A stretch of 63,289 bases of DNA, the filler included, from Globobulimina sp. (Eukaryota), in NCBI GenBank assembly GCA_003354225.1. It is 49 parts of 49 records of this genome, joined end to end, with 100 filler letters (N's around TTAATTAATTAA, not from the genome) between each part and the next. Parts side by side here need not be neighbours in the genome. Positions count along the whole stretch, not along the records: positions 47,879 to 49,071 come from PIVH01021266.1; 48 more parts are not named here. One strand, given 5' to 3'. Of this stretch, positions 1 through 63,289 are shown in pieces (within the stretch, counting starts at the first letter, position 1; every line of letters starts with the position of its first letter). Made by a program: the position numbers and the translations under genes. Under the pieces are notes generated by a model. The model was not told where the DNA came from and ran no database searches. It saw only the letters and a program-made list of their open reading frames with translations.

Positions 1-215
1 TCTGGCAATTGTTAATTGAAATCAATAATGAAAACATAGATAATTATAATATCAGTCATAACGATGAACAAAAGGATAACTACGTTAACATTGGAAAACA
101 AAAAATATTACCAATGGACATTTTGAACGTTCATGCTGAGGAGTTAGGAAAAATGAAAGGGTCTATGTATTCATCAGTACGTAAAGAGAAAGTAAAATTA
201 TGGTAAGCTTGACTC

Positions 216-1194
216 TTAATTGTTTTGTTTTAGCTCATCATTTTCTTTACCATGACAATAATGTTGGTTTATTCTATCAACCACCATATTTGCAATATAA
301 ATTGAATCTTGCTTCCACCGCTCTGACAATATACCAATTGCAGTTCCATTGAGTTCAATAATATGATCTTTACCAGTATTTTTACCATGAATTGCATCGA
401 CAGCTAAAATATCCATTCCACCAAAACATTTTGAGCATTGATCAGCCCATAATTTATATTCATCTGTTAACTCAATTTGTGTTAACATAGAGCCGCCAAA
501 CTGGCTTTTCCAGCCACTTCCAGTAAACATTTTTTTCATTACACAATAATTATCTTTACCAATTTTCTGTACTCTTATTCCATATTCTGGCTCAATAAAT
601 GGTTCAGCAGTACAATGATCATCATTGACTGCAATGATAGTGCTTACATCACGGAATGCAGTGTGATCATTGACTTTGATTTTGCCCATCCCAGCATGCG
701 CATGCGATATTTTTATAATAGCCGGCATTTGTGGGGCTATCACCATTTGTCTCTCTGAACTGTAATATGTTGCATTTATTAACGGAAACGCTTTATGGCC
801 GACACGTTTTTCAATCTCTCGTAATGCGCCGAGCATTATTGGACGCTCCAAATTCATATAAATTGCTTGCATCGAATTGATTGAAGGGATATTGGCCATC
901 ATTAACCTAAAATTCAATTTGTTGGCTATTATCATGATTATCGTTATCTTTCAAATCATCCTCAGATTCATCACAAACAAATTGAATTATGGGTTAAATC
1001 ATGTAATTCTTGAATGTATTCATAAAGTAAAAATCATGATAATCATTAACCCATAAAATGCATTTAAACAATCTGTGACAGGCAGTGCCCCTCGAGGTTG
1101 ATTTCTAATTAATAAAAAATGTGGTTTAATATCAACTGTTGGCTGATCATACGATCCAACCACATTTTTATATGCTGCGCCTTTGCGTTTGTCT
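216..1194 (-). CDS. Synapsin-like ATP-grasp protein, 5' partial, intron 907-1050
   Basis: Spliced translation IKPHFLLIRNQ...NAFYG|LMMANIPSINS...KISHAHAGMGKIKV...TAEPFI...IRVQKIG...WK...GGMDILAVDAIHGK...IIELN follows synapsin domain C motifs; GT-AG intron restores frame. Confidence 0.85.
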
Positions 1195-1295
1195 TNNNNN
1201 NNNNNNNNNNNNNNNNNNNNNNNNNNNNNNNNNNNNNNNTTAATTAATTAANNNNNNNNNNNNNNNNNNNNNNNNNNNNNNNNNNNNNNNNNNNN
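1195..1295. other. Artificial contig linker (N45-TTAATTAATTAA-N44), first of ~48 copies spaced ~1294 bp apart
   Basis: The same N-flanked 12-mer with stops in all frames recurs at regular intervals, and content on either side is unrelated. Confidence 0.98.
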
Positions 1296-1905
1296 TTTCT
1301 TACCCATCGTTAATTCCAAATTCTTAATTGTTCTCGATATTTTTCTTTTATTATCCATTAAATGTCGAAGGACCGCGTTTTGCTTACTCCTGTGAGCAAC
1401 GTCCTCTTTTCTCTCACCTAATTGCTCCAAATCTTTCTGAATGTTCTTGATATCATCCACCATTTTATTATGTTGCGAATACAATGTGTTGAGTACGAAT
1501 TTGTTGGATGGCGCCGGTTTCTGTGGGCGTTTCTTTCCTTTGAGTATTTGTTGCGGTGATTTGTTTTTATTGTTTTGGTCTCTATTTTTCTTCATCGTGG
1601 TGTAAATTTTGACTGTCGAGATGGGGTGGATCGGCCAAGAGGTTTACTTTATTTATACCTTTCAGAGTTTAGTCCTAACGAAAGGATTGTGAAATTATAC
1701 TTACTCTTGAAAGGTTTTCACAGAGTTGCGGATTTGTGGATTTTAAAAACAATGTGTTTCGAACAGGCAGGTTTTTTGCTATTATCAAGTGGTAGTAGCC
1801 TGATCTTCTTGTTTTTCATTCTTTCGACCATATCAAATTGATTTCAATATTCCCCTAAAATATCAAAAGAACAATCGATTATAGAAAGCAAACAATTAAC
1901 ATAAA

Positions 1906-2385
1906 ATGTCCTCCATCAAATCACAACTTAACAACAATAATAACAACAAATTAATGTCATTAAAATCCCGATTTTTAAATTTTTTGTTTAATGGTGATTC
2001 GAATGAATCAATTTATTCAAATACAAACAAATCAATGAATGGAAGCAAAGTAATTGAAAAGTGCAGAAAATTAAAAAGTGCAGAAAATGAGATAAATTCA
2101 GATGGAAACAGACCGTTTTCATCGTTTATGTTAAAAAATTGTGAGATAGTCTCACCGATCACAGATGAAATAATAAATGATGAGAATGAGAACGAGAATG
2201 AGAATGCATTAATTTGGGAACAGTGTCAAAATATGTCTTCATTCAATCGTATTTATAGCATTGCAGTCGAAGCAAGCAGTGATTTAAAAGATGAATCAAA
2301 CTTTGTATTAATTAATATTTCTGATTTATACTATCATGCATTTGATTATATATTTGAAGGTGATGGAGAATTTGAGATTTTATGA
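1906..2385 (+). CDS. Hypothetical protein
   Basis: 159-aa ATG-initiated ORF, no recognisable motif. Confidence 0.4.
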   Translation: MSSIKSQLNNNNNNKLMSLKSRFLNFLFNGDSNESIYSNTNKSMNGSKVIEKCRKLKSAENEINSDGNRPFSSFMLKNCEIVSPITDEIINDENENENENALIWEQCQNMSSFNRIYSIAVEASSDLKDESNFVLINISDLYYHAFDYIFEGDGEFEIL

Positions 2386-2594
2386 AATTTTACTGACAGA
2401 TCATGAATGAAATGACGTTTTATATAATTTTCAATTTGTTATATTGTCTTTTTCTAATCTTTGGGTTGGGTTATTATAACAAAAAAAATTNNNNNNNNNN
2501 NNNNNNNNNNNNNNNNNNNNNNNNNNNNNNNNNNTTAATTAATTAANNNNNNNNNNNNNNNNNNNNNNNNNNNNNNNNNNNNNNNNNNNNATAG

Positions 2595-2777
2595 TTACTC
2601 ATACCATGAAGTACGTTTGCCATAAATATCGTCATCACTGAAAAAGCTGGGTTCCTTAGGTGTTGACATGCAAAATGAGTTGTGATTCTTTAACTGATCA
2701 TGTAAGGCGCTGGTTGCGCACTTCATTGCTCCGATAATTATAAAATCCGGCTTGATCCTGAGGGATTTCATTTTCAT
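2595..2777 (-). CDS. Bacterial sulfotransferase (PAPS-binding N-terminus), truncated
   Basis: PDFIIIGAMKCATSAL (5'-PSB loop) and KEPSFF motifs. Confidence 0.85.
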   Translation of the reverse strand: MKMKSLRIKPDFIIIGAMKCATSALHDQLKNHNSFCMSTPKEPSFFSDDDIYGKRTSWYE

Positions 2778-2826
2778 ATGTATATTTCGCGATCCTAATT
2801 AAATAAGTTTCAACAGAAGTCGATTA

Positions 2827-3785
2827 CTATATTTCAGTTTCTTTTTCATTCAGGAACCGTCCTGGAGCGTTTTCCGGAACTGACAGCCATCCAAGGAGAC
2901 CTCCTACAGCCACCGTAAATACAGGATTCACCATAGCATTCATCAGACAGTCAATTGCGTATAACGGAAGAATTGTGATAAATCCGACAATGGGTGCAAA
3001 AGCCGATACCTTCCAATCCAACTGCCGGTATCTTTTCCAAAGTAAAAACGTTGGCATTAACAAGACCAATCCCATTGAAATCAGACCGACAAAACCATGG
3101 ATCCCAAATTCAATAATCCAGAGCCCGTCAGTTACAGAAATATCTTCGCCATACTCATTATATATGCGGTTACGCCCCCATCCGCCCCATCCAAAAACCG
3201 GACGCATTTTTGCTTTCTCCAATAATAGTTCTTCATGATATAACCTTCCATACAGAGAGCGTGCCCTGTCTTCATCAATTATACTCGCATAGGATACAAG
3301 TCTTTCCGATGAAATCACACCAACATACCTGGCGCCGATGTAAAATACAGGCAGCAGTACAAGAAGCAAAACAATTGTCTTCCGGTACCGGGAACCAATA
3401 CCATAGAATGCAAAAAATCCCCAAAAACATAAAAGTATAGCATTGAGTGACCGGCACAGGATAAAAATGACCGACAAAATGATAACATTTAACTTGGTTG
3501 ACATACCCATTATGACCTTAACACATTCCGTTCGCCAGAGAGATACAGCCATCAAAACAGCACTCATCATCCAGAACCCAAGTGCAACGCCATGCTGCAT
3601 AAAGACAACCGGTCGATACCCGCCAAACCGGTAAGTTGTTGCAAATTTATCCAGACGGAATCCATAAATGTAATAGTGTAGATTGGGTGACATCCTCATT
3701 TCCCATATACAGAACGGCACATAAACCAACCCACCGATGACTACCCATATGGCCAGCTCCCGGAGACCTTGATCATCACTGAAGT
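2827..3785 (-). CDS. Bacterial O-antigen ligase/polymerase (Wzy_C-like) membrane protein, 5' partial
   Basis: Multiple hydrophobic segments, RPVFGWGGWGR and DGLWII motifs; no introns; co-oriented with a sulfotransferase as in an EPS operon. Confidence 0.8.
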
Positions 3786-3885
3786 NNNNNNNNNNNNNNN
3801 NNNNNNNNNNNNNNNNNNNNNNNNNNNNNTTAATTAATTAANNNNNNNNNNNNNNNNNNNNNNNNNNNNNNNNNNNNNNNNNNNN

Positions 3886-4770
3886 GCGATATGGACAGGG
3901 ACCGGGACAGAGATAGGAATCATAGACACATTCATCAACACTCCCGTCATGAGCATAGAGAGCGGGATAGATCGCGCGATCGCGACCGTGACCGCAGCAG
4001 AAGTCGCAGTAAACGCAGACATAAATCCAGGCGGAAATACTCAAACAAGGACGAGCCGAAAAAACGTGTATCCAGGTATTTGCATATTTTTTTTTAATGC
4101 ACAGTGTACTGTTTGTGACAAAGTAATACTGTGCAGGTTCGATGTGATGAAAGAGAGTGTTTCGGAGCGGGACCGACATCATATTGCACATAGGGACGGT
4201 GGTCGGGATAGGGACAGGGACAGACATCGAGGATATAGCAGGCACGGCGAGAGAGAGAGAGACCGGGATCGAGGGAGGGTTATTAAATTCAGCTCGTTTG
4301 GGAAGGAGCGGGGATCGAGAAGGAGCACAGCGAGCAGATCCATGGCATGGTCCAGATCCAGGTCCAGATCCAGATCCAGGTCGTGGTCGCGGTCGCGGTC
4401 CAGGTCCCGCCGCAAAGAGAAGGCGAGAAAGAAAAAAGACACAGTGGTGAAGAGTCGGTGTGTGGTGATCTCGTGTTCAGGCAACCGCAATGCGAGAGAT
4501 TTGACAGAGACTGAGATCTCGAACTTTGTGGGTGGCTCCATTGCGAGGATTATTAAGCGACTAAATCCGGGAACGAGTAGTAGTGGAAATGCGTCGCAGT
4601 GCCAATTGTTTTTTTATATTAAGTTTGAAAATGTGGAATCTGCAGCACACTGCGCGCTGAAATTGAAAGAGTTTAAAAACTTTCATTGCTATACGTTGGC
4701 GGTGCAACTGATTGATGAGAAAACGTGGGATTCCTTCTTTCCAGCGTCTGATGGACGGCCAGTAATGTGA
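3886..4770 (+). CDS. RS/RD-rich splicing-factor-like protein with C-terminal RRM/UHM-like domain (intron near 4077-4137 likely)
   Basis: RDRDR and RSRSRS tracts, then SRCVVI...FYIKFENVESAAHC...LAVQLIDEKTW. Confidence 0.65.
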   Translation, partial: AIWTGTGTEIGIIDTFINTPVMSIESGIDRAIATVTAAEVAVNADINPGGNTQTRTSRKNVYPGICIFFFNAQCTVCDKVILCRFDVMKESVSERDRHHIAHRDGGRDRDRDRHRGYSRHGERERDRDRGRVIKFSSFGKERGSRRSTASRSMAWSRSRSRSRSRSWSRSRSRSRRKEKARKKKDTVVKSRCVVISCSGNRNARDLTETEISNFVGGSIARIIKRLNPGTSSSGNASQCQLFFYIKFENVESAAHCALKLKEFKNFHCYTLAVQLIDEKTWDSFFPASDGRPVM

Positions 4771-5180
4771 AAGTTGCAGTGTTTTATTAGATTTTGTCTT
4801 GTTTTAGTAGTTTTTTTCATTGTTTTTTCTTGTCATAATTTATTGTTGCATTGTTGTATGATGCTATCTTATTGTTCAAGTTGCTTAATTATTATGTACA
4901 TTGCAAAGGTCGTCTGGAATATTGTTCAGTGTTTTTATAAACCAGCAACATTTTTAAATTATGTACAATATTCGACATATATCTATGTACAGATATAAAA
5001 CAAAAGTGTGGATAATTTCTTCATGTTAAGAAGCTGCCATCACGTTAGAAAGATGCGAAGAAAGCGAACTATAATTAGCTNNNNNNNNNNNNNNNNNNNN
5101 NNNNNNNNNNNNNNNNNNNNNNNNTTAATTAATTAANNNNNNNNNNNNNNNNNNNNNNNNNNNNNNNNNNNNNNNNNNNN

Positions 5181-6375
5181 CTCTGACAAAGATATTTTAA
5201 TCACAAACTTTTACAAATTCTGCGGTGATAACGATATAACTCAATCTTTACTATTTATCATAAACAAAGATTTATCCTTCCACACAATATCAACCTACAA
5301 ACAGCACAAAAACGTCATTTTGATGTTTGGCTATGTCGATAATGGCAACTTGCCACAGAATCCATGTTGGTTCCTACGGAACATTTTATTGGCTCTCACT
5401 GTCACCTTCAACTTACAAAATACGCAAATTCGAATATTCTGCGCTCGGAATTTGGTGGATAACTTAAAAGATTCTTTAATTGCCGATGTTGTGATGAACA
5501 TCGATGTGGTTACGGACAGCGCAGACAACTTATTACGGAATAAAGAAAACATTCGTTGTGTGGGTTGGGAGCGTAATGCTGAAAACAAATTGTTGCCAAA
5601 AAAAATTGATTTGTCAAAATATTTGGATCCTAAAGTATTGTCGGCAGAGTCCGTGGATTTGAACTTGAAATTAATGCGTTGGCGAAGACTGCCAAACATT
5701 GATTTGGATTTGATTAAGACTCAGAAATGTTTGTTGTGCGGAGCTGGCACATTGGGCACATATATCAGTCGGGTTTTGTTGGCCTGGGGCTGCAGCAATA
5801 TCACCTTCATTGACAATGGCAAGGTGTCGTACAGCAATCCGGTCAGACAATGTTTGTTCAAATATACAGATTGCATTGATACTGGCAACAATTCCAAAGC
5901 CAAAATAGCCGCACACTCAATTTTAGAGATATTTCCTTCCGCAAATTGTATAGGTACAATTTATATATTTGTTGCAATATGACAGTGTTTGAACATTACC
6001 ACAAAACGAAAGGATATAATCTGTCAATTCCAATGCCAGGACATTTTATGGACAAATCAATGGAACCACAAACAAAATCTGCGTTTGCATTGTTTGAGAA
6101 ATTAGTACAAGAGCATGACGTTATATTTTTGTTGACAGATAGCAGAGAAAGTAGATATTTTCCAACCTTATTAGCAAAAGTTTACAATAAGATTGTGATT
6201 AATGTGGCATTGGGCTTTGATTCATATTTGGTAATGAGACATTGTCATAACAGCGATGATTTGGGCTGTTATTTTTGTTCAGATGTGGTGGCTCCAATGG
6301 ACTCAATCTCGGATAGGTCATTAGATCAACAATGCACTGTGACACGGCCAGGGTTGGCGCCTATCGCCGCAGGCT
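5181..6375 (+). CDS. ATG7: Autophagy E1-like enzyme ATG7, partial, intron 5954-6012
   Basis: [87 protein letters not shown]; 59-bp GT-AG intron joins the two ORFs. Confidence 0.97.
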
Positions 6376-6878
6376 NNNNNNNNNNNNNNNNNNNNNNNNN
6401 NNNNNNNNNNNNNNNNNNNTTAATTAATTAANNNNNNNNNNNNNNNNNNNNNNNNNNNNNNNNNNNNNNNNNNNNAGTGTATTAATTGGTGAATTATTTT
6501 ATGGATTAGGATTTATGCACATATTTTACAAAGCGATGACAACATCGATGGACAGCGTTTATAATTCCATTCGAAAAATAGATAGTGATAAAATAAAAAG
6601 ACAAATAAGACATCATATCATTATCTATTGTTGTCAGCTAATTACATCATTGATATTCTTATCAATGCTATCATTATGTATTTGTTTCAATACTTTAGTT
6701 TTTTTTGAAGCGGAATTATTTATTTCAAATCTATGTTTATTATTATTATTCAGGGGAAAGAATAAAGTTTTTAGCAAATTGTTATGTTGTTTCGAGCAGT
6801 TAAGTTTTTGTTGTACGTATATATTATATATAACACTTTTGCACCTAACTACATAAACAAATATACAGAGAACGTAAT

Positions 6879-7670
6879 TTGCAAACACATTTACATCCGA
6901 ATTGTACAAATGAGCCAGTACAACAAGCGCCGTTCAGAACGACTCGTTCAAAGAGCACAATTGCAAAACATACGGCAGCTGCGAGTATCGATAAGTATGT
7001 ATCGTCAAATGTTGATTCAGATGATTTCTTATCAGATAATTGGAAAGGAAATAAAACAATTCATGGATTAAAAGCTGCTTTAAAACTGTCTCAGGCAGCA
7101 CCGAGCGCAAATGGCAAAGCATTAGAAATGTTGGGTGTTACTCGCGGCAAACATAAAAATAAAAATAAAATAAAATTGACTATAAATCCGTTACCAGAGA
7201 TCGCAGAGAAAACTCCTGATTCTGAGGATGAAGAACTTTCCGTTGAGATCATTATAGAAACAAAAACAGAAACGGAGAATAAAAAGAAGAATAATGACGG
7301 ACATTGGATGGAAACGGTTATAAGCTCAACATCAATATTTGATGGCGAAACGATGGATGATATTAATGATGAATTGCCAGCATTGCATGAATCTCAATCA
7401 TTGCACCATAATGATAATGATTTGCATTTGCCTCAATTATTTATAGAAACCAAAAGTAATCCTATTTGGACAGTAAGTCATAATGAGAAAAACAAAGAGT
7501 TTGATGGTTCGCCAAGTGTACATTTGTTGGAAACACCGGTCTCACCAACATCTATGTCTTTATTTGCAGATAAATTAAAAGATATTATTAATAAAATGAG
7601 TAATAAAGGAAAACGATCCCATTCAAAATCAAATATGGATGGCGATGCAATGGTTATTGATGAACATATG
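6879..7670 (+). CDS. Hypothetical low-complexity protein fragment
   Basis: Long open frame in AT-rich DNA, no known motif. Confidence 0.45.
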
Positions 7671-7926
7671 NNNNNNNNNNNNNNNNNNNNNNNNNNNNNN
7701 NNNNNNNNNNNNNNTTAATTAATTAANNNNNNNNNNNNNNNNNNNNNNNNNNNNNNNNNNNNNNNNNNNNGTTAATGTTTATAGTTAGTTTTGTATGGGT
7801 TACTTTGTCTCAAAATGTATTAGTTTGCTATGCACATTCGCAATAAATGACCTCTTCTCATCCCATTTATATATTGAAGATAAATTATCCAACAAAAAGA
7901 TTTTTTTAAGCACCACTCATGCAATC

Positions 7927-8965
7927 ATGAGCAACAAAAAAAAACTAGATCTAATACGATCCTTACAACCCGGAGACGTGGTGATTACTGGAAATCATAT
8001 TGGCTCAATACGATATTTAGGACCGTTGGATGGTCTCGGTTCGAATCAGACTTTGAACACTGATAAAACTAAGATATTTGAATTATTTGCTGGCATTGAA
8101 TTAACAGAACCCAATGGACATATGGATGGTACAATGCTTATAAATGGCAAAAAAATAACATATTTTACAACCACATATGGTAACAATATAAAAAAAAAGA
8201 TAAATAAAAAACGCAACAACAACAGCTCAGAGACTGAAAGTAAATATGATGAGCATCCAGCCACGGATGAGAACCATGGAAAATATGGTATATTAATTCC
8301 AGCGATCGCCATCCAAAAAAAAATAGATTCATTCGCTTTGTTAAAAAAAATAACAATTCTCTTTGACCAATATAAATCTATCAAAAAACAGCTTAATTTT
8401 TATAAAACTCAACAACGGCCCAATGAGCAACCAACCCTTCACAACGAACAATCTTTGATTGATATCAAAACAAATTCGGATTTAATATCACCGACCACTG
8501 GATATGTGCGTATACGTTAATTTTGCATTTATTTTTTGCGATTTTGCGATTAATTTTTATATATTTACAGCATACGCGACCAAATAATCCAATCTCTCAA
8601 CCGTCCATAACATGCAATAATTATCCCACAACAGCAAAAATCGCAGGGTTTAATAACAATCATCACTCAAATTCTCATAGATATAAAAAGTGGTCCACCG
8701 CACCGTTGTTTAATGGATATAATTCGGCGGCAAATAATGGTAATGATAGCACACAAAATGCTGACAATCGAAAAATGCCTCTACGAAAAATAAACAGCGA
8801 ACCATATCCGTATAGTTCTCAAGTTACATGTTTTTATATGTTCCTGTTGTATCTATATACTTTGTACTTTGTGTATATATATATATTGTATACAGCCGGC
8901 TTTTGTTGCCAATGCAGCGAATAATGCGTCAAGCAATGATATAAATGATGGATATTTAATGCATA
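7927..8965 (+). CDS. CAP-Gly domain protein, intron-containing, 3' partial
   Basis: GSIRYLGPLDG...FAGIELTEPNGHMDGT...YF...GILI matches the CAP-Gly pattern (GKNDG variant). Confidence 0.75.
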
Positions 8966-9065
8966 NNNNNNNNNNNNNNNNNNNNNNNNNNNNNNNNNNN
9001 NNNNNNNNNTTAATTAATTAANNNNNNNNNNNNNNNNNNNNNNNNNNNNNNNNNNNNNNNNNNNN

Positions 9066-9944
9066 TCGGCGCCGCCGCCGCAAACCCATGGTTTATTGGC
9101 ATCGGCCTCGCCGCAGAATGATGCAAATGTGTCCAAGCATGAAATGGATGATGATATCGATGTGGATGCGGATGGTGGTGATGTAGAGGAGGCTGTGGAC
9201 GCAGTGGTCGTTGCTGTGGCTGTTGCCGTTGCTGTGGCAGATGAGGAGGATGAAGATGTCGATGTAGACGTCGATGATGATATAGATATAAAGGAAAAGC
9301 CGTTGCGGAGATCGCCGCGGATTAAGGAAAAATTGCAGAATAAAATCATTGCCAATCAACCAAAACAAACTAAAGCTGCGTATACCGCAAATAATAAAAA
9401 TATTAATCATAAACTACGCGAGAATAATTCGTCACCAATCACAAAAAGCAAAATTAAAAAACAAATAAAAAAGAAAAATAAAAAACGTCGGCGTTTCAAA
9501 AGGCAGAGAAGCAAATCACTGCAAAATGAGATAAATGAGGATGAAAATAAGGAAAATGATATATTTGTGTCATCGCAGGGCACTCCATCCAAACGAAGGA
9601 AATTAAATGAAGACATTACGGAAAATGGCAAGAATTATGCCGTGGATGAAGACAGTGTTCGGTTTCCAGTCAGAAGTAATAATATTGATAATATGGAGGA
9701 TGTTGATATGAAGCACGGCTTTGAGGCCAAGGAAATAACGAAAACATTGCGGAGATCGACAAGGAAGGCATCGCTGAGAGCGACTAAGAATTTGACTAAA
9801 AATTTGATTGCCTCACGAAAGAAAAAGAAATCGATATTAAGCCAATCAATAGCATCCATTTCAAATAATAATAATATGCGAAATAAAGCAAAACCAAAAC
9901 CAAAACGAAGAGGAAGACGACACAGTGCGAGTACAAGACGATGA
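9066..9944 (+). CDS. Hypothetical acidic/basic low-complexity nuclear-type protein, 5' partial
   Basis: Long ORF with LRRSPR/LRRSTR motifs and basic clusters. Confidence 0.55.
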   Translation, partial: SAPPPQTHGLLASASPQNDANVSKHEMDDDIDVDADGGDVEEAVDAVVVAVAVAVAVADEEDEDVDVDVDDDIDIKEKPLRRSPRIKEKLQNKIIANQPKQTKAAYTANNKNINHKLRENNSSPITKSKIKKQIKKKNKKRRRFKRQRSKSLQNEINEDENKENDIFVSSQGTPSKRRKLNEDITENGKNYAVDEDSVRFPVRSNNIDNMEDVDMKHGFEAKEITKTLRRSTRKASLRATKNLTKNLIASRKKKKSILSQSIASISNNNNMRNKAKPKPKRRGRRHSASTRR

Positions 9945-11653
9945 ATTAATACTTTTCGTAGATTGTAAATTAATGTATATATAAAATGACAATAATATAT
10001 ATATTGAGTATCCAGCACAGAACAAAATAAATTCTGTATTTGGGCGATTGCTGTTTGTGTTGTTAATTTTTTGTTTTGTCTATTTTTTTATCTGTTGTTG
10101 TAAGTATAAGGTCAATGTATCGGCGGTTGTCTTTTTTTTGTAAACTGGAAAGTGACTATGTTTCACTTTTTTATCTTCTCGTTTTTGGGTTTTTTTTTTC
10201 TTTCTTTTATGTTAAAAGTTACTGTTTAAATAGGTGTGTTGCATTGAGTTCTTTTTTTANNNNNNNNNNNNNNNNNNNNNNNNNNNNNNNNNNNNNNNNN
10301 NNNTTAATTAATTAANNNNNNNNNNNNNNNNNNNNNNNNNNNNNNNNNNNNNNNNNNNNCAGCTCATCTGATTTTTAACATCGAATCAAAAATAAACAAA
10401 TTAAATTAAAATGATGAGAAAAGACCGAGTTACAAACAAATCTGAGACACACACACACGCAAAAAAAACAGAATATATTTGTCAATGTATTGTATTGTAT
10501 TAAATGTATTGCATTGCAAAATAAATAGCATCAAAAACAGAATTTTCCTGAAGTTTCAGAATGAAAAACTGGATCATTTGCTGACCAATTAATTGATATC
10601 AATGTTTAGTATTTAATTATTTTTAAATGATGAGATGATAAAATAATAAAAACACTGAGAAATCTCTGATTTTAATCCTTTATTCTAATCACAACTGTGT
10701 TTCTGATACAGATTCTAAACATTTTTGCTTTGCTCTTTTTGTGTTTTATTATATCTGATTCTGAGCATAATTCATAATAGTTAGAGCATGGACAAGGCGC
10801 AGAATATTTTGAAAAGCAAACAGGTAAAATATTTCTACATTTTGTCAAGAGTTGTAATGATGAGATGTTTCAATTCAATCCAATCCAATCTGAAAATGAT
10901 GATGAAGTACAAATACACGAGCCTCTTAACTCTGAGCAAAATATATATTTATGCATTTTATCTCTCTTTTTTTGCTGGGCAAATATTAATATTTTTTGTT
11001 GAATATATCTAGGTATTTATCGATTATATTTTGTGATTTGTTCTGTTTGATGACAATATTTATTGGCTTGGCTGTATGAAATTTTCCACAATTTATGATT
11101 ACCAATATTCTGAGTTTGATTTGATTTAATTTGTTAACGTAATTCGGAAAAGGATATTTGTTGAATTTGCATTATTTGACATTGTATTTATATTTGTTTG
11201 ATATACAGGTACTGGCAAAGCAGAATATATTTGCAGTTTGTTGCATGTTGAGTTTGTTTAATTTAATTTAATTTAATTTAATTTTATGTTTACTCAGTGT
11301 CATACAGTGCGTTTTCATAATCATAATCATTGTCGGTTCTTTCAAGTCCGAAAAGTTTAATTATATTTGATTTATTTTGGTAAAGTGTAATTTCCATATC
11401 TAAACTTTGCAGGCCAATCATCTAATACAGATCATGGCTACCTCGACCCTGTTGAAAGTACGGAGAAGAAGTTCTCAAGTGTTGGTAGTGGCGATGATAA
11501 CATGTGTCATATTGTACATATTTGTATTTTCGTCATTTATTTCTCAACATAGTNNNNNNNNNNNNNNNNNNNNNNNNNNNNNNNNNNNNNNNNNNNNTTA
11601 ATTAATTAANNNNNNNNNNNNNNNNNNNNNNNNNNNNNNNNNNNNNNNNNNNN

Positions 11654-12162
11654 CCATATCCACGTGGCGCAGTCACAGGTTCTTTGAATGCGATACATTT
11701 ATCATTTAAACAATTTCCACTATAATATAATCCCGGATGTAATCTCCAAAAATGATATGAGTTCGTTCCGCCAGTTTTCGACAGACATTTCGTTCTTTGT
11801 GTTTGTATATTGACAGATTTGCATTTATCAGCTGTTCCAGGTTTGCATTTTTCCTCTTCTTTTATGGAAATTAGTTTTGTATCATCAATATCATTAGTAT
11901 TTGCATTTGTATTTATTAATAATCGTGTTCTTTTCTGAGGAGGTTCACTTATTTCATGCTCGAATTTAATTGATCGTTTTCTTGAATTATCAGTAGTTTG
12001 GTTTGTATTGTTGTTTGCATTGTTGTTACATATGTCTTGTAAATGTATGCTATTGTTGATATCCTCTGATAAATCAACCAAAAGACCTTTAGGAGGATCT
12101 GGATTTGGAACTATTTCCAAATCGCTATCTTCATCTTCATTTTGTGGTAACACAGGAAGCAT
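11654..12162 (-). CDS. Hypothetical protein with Cys-rich WRxxPGLxxxGxCxNxxCxA motif, 3' partial
   Basis: FWRLHPGLYYSGNCLNDKCIAFKEPV at the contig end. Confidence 0.5.
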
Positions 12163-13124
12163 TCAAAATTGTTGTTTTTTTGCCTACTTCAGATTAAAAA
12201 CAGCAAGTAACAGAACAGTAAATTGCTACTGTATTTTGTTGTATGTCTTAGATTATAATTATATGTTAATAAAGGGATAAAAGGTAAAATAAATAGTAAA
12301 TAAATAATATGGATTATGTATACAATCGGAGTTTAGGAGATTAAGGAATATAGTTTTATATATAATGCAGAAATATGTCCGAACATTGTTGTTAGAAAAC
12401 ATTATATCTGCACGCATTTCTTCATATGGTGAAATAAAATGAAATTCAAATTGGATATTTTAATGCTAATATCCTCGTTTGGATTGAGCCTCGTCGCCAA
12501 CAAAACAGTCTTTATGTGCTATACCTGCCATAATTTGTTTTTGTTTTGGTTGACCTACGATCTATAGATGGAAATACTATGTATATAATATTAATATGTG
12601 TACAGTGTATATATGGATTTAAGTGGAATTAAATAGAATCAGTTATATTTGCATGGTGTAACGAGTTTGAAAATGAGATATCCGCACATTGTATTGTTAG
12701 ATTGTGAATTATCTTAATTATAACAGTTATATTTGTTGATACCTATATATAGTGTTTAGAACGTTTGGTAATAACTAGGTAGGGTACTAGGTGTTGCTGG
12801 GACTATTAAGGTACTTACGGGGTTGTACCAGTAACACTTCATATACCNNNNNNNNNNNNNNNNNNNNNNNNNNNNNNNNNNNNNNNNNNNNTTAATTAAT
12901 TAANNNNNNNNNNNNNNNNNNNNNNNNNNNNNNNNNNNNNNNNNNNNAAAGGAAATCTATCATCGAGAACAGACACAAAATCTTATATTTATTAAGTCGA
13001 TATATTCCGGACTTAAATGGAGATTGGAGAAGCGCTGTCATGTAGCCTTTGGGTGTAAACATGATAAATATACATATTAAATATATACAAACATTTACAA
13101 CAAGAATTAACAAAACGCAAAAGT

Positions 13125-14045
13125 TCAAGATGGCGATATGTAGGAATCTTCAATACATTCCATTCCGAACGCAGCATCATGAACAGAATTATTTTCAACA
13201 CCATTCAGCTGACATAAAAATTTATTCATATCATACCATACTTCAATTTCTTGAACTCTGATTCGAGGATCATTTTCATTTGGCATTTGTACTTTTACTG
13301 TCGCAAATCCATACATAACTATAAGCTCATCATTTCCTTGATTAGTGTTGAAAACGCCATCAAATTCGCCCCAATGTCTCCACGTAAATGCTACTTTTGG
13401 AGGACCACTATAAACCTTTAACACTTCCCACATAAAACCCTTTGGAAATGCAGTAAAAAATGCGTTGTGAGATTCTTCAAATGATATGGATGGATCATAT
13501 AATTTTGGATCGGCATTCTGTAATAAAATATTATAAGATCCCTTTTCCACTGCTCCTTTTGTCTCAACCCATTCTCCATCATTGCCTCTGTAACGAAATA
13601 CATCGGCGGCCATTGACACCCATTGCTTAGGATCACTTTTATTGGTAAGTTCCATTTCCAATGTTTTAACTAAATTTGAGACAGTTTGTTCAAGTGAATT
13701 TGGATCGGACCATTGTCCTATTCTTTCATGCAGATATTTTGCATTTATAAAGGTATAATCAAATGCTTCACCACCTCTCCATGTTATCGCACCAAATTCA
13801 TTATCATCCAAACCATCTCGTTGTGGATACAATGGATGATCACGATTTATAACCTCTTTTTGCTCTTTTTGTAGACTAAATGATTTTTTATTCATCCTTG
13901 GTGTTAACGTTATAATTGGGGAACATGTGGATGTTTTATTTCCTAAAAATGGACATTGCGATAAACTGCCGGTTGATCTGCAATTAGAATAACAACGTCT
14001 AATATTTGTGTTGCTCACTGATGTTATTCTTTTACAGCAAAACAT
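13125..14045 (-). CDS. Pathogen-related protein family (NTF2/SnoaL-like fold) with N-terminal extension
   Basis: WRGG..DY, SLEQTVSNLVKTLEME, GSYNILL, SFEESH..F..AFPKGFMWEVLKVYSGPPKVAFTWRHWG. Confidence 0.85.
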   Translation of the reverse strand: MFCCKRITSVSNTNIRRCYSNCRSTGSLSQCPFLGNKTSTCSPIITLTPRMNKKSFSLQKEQKEVINRDHPLYPQRDGLDDNEFGAITWRGGEAFDYTFINAKYLHERIGQWSDPNSLEQTVSNLVKTLEMELTNKSDPKQWVSMAADVFRYRGNDGEWVETKGAVEKGSYNILLQNADPKLYDPSISFEESHNAFFTAFPKGFMWEVLKVYSGPPKVAFTWRHWGEFDGVFNTNQGNDELIVMYGFATVKVQMPNENDPRIRVQEIEVWYDMNKFLCQLNGVENNSVHDAAFGMECIEDSYISPS

Positions 14046-14292
14046 GATTCTTTAATTTGCAAAAAAACAAAAACTTTATTTTACATCACAATACAAAATG
14101 AACACAGTGCAAAGTGTTAATTTGCGATGGGGGACAGACACNNNNNNNNNNNNNNNNNNNNNNNNNNNNNNNNNNNNNNNNNNNNTTAATTAATTAANNN
14201 NNNNNNNNNNNNNNNNNNNNNNNNNNNNNNNNNNNNNNNNNGTAGTCTTCAGATTATCTTTTTGTAGTGACCACCAGAAATGTTTGGAGTCT

Positions 14293-14367
14293 TCAGATTC
14301 AGAATCTCAAATGTCAGAATCAGAATCTCAAATGTCAGAATCAGAATCTCAAATCTCAGATTCAGAA
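14293..14367. repeat. 21-bp tandem repeat (~3.5 copies, TCAGAATCTCAAATGTCAGAA)
   Basis: Read directly from the sequence. Confidence 0.85.
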
Positions 14368-14573
14368 ACTTAAAAGTCTTTTTATTTTATGACTGGATTT
14401 TAATCACAAGTTTATTTCACTAAGTGACAAAATCCGCATTTTAAAAACCTTTTATTTTAATAGTATATACAGAAATATTCGCCCAAGTTCTGGATAGCAA
14501 CAACATAAACCTTGTTTCTGCCCTAGAAAAACAAATAAAAACAATTACTACACAAACTGCCATAAAAAATTTC

Positions 14574-15435
14574 GTGTTTGACCAATTCTCCATTTTTGCC
14601 GGTATCCCTTCTCCGTACGAACGTTGGGTTGTTCTAAAACTCTCCTTTTATTGGAAGCTATGTAAAAACAAACCCATATCTTACATGCATAAATGGAGCA
14701 CCCTCCCAAACATTGGCAGCTATACACTATACAAACAATACACGGAGCTGAAACAAACGTGGCTTCCAAATGAGCCCCGCTTAGTTGAAAATGTCCTCGT
14801 TGATACGGATATGTTCAATGTCGTCGAAAATCCCGCAGAATTACGCCCAATAATTGTGAAGAAACAACACAAGAAATTAGTGTCCACTTTCAACCCCAAA
14901 CACCCATTTTACATCCTTCAATACCATTTATCCGATTACAAAGCCATAAACACGTACGAAGTCCATGACCTCGCTGACTATATAAACAACAGAATGGTGG
15001 TCCAATACCGAGAACTATTCTATGCTTTCGGCCAAAAACCAAACCATTGCAACCTATGCGATGCATCCATTCCCACTCCAATTGAACATCATCTTTGCTC
15101 CATTTGCCCCGTCCTAGACCGCCTTCGATATTCATACTGGAATAATGCTCGTCTAAAATTAGGCAGTGTAGGCTCCAAAATAAATAGATGCCATAATCAA
15201 GATGTTCGTGTAAATCCTGATACTCTTTGGCGCCTATTATGTGGTGCCAACTTCTTCAATGAAAAGTCGCTCCAATTCGACTATATCCATCAATCCATAG
15301 ACATCTCACATTCCCGAAATACATTCTACAAACTATTCATATCGCTCACCCACAGATACCTAGATTATGTATATCGAATACACAAACACCAATTAACTCC
15401 TCGCCATTGCAAAAACAAACACACTCCAGTCCTTG
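14574..15435 (+). mobile_element. Non-LTR retrotransposon ORF2 C-terminal region with CCHC zinc knuckle
   Basis: CNLC...PIEHHLCSICP resembles the CxxC-x-E/H-x-C knuckle that follows LINE RT domains; C-rich plus strand; RT core absent. Confidence 0.5.
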
Positions 15436-15535
15436 NNNNNNNNNNNNNNNNNNNNNNNNNNNNNNNNNNNNNNNNNNNNTTAATTAATTAANNNNNNNNN
15501 NNNNNNNNNNNNNNNNNNNNNNNNNNNNNNNNNNN

Positions 15536-16062
15536 CGCCGGCGCCACAGCCGCCCCAACGCCGTGCCAACACCGTGCCAACGTTGTGCCAACATAGTGCC
15601 TACGCCGTGTCGGCGTCGTGCGAACCGGCGATTGAGCTGATATCGGATGGAGAGTTGGAAGCGGATTCGAATGGATTTATGTATAGAATACCGACACCAA
15701 ATTATATGGCAGGCAATACGCCGTCGGATGTACACAATATCTCGCCGGTGACGCCAGGATATGGTATCTCGCCCATAACGCCGGGCTATATGGGCTCGAT
15801 GGGCGCATTGACGCCGCTGGCAAAGCAACAGCAAGTTGTGGCGGGCAAACAGGGACAGAACGAGTATTGGGAACGGACCTATCACCAATATGAGAATGAA
15901 AACGATTTGAATGACGGATCTGCGATGGATATCATTGGGAATAATAATAATAATGTCAATGTCAATGCATTTACTACGAAAACACAATTGCAACGAAATA
16001 ATTATGAAGCCGTTGAACCGCCGAATAAGAAAATGAAGCTGAATCATAGCAGAACAACCTGA
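15536..16062 (+). CDS. Hypothetical protein C-terminus with SPxTPGY repeats
   Basis: PTPNY, SPVTPGY, SPITPGY, LTP; C-terminal PPNKKMK NLS-like motif. Confidence 0.5.
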
Positions 16063-17182
16063 ATTTAATTGAGTTGTTTTGTCTTCATTGTTTCCAACAT
16101 CTTTTTTTGATTTTGCTTTGTTTATTAATTGATAACTCTTGTAATGTTGTAATGTTTTTGTGATCTTTTTGCAATCTTTGCAAATCTACAAATTATCTGT
16201 TTGACATTAAAAACATTCTTATTTTCTTGAATACTACTTTTTGGAAACCCGTGTCCGAAACAGGTACGTTATTCTAAAGTATATGTTGGAAACAATGAAT
16301 TAAGAGTTACTCAGATCAATTGATATATGGTTTTGTTGTAAGTCATTATGTTGGATTATTAGCTTAAGCACATGTTCAATTCCATTGTAATCCAATCCTG
16401 CCAAATAAAATGAAATATAGAGAAAGCCACAACCTCTACTTCGCATTATCCAAACTATCCAAACTATCCAATAGTAGACTCCTCCTCGAGATCTTATGAG
16501 AACAAAAAGTAATTTACCAATAAATATGAGTCTTGTTTTGGTCCAAAATGTTTGTACTTCCAATAATGTTGGATCAAAGGGAGGTTTATTGCAGTAATTG
16601 CACAATTCACGGTTAACGGTTTGATAGTTACACAATATTCGTCATATGATATGGGTGCTGAAGTTATCGACGTCAGAAGTATTGGCGCAATGTCTTTGAC
16701 TAAAAAAAAATTGAGTTAAGCAGTTTTTANNNNNNNNNNNNNNNNNNNNNNNNNNNNNNNNNNNNNNNNNNNNTTAATTAATTAANNNNNNNNNNNNNNN
16801 NNNNNNNNNNNNNNNNNNNNNNNNNNNNNTGTTTCCTCTTCGGTGGCTTCATATGTTTGTTTTCATGAAATATGACATTGCAAACGATACAGAATACAAA
16901 TTGTATATTGTAAGTATATACTTGTATTTGCTTGCATTTCTTTGTTGACCTCTTGCTTTACATTGTTTAATTCGTAGCTACCGCAGCAATAATACGGTAT
17001 ATTTTCAGATAGTTCAGCTCCCATTGTTTGGAGCTAACTTTACTTGAAACGTTTTCACAGAATGATGAGAATATATTCTACGGCTTTTAAAATTTTATAT
17101 TTACACAATATAAAATTAAAATTAGTGCATGCGATTTGCTGACCATGAATGCATAAAAAGTAAAAGAAAAAACAGAATGAGT

Positions 17183-17707
17183 TTACTCATAAGTCATATA
17201 TTCATCATAGCGCCAGGATATGTAGCTACACGCATACTGGCTATTTTTACATCTCGCACATAAATCTTTTCGATGACGTTTCATTTCATCATTATTACGA
17301 TCCTCGTCTGTTCCGCCAATGAGATAATCACAATCAAGCGCTTTATTCTCTGCTCCACATTCTTTGCATTGCTGACTAAACAAAACATGCCACCATCCAT
17401 TACAAAATGTATACGCAGACTCCCAAATATTTTCACATGAAACGCATTTATACCAACCATATCTACGATGTTCACATTTTCCCGGATGTTCACATTTACA
17501 ACCAGCTTCAATAAAATTTGTATAATACATCCCAGGCACTACACTATATCCACAGCCTTCACATTCCTCACTGCGTGGCGCATTTGTACTATATAACTCA
17601 TATTCTCTTTGGGAGACCCAAAATATATCACAGAATGAGCAGTGATATTCACCATATTCTTGAAATATTCTCTTCTGTGCAGGTTGCGATGGCTTTCTTT
17701 TGTTCAT
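17183..17707 (-). CDS. Tandem zf-3CxxC-type (ZAR1/ZCCHC24 C-terminal-like) zinc-finger protein
   Basis: YGEYHCxxCxxxWxS...ECxxC and YGWYKCxxCxxxWES...QQCKEC...HRKDLCARC. Confidence 0.7.
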   Translation of the reverse strand: MNKRKPSQPAQKRIFQEYGEYHCSFCDIFWVSQREYELYSTNAPRSEECEGCGYSVVPGMYYTNFIEAGCKCEHPGKCEHRRYGWYKCVSCENIWESAYTFCNGWWHVLFSQQCKECGAENKALDCDYLIGGTDEDRNNDEMKRHRKDLCARCKNSQYACSYISWRYDEYMTYE

Positions 17708-20700
17708 AATTCAGATCTAATCTGAACAGCGCAAATTGACTTATGTGCCAATTGATTTCTAATCTAAACCGGTTTTGATGAAGAAAATGTGAGGTAGGGT
17801 TTTTTATAAATTAATTATACATTTTTACAATGCCTAAACATGAGTCATCTCAGCTTGAAATGCTACTGGAAATTCCAACAGCAACTCTATCTTTTATTGC
17901 GTTGGATGCATTCTGTATTGTTGCTATTTTGATTGTATTATTGTTGTTACTATATAAATTAGTTTGTAAAAAAGACGATGCAGTTCCGGACCATATTATT
18001 ATTAATTGGGACTTTCAAGAAGANNNNNNNNNNNNNNNNNNNNNNNNNNNNNNNNNNNNNNNNNNNNTTAATTAATTAANNNNNNNNNNNNNNNNNNNNN
18101 NNNNNNNNNNNNNNNNNNNNNNNCTCCTATAGTCATACATGTATGATTTTTAATTATTTTTCATAGTCATACATAATTCATTATCTCGGACGAGATCCCC
18201 TTTATTTCATACATCATATCTGAATATATGATTCTGCGTCTTATAGGAGTTAACCCTGTACCATATTTAGGACATAAATCTAACTGTATCAAGTGAATGA
18301 TCGTGGCAAGTAATCACACGACATGATTACCGATCACTACTATTACTCGCTTCGGGCGCTAATTTGACAAACAAGCCCGCCAAACACATGGTGACGGCCA
18401 CCGAGGCCTCGGATTTGCTCAGGAACAGATTATTGGGTCTAAACGCCGTCAGTGCCGCGAAGATAATCATCGCAAAATACGAAATAAGTCGCCTGCGCCA
18501 GCCTCGGCCAACAAGTCAGGCCCGGCCCGGTCGTTCCACATCGCGAGTCTGATAAGTTTGGAGTCGTCATTGTTTATCAAAAGACATTCGAAGTAGAGCT
18601 CCTTCGCTTCGTCGATGTCTTCTTCTGTGATCTCTCCGCACTCAAACGAAATTTGCACTGTATACGTGCACTGTCCCGTGCCGATTTTGATATTTTTCGC
18701 CAATCCATACATGCTATCCATCAGTACCGCATTCCTATACAAACAAACACGCAAAATCGCACAATTGCATCAAACAAACTACTAAACTTTGGATAGATGC
18801 TTGTGTGAGTGCTGTCCATTGCAGCCATCTTTGTAGTCATCTTTGTAGTCTTCGTCAACCTCATAGGCGCCAGTTGTGTCCGTCGTGGCGGTAAGTATTG
18901 CTGGACAGATTTGTGTCTTGTTATGGTTGTTTATAGCCATTTGGGATCATTGCGGTGGGTATTTGGGTTTGGGTTGTGACTGTGAGTTTGAGTAAGGCTG
19001 CGAGGGTAATGCGATGATCGATATCGTTTGCACTATTTGGCAAGGGTCGTTGGGTTGTGATTGGTGGATTGTGTTTGGGTGACTTCTTATGACGGAGACC
19101 TCATTGAGACTAGGATTTGAGTGAAAACTTTTTTTAATCATCAGACTTTTTGCGACTTAAGGAAAACATGTGTGTTGGATGGAACCAACCCAGAATTAAA
19201 TTCATCTGTGTTGATTGTTTGATCACTGTTGGGTTGTTTATTAGTTAGTTTATTCTCCCATGAATAAAAATTTGTTAGAATATCAAGGTTTATATGGATG
19301 TTTGTACATGGATCTTANNNNNNNNNNNNNNNNNNNNNNNNNNNNNNNNNNNNNNNNNNNNTTAATTAATTAANNNNNNNNNNNNNNNNNNNNNNNNNNN
19401 NNNNNNNNNNNNNNNNNGTGATGCACACTGAATCCCTTGAATTGACTCGGTGAATCTTAAGGTTTTTCGAATCCTCGAATCTGAATCCTCGAATCCTTGA
19501 ATACTGCGAATAAGCTCGAAAACCTGAATGCTCAGAAAACCACTTTATTCCTTCTTCATCCTTCCTTCATCCTTCCTTCATCCTTCAAGTCTTCGTCGAA
19601 CATCACCATGAACCAACCAAAATGGTACGTGTTTATGTTTGAATTCCTTTTGGCGGTTAATCCAACCGTACAAATACACAAATGAGTCTAAGCAATCCAA
19701 CGGGATTCGCGCAATCAATTCGTCATGGATCAATTCACCGAGATCAATTCGCACAATTCGTAATCAATTAATTCGTAATCACCGCGTTCAATCACCGCGG
19801 TCAATCACTGCGATCAACAATTTGGCTCAAATGAGTTGAAGAATTAATTCAATTAATAATCAATTTAATTAATAATCAAATTCAAAAAAATAACAAAATC
19901 ACGCAAATCACCACGACCTCGTCCTCGTTCCCAACCAATTCCTCATCCACAATCACCACGTGCAAATCATCCAAATTAATTACAACAATGATTAATTACA
20001 ACAATGAGTTATGTTATATTTGTAATTTATATTGTTTAATTTGTTTTTTTTTTATATAGAAATAGACCTCGACCACGACCTCGACCTCGACCACGACCAC
20101 GACCACGAGTCCACGACCACGTTTATGTTGAATTGGGTCAACCTCTGAGTATGACACGGAACACTCAAGTTGTTTGGGCGAAAAATCCACGGTTCGGCGG
20201 GCTAGAAGGTGGGCATAAAAACCTCATTAATGCAGTAACCTCCGTCCGTGAGGCATATATATCCTCGGCGACTGAGCATTGCGTTTCAGCGGTGTAGGCT
20301 TTCGGGCCAAACAAAATGCCGCCACCAATTCAACAAAGAACGAGAATGTATGTAAAAGAACGAGAACAATTACAACAATGAACAAGTATGTATGTATTGT
20401 TTTTTTTTATGCATCTGTAATTTGTATTGTTTAATTTGTTTTTTTTTATATAGATATTGCGTCGAATTAATTCAAAACCACGCGAACAAGACCAACCTCG
20501 CAAAGACATCATACCAATAACATTAAATTTATATATATTCAATAAAAAAAGGACAGCCTCTGCCACCGTTCCCGGCAAGCTCCAAAAATCAGTCCTTTTC
20601 GCACCGGCCCTNNNNNNNNNNNNNNNNNNNNNNNNNNNNNNNNNNNNNNNNNNNNTTAATTAATTAANNNNNNNNNNNNNNNNNNNNNNNNNNNNNNNNN

Positions 20701-22996
20701 NNNNNNNNNNNAATTGTAAAAACAAGAATAAAATTTATATTATTAATCATAAAAAAAGAAAGTAAAATTTATTTATTATTTTCATATTATATCTCTCGCA
20801 ATAAAACACAGGAATTATTGCAAGATAAAGGGATCAAAGTCACTAAAACAAAATAAATTGTTTTCAGACTCTCGTTCTAATGTATTATATCATTAATTAT
20901 TGTTTCTATTCCATAAATATCTGATATTATATCTTTAATAATAACCATTGCTTTCCTATGTGCATAATAATTAATGTCTCCATTTATTGTTATTCTCACA
21001 TTTTGATTGGATTCAATTAAAACTGATATTGTTGTAATATAATAATTTCACAACATTTCAAATTTTATGTCTCGGAATCAGTAACAAATATGGTGAATCA
21101 TTCATATTTGTATTCATGGTTGAAACATATCCTATTTATTTACTATTCGATGAATATTACTCAAATTAAACTCATTCATATCATTCCAATCACTGTACTC
21201 AGATTAAATCACTTCGGACATATATAATTCCATCAATATTTAAACCAACATTTGCAACCAACACATAATAATATAAATATATTAGTAATGTATAAATACA
21301 TTACAAGTACATATCAGTCACATTGTTGCGCGAAATTTAATTCAGTTTTATAATATTTCAAGTCAAATAATAAGGATATTCCACCATAGCCGAATAGACT
21401 CAAAAAATTTATCAAATATCAATAACATATTGGTATTTACAATGTTTTTCGAGCGCTAAATACTTCAAATAATACCAACCTGCGTACAATCTCTATTTAC
21501 CTGTCATTTATCAACATGTGATACAATCAAATGACATTCGATATCCTTACCTGGTCTTTATGCCATTATATTCGCTCTAAATGACATGGTTATTTTCTCG
21601 GATTTTAACAATAAAAACAATTAAATTTAATCATATTCATCTAATTTATTACAGATCTATGTATTTCTTAAATCGTTTAGTATTAAACACATAATTTATA
21701 GTTATTTTATGGTGTTTTATACGATCGGTATATTGATTGCGGACTTCAATATTTTTTCGTGTATTTTATTTGCTTTGTCTATCCACTCATTATTTTCATC
21801 AATTATATATCTGCCAAATTCGTCAATGTCTGGTATATTGTCGTTGCATTGCAAAAAATAATTTAAATTCTCAAATTTCTCGCATGAATTTAATAATTTG
21901 TATTTNNNNNNNNNNNNNNNNNNNNNNNNNNNNNNNNNNNNNNNNNNNNTTAATTAATTAANNNNNNNNNNNNNNNNNNNNNNNNNNNNNNNNNNNNNNN
22001 NNNNNACAGTACTACGCAAACGATATCGTATAAGCAGCCAAATATACAATACATCCATCCCGGATCGCAGAATACATCCACGGTTCAATCCGGTTGTAGC
22101 AGTATGACCACTGCGACGGTGACGGACAGCGCAATTAGCGATAATTCGCAAGATACCAACAGCGATTATTTACATATTCAGATCAGGGACGAATCAGTGA
22201 CTAACTTCGGACCTACACTCGATTTAATTGACATTGACGAGGCCTCCACTGCAAACTCCTCGTTTCATAAGAATCGGCTGAATATTATGGACCACATTCG
22301 CGGCAAAGCGCGTTCGCGGAGCACCAGTTACCAGCGAGAGATCATTGGCAAACACGGGGCTTATTCGCAACAAACTGCTCCGATAGTGAATCCGTTGTCG
22401 AGTTCGAGCATTTCTCCGCCGAGTCCGCCACGGGATGTGATGCAGAATAATCAGAGCAGTATGCATGCGATCACGCCGTGGGAGAACCAGCAATCGTTCC
22501 CATCGCATATCAATGTGGTGTATGACGATGACGATGAGGACGATGATACGACCAATAATTCCAAGAATGACACAAATAATTCATGCACTATTTCGGTGCG
22601 ACGGGCGATACAACATTTAGTCCCAAATTATTGTTAAGTGGTGTTTTTTTTTTGTGTTTTCTGTTTCTATGATTATGATGGCCCTTTCTCCGTTTTTTTT
22701 TATTGTATCCCCCCCTCACAAATATTAGAAATAGGTTACAAATTTTTGTCTGAGGATATGATGCAAATTAACGGAGAAATGGTTTTTATAATTTAATGAT
22801 TTCATTTCACAAATTATAAAAAATACATAGATCGTTGTCATATCATATCAAATGTAACAAAAATTGTAGCTTATTTTACTATTATTATTATTATATAAAC
22901 ATAAATAAATAAACAACCAACCACTATGTTTCTATATATTATGTTACATATTATATATTTTAAATATATCTATACATAGACGATGATGCCAAACAG

Positions 22997-23199
22997 ATGG
23001 AATTACCGATATCCGATCAGAAAATGGTAGTAATCGATATAGGATCGCAACTAAGCAAAGTAGGGTTGGCGGGGAGTAACAAACCCGCCGTAATCTTCCA
23101 ATCCATGGTTGCCAAACACAAATTGAATGGCAGTCGCACCATAATTGGCGACAAAATCGATAAACTAACAAACTATCAATGTGGATATCCGATCGATCG
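22997..23199 (+). CDS. Divergent actin/actin-related protein, N-terminal fragment
   Basis: VVIDIGSQLSKVGLAG..KPAVIF.SMV...IIGD...YPI (actin phosphate-1 loop). Confidence 0.8.
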
Positions 23200-23316
23200 N
23201 NNNNNNNNNNNNNNNNNNNNNNNNNNNNNNNNNNNNNNNNNNNTTAATTAATTAANNNNNNNNNNNNNNNNNNNNNNNNNNNNNNNNNNNNNNNNNNNNT
23301 CTTGTGCTTTGGAAGG

Positions 23317-23527
23317 AATGCATTTAAGTCAGGGGTTGAGAAGTTAAGAGGTTCAGACGTTTATGTGTTGAGAGCTTGGGATGTTCAGAAGTTGGTGGAT
23401 AAAAGTATCGTAGAATTGGATTCTTGTTTCATTAATAATCCAACTTCTGAACCTCTCAACTTCTCAACGCATAAACCTCTGAACCTCTCAACCTCTCAAC
23501 CTCTCAACCCTCTGACTTTAATGCATT
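23317..23527. mobile_element. Foldback/MITE-like element with ~80-bp inverted arms made of 8-bp subrepeats
   Basis: Left arm AAGTCAGGGGTTGAG...GTTCAGAAGTTGG pairs with right arm CCAACTTCTGAAC...CTCAACCCTCTGACTT; AATGCATT at both ends. Confidence 0.75.
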
Positions 23528-24593
23528 TCTTTCAATGAAGCGACTTTTTTTACAAATAAGCGTGCCATAATAGATTCCCAGTAATTCAGGTTACATTATT
23601 TCCTAACTTTCAAATGACTAAACAAAATATAAAAATCAAAACCTATAAAATAACTTGACTACAATTCACTAAATTGATGCACATCGTTGGCACAAAATAT
23701 ATAAATATCTTTATTTCATGATTCAAACGTCTCAGATCAATTATAATCTGGACTTTAGTGCTTTTATCTTGCTTTATATCGTTTCATTGTAATATTTAAT
23801 CAATAATTGTTTAAGTTAGTAATTTTATTCCAACGTACTGCATTTTTATCCAATAAATATTTTTATCCAATAAATTATTATCATATCACACAATATAATC
23901 GAAACTCTGTTGCATTTTCTACATTTTGGGCGTCATCATACACAATTTCTTCCTCGTCGTCCTCATATTCTTTTCAATATAATCCGAGTAATGCCAAGCA
24001 GCAAAAAATTACTTTACAATCTCAAATAAAAATAGAAATATTTAATCCTTTCCAAGTAGTGGGCACCAAATTTTTTATCTCAAACAATATTATTATTATC
24101 AAACTCGCGATATCTGCTTCCTTTGGTAAATTCTTTTAAATTTTAGCTCTCACAACAAATTATTCATTGATTTATCATTGATCGATGTCATGCAATGTCA
24201 GCAAAAGTGATTAAATTATCTTTCCATTGATCAACAATTGTTGTTATTGTATGTGACAATTGACTCCACATTAAACCTTGACTTGATGCGATGCATAATG
24301 AGAGTTGCGTGAGAAACGTTGACCATAGATTAGATTCTGAAAGAGTAAAATATAGATTTTAAAAATTGTTGAAAACTTCTGTTTAATTCATGGCGAAAGC
24401 AAGAACAAGTATCAATTCGTACGTAACATCAATCACAGTATCATATATTCATAATATTTATCAATTATAGCAATAAATTCCTGAAATGCCGGGNNNNNNN
24501 NNNNNNNNNNNNNNNNNNNNNNNNNNNNNNNNNNNNNTTAATTAATTAANNNNNNNNNNNNNNNNNNNNNNNNNNNNNNNNNNNNNNNNNNNN

Positions 24594-24749
24594 TGTTAAT
24601 CGCGGATCTTTTTTCAAATTTTCAAAAGCAAATTGCAAATATGAAATCCAACCAGTATATTGTTTATACTTGAGCATGTAATTTTTTAATGGGATAAGTT
24701 TTGAATTTTTATCAGCAATCACAGTGATAATAGCTAAATCAGTCTTCAT
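24594..24749 (-). CDS. Hypothetical ORF coupled (ATGA overlap) to the packaging ATPase, 3' partial
   Basis: ATG overlaps the ATPase TGA at 24746-24749. Confidence 0.5.
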
Positions 24750-25465
24750 TTTCTATAATTGTAAACTAATCTTTCTTTTTCCCAGGGGAAAAAACCGCAC
24801 CTCAACCGGTGTTTATTGGACCGTATGGATGATGGTGAATTGTCAATCATTAAATAGTCCATCTGTCTGGTCAGAAACACGTGATCGGCCACTGTTGGTA
24901 GAAAACTAGGGTTTCTGTAGAACAAGGATCTCTGCAATGTATCCAACGCGTTTCCATTCAAAATTCCAGGTAGTAAGAATATGTATGCAGTGTTTTTTCT
25001 GATACATCGCATTGAATCCCCTCCTTGCTGTAAATCTTGTACAGTAAGAAAGCACATTGTCCCAGAACCATCGGCTATGTGATGAGCAAACACAGTAAAT
25101 AGTTCTTCAATGCAATTATCTTTCAGACCGACCTTGCTTCCCATATCATCCAATAATACAACTTGACTTTCATCATCTGCCAATGGTCCTAATGAGCTTG
25201 TCAGTTGTTCGAGTGTAGGTGGTTGTTGGAAAAAGGAAATTTCGCAATCTGGAGGTAAGATTTCTTGGCTAATTTCGCGATATATTTTTTGCCATGTATT
25301 ATAAAATATGAGTACTCTTTTTAGTTTTGGTCTGCTTGGACATATGCAAGTGGACCAATTGGCCAAAATATTTTTGACTAGAGTTGATTTTCCACTGAAA
25401 CTTGGACCAAGAACCAAGGCAGAACTAGGGAATGAGAGGTAATAATTATTTATTGGTTCGTACAT
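24746..25465 (-). CDS. Polinton/Maverick (adintovirus-like) A32/FtsK-family packaging ATPase
   Basis: Walker A GPSFSGKS, Walker B VVLLDD, LFTVFAHH, LTVQ, IRKNTAYIFL, YLMID; 239 aa, intronless. Confidence 0.85.
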   Translation of the reverse strand: MYEPINNYYLSFPSSALVLGPSFSGKSTLVKNILANWSTCICPSRPKLKRVLIFYNTWQKIYREISQEILPPDCEISFFQQPPTLEQLTSSLGPLADDESQVVLLDDMGSKVGLKDNCIEELFTVFAHHIADGSGTMCFLTVQDLQQGGDSMRCIRKNTAYIFLLPGILNGNALDTLQRSLFYRNPSFLPTVADHVFLTRQMDYLMIDNSPSSIRSNKHRLRCGFFPWEKERLVYNYRK

Positions 25466-25506
25466 GTTTATGGATGGAATAAAAAAGTTGACAACCGAAA
25501 ATGCTT

Positions 25507-25787
25507 TTATACTTGACGATCGAGAACCATTTTTTCATATTTTTTGCATTTTTGACTCAACGTTTTATTCTGTAATTTTGTGCAATCGATCCATGGTCCA
25601 TCCAGTTTAACTGCGGCACCGTAATTTTCATCGAACCATTCGATCATGTGTTGATCGCGCAAAATGTTTGTTCTCTCTGGCATCATTTTCATGATAGATT
25701 CGAACGTTTTGGTGCCGCATAAATTATGACCGGAATACAGACAATAAATCGAGCAAATGGTTGTGAATTCTGATTGCAATTGTTTAT
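25507..25787 (-). CDS. Adenain-like cysteine protease C-terminus (Polinton PRO), 5' partial
   Basis: KQLQSEFTTICSIYCLY matches the Q-x5-C-G/S-x-Y-C catalytic motif; lies next to the ATPase. Confidence 0.7.
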
Positions 25788-25887
25788 NNNNNNNNNNNNN
25801 NNNNNNNNNNNNNNNNNNNNNNNNNNNNNNNTTAATTAATTAANNNNNNNNNNNNNNNNNNNNNNNNNNNNNNNNNNNNNNNNNNNN

Positions 25888-27081
25888 CCAGTTAAATCCG
25901 TCCCATTGCGAATCCGTTGATAAATTCAAAAATAAGAAACTTCGATTCCGTACTTATCACAAATTTCGGACCATTAAGAAACACAAAGACTTCATCAAAA
26001 TGATATTTCGCGAGGAAGCTGCTACAATCGCTCCAGTCCAGAATCCGACTTCGTTGATTCCTGAATTTGTACCGGATGCCGCCTTGTTATCTGTTAATAG
26101 ATTGAGCTTGAAATTTATTAGCATTCCACAACAATTTGATTTTAACAATATATTAATCGGATTACTTAATTTTGAAAGGTCAGCCCGGTTACATTGGATT
26201 TTTAACCGACCGGACGAAGAACAAGCGTTTTATGCCTCAAATAATGATAATGGCGGAGGTCCGCAACTGAAGCGACCCAAAATACCAAAGAATGATACTT
26301 TTTGGTACAATACAATCCGGAATATTTATGACTTTTGGAATAAGTCAAATATTTTATTCACAGAGGAACATTATAGTGCGTTCAATAAAAATGTGGTGTT
26401 TCCGGGAGGCCTTCGTAAGGTCATTGAGCAGACAAACAAAGTTAAATTGGAATCGTTTCTTCGCACCTTCACTCAAGAATATATTGAGGAGTCTCAACGG
26501 ATTCAGCGGAATACTGTATTCCCCACAAATCTTTCCGAAGAACAGGAGACAGCAATCACAGACTTACGAGACCACCCTGAGATTATACAACGCCCTTCAG
26601 ATAAGACAGGGAATTACGTATTCACGACTTCGGATACTTATTATTCCCAATCAAGGAAAACAATTCTAAAGCAGAATATGGTCCCGCTGCCCAATTTTGA
26701 TTTATCTGATTTGGCGAAGAAGTTTAATAAACTCATATTGTATTGGTTTGAAAAAGGAGAGCTTACATTCGAATGGATTGAAGCCATCAAAGCCAAGTAT
26801 CCCTACAATTATTATTATAAAGCCTCGAATATATATTGCCAGTACAAAGACCATAAACCAGATCCTCGCTCGCAACGCGCCATCAGCTCTTCATGCGGCA
26901 CAATGTTCAAACCCACCATGCAAATGATTCTATATCATCTATTACCCCAATGGTATAAGCTTAATTATCAAATTAAAGACACTAAAGCATTAATGTTTAA
27001 ATTGTTTGATTTAAATAATTTGCCAGCTCTACATTCCGCAGCGGACAATGGTAATTTGTTAATCTTCTCCATGGACGTCAT
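25888..27081 (+). mobile_element. Penelope-like element reverse transcriptase, N-terminal half
   Basis: LSLKFI.IP, NLSEEQETAITDLRDHPEIIQRPSDKTGNYV, KDHKP..RAISS, IKDT, LIFSMDV. Confidence 0.85.
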
Positions 27082-27181
27082 NNNNNNNNNNNNNNNNNNN
27101 NNNNNNNNNNNNNNNNNNNNNNNNNTTAATTAATTAANNNNNNNNNNNNNNNNNNNNNNNNNNNNNNNNNNNNNNNNNNNN

Positions 27182-28375
27182 GCATTGTCAAGAACAGAAT
27201 CATTAAGAATCAAGGCTTGGACCGGCGGCGATTTTGGCAGAAAAGATATCAAAACCGCAATCTCAAAGTGTTGTGTGATATAAATAACGAAGCAGACCGC
27301 TGTAACTCCATTGCGAAAACCTGTTGGGTCAAAACTGTGCAAAAACTTCACATTCACCTACCATGGCCTTCATGTCGCATGGAAGGTGTTGCCGATTGGA
27401 CTGGCACGCTCTCTGAGAATGAGATCTTCTTAAAAATCGAAGTGCCGCCCACTGTGCGCCTATGGTGCAAGAAGTGCAATACCGGCTTGCTGGAAGCTAC
27501 ACAGTCGCGGTGTTCCAATCGGCGTTGCGAGGGAGTACGCCCACAATATCTCGTCTACGAAGGCAAATGCGGCTTATTGAAGAACCCCTGCCTTCATCCC
27601 CGAGGTTATAAGCTATTCACCGCCGTCAATAGCGAGTTATTAAACAATTTATGTGACGGTGAATGCTTATTATTTTCGACGCAAACCAGCTGTACAACGT
27701 CGCCCGTCTTTGCGATGAGTGGCGCTGATTTGGATGGCGATGATTTTCTGGTGGTGACACAAAAGGATTTACTGCCAAACAGTGACTATGATATGGAGTA
27801 TAAATATGGTATTAAAGTGCAGAAGTTTGACGAACAGGGTCAGCTATCTTTGCCTGAATACATCGATGATTATACGATCGTGGATTACTTTTTAGAGTAT
27901 GCGTTGCATGAAAACACTGCAGAATTATCGCAGTTGCATGAGGCGTACAGCGAGCATAATGTGGAGGGGATTGGACATAGGGATTGTTTGGAGATTGCCA
28001 AATACCATTCCTTTGCATTGGATTTCCCCAAAACGGGCAAAGCTGCCATATTTCCAAAGGATAATGGCATTCCGATGAATAATGACATCAATAAATATGG
28101 ACATTGCATCTATCCGCATTATATGAGCAAAAAACCGGAGAAAATGAAGTTTCATTCCACGATGATCAAAGGCAGAATGTATGATTTTATACTGGATAAA
28201 TTGCCGCATGATCTGGCGCGGGATCGTAAGTTTAGAAAAGAAGCGGGTTTGATCGACTATCCTCCAAACCTGCCGCCACGCCCATTTTTGAGGGAGGCTC
28301 CAGAGGAAAATAATAAATTTGGATATAATCAGCAGAATCATAATGGCAAATATCAAGCACATCGCAATCAGATTA
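27182..28375 (+). CDS. Cellular (RNAi-type) RNA-dependent RNA polymerase, catalytic region, partial
   Basis: MEGVADWTGTL..NEIF, KNPCLHP, MSGADLDGDDFLV (DxDGD), HSFALDFPKTG, YPHYM, GRMYD. Confidence 0.95.
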
Positions 28376-28475
28376 NNNNNNNNNNNNNNNNNNNNNNNNN
28401 NNNNNNNNNNNNNNNNNNNTTAATTAATTAANNNNNNNNNNNNNNNNNNNNNNNNNNNNNNNNNNNNNNNNNNNN

Positions 28476-28680
28476 CATCATGACTGTCCATGATGTCAGT
28501 GGTAAATATCTTGAAATTAAACATTTGTGTGGTAAATATCTTGAAATTAAACATTTGTGTGTGGTAAATATCTTGAAATTAAACATTTGTGTGTGGTAAA
28601 TATCTTGAAATTAAACATCTTTGACATCATGAGTGTCCATGATGTCAGTGGTAAATATCTTGAAATTAAACATTTGACAT
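28476..28680. repeat. Composite tandem array: GTGGTAAATATCTTGAAATTAAACAT x5 plus two copies of a TGACATCATG-N6-CATGATGTCA palindrome
   Basis: Read directly from the sequence. Confidence 0.9.
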
Positions 28681-29776
28681 AATGATACGGAGTTATGTGC
28701 GTAGTGATATAACTCCAGTTATAGCATAAGATACCACTCTATATCTATAATCCGAATATATGGAAATGACACAATAAATAATGAAATCAATTATTTATTT
28801 AACAATAATTATTATCCAATGAATAATATTTGCTCACAAAGCACATCAATGAACCAAATCCATTATAATTATGCAAATATTTGTCAGTACCTAACCAACA
28901 TTTTCCATCACATATTATACTGTCACCGCCACAGCCACATATTGATAGTAATATTAATAACAACAATCAATCCATGGACACCATTGAATCAGTTTTGACA
29001 CAATTAAATCATGACCGTAAATTAATTAAATATTACTCACAATCAGTTGATGCTCAATCCATTGAAACGTTGTTGTTATCCAACAATAAAAATACGACAC
29101 ATTTGAGTGCGGTGCTGGAAGTGTTGCAGTTAATATTGAACAAAACAATAATGAAAATGCAATATTATCAAATATGCCAATATTTCATATTGATGAGAAT
29201 AAAATGGATGAAATTTGTGATTCAAAATTAAATGTTGAATTACAAATTGACAAAATATGTGGTGTTTGCCAGAATGAAATTACAATTGATGAATGGTCAT
29301 CAGTATGTGCATCGCCAAATTGCAGTGAATGTCTGAAAGATGTTAATTTTCCGTGTCTTATACCAGATTTAGAACATCAAACTATCCTATACTATCCTAT
29401 ACTATACTATCTATTACTATCCTATACTAAGTGACAAATATAGTTTTTATTGCCCAACTTGTTATGTATCATTAATTGGAAAAGATCGCTTGTCAGAGGG
29501 CACTATTCGAAAATATTTGGAGACACAGCATACATTGAAATGTCACCGGGTCAGGACTCAGATATTTTATTTGATGACATATTTAATAAACCAGAGGATA
29601 TAGAAATGCTGCAAGAAATATTTATTAATTGCAAAATATTTTTGAAAAATGTTGGAGTGCCGCCTGAGCNNNNNNNNNNNNNNNNNNNNNNNNNNNNNNN
29701 NNNNNNNNNNNNNTTAATTAATTAANNNNNNNNNNNNNNNNNNNNNNNNNNNNNNNNNNNNNNNNNNNNATACATT

Positions 29777-30166
29777 ATGTCTGGAAAAGGAAAGCGAGGC
29801 AGAGGCAAAGGAAAAGGAAAAGGAAAACAAGTGTCCCGTTCAGCCAGAGCAGGTTTACGATTCCCAGTTGGTCGCTTAGCTCGTTATTTGCGGCAAGGAG
29901 GTTATTCCAAAAGAGTTGGTGGCGCCGCACCAGTTTATATGGCAGCTGTTTTAGAATATATTGTGGCCGAAGTATTGGAGTTGGCCGGCAATGCTGCCAA
30001 AGATAATAAGAAATTGCGAATCATCCCAAGACATATCCAGTTAGCTGTTCGTAATGACGATGAATTGAACCAGTTCTTTGGAAATGCTATTATTGCGTCA
30101 GGCGGTGTCTTACCAAATATCAATGCTGCCTTATTACCAGAAAAAAAAGGAAAAAAGAAAAACTAA
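29777..30166 (+). CDS. H2A: Histone H2A
   Basis: [65 protein letters not shown]. Confidence 0.99.
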
Positions 30167-30215
30167 TTCGCATCGCATATAATATTTATTTATTTAATTA
30201 TTTTATTTTTTACCA

Positions 30216-30231
30216 GGTGTTTTTCAACACC
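30216..30231 (+). promoter_or_regulatory. Histone mRNA 3' stem-loop
   Basis: ACCA-GGTGTT-TTTC-AACACC-ACCAA: 6-bp stem and 4-nt loop, 50 nt after the H2A stop, with the flanks of the SLBP-bound consensus. Confidence 0.85.
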
Positions 30232-30851
30232 ACCAATTTGAGACTATTATATTATATTATTCAATTTGAGAATTACTAGTCAATGATTTGTATGCTTAGT
30301 ATCTGTGTCTGTATCTGTATACATTATGGTTTTTTGATGATTGGTTTTACTCTGGCTTGAAATTTATAATTATCAAAAACATGGCACATACCCTCCATGT
30401 ACGTCAGATCAGATAGCACACTTTGATCTAAATATAACAAATGTTGGTGTTGGCGCTAAATTATATTTATAATTATTAAATTGAAGGCTGTACAGTCGAT
30501 GGTGTTGCATACAGTGATATGATATATTAGAATATGATGGTGCAGATCCACGCGGATTGGATGTCATAGCGTTGTATGTGGTGTTATTGAGAATGGATTC
30601 AATATAATATTAATTCAATTCAAATGAGACACCAACTTTGTAATTATAATGTTATGTGTCAGACATGGCCAATAAAATAGAAATTCGTTTCTAATTATTG
30701 ATAAGCAACATATTGGGAATTCTGATATAATATTTGATGTATTTGCAATTGTCTGACATTTCTTCACCAAAACAACATCAATCTCTTTCATATTCATATT
30801 CATATTAATATTAATAATTCAATTTTAGTTTAATTTATTAATAAATCAATA

Positions 30852-30963
30852 ATGTCCGGTCGTGGTAAAGGAGGCAAAGGTTTGGGAAAAGGCGGTGCCA
30901 AACGTTTCAGAAAAGGAGGAAAAGGAAATATTGCAGGAATTACAAAACCAGCCATCAGACGTT
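30852..30963 (+). CDS. H4: Histone H4, divergent N-terminus, 3' partial (absent from the ORF track)
   Basis: Translates to [37 protein letters not shown]. Confidence 0.95.
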
Positions 30964-31063
30964 NNNNNNNNNNNNNNNNNNNNNNNNNNNNNNNNNNNNN
31001 NNNNNNNTTAATTAATTAANNNNNNNNNNNNNNNNNNNNNNNNNNNNNNNNNNNNNNNNNNNN

Positions 31064-31187
31064 CTCACATTGTGCCCGGCCAAACCCATACAACACGCAT
31101 TCATCATAGATCTCTCACATTGTGCCCGGCCGAACCCATACAACACGCATTCATCATAGATCTCTCACATTGTGCCCGGCCAAACCC
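31064..31187. repeat. 50-bp tandem repeat (~2.5 copies)
   Basis: CTCACATTGTGCCCGGCCAAACCCATACAACACGCATTCATCATAGATCT repeated. Confidence 0.9.
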
Positions 31188-32357
31188 TTTCCCTCTCTGC
31201 CAATCACCATACACACATATTATTGTTTGTTTTTGTTTTTACAGAGCGAGAGCAGACCAAATAACAGGGAGAGAACACAAAATAATCGGAGACGACCACC
31301 ACGCCATCACAATCATAATAATATTAACAATGATAATGACGATAATGACGATAATAACGATGAAAAAGATGAAAATAATCAGGGAGCAAATGTTGGAGCC
31401 AGAAGATGGAGACAAGGTCAATCTGACCCCCTTCCACGCGAATATATCCGTGACGCAGCATTGCATGACAAGAAATTCGCAAAAAACAAACATATTTTGA
31501 CAAAAAGAGTATGTGATATGTTTTATTTTGTATACAAATTCTATTATATACATATACAGTTTAAACAAATGAAATATCAACACAAGTTTTTATCAGTGCT
31601 GCCATTGTATAACCGACGAAATGCCGGTCTGGAATTTGGCATTGAGATGCTGTTCAGCCGTGAGTTTGAGTGGACCATCAATGACGATCTTGTATGTATT
31701 ACACTTTTATTTGTTTGAATAATGTTTTTTTTCTGTACATACATAAACAGAAAGGACTTTGTACTGAATTTTTTAAATTTATATTTGGAGCTATTTGTGA
31801 AAGGGAGCGATTGGGATTTCCACGGAATTTGGAGATAAATGGAGCTTTTGTGTCTGGAGAACATATGCCTTTCTCTGATGATGATGATGATGATGAAGAG
31901 AATGACAATGACAATGATAATGTGGAAAATTCATTAGTTGGAATGGAGTCATATTGCTGGGAATCTACAACATTTATTTGAGATATCACCAGTCCTAGGC
32001 ATACTATACGAGTCGTGGCTGGGTCAATATTTAAACACACAAAATCGTTCGACTATTTATAATTATTTGGGTCGATCACAAGTACCTGATTTGCCTCCAC
32101 CATACGACAATGATAATGATTTGATACTGAATGTACCATTTTTTTTTGTGAATCTTCTATTTAAATGGCTGAGTCTCAGGTGACTACTGGCTGAGTCTCT
32201 GGTGTTATCATCCATTATATTTAACAACTCACATTCACACAAAGTTCGTAAATTCAANNNNNNNNNNNNNNNNNNNNNNNNNNNNNNNNNNNNNNNNNNN
32301 NTTAATTAATTAANNNNNNNNNNNNNNNNNNNNNNNNNNNNNNNNNNNNNNNNNNNN

Positions 32358-32848
32358 GATAAAAGCATGCAGGCAAGCACAGCTGCAATCATTCCCAGCC
32401 AGGGATTCAGGGTAACAAAGGTGACAATAAAGGCTGTTACAGCACCCACCGACATAACACCTTCCACTCCCAGATTCAAAATCCCTGAACGTTCACAAAT
32501 TATCTCACCAATGGTTGAACGCATCTTAAAACCGATCACCATCTCATCAATTTGATGATCGATGGCAAACCGAACAAGATCCTCACCTGGATCGCTTCGT
32601 CGAACGATGAGATGTACTTCATGGGGGATGTCTTCATTTATGAGCATTGTCTTAAGGTCATCTAAGCGCGCCTTTGCCTTTACATTGGCTACCTCGCCAT
32701 TATTATCGAGCGAATGTCCGACTATAGAGCTGACAACATAGAGCTTGGCATTAAAAGCCCTGGTGTGTTTAATGGCTACGTGTGTCACCTTGTTAGAGGT
32801 AAAATAGAGGTTGTATCCGAGCATAATTCTCATTTGCTTGTCTGTCAT
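32358..32848 (-). CDS. Bacterial universal stress protein joined in frame (probable chimera) to an ABC sugar/nucleoside permease fragment
   Basis: Usp (LYVVSS...DPGEDLVRFA...IDEMVIG..RS) switches at GEII to ERSGILNLGVEGVM (BPD_transp_2 permease); GAGGAGG RBS upstream. Confidence 0.8.
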
Positions 32849-34301
32849 GTTGCCTCCTCCTCGCAGAAAAAATAATGTCTCAGGTGTTGTCAGAAACAGT
32901 CAGTGCTAGTACAAAGCCCGAGTGATTCAAGCACTATACTAGCTTGTTCGCAAAACTTGAGCAACTCTTTTAGAAGATTGCCGATGTCCTGTTGCATTAC
33001 CAATTCATTAAAAAGATATTATTTGTCATTTTCCAATTGGCAAAAGTCTTCATTAATCTTAATAGCAAGTTGAGCCTTTTGCAAAAGTCACTTTCCTTTC
33101 GTGAAAATGGGTTTTGCGCTATGTAAATCATTGTTTTGTGTAAACTTAACAAGTGCCGTTGAACCATGTTTGTTCAAATTGATGGTTTTGCAAAACCCTG
33201 AGTTGACTGTATATATAATATTGTATAGCAGAGACACAGAAAATACTAATCGCTGGTTTTCTATTGAATTGCCAGCTGTGAAATAATTGCAGATCGTGGG
33301 AAAACGAATTTCGGCCACACTGTCAATAACAAAAGGAAAACAATAATACAATTTTGCATTCTTCATAAATTAAATAAAAAGAATGCTGCACGATTCTTTC
33401 TTCAGTATCATATTGTTAGAAGAAAAGGTGAGTGGGAGAACATTTAATCTGCTGGCAACGGCATTTTTGGGAATAACACTTTTCTTTTTAGTACCTTACT
33501 CCATAAAAGCTGTCACTTAGTTCAGTACCCCCTTGAAGGGTGCTCGGTTCANNNNNNNNNNNNNNNNNNNNNNNNNNNNNNNNNNNNNNNNNNNNTTAAT
33601 TAATTAANNNNNNNNNNNNNNNNNNNNNNNNNNNNNNNNNNNNNNNNNNNNTGGTTGTAATAATTAAATTCATTGCACGTCTCAGACAAACTGCATATGC
33701 TTTCCAATGAAGCATAACATTTTTGCTTATCATCCAATTAATTGCCTTTAATTTATTTATTTTTTGACCTTGAATTTTCGTGTATGAGTATTTGTTGTGG
33801 TCGATATCATTCTAAGTGTCTCGCCATGAGCCATTGCGACCTCTACAGCAAGATCATGATTTTTATTGTTTATGTTTCTGCTCAAACTCTGTATCAGTAT
33901 CAACAATAATAATTATACTGTATTAAAAAGAATCGACTGTACAGTACACATGACCTTATTGCTGAGCAGTTTCTTTTTGAAGCGTGGCATTTTCGCAAAG
34001 GATCTTTTCTGTTTCTCTCTTCTTTGTTGCGCCTTCTTTCTTTTATTTCCACCTTTACTCTTGTTACGGCCTCTATTGTTACTACGCTTTCCTTGTGCCA
34101 TTGTCAAAGTTCTTTATTAAAAATGATCTAAAAAACGTCAAAGTGTAAATATCAACTTCAAATCATTCCCTTTTACAAAAACAGCGAAAAAAAAATGAAA
34201 TCAAAATCTCACACCAGTCTGCTATCAAAACGAAAGCACATCCAAGGTACCCAAAAAAATAAATACGCACTTGATTCCAATCCAATATATCAACAAAATC
34301 A

Positions 34302-34845
34302 GTGATGACCAGTCAAAACTATGGCAGTGTGCCGAATGCAAATGCCAATTTGGGAGCATTTGGTGCGAGCCCATCTCCACCACCAGCCAGTCCCGCAAAT
34401 AATATCCAACATCTTATGCATTTAACCAACTTACCCCGCAATTATTCCTCGCCGGTGTTAACCACGCCGAAATCCACCAAACTGAGAGGACTCTACGAAG
34501 CAACCATAGCTTCACCATATTTTCGCACATTATCGCCAAGGGTTGGTTCCATACGCAAAGCTAGCGATGCTTCCATCGTTGCTCCAAGTTCAACTGGCAC
34601 CGTTCCAGTAACTCCCAAATCAGCAAAATCAGCCAAATCAGCAAAGTCAGTCACTTCTACTGAAGGTGAAACAGTCCGCGCACCCAAATTGGTCGGTGTT
34701 TGGGGTGCAGGATTTTCGATTATTAATTTATTTCTAGGATTAGGATTACTATCTTTCCCCTACGTATGTACTACGACTAGTATCTATACAGAACTATAAA
34801 AATATTGTCTATATACAACAGGCTTTGGCCGAGGGCAGTTTTGTG
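34302..34845 (+). CDS. Amino-acid transporter (Aa_trans/AVT-like) N-terminus, intron 34764-34821
   Basis: GAGFSIINLFLGLGLLSFPY|ALAEG after a Ser/Pro-rich tail. Confidence 0.75.
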
Positions 34846-34945
34846 NNNNNNNNNNNNNNNNNNNNNNNNNNNNNNNNNNNNNNNNNNNNTTAATTAATTA
34901 ANNNNNNNNNNNNNNNNNNNNNNNNNNNNNNNNNNNNNNNNNNNN

Positions 34946-36139
34946 GCTTGAAGCGCCAGAATCAAGTATTATTCTTTTTCTGGTTTCTTTGCCGCCATTG
35001 ACAACATGTGTAGCATGAAAGTTAAATTCATCATCATATTCAGTATGATATCCTGAATGTTCTTTCTTTTTCAGCCAGGTTGCACATTCATTTTTCTTGT
35101 GACCATATCCTTTGCATTCAAAACATTGAGTGTCCGCTGTTGTCTCTGATTTTGCACCACGAGAATATGCGCCACGGCCGCCACGGCCTCTTGAAAAACC
35201 ACCATGTGAACGTCCGCCACGAGAATGTCCGCCACGGCCTCGTCCGCCGCGTGACCTTGAAGTGCCGGAATCTGAACTTGTAGATTGTCCGCTTGCACCG
35301 AAAGGGTCACTATAGAATGCATTTTCTTCGGAGGTTTCCTTGGAATGTTTGTAATTGGATACTAATTCAATAATTTTGACCATATTCATACCTCCTAACT
35401 GAATTTGAGTTGAAATCGACGTAACTAGGGTTGCATACGACGGTGGAAGTAAGGAAATTGTCGTCATACACTGCATTTTGTCAGATATTGGTTCACCAAG
35501 TGCTGCCATCTGATTATAGTTCGATTTTCGTTCAATCAACCATTTTTTCGGATCTTCCCGTTCAGTCATATGACGCAACAAACGTTGATTGATAGATAAT
35601 AAATTGAACGCGGACTGAGATTCGAAATGGAGGACCAAATCTTTCCAAAGTTGAACAGGGTCTTGCGGAGCTTTAGGCAAAACATGTCCTAATTCTTCTG
35701 GAATTGACTGAATAATAAGATGAATTGCTTCCATTTTGCGTTTTCGGAAAGCCTTGACTGCAGCTTCATTTGCTGCGACAGCAACATGTTCAACATCATT
35801 GACAATGTCCCACAACTCTTGCGATTCTAAGGTAACAATCATTTGCCTCGACCAGTGAGGCCAGTTCTTTTCGGTTAACTTCAAAAGTTCGATTTTGACG
35901 GACTTTGTAGCCATAATGACGTTGCAATAATAGTTCAAGAATGATATATAAAGAGTCACTTTAGTCCAAAGAATCAAGGAAAGCGTGGCTTGATGTCCAT
36001 AACCACTTGGGAGGGTGGATTTTCCAAGTTTCAAAACCACAATAAAAATGTTCTAGATTAAATGGACTGTTCTGAATGTTGTAGTGACTTTTCTAACCGA
36101 TAATCAACAAGATTTATCATTCATATCATCAACTAAATA
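34946..36139 (-). mobile_element. Ty1/copia retrotransposon 5' part: probable LTR end and PBS, Gag with CCHC knuckle, start of protease
   Basis: KLTEKNWPHWSRQM...ELWDIV, LPPSY, CFECKGYGHKKNEC, IILDSGAS. Confidence 0.92.
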
Positions 36140-36586
36140 NNNNNNNNNNNNNNNNNNNNNNNNNNNNNNNNNNNNNNNNNNNNTTAATTAATTAANNNNN
36201 NNNNNNNNNNNNNNNNNNNNNNNNNNNNNNNNNNNNNNNCTGTTATTATAATCTGTATTCGTCGCATAAATTGTTATTACTTTTGGTTGTGTTAATTGAT
36301 GGATGTCGAAGGAACTGGACACTTTTTAGTTATTTAATTAAAATATTGCACAGAATGCAATGTAAAACGGCAGATTTATATTTAACGAAAACAAGCGATG
36401 ATAAGCAAAGCAGTGCAGAGACTGCAATGATTAATGAATTAAATTATGAATTTGTTGAACGTGGTGCAAAATTATTAAAAACGTAAAAAAGTTAAATGTT
36501 GAATTAAATGTTTTTAAATGACAATTTAACACAGAAAAAAATAATAATAAATTAATAGAAATAATAAGAAAAAAAAAATAATTCAA

Positions 36587-37433
36587 TTAATAACAATTTG
36601 TCTTATTTTTATGATAAACACAAACAATGACATTAACCACACAAATCACACAAATGACACACATTAAAAACCAGATATTTACCAATGCAAAATCACTAAA
36701 ACTCAAACTTAATGAATATGTGCCATGTTCTGGCAATTCATTGTTATTATTATCCATCGCCTCATTGTCAGCAAACAATGCGTTATTTGCGTCGTCCGAC
36801 GAATCATCACTCTCTGCACTGTCTGATGACGAATCTGATGATATGGCCATTGATGTTGTTGCGGTGGTTATGGGCATTGCCGTTGTCGTGGGACAGTAAG
36901 TGGTAATGCATAGTGTCCAACTTTCAAATGTCCCAATATCCCCACTCACAGCATCGATAACTGAGAGTGTCCAAACAGTCTCAACATCCAATAAATCGCC
37001 ACCGAATTCTTCAGCAAAGGGAGAAATTGGTTGAACATCATCTGCTCCATTTGGACAGCCGTAGGGTATGTCGCTTGAATCTTTTGTTTTTATTTGTATG
37101 TCATATTAATTAGTGATCAAAATACAAATAACAAATAAGAAACAACCTAGAAACGTACCTGTCACAGTGACTTCTAAGCCATTCTGATTACCACATTGAT
37201 CACCAAAAAATTCAAAACCATTTAAACTAAAATGTAAATCAGACACATATTGATGGGTAACTTCGAGTGTAATACTCAGGGAATCAACAAAACAGCCGGA
37301 CGGTTCCGCAGATGCTGTTATATCGTCTTGGATTCCGTTTAGGTCACCGTCAGGAATTGGTATTGCTGGTGATTGTGTAATACTGATATCGCATTGTGAA
37401 TAAGCAGCAACAATGAATAATACGAATGCATAC
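36587..37433 (-). CDS. Secreted, membrane-anchored protein with a proprotein-convertase P-domain, intron 37081-37158
   Basis: Signal-like YAFVLFIVAAYSQ, PAIPIPD, ITLEVTHQYVSDL, WTLSVIDAVSGDIGTFESWTL, Thr/Ser/Asp stalk, C-terminal TM. Confidence 0.75.
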
Positions 37434-38324
37434 NNNNNNNNNNNNNNNNNNNNNNNNNNNNNNNNNNNNNNNNNNNNTTAATTAATTAANNNNNNNNNNN
37501 NNNNNNNNNNNNNNNNNNNNNNNNNNNNNNNNNCCAATATAAAGCACCAATATAAAATCACCAGTGTAAAATGGCGAATAGAAATGTACATTTTATATTG
37601 AAGACTTACACTGGTGCTATTACACTGGTGCTTTTTTTTTTTCTTATCACCCGTTTGGCGCTTCCAAGAAAGTCATAAATAAAACATTTTTTAAATCCTG
37701 CGCCAGTACATTTTGCTGCATATTGGTTTTGTATGGCTTTATATGCAAATTGTTTTGCTTGGTTATAATTTTCAATCTCGTCCATGAGAGTAATTGCGAT
37801 GCCTCGATCGTCATAACCAACATCCAAAGCCACGAGAAACCTTAAATTTTATTAATATTCAGATCACAAAAATGTATGAAAATAAAATAAATTAAAATGA
37901 ACCATGGTTCCATGAAAATATACGCAAGAATGCAACAAAAATTGCAACACTTTTTATTTTTGATTTTTTGATTGCGAATTTTCCGTGTTTTCGACTGAAT
38001 TTTACAACGTAGTCAAAAATCGACTACGACATACTACGGGAATTACAATGTTTTACTGACACAAAAAAAGAAAAAAATATTTGTTTGGGGTTTTTATTAT
38101 TATTATTATTATTGATGACTATTTTTCAAATGACTTTTTGATTGCATATACATGCATAGATAGGAGGAAGGAGTACTGTACTTTCATCAATTCACGCTCC
38201 TTGCATGCAATGCACTAAGTGTTCTTCGAAGTTTTAAGTATTAGGTCTCAGAAAATAGTTAGTTAGCAGTAGTCAATTGTATATATGGGCGGCGACGCAG
38301 TCGCCTCATCGGCTAATATAGATA

Positions 38325-38658
38325 GTGATGATCTCATTGAGAGCATCTTATTAAATAAGATTTGGGTCCAAATCCCAATCAAAATATCTTATTTTACCCA
38401 AACAAACGCAGTAAAAGTGGAATTACTCCACTCCTTTTGAGCCGTTTACTCCACTAAGGGCAGTAAAATAGAAACGAAAAACAATGTTGTACGTGATTTG
38501 TAAAAGATTGTACATTATTGGTAAAACAAACAAAAAACAAAACCTTATATAAAACAAAAAAATGTTATCAATTATGTGATAATAAATAAAAAAATGTGAT
38601 GATTGGGATTTGGACCTAAATCTTATTAAATAAGATGCTCTCAACGAGCTATCATCAC
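38325..38658. mobile_element. MITE-like element with ~57-bp terminal inverted repeats
   Basis: TTGAGAGCATCTTATTAAATAAGATTTGGGTCCAAATCCCAATCA is inverted at 38600-38644. Confidence 0.8.
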
Positions 38659-38827
38659 AATAAATTCATTGGCAATCGATGAGGAGATATTTGCCATAAT
38701 AAATATGATGAGCTATGTATATATTTCNNNNNNNNNNNNNNNNNNNNNNNNNNNNNNNNNNNNNNNNNNNNTTAATTAATTAANNNNNNNNNNNNNNNNN
38801 NNNNNNNNNNNNNNNNNNNNNNNNNNN

Positions 38828-40020
38828 AATAAGCCAAACAATGATCCATACGGTGATATATTTTATTATAACAAAGATATAAACAACACAGTTCGCACAC
38901 AAAATGAAATCAATAACATGCGCCAAATGTGGTGGAACTATGATGTTTACCCCATGGCCACATTGCCATTCACGTCATGCGAAGAAAAATACCTCGGATA
39001 TGCACAAGAGCGCTCCGGCGATTTAACATTCAGTAAACCAAACTCCTTCAAATTTCTATGCGTTAATGAGAATTATAATGACGATATTCGACACTCTCAC
39101 ATTGAATGTTAATTATGACACAAAATTCAAAGGAAAAGCACATATCTGTTCCTTCAAAAATGTGTATGCTTACATTGACGACGCCAACCAATTGAAATTT
39201 AAAGCTTTTTGTCGCCACATAGAAAATAAACAAATCTTTGCTGGTATAAAGAAAGCGTATTCTATAGATATTGTTGATGACGCAGCGAATATTGCTAATA
39301 CTGCTAATTATAGCTATTCGCGATCGGATATGAATAAGATATGGTTTTATGATAATGATCTGCGGCAAGGTCGAAAAGGTGAAGCTGGACACCTCGGTAA
39401 TCCATGGCACTGCTTTGGACATTTGGAATATTGGTATCGCATTACTAAAGCAAAAAATATATCTTTTTATAAATATAATTTGACAGTGGTTATGCCGTCA
39501 TATTCTGATTATAACTTTGGTGCTCAAGTGCCAATTTACCATTTCTATGCTCCATTCTTTCAAAATATAATTAATGCGGACACAATTAATGCGGTGGTCC
39601 GCGAGAATGGCGATGCGCACAAAAATAAACTATATTACATCAAGGTACAGTGGGTATACAATATCTGACTATCTGTTATTTGTACATATACATATTATAT
39701 GAATTAAGGAGTTATATATTGATGAAAGATCAGCGAAAGGATGGGGAGCGGCAACAGTTTGGCAAGCAAAGCCTGAGAAAAATTTCTTTGTTGATGATAA
39801 ATGCTTTGATATGAAAGAACCGCGGAGAAGTCATATTTATTATGACATGAAAAAGGATATGATGAATTATTATGAGTCAAGTGATGAATATGCTGATTAT
39901 GATTGGATTGATGAGATAAAAAACATGATTGGGTGGCAGTACTGGCATATTTATGGCGATTTGGATGGATTTATGGCCTCGACTTGTTCTGATGAGTTAG
40001 TAGTTGTTACATCGAGATAT
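38828..40020 (+). CDS. Intron-containing protein fragment, possibly glycosyltransferase 61-like
   Basis: ICSFKNVY and GNPWHCFGHL resemble the GT61 N-x-x-H motif; weak. Confidence 0.35.
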
Positions 40021-40331
40021 NNNNNNNNNNNNNNNNNNNNNNNNNNNNNNNNNNNNNNNNNNNNTTAATTAATTAANNNNNNNNNNNNNNNNNNNNNNNN
40101 NNNNNNNNNNNNNNNNNNNNCTGTCTGCACTTTTGTGTGGTGTCTGGGGTGTGTTCTGGCGTCATAAAGTGATTACACATATGTTCGAGTCAATCAATCA
40201 GAAAAAAATTATTTTTAGAGTTTAGGTTAGACGACACACACAAAAGCAGACAGAACACACACAAAAGAGCAGACAGAGCCCACCCAACACAAACAAGAGC
40301 AGACAGAACACACCCAACACACCAAAGTTTT

Positions 40332-41313
40332 ATGGTGACTACAGCCGCTATTTTCAAAGATGAATTATTTAAACAATATTTATATTTAAATGTGAATGTT
40401 TCGATGCCAATTTATGAGGAAAATATAGTGGGACCAAAATATTTAACAAAAGGAAACAATGATATTATTGAATCGGACTTAGAATTTGATAGAATTACTC
40501 CATTTATTCCATCAACAAACGATGGTTTCCCATTAATTGGTTTTGGCTCATGGCCGCTAACAGGTTCTCACATTCATAAAAGTGGCAGCAATGATGATGT
40601 GATATCCTCATACAATACAAACAGATATTATTCAATAGAAATGTTTGTATTGTATGATGGTAATATTTGTTAATATTTTGCTGGGACACAGGTAGTGAAT
40701 GTAAAGAAGCCGTCTTATTAGCATTAAAAACAGGATATCGTTTGATTGATACATCCGAGAACTATAATAACGAAGTCGTAATTGGAGAGGCAATCCGTGA
40801 AAGTGGTTTGGAGAGAAATAAAATATTAATTGCCTCCAAATTGTCAGATGAAAAGCACTATGGCGAAGGCGTGACATCAGCCGCATTTTATAAGACATTG
40901 GATAATTTGCAAGTGGATTATATGGACATTTATATGCTTCATGGCGCCATTGGAGATAAGCGCAAATTGCGTGAAGCCTGGGTCGAATTAGAAACATTAT
41001 ATAAAGCAAATAAGATCAGATATTTGGGAGTTAGCAATTTCTCACCAAATGATATGAATTTCTTAATGAGATTTGCTACCATTAAACCGCGGTTTGTGCA
41101 AAATAAATACGATCCTTTCACGCACGGACAGCAAATCCCGTGGTTGGCGCCAATCGAAGAATGGGTTATAAATTATAACAGCGAGAATGCGGAAGATTAT
41201 GCCATACTTATTCAGGGATATTGTGTATTGAATGCATGGCCACATCAAATAGCGGCTGTTCATGATTTGCATATTAAATGGATTGCAGATAAATACCATG
41301 TAACCTGTGCACA
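40332..41313 (+). CDS. Aldo-keto reductase, intron 40564-40691, 3' partial
   Basis: PLIGFGSW, GYRLIDTSENYNNE, IASKL, DYMDIYMLH, IRYLGVSNF (D/Y/K/H tetrad present). Confidence 0.93.
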
Positions 41314-41420
41314 NNNNNNNNNNNNNNNNNNNNNNNNNNNNNNNNNNNNNNNNNNNNTTAATTAATTAANNNNNNNNNNNNNNNNNNNNNNNNNNNNNNN
41401 NNNNNNNNNNNNNATCTGGA

Positions 41421-41813
41421 TTATAACTCCAATCCTTCATAATGTGTTTCTACAGTATCAGTTACAGCCGGTTTTTTGCCACTGCCTTCTGTTATCACTT
41501 TGTATTGAAGACCGCTTTCAGTAACTGTAACACCCTCTTTTTTGCTATTTTCACTTAAAAATGCATCCCCGGCTTCAATGTTTTTAGCACCGGCAACTTT
41601 TTGTTCAGCCTGCATTTTATCCTGCATTGCACGCTGAAAATTCTGCATTGTCTGCTGCATTTCGCCAACAGTCATTGTTGGTTTGTCACCATTAAAAGCA
41701 GCCTTAAATGACTCGGCAAAAATTTCAGGATCAACATCAAAACCCTGTCGTCTAAAATCTCCACCAATACTTTGCCCCAGAACATAACTTACTTTATCTG
41801 TTTCCACTTTCAT
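41421..41813 (-). CDS. Bacterial FKBP-type PPIase (FklB/FkpA-like), truncated
   Basis: DKVSYVLGQSIG, GDAFLSEN.KKEGVTVTESGLQYKVITEGSG.KP...V..HYEG. Confidence 0.92.
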   Translation of the reverse strand: MKVETDKVSYVLGQSIGGDFRRQGFDVDPEIFAESFKAAFNGDKPTMTVGEMQQTMQNFQRAMQDKMQAEQKVAGAKNIEAGDAFLSENSKKEGVTVTESGLQYKVITEGSGKKPAVTDTVETHYEGLEL

Positions 41814-41877
41814 TTATTTACCTTTACTTTTTTATAGTTAATATTCAATTCCTTTGACCTGATATACAACATATGAA

Positions 41878-42180
41878 CTATTTATGCATTAATAAGTCGC
41901 AGATTTCCTGTAAATGGGGGTCTAATAACTCCGGCTTTTCCTGGTATTTGTTGAGCATTGAGATTATTGAGGCGGTGTGTTCGATGGGTGACATATCCAA
42001 CGTTTCTAAGAGTTGCTTCAATTTTGGATATTCGCGCACAAAGGATTCCGGATTGTATTCCTCTTCAATGTCAGCAGTCCATTCTGATAAGTTGTACACG
42101 GCGCTGCTTGTTTTCTCTTCGCTCATCGCAATATCCATATCCATGGCGTTGTTGCCCTTGTTTAGTGCGGAAGTGGCCAT
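41878..42180 (-). CDS. TBCD: Tubulin-specific chaperone D N-terminal fragment
   Basis: MLNKYQEKPELLDPHL matches the TBCD YQEQPHLLDPHL motif. Confidence 0.75.
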   Translation of the reverse strand: MATSALNKGNNAMDMDIAMSEEKTSSAVYNLSEWTADIEEEYNPESFVREYPKLKQLLETLDMSPIEHTASIISMLNKYQEKPELLDPHLQEICDLLMHK

Positions 42181-43009
42181 GCTTTAAGTAAGTAAATTTG
42201 TAAAAAACCCAAACACTGTGTTAACCAACATCACCTCTATAATAACCAAGACATATCACAAAAAGTGTTTTGGAATTGCGTGAATACGATACAACTGACT
42301 GGAATCCATACAGCATATTATTTGATAAGTTATTACTTTCGAGGTTGCTGATTTAATAAATGGATATAATGAGGGTATTAATTTATTGATTATAGCAAAT
42401 AATCCATGCTACAAACAAACACATTAAACAATCCAAATGTTTTTAACCTATAAATGTCGACTCTTTTATAATGCTTTTGTTCAATAACAGTTTGTGTGAA
42501 TATATCGGCAAACATTCCTTCTATACAACCCAGTGACAAATCATCATTATCCAATAATATGCAGAGATATGGATACAATTCGAATTAATCAGCAATTTGT
42601 ATTTGANNNNNNNNNNNNNNNNNNNNNNNNNNNNNNNNNNNNNNNNNNNNTTAATTAATTAANNNNNNNNNNNNNNNNNNNNNNNNNNNNNNNNNNNNNN
42701 NNNNNNAAAAATGAATGCACCCATGAAAAAATTCGCATCAACCTGTTCATGTGGTACCAAGTCCTGTCTGGTAGTTAATGTTCTATCTTAAATACTTTAT
42801 GCTTCAAGAACCAAAAACCGACTAACTATTGCAAATCTTTTTTGATACCTTCACGCTATCTGTCCTGTCCTTACAGCACTCACATAAAGGATTGGCTTTA
42901 TGCATCTCTTTCACTTGACAGACACATGACGTCACTCTATTTTTCCCCATTGAATCAGAGTCTGTCACCGATGCAAGCACTTGATCGAATTAATGATTTT
43001 TTGCAATGA

Positions 43010-43500
43010 AATCTGTCCAAAATAGCTTTTACTAATCATCTGTCAGCCATTGCGCATGAAGAAAAAAATCAGCAAAAATTCAGCAGCTAAAAAAGCAAAT
43101 AACAATGACAAAAGCTAAGGAATTTCTCGATTCCTACCCAACTAGTCAAATTCACAAACAAACACGAAAACGGTTTGTTCGCTCTGTAGTATACACAAAA
43201 TGGGTGTACAATGTATAGCAAACAGGTAAGTAGTCACATTGTTGTCAGTGTGAAAATTTGAACATTATTATTTCAGATCTCGCCGATTTCTCCAAGTTCT
43301 CATGGTGGAACAAAGGCAAAAAAATTTGTCATGTTTGTAGAGTGCCTTTCACGCTCAGTACTCATTTTGTTCGATGACCAAGATGGCAAAAGCCTCCGAG
43401 GTGGCGCATGCTTTTGACACCATCCTAAATCAGTCGAAACCTAGGAAACCTGAGCTGGTGTTCAGTGACCAAGGCTCAGAATTCAAACTTTTATTTGACA
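43010..43500 (+). pseudogene. Decayed Polinton/Maverick-type rve integrase with intron 43226-43276
   Basis: KEFLDSYPTSQIHKQTRKRFVRS...V*QT|DLADFSKFSWWNKGKKFV.FVECLSR, frameshift, KASEVAHAFDTIL...RKPELVFSDQGSEF. Confidence 0.8.
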
Positions 43501-43569
43501 GCACAAAATCATCATAGTTACTTTAAATGACCGCAACCCTTGGAACATTATAAATGGTACAGAAGCAAT

Positions 43570-43899
43570 ACTCGACCAAGCTCAAGCCGATCTCGCCTCT
43601 GTTCTCGGGGTGAGTCGTGAGCAAATGGCTGGACTCACAAAAGAAGCGAAGGAATACGGCTCCACTACGAAATTTACGGCGGCAGAAGTCAGCAACCTGC
43701 AACTCGAATTTGCAAAATTAGGCTTCAGTCAGTCCGAGATAAGTAATGTAACAGAGGCAACCCTGCAACTCGCCGCCGCATCTGGGACGGAATTAGCCGA
43801 AGCCGCTGGAGTAGCGGGTGCAACTATTAGAGGATTCGGCCTCGACACGACTGAGACTCATAGAGTCGTTGATGTCATGGCTAAATCATTCAGCTCATC
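43570..43899 (+). CDS. Phage tail tape measure protein fragment (TP901-like)
   Basis: QAQADLASVLG...AKEYGSTTKFTAAEV...FAKLGFS...TLQLAAASG.ELAEAA...IRGFGL...VVDVMA. Confidence 0.88.
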
Positions 43900-44293
43900 N
43901 NNNNNNNNNNNNNNNNNNNNNNNNNNNNNNNNNNNNNNNNNNNTTAATTAATTAANNNNNNNNNNNNNNNNNNNNNNNNNNNNNNNNNNNNNNNNNNNNG
44001 TTTTTGTTTTTAATGAAAATCTAAGAAAAGTCAAAGACTTTAAATAAAAGAACTTCAAACTTTTGAAAAAAAGGGAGTAATGTGGTATATTGACCTTTGT
44101 ACCCCTATTGTAAGCCCCTTAGTGTTCACTACTTTAGTATCTTAGACCTTAGCTAGTCACTAACCCATTCTACCTATACTCCACGATATACCACAGAAAG
44201 AATGGGTCGTATCTATTACAATTACAACGATTTAAAATAGTGTACATTTTGTATTTAGAGTACGTTACTCCGATATTACACATTTCATTACTA

Positions 44294-45052
44294 TTAACTC
44301 TCTTGGTTTTGTGATCTAACAACACATTGTTGCAATACTTGTGCATACTCACTGTGTATAACATTACCATGTTTTGGTTTTAATATTGCTTCAATCCATT
44401 GACAGTAAACATGAATAACATTATTATTGGTCATGCCATTAATCCATTTATTAACAATGCGCTTATTTTCATGATATAAAATACTTTGCAAATTCCATTC
44501 AATAAATTGCTGAAATAAATCCAATCTTTGACGTGCTTCATTTACATTCATTGTCAATATAAATTCTAAACATTTATCAAAATATTCCGGCCTTTTTATT
44601 AATATTAAAGGATCCATAAAATTATTCCTTCCGTGTATGCACCATTTAAATACGCCAATATTATTATATTTTAATATTTGATCAAAATGATTTGATAAAT
44701 AAAAGTATTTATTATTGCTATTGGCCGAACCATGCACTATTTTGCTCATTAAATATTGCATATTTCTCCATAACAATTCATTATTTTCATGCTCATCCTG
44801 AGTGCCTATAATTAATTCAACAAACATTTGTTTCAAAAACGTAACAATCGATTTCTTATATAGTTGTTTGGTTGAATATGAATGGTAATTTTTTATCACT
44901 GAATCCATCAAAAATTTCCATTTTTTATACTCTTTGCGTTGCCCACTGCAAATATCTGTTATTTGAGTCATAAAATCATGATATTTAAACCTATGAAACC
45001 ATTCTTTTGTATCATCGCAGAAAAAGGGATATCTTGCCAATATTTTCAACAT
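44294..45052 (-). CDS. Hypothetical helical protein fragment
   Basis: 252-aa open frame in very AT-rich DNA. Confidence 0.45.
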   Translation of the reverse strand: MLKILARYPFFCDDTKEWFHRFKYHDFMTQITDICSGQRKEYKKWKFLMDSVIKNYHSYSTKQLYKKSIVTFLKQMFVELIIGTQDEHENNELLWRNMQYLMSKIVHGSANSNNKYFYLSNHFDQILKYNNIGVFKWCIHGRNNFMDPLILIKRPEYFDKCLEFILTMNVNEARQRLDLFQQFIEWNLQSILYHENKRIVNKWINGMTNNNVIHVYCQWIEAILKPKHGNVIHSEYAQVLQQCVVRSQNQES

Positions 45053-45292
45053 TTTAGTATTATCCTGATAAAAATCAAAAATCAGCTTAAAGTCTTTTGG
45101 AAATATTCGGCCTCTATAAAATTTAAAATAGAAATTTGCTAAAATTTTGTTCTTTTTATTGGTGCCAGACTCAACACATTGATTTACAATCCNNNNNNNN
45201 NNNNNNNNNNNNNNNNNNNNNNNNNNNNNNNNNNNNTTAATTAATTAANNNNNNNNNNNNNNNNNNNNNNNNNNNNNNNNNNNNNNNNNNNN

Positions 45293-46058
45293 AGTTCAAA
45301 TGCTCAACACCAGATTCAATATGCTTCTTAACTTCACATTCGTTTAATAAGTCATCTATTTTTATTATAGTTTCATTTTGGGCACATACTCCCGCTAAGC
45401 CACGCCCCTTCTGCATATCTGCTTCAAATGGTTTTGTTGCAATAATTTTTGTTATCATATCCCCTGTCTCAGCAATACGCCAAAGACCAATATCTTTTGC
45501 TCCAATTGCTTTCATACAATCCTTTATAATCCATCCAGATGTTTTCTCAGGATCTGATGAAATTTTATTTAGGTTATCGCTGAGTATTTGAAAAGCAGCT
45601 TCAACTTTTATTGATTTTGTTAAAAATGAAATATTGTCAACTAAGGATTTAGTAAATGCAATAAATGATGCGTTATTTTGTTTCAATAATAACAATACTG
45701 CACCAATAGAGCGCCCAAACCCAAACGATATCGGAATTTTTACTATTATAGTTTTGTCAAACTCACTAACTGAACCAATATACAAATCATTTTTAAAAAG
45801 AAATCTATCATCACTTATCTTTGACAATATGTTTTCTTCTTCAATGCTTTTTGGAAAATAATATTTCTTCCCAGTACCCTTTCCGATTTGAGGTACCGCA
45901 ACGACTTGGTAATAGATCAGGTCATCATGACCGGAAAAATTCTCACTCAAATATTCATGAGCCCAACGCGCAAACGCGATCCCTCCTTCCAGGACTGCTG
46001 ATGGTGCATTAAGAACAGCATTATTTTCTATACAATTATCTACCATACGAGACCACAA
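45293..46058 (-). CDS. Bacterial GAF-domain protein fragment
   Basis: IGLWRI...MQKGRGLAGVCAQNETIIKIDDL is a typical GAF segment. Confidence 0.6.
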
Positions 46059-46297
46059 TACAACGTTGTGTAGCTGTTCAGTTATTGGGTGGAATTTGTC
46101 CTAAGCAGATGCCGGCATCTTGACTCATGATCAGGTTCAAGAAACCAACCCGTGTCAACTTGACAGAGCCTTTATTTTTCCGCGCCAGCCATCTCTACAC
46201 CCCCAGCTGCAATTAATTCACGAACAATTAGGACATTCGCTTATTTTGGGACTTCTTTCAAGCTAAATTTACATCGCAGGGATGCACGGAGCCTAAC

Positions 46298-46485
46298 GGT
46301 TCTGTCGCAAATTTTGGTAGATTGCGGGTTCATGCATTGCGCTGGACACAGTTATCCAGCGAGCGCCGCGAATTGCTGGAATGCAGATTGGCCCGTCGCC
46401 TCGAATTGTCGCTTGTCGATCATGTGTGCGACTTTGATGCCTTCCAGTGTTGCAGAGGCTAAATTGAAGGATTTGAAACCCTTCA
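46298..46485 (-). mobile_element. IS6-family element right end (transposase C-terminus 46352-46484 and inverted repeat)
   Basis: KGFKSFNLASATLEGIKVAHMIDKRQF...SAFQQFAALAG*; IR GGTTCTGTCGCAAA at 46298-46311. Confidence 0.88.
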
Positions 46486-46585
46486 NNNNNNNNNNNNNNN
46501 NNNNNNNNNNNNNNNNNNNNNNNNNNNNNTTAATTAATTAANNNNNNNNNNNNNNNNNNNNNNNNNNNNNNNNNNNNNNNNNNNN

Positions 46586-47718
46586 TGACGCACGGCACCA
46601 AACCACTAAATAATAATCGATATAAATTTGTAAAATATATAAATATTAAGATCAAGAACGTCGACGTTGTCATTGCCAATCCGATAAATGGTATTTTCCT
46701 GTTTTGTTCCCAAAAGGAGTCATTCAATATATTTTTATCTCGAATCTCTTCCCGCAAACGATCTCTTTTTGACATCGGATTCATTGATATTACGCTCATC
46801 CGCTTATTATTATTGCTTGAATTGCCATCACCTGAGCCATAACTGTTTGACTTTGTATTTGGAACAGATTTCATTGGCTTTGCTGTCTCTTTACGCAGTC
46901 CATTTGTACGTGAATTGCATTTTAATCCTATTTTTTCCTCATCCATGCTCTTGTATATTTAATTATATTTATACAGCAATGTTAATGTTATTGTATGTAT
47001 GGGAAACGTTTTCGTAATAACGATTGTAATAATATTAGGTATACAATACGCAACATATAATATACAAATGGCAAACCTGAGCATTATTTACATATTGTTC
47101 CTCAGGGATCGGTTCGATGGCCGATGAGGTTGCATTTGAAACTGATATGGATACAGATTGCGGCGCACGCAATGCCTTTGGTACTTGCATTTTGATCATT
47201 TGTTGCGGCCCCGATATGGATACAGATGCAGGTACACGTACAGGTGCAGGTGGTGGCGGTATGGATGTTTTCTGTAATCGTATTTTAGATTTTGTACGTT
47301 TATGGTTTTTTAATTTCTTTTTTTTATGCATATGGGAATAGTTTGACTGTGCACGTTTATGTGATTTGGATGCTTGATATTGTATGGTGTATGTTGAGGG
47401 ATATGCTGCATATTGATTATCAGAAGCGTCTTCATGCGAATTTGCATTAATTTGTGGTGGTAGTTGGTGTGCAGACATATATTTATATGATGGGATGAAT
47501 GTGTATGCGCTTTGCGTTGATGTTATGGATCTAGCATCAAACAATGATGGTATTGGGGGATGGGGGATGTTTTTATTTAGAGAACGACTGTTTGGCGATA
47601 ATACTGTTTTTGCTATGTCATGGTGCTCCTTTAGCGAATATGAATTGCGTTTGATTATACGGTCAATTGGATCATTGTGTTGATATTTGCTGCTGTTTGA
47701 TGTTGTGACTTGCCACAT
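46586..47718 (-). CDS. Hypothetical membrane protein N-terminus, two exons
   Basis: Disordered ORF, AT-rich intron-like gap near 46953-47074, then an ORF ending in a hydrophobic segment. Confidence 0.5.
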
Positions 47719-48189
47719 GATTTGATGCTTGATAGAATTCTTTATTTAAGCAGAGTTTTTTTACCTAATTTGTACTCCNNNNNNNNNNNNNNNNNNNNNN
47801 NNNNNNNNNNNNNNNNNNNNNNTTAATTAATTAANNNNNNNNNNNNNNNNNNNNNNNNNNNNNNNNNNNNNNNNNNNNTTATATCATTACAATATACCTT
47901 TAACAATAAATTATTTGTTCTTGCAAAACATTTAGTAAAGTTTCAATCTCTATAAACTCTTTCACTAATACATTGCCACCCATACACATCAGTCAATTTT
48001 TATGATTAATCAAAGAACAGACACTCTTAAAACGAAGCAAAACCTCAAAACAACAAAGTGCAATACAACATAAATAAGTATGAATCATAAGTTTACATTA
48101 GGAACCGACCAATAACACAAAAGTAAACAATGAATCATACACAAAAGTCGAAAACAATGCAAAGTCAGAAATCTTCACCAAAAGTCAAT

Positions 48190-48765
48190 TCAACATTCAT
48201 ATGAGTCTTTGTCATATCCGTATGGAGTGAAACATCTTTCGTCCTCACAATCACCACCTTCCGAATCAACTTCATCATCTTCGCCATCGCTCACCACCAT
48301 TTCCAAGCACCCTTCCATTCCGCCACACACACTTTCGATGAAATGGGACAATTTGGCTTCGAGATATGTGGCCAACCAATCGCAAACCTTCAACACCTCT
48401 TCTTGATCATCATGAACTTGCACAGCCAAATGACCGGCCACACAGAACAAACACAGTACAAATTCGGCCTCGATCTTTTCTCCGGAAAACAGCACTCTGT
48501 CGCAAGCGACCATAAAATGATGAAAATCGGTCTTAAAATCGATGTCGATTTCGTTCACAGCAGTTTCGATCAAAGTTTCGTACACTCTATCGCAATAGTA
48601 ATAAGCCTTGTTGCACAACAAGGAAACGACACTGCCCAATTCAGGTGTCAAAGGACCGGGCAATCCGTTCGCACAATCATTCATATCCATGTCCCATTCC
48701 CGTTTCAAACGATATTTAACGTAGGCGAAGGACAGATCCTTCCAGTATTCACCTGGTTCGGCCAT
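48190..48765 (-). CDS. Divergent Bcl-2-family-like protein
   Basis: BH4-like [10 protein letters not shown], BH3-position helix, BH1-like [25 protein letters not shown], BH2-like [23 protein letters not shown], in the correct order and spacing. Confidence 0.7.
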   Translation of the reverse strand: [191 protein letters not shown]

Positions 48766-49171
48766 TATCGCAACTCACAACCAGAAGATTAAATTACAAC
48801 ACACCAACCAGTCATCGACAAAAAACAATTAGAACCTAGACCACCAACCACCTGTTGCACATCAATCAAATTTGACAGCTCACTCGACAGGATTCAAGTA
48901 AATAGTATGACTCATCATCATAGCCTTCACTAAATTTTAAAAATTTAAAACAAACTCCATTGCGTACGCTTCTGTCTGGTTAAAACTGAGCGTCTAATAC
49001 ATATAATAATAGTAACTGAATTACTAATATCTCTTTTATCTACTTTATCTATTAATTCATACATATACTGANNNNNNNNNNNNNNNNNNNNNNNNNNNNN
49101 NNNNNNNNNNNNNNNTTAATTAATTAANNNNNNNNNNNNNNNNNNNNNNNNNNNNNNNNNNNNNNNNNNNN

Positions 49172-49637
49172 ACCATTGATGTGGCGTATCCGGCGCCTTT
49201 CAGTTTTGTAGCAATGGTGGTCATTTGGGAGGGGATGCCGTGGCTCGCAACATCTAATCCATCGTCATTGGTGGTGGTGCAGTGGATGGGCAATCTGCCT
49301 GTTTGCAAACTGGCCTATATAGTCAGTGTCAGTCTAGATTTGTATAATTGGGAAATTAAACGGATATATTTTACTTAATTACCCGCGATGGAGAGCAACC
49401 ATGGTACACATAATGTCTATGCAATTGCAGTCCATTTCGAACGAGACTATCAATGTTTGGTGTGTTTATTTCATCATTTTGTGGATTGTGTCCGGGCCAA
49501 GCTACGTTACCCCATCCTAAATCGTCTGCGAGTATGAATAAAATGTTTGGTAAATTGCTTTCCATCGTTATTTCTTTAGAATCAACGATTGACAGCACAT
49601 ATGCTACTATTACAACAAAGATAACCTGACAACACAT
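49172..49637 (-). CDS. Arylsulfatase N-terminus, intron 49315-49382
   Basis: Signal peptide, PNILFILADDLGW, TPNIDSL, CSPSR|ASLQTGR, LKGAGYAT. Confidence 0.95.
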
Positions 49638-49796
49638 TAATTATAACAAAACCGCAAAGTGAAGAGTGGTTGATGAAGAGAAACAGTTTTAATTAATAGA
49701 TGATTCACTTAATTCATATATTGTAGAACATAGAGTAAGTGATTTGATTTTTTGTGTTCGATAAGATTTCATAGAGCTGTATAAATTCAGAATAAC

Positions 49797-50348
49797 TTAT
49801 GTTTGACCTATATTATAAACAACCATATTGCCAATATTTATATTACAGTTCAATTGTTTTCCTTTATTATTTATTAATTTCTCAATGGTCAATTTATTAT
49901 CCTCTTCCAAACAAAATGGTTGTTCCATCAACACATTCTCCATAAAATATTTTTTCATTTTCCCATCAATTTGTTTCTGTACAATCTCTAAACTTTTACT
50001 GTCGCCTTCCTTTTGTTTTTCCATTATACTCTGTAATATTAATTCCTTTTCTTTCTCAATTTCTTGTTGCGGGATTTCCTCTCTTTTTATATATTTTGGC
50101 TGGGGACAATTAGCTACAATATGTGTTGCTATATTCTGTCCCAAAGCATTCAATTCATTTCGCATTCCATCCTCCATTTCATTTGGATTTATATCCGTTT
50201 CTATCGAAACTAATGATCCTTTCATTCCTAACTTATCCGTCTTCCTTCCATGTAAATATCCTCCAATTACACCTTTTTTATTGTTTTTTGGTGTTTTTGA
50301 TAAGAATTTATCGGAAATTTCAAATCTCAGAAACGTATTTATAATCAC
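49797..50348 (-). CDS. Elongation factor Ts (probably mitochondrial), C-terminal part
   Basis: IGGYLH, IATHIVA..P.YI, EKEKELI, IVQKQIDGKMKKYF.ENVLMEQPF. Confidence 0.85.
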   Translation of the reverse strand: MIINTFLRFEISDKFLSKTPKNNKKGVIGGYLHGRKTDKLGMKGSLVSIETDINPNEMEDGMRNELNALGQNIATHIVANCPQPKYIKREEIPQQEIEKEKELILQSIMEKQKEGDSKSLEIVQKQIDGKMKKYFMENVLMEQPFCLEEDNKLTIEKLINNKGKQLNCNINIGNMVVYNIGQT

Positions 50349-50464
50349 AAATAACTGTATACCTNNNNNNNNNNNNNNNNNNNNNNNNNNNNNNNNNNNN
50401 NNNNNNNNTTAATTAATTAANNNNNNNNNNNNNNNNNNNNNNNNNNNNNNNNNNNNNNNNNNNN

Positions 50465-51135
50465 CATCGTTATTGGGAATTGAATCAATCAATACCTGTG
50501 ATATTGACATCCCGATTGATGTGATTGATCTGAATGTAATTGCACCCATATCCAGTACAGTACGTGCAGCAGCGGATAATGGCGCAAATATTGATGCCAT
50601 ATCTGGCATTGAATCGTTTAAATATAAACAATATATTAAATCAACAACGCGAGCTTTTAGAGTTCGTACTGGTGCCGGCTATATTTGGTGCAAAGACTAT
50701 GTACCTATGGTGGTGCGTAATGGATCCCGTAAACTGCAGATTAAGATGTATATAATCTGGGATCTGCCATATCGATATTTGATTGGCCGTAATACCCAAC
50801 GAGCTCTCGGTTGGGAGTTTGTGCAAACGGGGACTACTCAATATCATCATGAGAGGGATATTTTGGATGACATTGACGACGTTGACATTGAAAAAGAGAG
50901 AGTGACTTACCCAATAATTAAAAAAAATGGTGAAACGGCAGGCACAGATATTGATTTGCAAGATGCAATTATTTCAAATAAAGATACAAACCTAAAACAA
51001 TATATTTTAAACAAATTAAAATCGTACAAATCCGTAATAGCATCACATGAATACGATATTGGTCAAATACCAGGTGCTGAATTTACAATTAAATTCAAAC
51101 CAAACGTTGATACTGATATCCAATGCCGTGAATAG
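50465..51135 (+). mobile_element. Ty3/gypsy-like aspartic protease and pre-RT region
   Basis: AAADNGANIDAIS, LPYRYLIGRN..RALG, LKSYKSVIASHEYDIGQI...FTIK. Confidence 0.7.
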
Positions 51136-51201
51136 TCTTACATCTGAAATTATTGCTTACATCTGCTTTGCCGGATATACACATTGAATCTCGCAAAACA
51201 C

Positions 51202-51468
51202 TTAGCGATACAAGGTTTTAGTCATATTAATTGAGTATGGATCCAAGTCAAAGAATAAAGCTCTTGCATAGTATTTTCCTTTGGATGTTTCTTGAAATGA
51301 TATTGATATACTCTCTCCATATTTTGTTTTACATTCTGCAGAACCACTTGCCGATATTCCTTGTTCCACACAAAGGTGCTCCAATGTTGCTTGGCCCAAA
51401 TTGACACCACATCCACCAACATTTACTGTCACTATTTCACGATTGCGACCTGAGGTTTTGTTTGACAT
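51202..51468 (-). CDS. Highly divergent tubulin (alpha-like) N-terminal fragment
   Basis: REIVTVNVGGCGVNLG...LCVEQGI...FQETSKGKYYARALFFDLDP. Confidence 0.85.
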   Translation of the reverse strand: MSNKTSGRNREIVTVNVGGCGVNLGQATLEHLCVEQGISASGSAECKTKYGESISISFQETSKGKYYARALFFDLDPYSINMTKTLYR

Positions 51469-51757
51469 GGAATGTTACTGAGGTTTTTTTTTTTCAACGC
51501 ACAGATAAACGGTATAGTGTCAGTTATTGCAGCGGCACTCAATGCAGCTGCATTCTCATAATTACGTCAATTCGCAAGAAAGTTAAATCGCCGATTTCAT
51601 CATTTAAATCGCCGAAATTTAAATCGCCGCAAGACATTTAAACCCATCATTTGACGANNNNNNNNNNNNNNNNNNNNNNNNNNNNNNNNNNNNNNNNNNN
51701 NTTAATTAATTAANNNNNNNNNNNNNNNNNNNNNNNNNNNNNNNNNNNNNNNNNNNN

Positions 51758-52950
51758 TTAGCATTAAAAGGCAAATATGACAAATTTCCGTATTGGATCG
51801 GTTACAAAAACAACAGATTCCAACTTAGCCACCCTTTGATTCAAGAAAATTTGGATAAAAAACTGGCAAAATTAAATTATAAGCACAACAAAGAGATTTT
51901 GGAAGAAGTTGAATCGCATTTATTGGAAAATGGTGTTGGATACAAAGCGAGTTTTGCACTCAAAAAAAGTCGCATAAATATACATTAAACGTAGATTTAG
52001 GTAACGAAGACCAGCAAATTATTGATAAACACATAAAATTAATTTATGGTCGAGAATATCAGTTAGATCAAAAGCGTTTATTTTTGCAAAATATTAGCAA
52101 AAATATACAATTTCATATGCAAAAAAACAATCAAATTTATTTAAAACCATCGATTGATCCAATTTTTATGAATGCCGCCAAAGAATTAATTGATAAAAAT
52201 AGAAAATTAAACAAAGTGCCTTCAAAATCTGCAAAATTTATCCATAATAAAAACAAGAATCGTAACAAAGCCGCAAAGCACGGCAAATTTGGCAAAAACA
52301 AGAATAAAAAACAATTTTACACCAAATCCTTCCAAATTAATATGGGTAAAAACAAAAACAACAAAAACAATAAAAACAATAAAAACAAAAAACAGAAAAA
52401 ACATTACAGCGAATTAACGGATAAACAAAAATTCGGAAACATTAACAAAAACATTCTGGATTTGGCGCCGTCATTAAAACCATTGCAAATTCGATTGGAC
52501 AGCAACGCAGTGAATGTTATAAATATTGCAATGTCCGATGACGAATTGATGGATAATAATTTATGACAATCGAATCATTTAAGAATGCGCGTTTCTGGCC
52601 GTTACCGCTCAAAAACTCCGCCACCTCAATCTTCCATTAAATACAAGGAATATAGAATGAAGAAAGTCAAATTTCCCAAATCTATATTTAATAAAACCGA
52701 ATTAGAGCCACTTCCGCCCATTGTACGTATAATTGGCCATAAAGGACGCAATTTTACATTGGATAATCCGTCGATTGATGACTGGTCAAAAAACTTGAAG
52801 CGCTCAAAAACTGCTTTCAAGAAACGTCTGTCTGGACATTTTAACAAATTATACAAATCAGATAAACGTAGTTCGGAGTCAGAATTAGAAAATGCATACA
52901 AATTCTTAGACAGAAATATTAATCAACACATTAATAACAAGCAAAGAAAA
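51758..52950 (+). pseudogene. Interrupted long Lys/Asn-rich ORF of unknown origin
   Basis: 52084-52566 and 52585 onward are in frame across one TGA; a further frameshifted ORF lies upstream. Confidence 0.35.
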
Positions 52951-53050
52951 NNNNNNNNNNNNNNNNNNNNNNNNNNNNNNNNNNNNNNNNNNNNTTAATT
53001 AATTAANNNNNNNNNNNNNNNNNNNNNNNNNNNNNNNNNNNNNNNNNNNN

Positions 53051-54178
53051 CTGTAAAATCAGAGAAAGCCAAACGAGCAATGCTAAAACAAAGAAAAATG
53101 TTTGAAATGGATTCTTATTATCAATATATTGTTAATCATACATATAAAACTGGGTTTATTGCAGTTAATTTTGAACAAGCACAAGCATTGAAATTACATT
53201 TACGTGGAATGGATTTAGATGAATCTAAGTATTCAACTGAAAAGAAACATTTTTCAATTTTAAAAAATAACATAGAAAATGCAATACATAAATTAAACAA
53301 TGAAATCAATGGTGATGCAAAATTTTTTGTTCGAATGAGCACGAGATCTCCGAAGGATGCATGCGACAAACCATTGTTTCGTAGTAAATTGCTAAAATTA
53401 ATGAGAGAAAGATTTGTAAATGAAAATAAATTAAATGGAGAATATACGGATTTGAACAGACGTTTAATTGGTTTGCGTGAATGTTTCAGCAACGTTTTAT
53501 GTGTCTCAACATGCGACGAAATGTTGCAATTATTATCTTATTCAGAACGTTGTGTTTCTGATCTGAAACGATTGATTGATCACAAACATTTATTGGAAAA
53601 ATGGGACTTATATTTAGTTATCAGACAATTTAAATTTATTCCCATTAATAATGAATTTCGATGTTTTGTCAACAATGCAAAGCTAACAGCCATTACCCAA
53701 TATTTCCCACACTGCTATTTCCCTCAATTAATACATAGAAATAAGGAGAAAATAAGAACGATGATTCGTGAATATTACAATAACACATTTTTAAAGGAAT
53801 GCGATGATTTAAATAAAGAATTGCATAGTTCATATGTATTGGATTTGAATGTTGATGTAAACAATGATAAAATTGTGATCATTGAATTGAATCCTTTCGC
53901 TCAAACTACTGTATGTTTATATATTGCTGTTTTGTTTTGTGGTGTGTATAATTTATATATGTTTAAAGGGAGCAGGTTTTTTTGATTGGATCCAAGACAA
54001 AGAGTTATTATATGGAAATATAAGCGATGATATTTATCCGGAGATACGGATCAGAACTGGAATAGAAATACATTTAGATGCTGTTTTATCTCAATGGGCA
54101 CCAATATTCACGCAATTTGAAAAGGAAATTAGTGCGATAGATGAACAGGATGAAACTTGCAATTGTTGTGTACAATAA
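53051..54178 (+). CDS. Cdc123/R2K-type ATP-grasp protein, intron 53911-53968, C-terminal CCVQ
   Basis: FFVRMSTRSPKDA, EFRCFV...LTAITQY, YVLD, IIELNPF, GAGFFDW..D. Confidence 0.9.
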
Positions 54179-55807
54179 TCCAACCAAACTCACACCCAAA
54201 ACCTCATTTCTTCTCACCTCTCGCTTCTCATTTCTTTTCATGCNNNNNNNNNNNNNNNNNNNNNNNNNNNNNNNNNNNNNNNNNNNNTTAATTAATTAAN
54301 NNNNNNNNNNNNNNNNNNNNNNNNNNNNNNNNNNNNNNNNNNNAGGAATTCGAAGTTGTGATATTAAAATTAGTTAAAAGGCAAAAAGTATTGGAATATA
54401 TTGGATTTGATATCGCCTATAATAATTGGCATAAAATTGCAAATATATTGAATGATGCGTTAGGAACAAATAAAGATAGAAAGAAAAAAGAATTTAGAAT
54501 AAAATATATAGTGGAGAATACTCAACAAATTGAGATGAAAGAAACAAAAAAAATAATTCAAAATTTGATAAGTTTAGTAAATGAGTTGGTGACTAATGAT
54601 TTTATGGTTGAGATTAAATTTGAAGGATTAAAGGGTGAAATTGTATCAATGGATGACGAGGAAATTAAGAATGAAATGATTAAACATTTCAATGATACAT
54701 TTGTTTGTATTCTTGAAAGTGATGATCGAAAATCGTATCAAAGATTTATTATTACCAATAAAGATTGTACTATTTGTGGATACACAGAGAGATGGCTTAA
54801 ATGACGTACGTTATGTTTTAAACTTAAAGCTTTTTGTCAGTTGATATTGTATACATTCCATTCAACTATAAATTTGTTATGACTTTGTTCTGATTTACAA
54901 ACGTTCCCAACACAAAGTTATAACAAACAGTTTATAAAAAGTATAACTGCACCAAATATAAAAAGCTAACCAACCACGAGATTACAACAATTGCAACAAA
55001 CATTCAACAGTTAATTTTTAATCATCATCTATATCATCCATATTCTCATCAAAAATTTCATCATTTTCATCAAATTCATCATTATCATTAAACGTATAAT
55101 CATCACCATCATCAACCATTACATCCGTTGGATTATTATTATCATTGTCGATTACATCTGGATTATTATTCGTATTATTGTTGCTTTCTTGAGATTGCAA
55201 ATTCATTTTCGAGGCAATATGTTTTGCCAATTCATCAGCAATATCATCCTCTTTTTTTTCTTCCCGGTTCTCATTATTATTTGCAACATTCTGTTTCATC
55301 ATAATGTTGTATTTCGGCCCCTGGTTTGTGGAGTAATTGATTGTAAGGTTGGAAAACTTGATCCTTCCCATGGTTTCCGACACCGCTTTGATCTTCACAG
55401 AAATAAACGCTCCCGCTCCAGCGTCCACAGCATTCTGGAACGCAGTGTCCACACCCTGAACCGCTCCCAGGGTGACCTTGGTGTTTAAAACACCCACTCC
55501 GGTGTATTCATCAGAACCATCGTTTCCCACATCGATNNNNNNNNNNNNNNNNNNNNNNNNNNNNNNNNNNNNNNNNNNNNTTAATTAATTAANNNNNNNN
55601 NNNNNNNNNNNNNNNNNNNNNNNNNNNNNNNNNNNNTGTGAATTCAAGTTGTGCTCATCCTGTGACAGTTTCGACAAACCATGTTCCAGTGATGCGTGAT
55701 GAAGTTGAAACTGATACATGAAACCATGCTGTCTTATCAGCGGCGCGAGGAGGTTGTTTTATCTGGCCGAGCTCCCTGTAAAGTTATAGCGTGTGTGCAT
55801 GTATTAA

Positions 55808-56829
55808 ATGCCTGTCGCGGCCAAAGCGAATTCTGTACAAAATGTAAATAATATTTCTTCTGTTACTAATGTTTTAAATGACGTTATATCTACTAACAAA
55901 TATGATGTTTTATCTACTAATTATTTACAGAATCATGGAGACAATATAGAAGAGAAAATTATAGAAAATTCTTGTAAATTTTGTTTAGAATTAAAAAAAT
56001 GCGTAAAATGCAGAAAGGAAGAAAGATTATGTAACCAGAAATTAGAAAAAGAATTAGAAATTAAAAGAAAAGAAAAGTTGGATAATCCTCTAAGAATTCA
56101 ACCGAAGAGAAAGGTAAAAACTAAAACAGAATTAGAAGCAAAAATTAGAAATAATCCTAATGATTATGATATAAATTATAAAGGAATAGCTAAGGAGGCT
56201 ACCGATAGTAATGAATTCACTATGGTGAAGAATTGCATCGAGAAACCCTCTTTAGTTGAAACAGAAATATTGGAAAATGTACATACAGAAGTACATACAG
56301 AAGTACATACAGAGGTACATACAGAAGTTGATAGAGACGAGATATGGACTAAAAATGATGTACATACTGAGATACAGAAAGAAGTACATACTGGGCAACG
56401 GTCAGAAAATCTAAGGTCAGAAGTACATACAGGGGTACGGTCAGAAAATAAAAATATTCAGAGACTTAAGAAACAAATAGAAGGGATAAGGAATGTTGGT
56501 AATATACCGCAGATGCCCTATTCCCCTAAATTCTTAGACATAGATTTAATAACTCTAAATGAACCTGAACCAAATTTAATAAATCCTATACTAGATAATG
56601 AAATAGAAAGTGAAAGTTCAAATGGTGAAGATGACCTTTTGCAAATAGGACATAATTTATTAAAGAAAAATGAAAACTACAAACAAAAATGGATATCAAG
56701 TATCAATCATAACGAATTAATAGACAAAACAGTTGAAGAGAAAACTGCAATAGAATGCCAAACAATAGATAATAACATAAATAGAAATGATAAATGGACT
56801 CAGTTTCCCGTCACCATTAACGTAGGAAT
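55808..56829 (+). CDS. Long A-rich ORF with EVHT repeats, possibly a retroelement polyprotein segment
   Basis: CxxC..CxxC, 12-bp repeats, strong A-bias; no catalytic motif in view. Confidence 0.35.
56279..56326 (+). repeat. 12-bp coding tandem repeat GTACATACAGAA x4
   Basis: Read directly; further dispersed copies up to ~56432. Confidence 0.85.
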
Positions 56830-56929
56830 NNNNNNNNNNNNNNNNNNNNNNNNNNNNNNNNNNNNNNNNNNNNTTAATTAATTAANNNNNNNNNNNNNNN
56901 NNNNNNNNNNNNNNNNNNNNNNNNNNNNN

Positions 56930-57778
56930 TTTATCTTTTATTATTGCAGTACCATTAACATCACAATCACTTTTACATCCTGTCATACCATCTAACCATT
57001 CCATTCTACTGTACGTATCTCCCCAATATGACATAATTAAAGTCATTCCAAAATCCAATGCTTGATTCATTTCCTGTACATATCCATTATTATTACATGC
57101 ATCAAATTCAAATGTATTATTATTTTGAGTTAATGTGACATGAATTGTTGAACCAAAATGTACAGATTCTCTAAATGGTTTCATTGTATTTATTTTACAA
57201 TTTGCAATTGAATCTGGATCTGGACACATTCCTTTACTGTCAACTTTATATGAATTTGTGCTGCATCCAGGACCATCACAGCTTGTAATATATCCGCCTG
57301 GTGCTTGTGAACAAGTATGTGGTGCAATTTGTAATGCATATTTATTTGCTTCCATTGTATCTAATTCCCAGCAATAATCTGCTCCATCATTTGCACCACA
57401 TTCATAACTACAACCACCACCAGGATTTGGTAAATTACTTGAATTATATCCTGGCATTGTTACAAAATAAAATGCCGCATTACATGAACAACTAATACTA
57501 CTTAAATTTGCTGTAAATGAAAGTGTCTTATTTGATAATTTATATTCCATGAACATATCAGGAGTATATGTATTTGCACCAGTTTTAGCAATTTGAATAT
57601 TTGTATTATGTTTAAGGGTAATTGTTGTACCATTTACTTCAATTCCATTTGGAGATACTGATAGTACATATCGTGTAACATATTCTCCATCTTCTTTTAT
57701 CATAATTGGTCCCACCAGTTCACTGTAAACACCATACACTGCATAAAGAGTTAATAATAAGGCTCTCATCATTGACAT
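56930..57778 (-). CDS. Secreted glycoside hydrolase family 7 (compact, endoglucanase-like)
   Basis: L.NKTLSFT.NLS.ISCSCNAAFYFVTMP, CWELDTMEAN (ExDxxE), PHTC, CDGPGC..N, INTMKPF, GMTLIMSYW, MEWLD. Confidence 0.9.
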
Positions 57779-58289
57779 TGTTGACTCGAGTTTTCCCTAA
57801 ACTACAACCTTTAAACATATCTTATTTATTCTTGTTAAACCAAAATGAATAAAAGCATAAAAATAAACATATCTTAACGCAGCGGTCGCAGCCATTAAGT
57901 CATTATCACATTATGTTTGATGTTTGTTGATTTACAAGCTGAAAAACTGAAATCACTTCAAATCAAGTAGCAACAGCATGTCGCAATGAGCCATTTTGCT
58001 CAAATGCCCTATAACAATGTGAATCCATAGAACAGAACCAATCATTTCCAACAAAACCCAATCACTTTTACCCGCCAAATCCATCGGCCTTTCCAGTTAA
58101 TCCCTTGTCCGTTTTTTGAAANNNNNNNNNNNNNNNNNNNNNNNNNNNNNNNNNNNNNNNNNNNNTTAATTAATTAANNNNNNNNNNNNNNNNNNNNNNN
58201 NNNNNNNNNNNNNNNNNNNNNCGTTTAACGTTTCTCTTTCGGAAATCTGTGATAAATTTGTACTTAATCCCGAATTGTTGTTGTCATTT

Positions 58290-58976
58290 TTATTCTTTTT
58301 TCAGATTGAATATATCCAATTTATTGCTTTTTTCCTCTCTTTGTAATATTTTCTCGCATTTCTTCCACTCTTTTACTCGCATTTCACGCTCGTAATTAAT
58401 CAAATCCTGCTCCACTTTTTTCGTAAAATCCCTTGAAAATGTCTCTGTATTATTTGCATCCTTTCCACTGTTCATACCATGCGAAATCGCGCAAAATTGG
58501 GTTTGATAATATATTTCTTGTTGACATAATTTCGCTTCGCATACAAATCTGACCTCACCTTTTACTTGTTTGATAACACAAGTTTTCATTAATTTTAATG
58601 GGTTCCCTTTGTTTAATAAATGACATTTTGTGCCATCTAAGCCCAAAAAATGCAATACTTCGCCCGTATGATCCTTTTTAATGCCCCTCAAAATCAACGC
58701 CAATAAACCTATATTATTTGATATCGATCCGTCTGAATTATTGTAATTTTTCTTCAATAATAATTTGAACACTTTCAGAGTGTCTCTCACGTGCTCCCTC
58801 GTCCTCGTCTTAAGCTGTCTGTTGCTGTTTTTACCTCTTCCACATTTCCCAAAGTATGGAATGCCGCAGTTATCGCAAATAATGACATAAATTGTATCTC
58901 TGCTGAAACATGACGACCTGTTACATTTTATTGACTGTCCTGTGATTTGAGATTCCCATTTTTTACATTTTAGCAT
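58290..58976 (-). mobile_element. Penelope-type GIY-YIG endonuclease domain, decayed 5' end
   Basis: SC..RDTIYVIICDNCGIPYFGK...LKTRTREH...V..HF...EIYYQ...GMN. Confidence 0.85.
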
Positions 58977-59186
58977 AACATCCGGGAATTCTCGACATAC
59001 AGTGATGTATCGGATAAGATGAAGACGCTATGATAAAAAATTCACATTTTTTTTAAATGGGATCCTGTCCGGTCATATTGGTAATATTGATCATATTGAT
59101 CATATTTTATTTTGGAAATATTTGAAATTTTGATAATATTTGACTATTGACAGGTGAGGGTTTTTGCGTGTAAAAAAAGGCACTTT

Positions 59187-59413
59187 CCATTAGGCTAAGT
59201 CGGACATAACTTGCGTGTAAAACACATTCACCTTACAATAACTCGTGCGACTGGCTCGACCAAACCTCCTTACAATAACGCGGGCATAATTTTGTGTACA
59301 CCTTCCCCTTAGGATAACTTGGGCGACTGGCTCGACCAAACCACCTTACAATAACTCGGACATAACTTGCGTGTAAAACACATTCCCCTTACAATAACTC
59401 GGGCGACTGGCTC
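59187..59413. repeat. Higher-order tandem repeat: CCTTACAATAACTCGG core with alternating A/B tails
   Basis: Cores at 59231, 59268, 59307, 59344, 59387. Confidence 0.9.
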
Positions 59414-59513
59414 NNNNNNNNNNNNNNNNNNNNNNNNNNNNNNNNNNNNNNNNNNNNTTAATTAATTAANNNNNNNNNNNNNNNNNNNNNNNNNNNNNNN
59501 NNNNNNNNNNNNN

Positions 59514-60672
59514 GGCGATTCGACATATAATGAGAAAATTTTCACTGATGGTATTGTATCATTTATTGACAAACAAAATGCAGCAAATCCATTTTATATT
59601 CACTATAATTTATATACTCCACATGTTAAAATTGTAGAGCCACCGGCCTTAGACAATAATTTTGCATATCAATATGATATATGTACTGATTTAAGTCTGC
59701 CAGACGAGAGAATTTTATTTTGTAAGGCAATGTTATATGCACAAGAACGAATTGCTGAGATTGTGAATAAGGTTAAATCAAAAGGATTGTGGCAAGATAC
59801 GCTGATTGTTATTACTTCTGATAATGGCCCACTTCCTACCTCATATGGCCATACATTGCCATTAAGAGGAAGAAAATGTTTGTTCTTCTTTTTTTTATAC
59901 TTTTTTCTGAGAAAAACATTTAATTAGTTTGTAAATCTCATCTGACACTTAATTGTTTTTTTGTTTACTATCAGCATCAGAAAACGAAGCAGGAATAAGG
60001 ACCGCATCGTTTATTATTGGTGGTTATATCGAGAATGTGTTAAATAGTGCGACACCGTCCGTGACATCGTGCGAATATAATAACATGGTTCATATAAGTG
60101 ACTGGTTTAATATATTGACAGAGATCGCAAATATAAGCCATGATACCTCAGATAGTGACCATAACAGTTTACAAATATGGCAGGATATCAAATGTAATTG
60201 TAATGAAGCGTGTGGCTCAAATTATGAACAACGCACAGAATTAATTAACATGAGAATGTGTGGTGACCACACATTCTCATGTTAATTAATTCTGTGCGTT
60301 GTGTCACATTCTCAAGCTTTGCATTTGGTTCAAACCAAATGTTATAAATACATGGACGGGATATGGAAATAATAAGTATACACTACCAAACCATGCGTTT
60401 TTTGATGAGTGGTATTAGCCACAATTTATAGCTGATAACAGACAGCAAACACATTGTATAAATCAGAATGTTTAGAAGCATTAAATGGAAATGATACCAT
60501 TAACTCTGAAAGTTTTCCTAAATTTACATATGGCGATACTGATGAATTTATGTTATTTGATTTGAACACTGATAAAATTGAAGCCTGTAATCTTGCAAAT
60601 GCAGTGGGTTCTCAATATACAGACAAAATTGTGGTTATTTCCATTATTTGTGGCATGCCATACGGCGTCTAA
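59514..60672 (+). CDS. Arylsulfatase C-terminal part with introns
   Basis: PFYI....YTPH, LWQDTLIVITSDNG, PLRGRK|S...GIR, MVHISDWF, LFDL.TD.IE..NLA. Confidence 0.88.
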
Positions 60673-61647
60673 TTTATTGTGATGATGGCTTAAGGAAAGC
60701 ATCTANNNNNNNNNNNNNNNNNNNNNNNNNNNNNNNNNNNNNNNNNNNNTTAATTAATTAANNNNNNNNNNNNNNNNNNNNNNNNNNNNNNNNNNNNNNN
60801 NNNNNGCAAAAACTATAAATAATATACAAAATATATTAAGCAACATCGATTTAAACAATATAAATAAAATGAGTCCAGATACATTGCAAAGATTAATTAC
60901 ATTGCAATCTCCGCTCGCTACAATTATTGAAAAATCCGACGATATAAAGTCAAATAATAATAATAATAGGAATTCATATTCATTTCGAGACAAATATTTA
61001 AACGATGCATTGTCACAATTAGCAAATCTATCATTGGGAAATGATTATCGATCGCAACCGCAACAGCAACAAATGTTGCCGCCGAAAGCAAACATAAATT
61101 CTACAAATATCATTTTTGCACCGCACAGTAATAATAGTATGCAGATATTTGATAAAGAAGAGGAAAAAGAGGAAGAGCGTGTTGTTGAAGAAGTGCTTTC
61201 TGACTGGGAACGTGATGAAGAATGGTTGCAAAAGGAAATAAAAACTGTAAACAATAGGAGCAAAAAAGCGCATAAAACCATTACTATCGGGTTACCACTC
61301 ATTTAATCAAACAAATAATGAAAGTAAATGCATTTTATTGTTATCATTTGTTGTGTTGTTTTGTAATTCATACTGTTGTTTTTTACTATATTATTGATGT
61401 TTATTTCTTGCATATTGTCAAAAGAACGTGTTCACTTTTTTCAGATTCTGGGTAGCTTATTTGAGGGTCATTCGTCATCCTAGCTCCTGCACTTCCTGAT
61501 TCTTTTGAGGTGATTGAACCTGTCCTATGCGTATCTTGTGCACAAATTTTGAGTGAACAGGTTCTTTGTCTTATGTACGTGTCGATTGAATCAAAGTATC
61601 AAACGCAAACAAAATAATTAATATACGAAGAAAAAAAAAATGAATGT

Positions 61648-61997
61648 TTATTTTAATTGATTTGCATTTCTTGACTTCCATTGACTTATGACTCGACTGA
61701 CATCTTTGTTTGAAAGTGCTTCTGATTTAACATACACTCTTTGTGGTGATCTACTTCTAGACCTTGACCGTGACCGTGACCGTGACCGTGACCGTGATCT
61801 TGAGCTATCACAAAAACCACCATCGGCATCTCCACAGCCACCATCCGATGGAATGCCCCCATCGCCCCATCCATCATTGTCCTCTTCCGAGCTTCCTTTC
61901 CTATCCCTACTACGACTCCGACTTCTGCTCACACTCCGGCTCCTACTCTCTGATCTATTCCTCCTTCCACGCTTTCCCTTCCATCCCTTACCAACAT
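61648..61997 (-). CDS. RS-repeat protein C-terminal fragment
   Basis: SRSRSRS tracts on the minus strand. Confidence 0.5.
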
Positions 61998-62097
61998 NNN
62001 NNNNNNNNNNNNNNNNNNNNNNNNNNNNNNNNNNNNNNNNNTTAATTAATTAANNNNNNNNNNNNNNNNNNNNNNNNNNNNNNNNNNNNNNNNNNNN

Positions 62098-63289
62098 TCA
62101 TAGCAATACGCCAATGTATGGCAGGCGCCCTCCGACGTAGACTCATATGGAACATATCCCAATTCAATATAGTCGGAAATATCAGTTCTTGCCGCATGTT
62201 GCTGTGGTTTGGTGGCGGATTGATACATTCCTTGATAAGCAGTGTCCAAATCAAATAAATGGGACAAATTATGTGCGACGGCATCAGCAATCATAATATT
62301 TGCATGCGTGCCGATCATGCAATTTGTATATCCATTGCCCAGTGGCCATCTCGGTAAATCTCCTCCTTCTTCAAACATATAGACCAGAGATTGTATGATA
62401 TCCGCCATTATATTGGGGCGAATCAGTGCAAGCCATGGAAATTCTGATCGGAACACATCCCATCCGGACTATATTTATATTTATTTTTTATATATTAGTC
62501 GTATTAATATTAATGAATAGCATACTATGTCTGTGTAATATCCACGATTTGGATCAGTTAAAGTATGGACATTAAGATCAAATCCTTTATAATTACCACC
62601 AGCTTCGCTGAATTTTGTTGGCGCCAAAAATGTATGATACAAAGCAGTATAAAAAACAGTTAAATTATCATCTGTAATGTAGGAATAATTGATATTATTT
62701 ATTTCCACCAAATTTAAATGCTTCTTCCACAGTGTTTGCGTTTGATTTTTAACTGCATCAAACAGAGAATCTCCTTTTTTAGAATCAACATTTATATCCA
62801 AATCGTGTTGTAAATTCTTCATTGCCTGCTCTAAACTGATAAAACTGAGAGCAACATACATTTCAACAACAGCATCATTCTCAAATTGGAGCCAAAAACC
62901 AATATCATTGCCTGCCATTGCAAAGGTACTCTGATTGACTCCATTGTATTTGCTGATTTTCCCATTCTTCCATGTCCCAAAGTTGTGAACATTAAAAGCT
63001 GCGGAAAAGCGCACCACATAAAAGATATAAACACCACCAAACCGCGATGATAAGGCACCACTTTCGTGAATATGGCCAGTAACTTCATTGTTTGTGAAAT
63101 TTATTGAAAATGAGGAATTCTGACATGCGTCGTATTGCAAAGTATAGGCTGTGTCGAACAAAATATATCTCGGCAACGACGAATTGGTGAAACTATATCG
63201 ATGGAGTCCGACATCCAAAGTGGCAGTTAATTCTATTCGAATTCCATTGGAAGGCAAATAAATGGAATAATAGCCAGGTTGACTCGTTT
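62098..63289 (-). CDS. GH92 alpha-1,2-mannosidase, internal fragment, intron 62469-62525
   Basis: IELTAT..VGLHRY, ALSFISLEQA..NL, FYTALYH..LAP, YYTDI|SGWDVFR, LPRW...TNCMIG, TLAYCY. Confidence 0.95.

Follow-up and report, generated by a model that had tools for sequence, protein, structure and literature searches.

The reading frame on the minus strand at positions 48190-48765 of the window encodes P0001, a protein of 191 amino acid residues. It is a real gene with a real Bcl-2 fold and derives from the animal Bcl-xL/Bcl-2 branch. The gene belongs to a family of about 40 members in the assembly, a point that the original prediction had missed. P0001 is probably an accessory viral Bcl-2 (vBcl-2) of Maverick/Polinton elements of the adintovirus type, carried by a co-sampled small animal. 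New here are the stepwise erosion of the BH1 motif and a strictly conserved 12-residue C-terminal peptide in place of the membrane anchor.

The reading frame and its contig

The window, which is the whole stretch of 63,289 nucleotides that was analysed, consists of 49 unrelated contigs of 1,192-1,195 bp each, separated by N spacers, from an assembly of 70.2 Mb and 48,370 contigs. Since unrelated contigs are joined, the neighbouring genes of the window have no linkage to the 191-residue frame. The other contigs include a synapsin ATP-binding domain (219-950), an RNAi-type RdRP (27184-28374) and a GH7 glycoside hydrolase (56930-57796). P0001 lies on the contig G000:C21266 (L001 in our numbering), which spans positions 47879-49071 and has 1,193 bp, a GC content of 0.375 and N spacers at both ends. 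No second intact gene was identified on the 1,193 bp. An antisense frame of 149 amino acids at 48343-48792 was taken as a putative shadow of the Bcl-2 frame.

The P0001 frame runs from ATG to TGA. The copies L003, L005 and L007 and the ENA relative P0002 begin at the same methionine, and P0001 is therefore complete. At the BH2 codon where other family members have a GT splice donor, P0001 reads ATG^GAA, which makes the gene intronless. The original prediction of a complete, intronless frame of 191 residues was correct, including its position.

Upstream of P0001, positions 48890-49010 on the plus strand hold the 5' leader of another Bcl-2 gene, which is oriented head-to-head with P0001 and belongs to the L021/L025 type, whose genes are spliced and TM-anchored. 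Directly after it, also on the plus strand, follows a match to the 3' flank of the same partner gene (49013-49071; L025 356-294, L059 574-633). Because the leader is followed directly by the 3' flank, the partner has been deleted in this copy, and in L008 the partner Bcl-2 is internally deleted. The upstream neighbour varies in the group: L005 and L007 have a tRNA-Leu at this place, L001 and L008 a broken partner Bcl-2. The tRNA-Leu genes (CAA, TAA) map to L005 22-108 and L007 305-389, and a tRNA-Thr was seen on an element contig (L033 836-911). Beyond the broken partner, L008 carries tandem 138-bp repeats with GC-rich cores (111-484) that were not found elsewhere in the assembly. At the other end of the P0001 contig, a 43-bp motif (47884-47926) is common to L061 and L062 at 93%. 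The L062 frame is related to the gene upstream of the clade member P0004, and its direct comparison with L026 was not significant. The frames of L059 and L061 were tried as element-family genes and rejected, as they had no match to element families.

P0001 has the fold of Bcl-xL

The Pfam Bcl-2 profile (PF00452) matched P0001 at residues 60-145 with E=2.9e-6 and 28.2 bits, where the gathering cut-off is 31.4. The similarity is beyond chance, but the single sequence stays under the gathering score. For the relatives P0002 and P0003, a precomputed PF00452 match exists. When P0001 was searched as a single sequence against the PDB, nothing significant was found (best E=0.13), and nearly all matches belonged to the Bcl-xL/Bcl-2 family. 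A profile built from six clade members matched Bcl-xL at positions 2-156 with E=1.5e-15.

The AlphaFold2 model of P0001, computed from a 34-row alignment, had a pLDDT of 80.9 and a pTM of 0.77 and showed eight helices and a disordered tail. The helical Bcl-2 domain comprises residues 4-161 (48283-48756, minus strand). Foldseek against the pdb set ranked Bcl-xL first (E=4.9e-5, TM 0.84 by target), with Bcl-2 folds only among the matches listed. In VIA-align, Bcl-xL reached Z 17.5 with an rmsd of 2.5 over 141 aligned positions (residues 4-159); the top 37 rows were Bcl-2 folds and the next row had Z 5.3. BAK and BOK scored below Bcl-xL (Z 14.3 and 14.7), and the Atlas placed the E1B-19K/Bcl-2 cluster first (0.93). 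The original prediction had called the frame Bcl-2-like from an alignment by eye; the six-member profile, the model, Foldseek and VIA-align bear this out, with Bcl-xL as the top structural match.

P0001 shares the eight-helix fold with the cellular proteins Bcl-xL, Bcl-2 and Bcl-w (PDB 4qnq, 2o2m, 2m04; Trichuris 6v4m; Trichoplax 6yld; Hydra 6wgz), from which it differs by an identity of only about 18% and by the loss of NWGR, the BH3 GD, the BH2 Trp pair, the BH2 intron and the TM helix. Set against the Bax/Bak/Bok class, it has neither the BH3 GD nor the TM helix, and the listed profile matches are Bcl-xL/Bcl-2. Like P0001, the viral proteins BALF1 of EBV, B14, A52, A46 and F1L of poxviruses and E1B-19K of adenoviruses keep the fold while their BH motifs erode. 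The best BFVD matches were BALF1 and other herpesviral vBcl-2 proteins (E=0.013-0.06). In VIA-align, viral folds were further from P0001 than Bcl-xL (B14 Z 9.1, A52 7.6, F1L 7.4, A46 7.3). P0001 is therefore an independent derivation, and its viral likeness is a functional analogy only.

BH1 erodes stepwise and a conserved peptide replaces the anchor

The BH3-equivalent helix 2 (residues 50-60, 48586-48618, minus strand) reads LCNKAYYYC in the alignment and has no GD; Leu50-Cys51 is invariant in the 6-row clade alignment. At the BH1 NWGR position, residues 99-102 are EAEF (48460-48471, minus strand). In the BH2-equivalent (residues 142-150, 48316-48342, minus strand), both tryptophans are replaced, the first by Phe, so that F..GGM stands for W..GGW, and the intron of the conserved site is absent. 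The changes from NWGR to EAEF and from GGW to GGM and the loss of the BH3 GD had all been predicted, and the clade alignment confirmed them. NWGR is absent in all six lineages of the P0001 clade, with neither Trp nor Arg at the site, and in five of the six the position of the BH1 Gly is acidic. Along the tree, BH1 goes from NWGR in L011/L014 through acidic-W-x-K in most of the sister clade to a site without W and R in the P0001 clade.

Where cellular Bcl-2 has its anchor, P0001 has an acidic, disordered linker that varies among the copies (residues 160-179, 48229-48288, minus strand) and a conserved terminal peptide of 12 residues (48190-48228 with the stop codon, minus strand). From residue 151 on, the best 19-residue Kyte-Doolittle mean is -0.53, in agreement with the predicted acidic tail in place of the TM helix, and the pLDDT of the model falls below 50 at residues 161-186. 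P0001, P0002 and L004 end in the same 12 residues. For the two of them with DNA, L001 (P0001) and L004, the codons of this peptide show six synonymous differences and no replacement; the terminal tail is missing in L002 and L006. A search of the terminal region against PDB sequences gave no match (best E=2.1). A DEVD word in the linker (residues 164-167) occurs in the P0001 copy only and was ruled out as a conserved feature, since the other copies do not keep it. FFAT, LIR and PDZ readings of the tail were considered and not adopted. In sibling genes (L018, L019, L016, L036, L039, L032 and P0004), CaaX-like C-terminal words replace the TM helix, so the family has replaced the anchor in at least two ways.

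The dN/dS values of P0001 against its paralogues were 0.15, 0.39, 0.39, 0.44 and 0.62, and 1.75 for one pair of 46 codons; six control pairs of sister clades gave 0.13-0.30. Constraint on the P0001 clade is present but relaxed. The term degenerate, which the original prediction had offered for a paralogue from animal DNA, is not right for P0001, as dN/dS is below 1 in five of six pairs and the terminal peptide is invariant.

A family of Bcl-2 genes with an animal intron site

A Pfam Bcl-2 search of the assembly gave 37 matches, 32 of them above the cut-off, and tblastn added four contigs to make 41 Bcl-2-like contigs. Eight of these form the P0001 group, with 60-100% identity over the matched parts. 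In run X1, 72 contigs aligned to the stretch (15 at >=99%, 39 at 95-99%, 13 at 90-95% and 5 lower), and the coding part had a greater summed depth than the 3' flank, in keeping with many variants. No contig from runs X2 and X3, which come from the same sample, matched the stretch, but this does not prove absence. The closest relatives from outside the assembly were P0002 (62-66%), P0003 (35%) and P0004 (27%), all on short contigs; the five nearest relatives of P0001 are singletons. An exact look-up of ten of our Bcl-2 proteins in a 15-billion collection found none present. Searches of IMG/VR with P0001, A2, A4 or the element integrase, and of GTDB genomes with A4 or A2, returned no relatives.

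A tree of 40 rows, from which the shortest fragments and part of the near-duplicates had been omitted, was computed from 29 of our loci, P0001 and 10 database proteins. The P0001 clade has seven rows and a support of 100/99. Its sister comprises L033, L010, L012, L013, L037 and P0005, joined at 92/85, which is below the starred level. Both lie within a group of 21 rows (94/89) that also holds the integrase-linked L032 and L018/L039 and the NWGR-bearing L011/L014. The phylogeny that had been proposed as a check places P0001 beside an element-borne clade. It includes only four animal-type references, three coral-type proteins and one Aplysia protein, and therefore cannot assign the family to one animal lineage.

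Many sibling Bcl-2 proteins retain NWGR and TM helices. A GT donor after the BH2 Trp is found in five of our contigs, and two of these have introns of 54 and 111 nt and a TM exon. Where the partner gene is intact (L021/L043, L025), it encodes NWGR, is interrupted by an intron of 111 or 54 nt directly behind the BH2 Trp, and has the TM exon; downstream of the GT donors of L014 and L017, such an exon was not found. In coral genes the break falls at the same BH2 codon (P0009 compared with the spliced P0027), and conservation of the BH2 exon boundary in animals is described in the available text of PMC8998228. The shared intron site in our contigs, in coral and in the literature indicates that the family descends from animal genomic DNA.

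Linkage to Maverick-type elements

Counting an rve integrase, a C5 protease, a double-jelly-roll (DJR) capsid or a pPolB as core genes, we verified such genes on six of the 41 Bcl-2 contigs (L018, L032, L033, L034, L037 and L039). Three further contigs share a frame that was called minor-capsid-like by eye only, and ten more share accessory frames with element contigs. The remaining 22 have neither core nor shared frames and include all eight of the P0001 group, which are at most 1.2 kb long and too short to show a core gene. All ten Bcl-2 contigs of 2 kb or more carry core, minor-capsid-like or shared accessory frames. In addition to integrase, protease, capsid and pPolB, the longer contigs bear dNK, dUTPase, NADAR and a divergent histone H3. 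The assembly as a whole has 34 pPolB and 13 capsid-like matches. On L090, an independent metagenome contig, P0004 adjoins a homologue of the membrane ORF of the capsid-bearing L034 (E=2.2e-5 among 1,460 ORFs). The P0001 clade shares an element neighbour by way of P0004, and P0001 itself nests near element-borne genes in the tree.

Further element-type observations were made. A P-loop ATPase on the minus strand of the window (24749-25465) resembles the Maverick packaging ATPase (AAA_22, E=0.0064) and has an element-like composition. The divergent H3 occurs on the element-type contigs L037 (556-900), L104, L107, L108, L109, L110 and L113, in some cases beside NADAR, and the H3 gene of L037 holds an intron of 48 nt. 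On L094 (G000:C2449), pPolB lies in short frames and is apparently split by introns; its composition score (see below) is +28, on the element side. A BTB-like reading of L137 was not confirmed by Pfam.

A capsid homologue search gave no matches, and Atlas features indicate a double jelly roll. On the sibling contigs, Pfam found neither an OTU-like domain on PolB nor a chromodomain on the integrase, and no element end in the form of a terminal inverted repeat was identified on these short contigs. The strict adintovirus definition, as given in the accessible portion of Buck et al. (PMC11071296), includes the OTU-like PolB domain, the integrase chromodomain and a hexon recognisable by BLASTp; in the main text as available, 'Bcl' occurs 0 times.

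Bcl2 homologues in adintoviruses have already been published (Starrett et al. 2021, PMC8502044). In the portion of that paper available, Bcl2 is treated in one sentence and in map labels, and a multi-lineage expansion, motif erosion and anchor replacement do not appear. A BCL2-like motif is noted in planarian Burro elements in the accessible part of PMC6431247. Our literature searches, which covered few subscription papers, found nothing on the P0001 clade or on foraminiferal Bcl-2, and no paper on P0001-type genes under adintovirus, Polinton or Maverick cargo. In adintoviruses, Bcl2 accompanies integrase, capsid, protease and pPolB as an accessory gene, and the same was seen for sibling genes in this assembly; the P0001 clade differs in having no directly linked core gene.

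Alternatively, P0001 could belong to a cellular Bcl-2 array of the co-sampled small animal, a fast-evolving cluster head-to-head with a spliced, anchored Bcl-2, multiplied by Helitron-like or tandem duplication, sharing ancestry with the element genes and now lying outside elements. The absence of a core gene from all eight clade contigs, the cellular exon structure of the partner gene and the Helitron-like repeat and host-type LINE and NACHT contigs that adjoin the cassette are in its favour, as are the BH1-remodelled paralogues that animals possess, Trichoplax Bcl-2L4 and mouse Boo, according to the available text of PMC8998228. However, the sister clade is element-borne, the neighbour of P0004 is an element accessory gene, short introns also occur in element genes such as the H3 of L037, and the exchange of upstream genes and the divergent tRNA-Leu neighbours are in keeping with the variable region of a virus. 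We regard the cellular array as unlikely, though as the strongest competitor of an element-borne P0001.

The genome of origin

A fragment of SSU and histones in the assembly are of a type that we take, by eye, to be foraminiferal, and bacterial, phage and ciliate-like pieces are also present. The original description of the assembly as protist-dominated agrees with this. Mitochondrial COI on L048 (G000:C24873), with TGA read as Trp and, by eye, a long ciliate-type insert, indicates a further protist. The COX1 profile also gave at least nine matches (L047, L049-L055) to a heme-copper protein that is by eye qNor-like (nitric oxide reductase-like), several copies having frameshifts and AT-rich flanks. 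Chimeric contigs were seen as well: L035 3934-4763, where element DNA is joined to bacterial rpoN/HPF; L025 at about 732-897, where Bcl-2 is by eye joined to a SufB-like frame; and L056 847-1009, with an SSU scrap inside a glycosidase-like gene. Any single linkage in this assembly is weakened by such contigs.

The partner gene is followed by a repeat that begins sharply with TC; in six of the eight copies in which this end is present, an A precedes the TC. From this 5' boundary and the general rules for Helitron ends we presume that the repeat is Helitron-like; a Helitron 3' end was not found. Members of the same repeat family were seen on contigs poor in genes and next to LINE RT, Penelope-like and NACHT frames.

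An order-3 composition score was trained on 31 foraminifer-type and 17 element contigs, with the labels set by eye. In leave-one-out tests it separated all 31 from all 17. On its non-foraminifer side lay seven of eight clade contigs, 18 of 19 repeat-linked contigs and four of six intron-type contigs; the non-ORF parts of foraminifer-type contigs were at or below 0 in 18 of 18 cases. The P0001 contig scored only +4 and its 3' flank -9, and the intron-type contigs L011 and L014 scored on the foraminifer side. A positive score means unlike the foraminifer set and not animal, as bacterial and phage contigs are positive too. The k-mer part of the binning that had been proposed as a check sets most clade contigs apart from the foraminifer set, but does not show an animal source. 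CpG o/e was tried as a group separator and gave no useful separation.

Animal markers were searched for in the assembly. No animal COX1 was among the 10 COX1 matches (one ciliate-like COI, the rest qNor-like). Of 90 histone matches, the 23 with the highest scores were read, and a canonical animal H3 was not among them. No animal SSU was found, the sole exact SSU pattern match being foraminifer-type. A zf-C4 search for nuclear receptors, run with no positive control, gave 0 matches. These blanks are weak because the foraminiferal rRNA and organelle contigs also appear largely missing, the foraminiferal SSU itself being present only as a chimeric scrap, and because the searches set lower bounds only.

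The lack of an animal COX1, H3, nuclear receptor and SSU beside some 40 Bcl-2 and 34 pPolB matches could also mean that the host is a foraminifer or another non-animal eukaryote with integrated Mavericks and a radiation of about 40 Bcl-2 members of animal origin. The short introns of 48-111 nt and the scores of L011 and L014 are compatible with it, and a host that lacks BH3 proteins would be in keeping with the lost BH3-binding motifs. Against it, the repeat-linked and element contigs are unlike both the coding and the non-coding DNA of foraminifer type, the linked NACHT has animal NLRs as its best PDB matches, though weakly (E=5e-4), siblings with NWGR and TM helices suit a host that has mitochondrial apoptosis, and the marker blanks carry little weight. 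The searches reported in PMC8998228, in the text available, found no Bcl-2 outside animals and viruses. We consider a non-animal host distinctly improbable. Very improbable are free virions or detrital viral DNA from the sediment, amplified with the sample in the absence of a host genome and with flank links as amplification chimeras: element genes over-represented against host markers, the chimera L035, the swarm of variants in run X1 and relatives on short metagenome contigs would agree with this, but residence in a chromosome is indicated by the broken copies, by the deletion of partners and by a repeat inserted with an exact boundary that recurs.

For an element-borne P0001, which would lie in the variable region of the elements, the host is most likely a second eukaryote, a small marine animal with short introns, whose genome would hold many copies of these elements. 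We infer this host and the membership of P0001 in its elements, since an animal marker was not found and the P0001-clade copies have no core gene. The short introns and the Atlas capsid cluster, whose commonest phylum is Nematoda, suggest a nematode, as a lead only. The original prediction had left open a viral or endogenous-virus gene, a paralogue from co-sampled animal DNA and a non-metazoan Bcl-2 fold. The first two are both favoured and probably coincide in an element-borne gene within an animal genome. The third is least supported because of the Bcl-xL/Bcl-2 ancestry, the animal BH2 intron in the relatives and the non-foraminifer composition of linked contigs.

Proposed origin and function

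The elements would have captured a spliced, membrane-anchored animal Bcl-2, which then multiplied within them. In several lineages both the intron and the TM exon may have disappeared during the stepwise decay of BH1. The product would be a soluble protein of Bcl-2 fold in which the Gly/Arg clamp that holds the BH3 Asp is gone and the Gly position is acidic.

As judged from its motifs, such a protein would somewhat more probably than not be a non-canonical decoy or scaffold, acting on host death or innate signalling or on the canonical vBcl-2 of the element, with the terminal peptide as a docking or targeting signal. BALF1 and the poxviral A46, A52 and B14 would be functional parallels for such a non-canonical Bcl-2 fold. 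A possible but less probable role would be that of a Bax/Bak inhibitor with altered BH3 selectivity, and it is doubtful that the gene is a copy losing its function. In the available text of PMC8998228, loss of the BH1 Gly is linked to an unlikely functional groove or to changed selectivity. The BH1 Gly is lost there in Trichoplax Bcl-2L4 and mouse Boo/Diva as in P0001; these proteins change one residue, whereas P0001 changes the whole BH1 motif, BH2 and the anchor. PMC11209288 reports BALF1 to be pro-survival and also to inhibit BHRF1. By analogy, the closest functional counterpart of a remodelled gene that accompanies a canonical one would be BALF1.

The Bcl-2 matches in this assembly are not evidence for protist apoptosis genes. 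If a protist host were true, a Bcl-2 family would for the first time be seen at work beyond animals and the viruses of animals, and the animal-only range would be broken; in the cell of such a host, which has no BH3 network, the fold would have been put to another use, with a novel peptide ligand at the C-terminus. The terminal 12-residue peptide is a candidate bait for pull-down. On the probable reading, one assembly gives a natural series that starts with a spliced, anchored NWGR Bcl-2, passes to the xWxK forms of the elements and leads to a soluble form that has no motifs but a new, invariant terminal peptide. This series parallels the poxviral use of the fold, and it occurs in a group of viruses for which Bcl-2 genes are hardly described.
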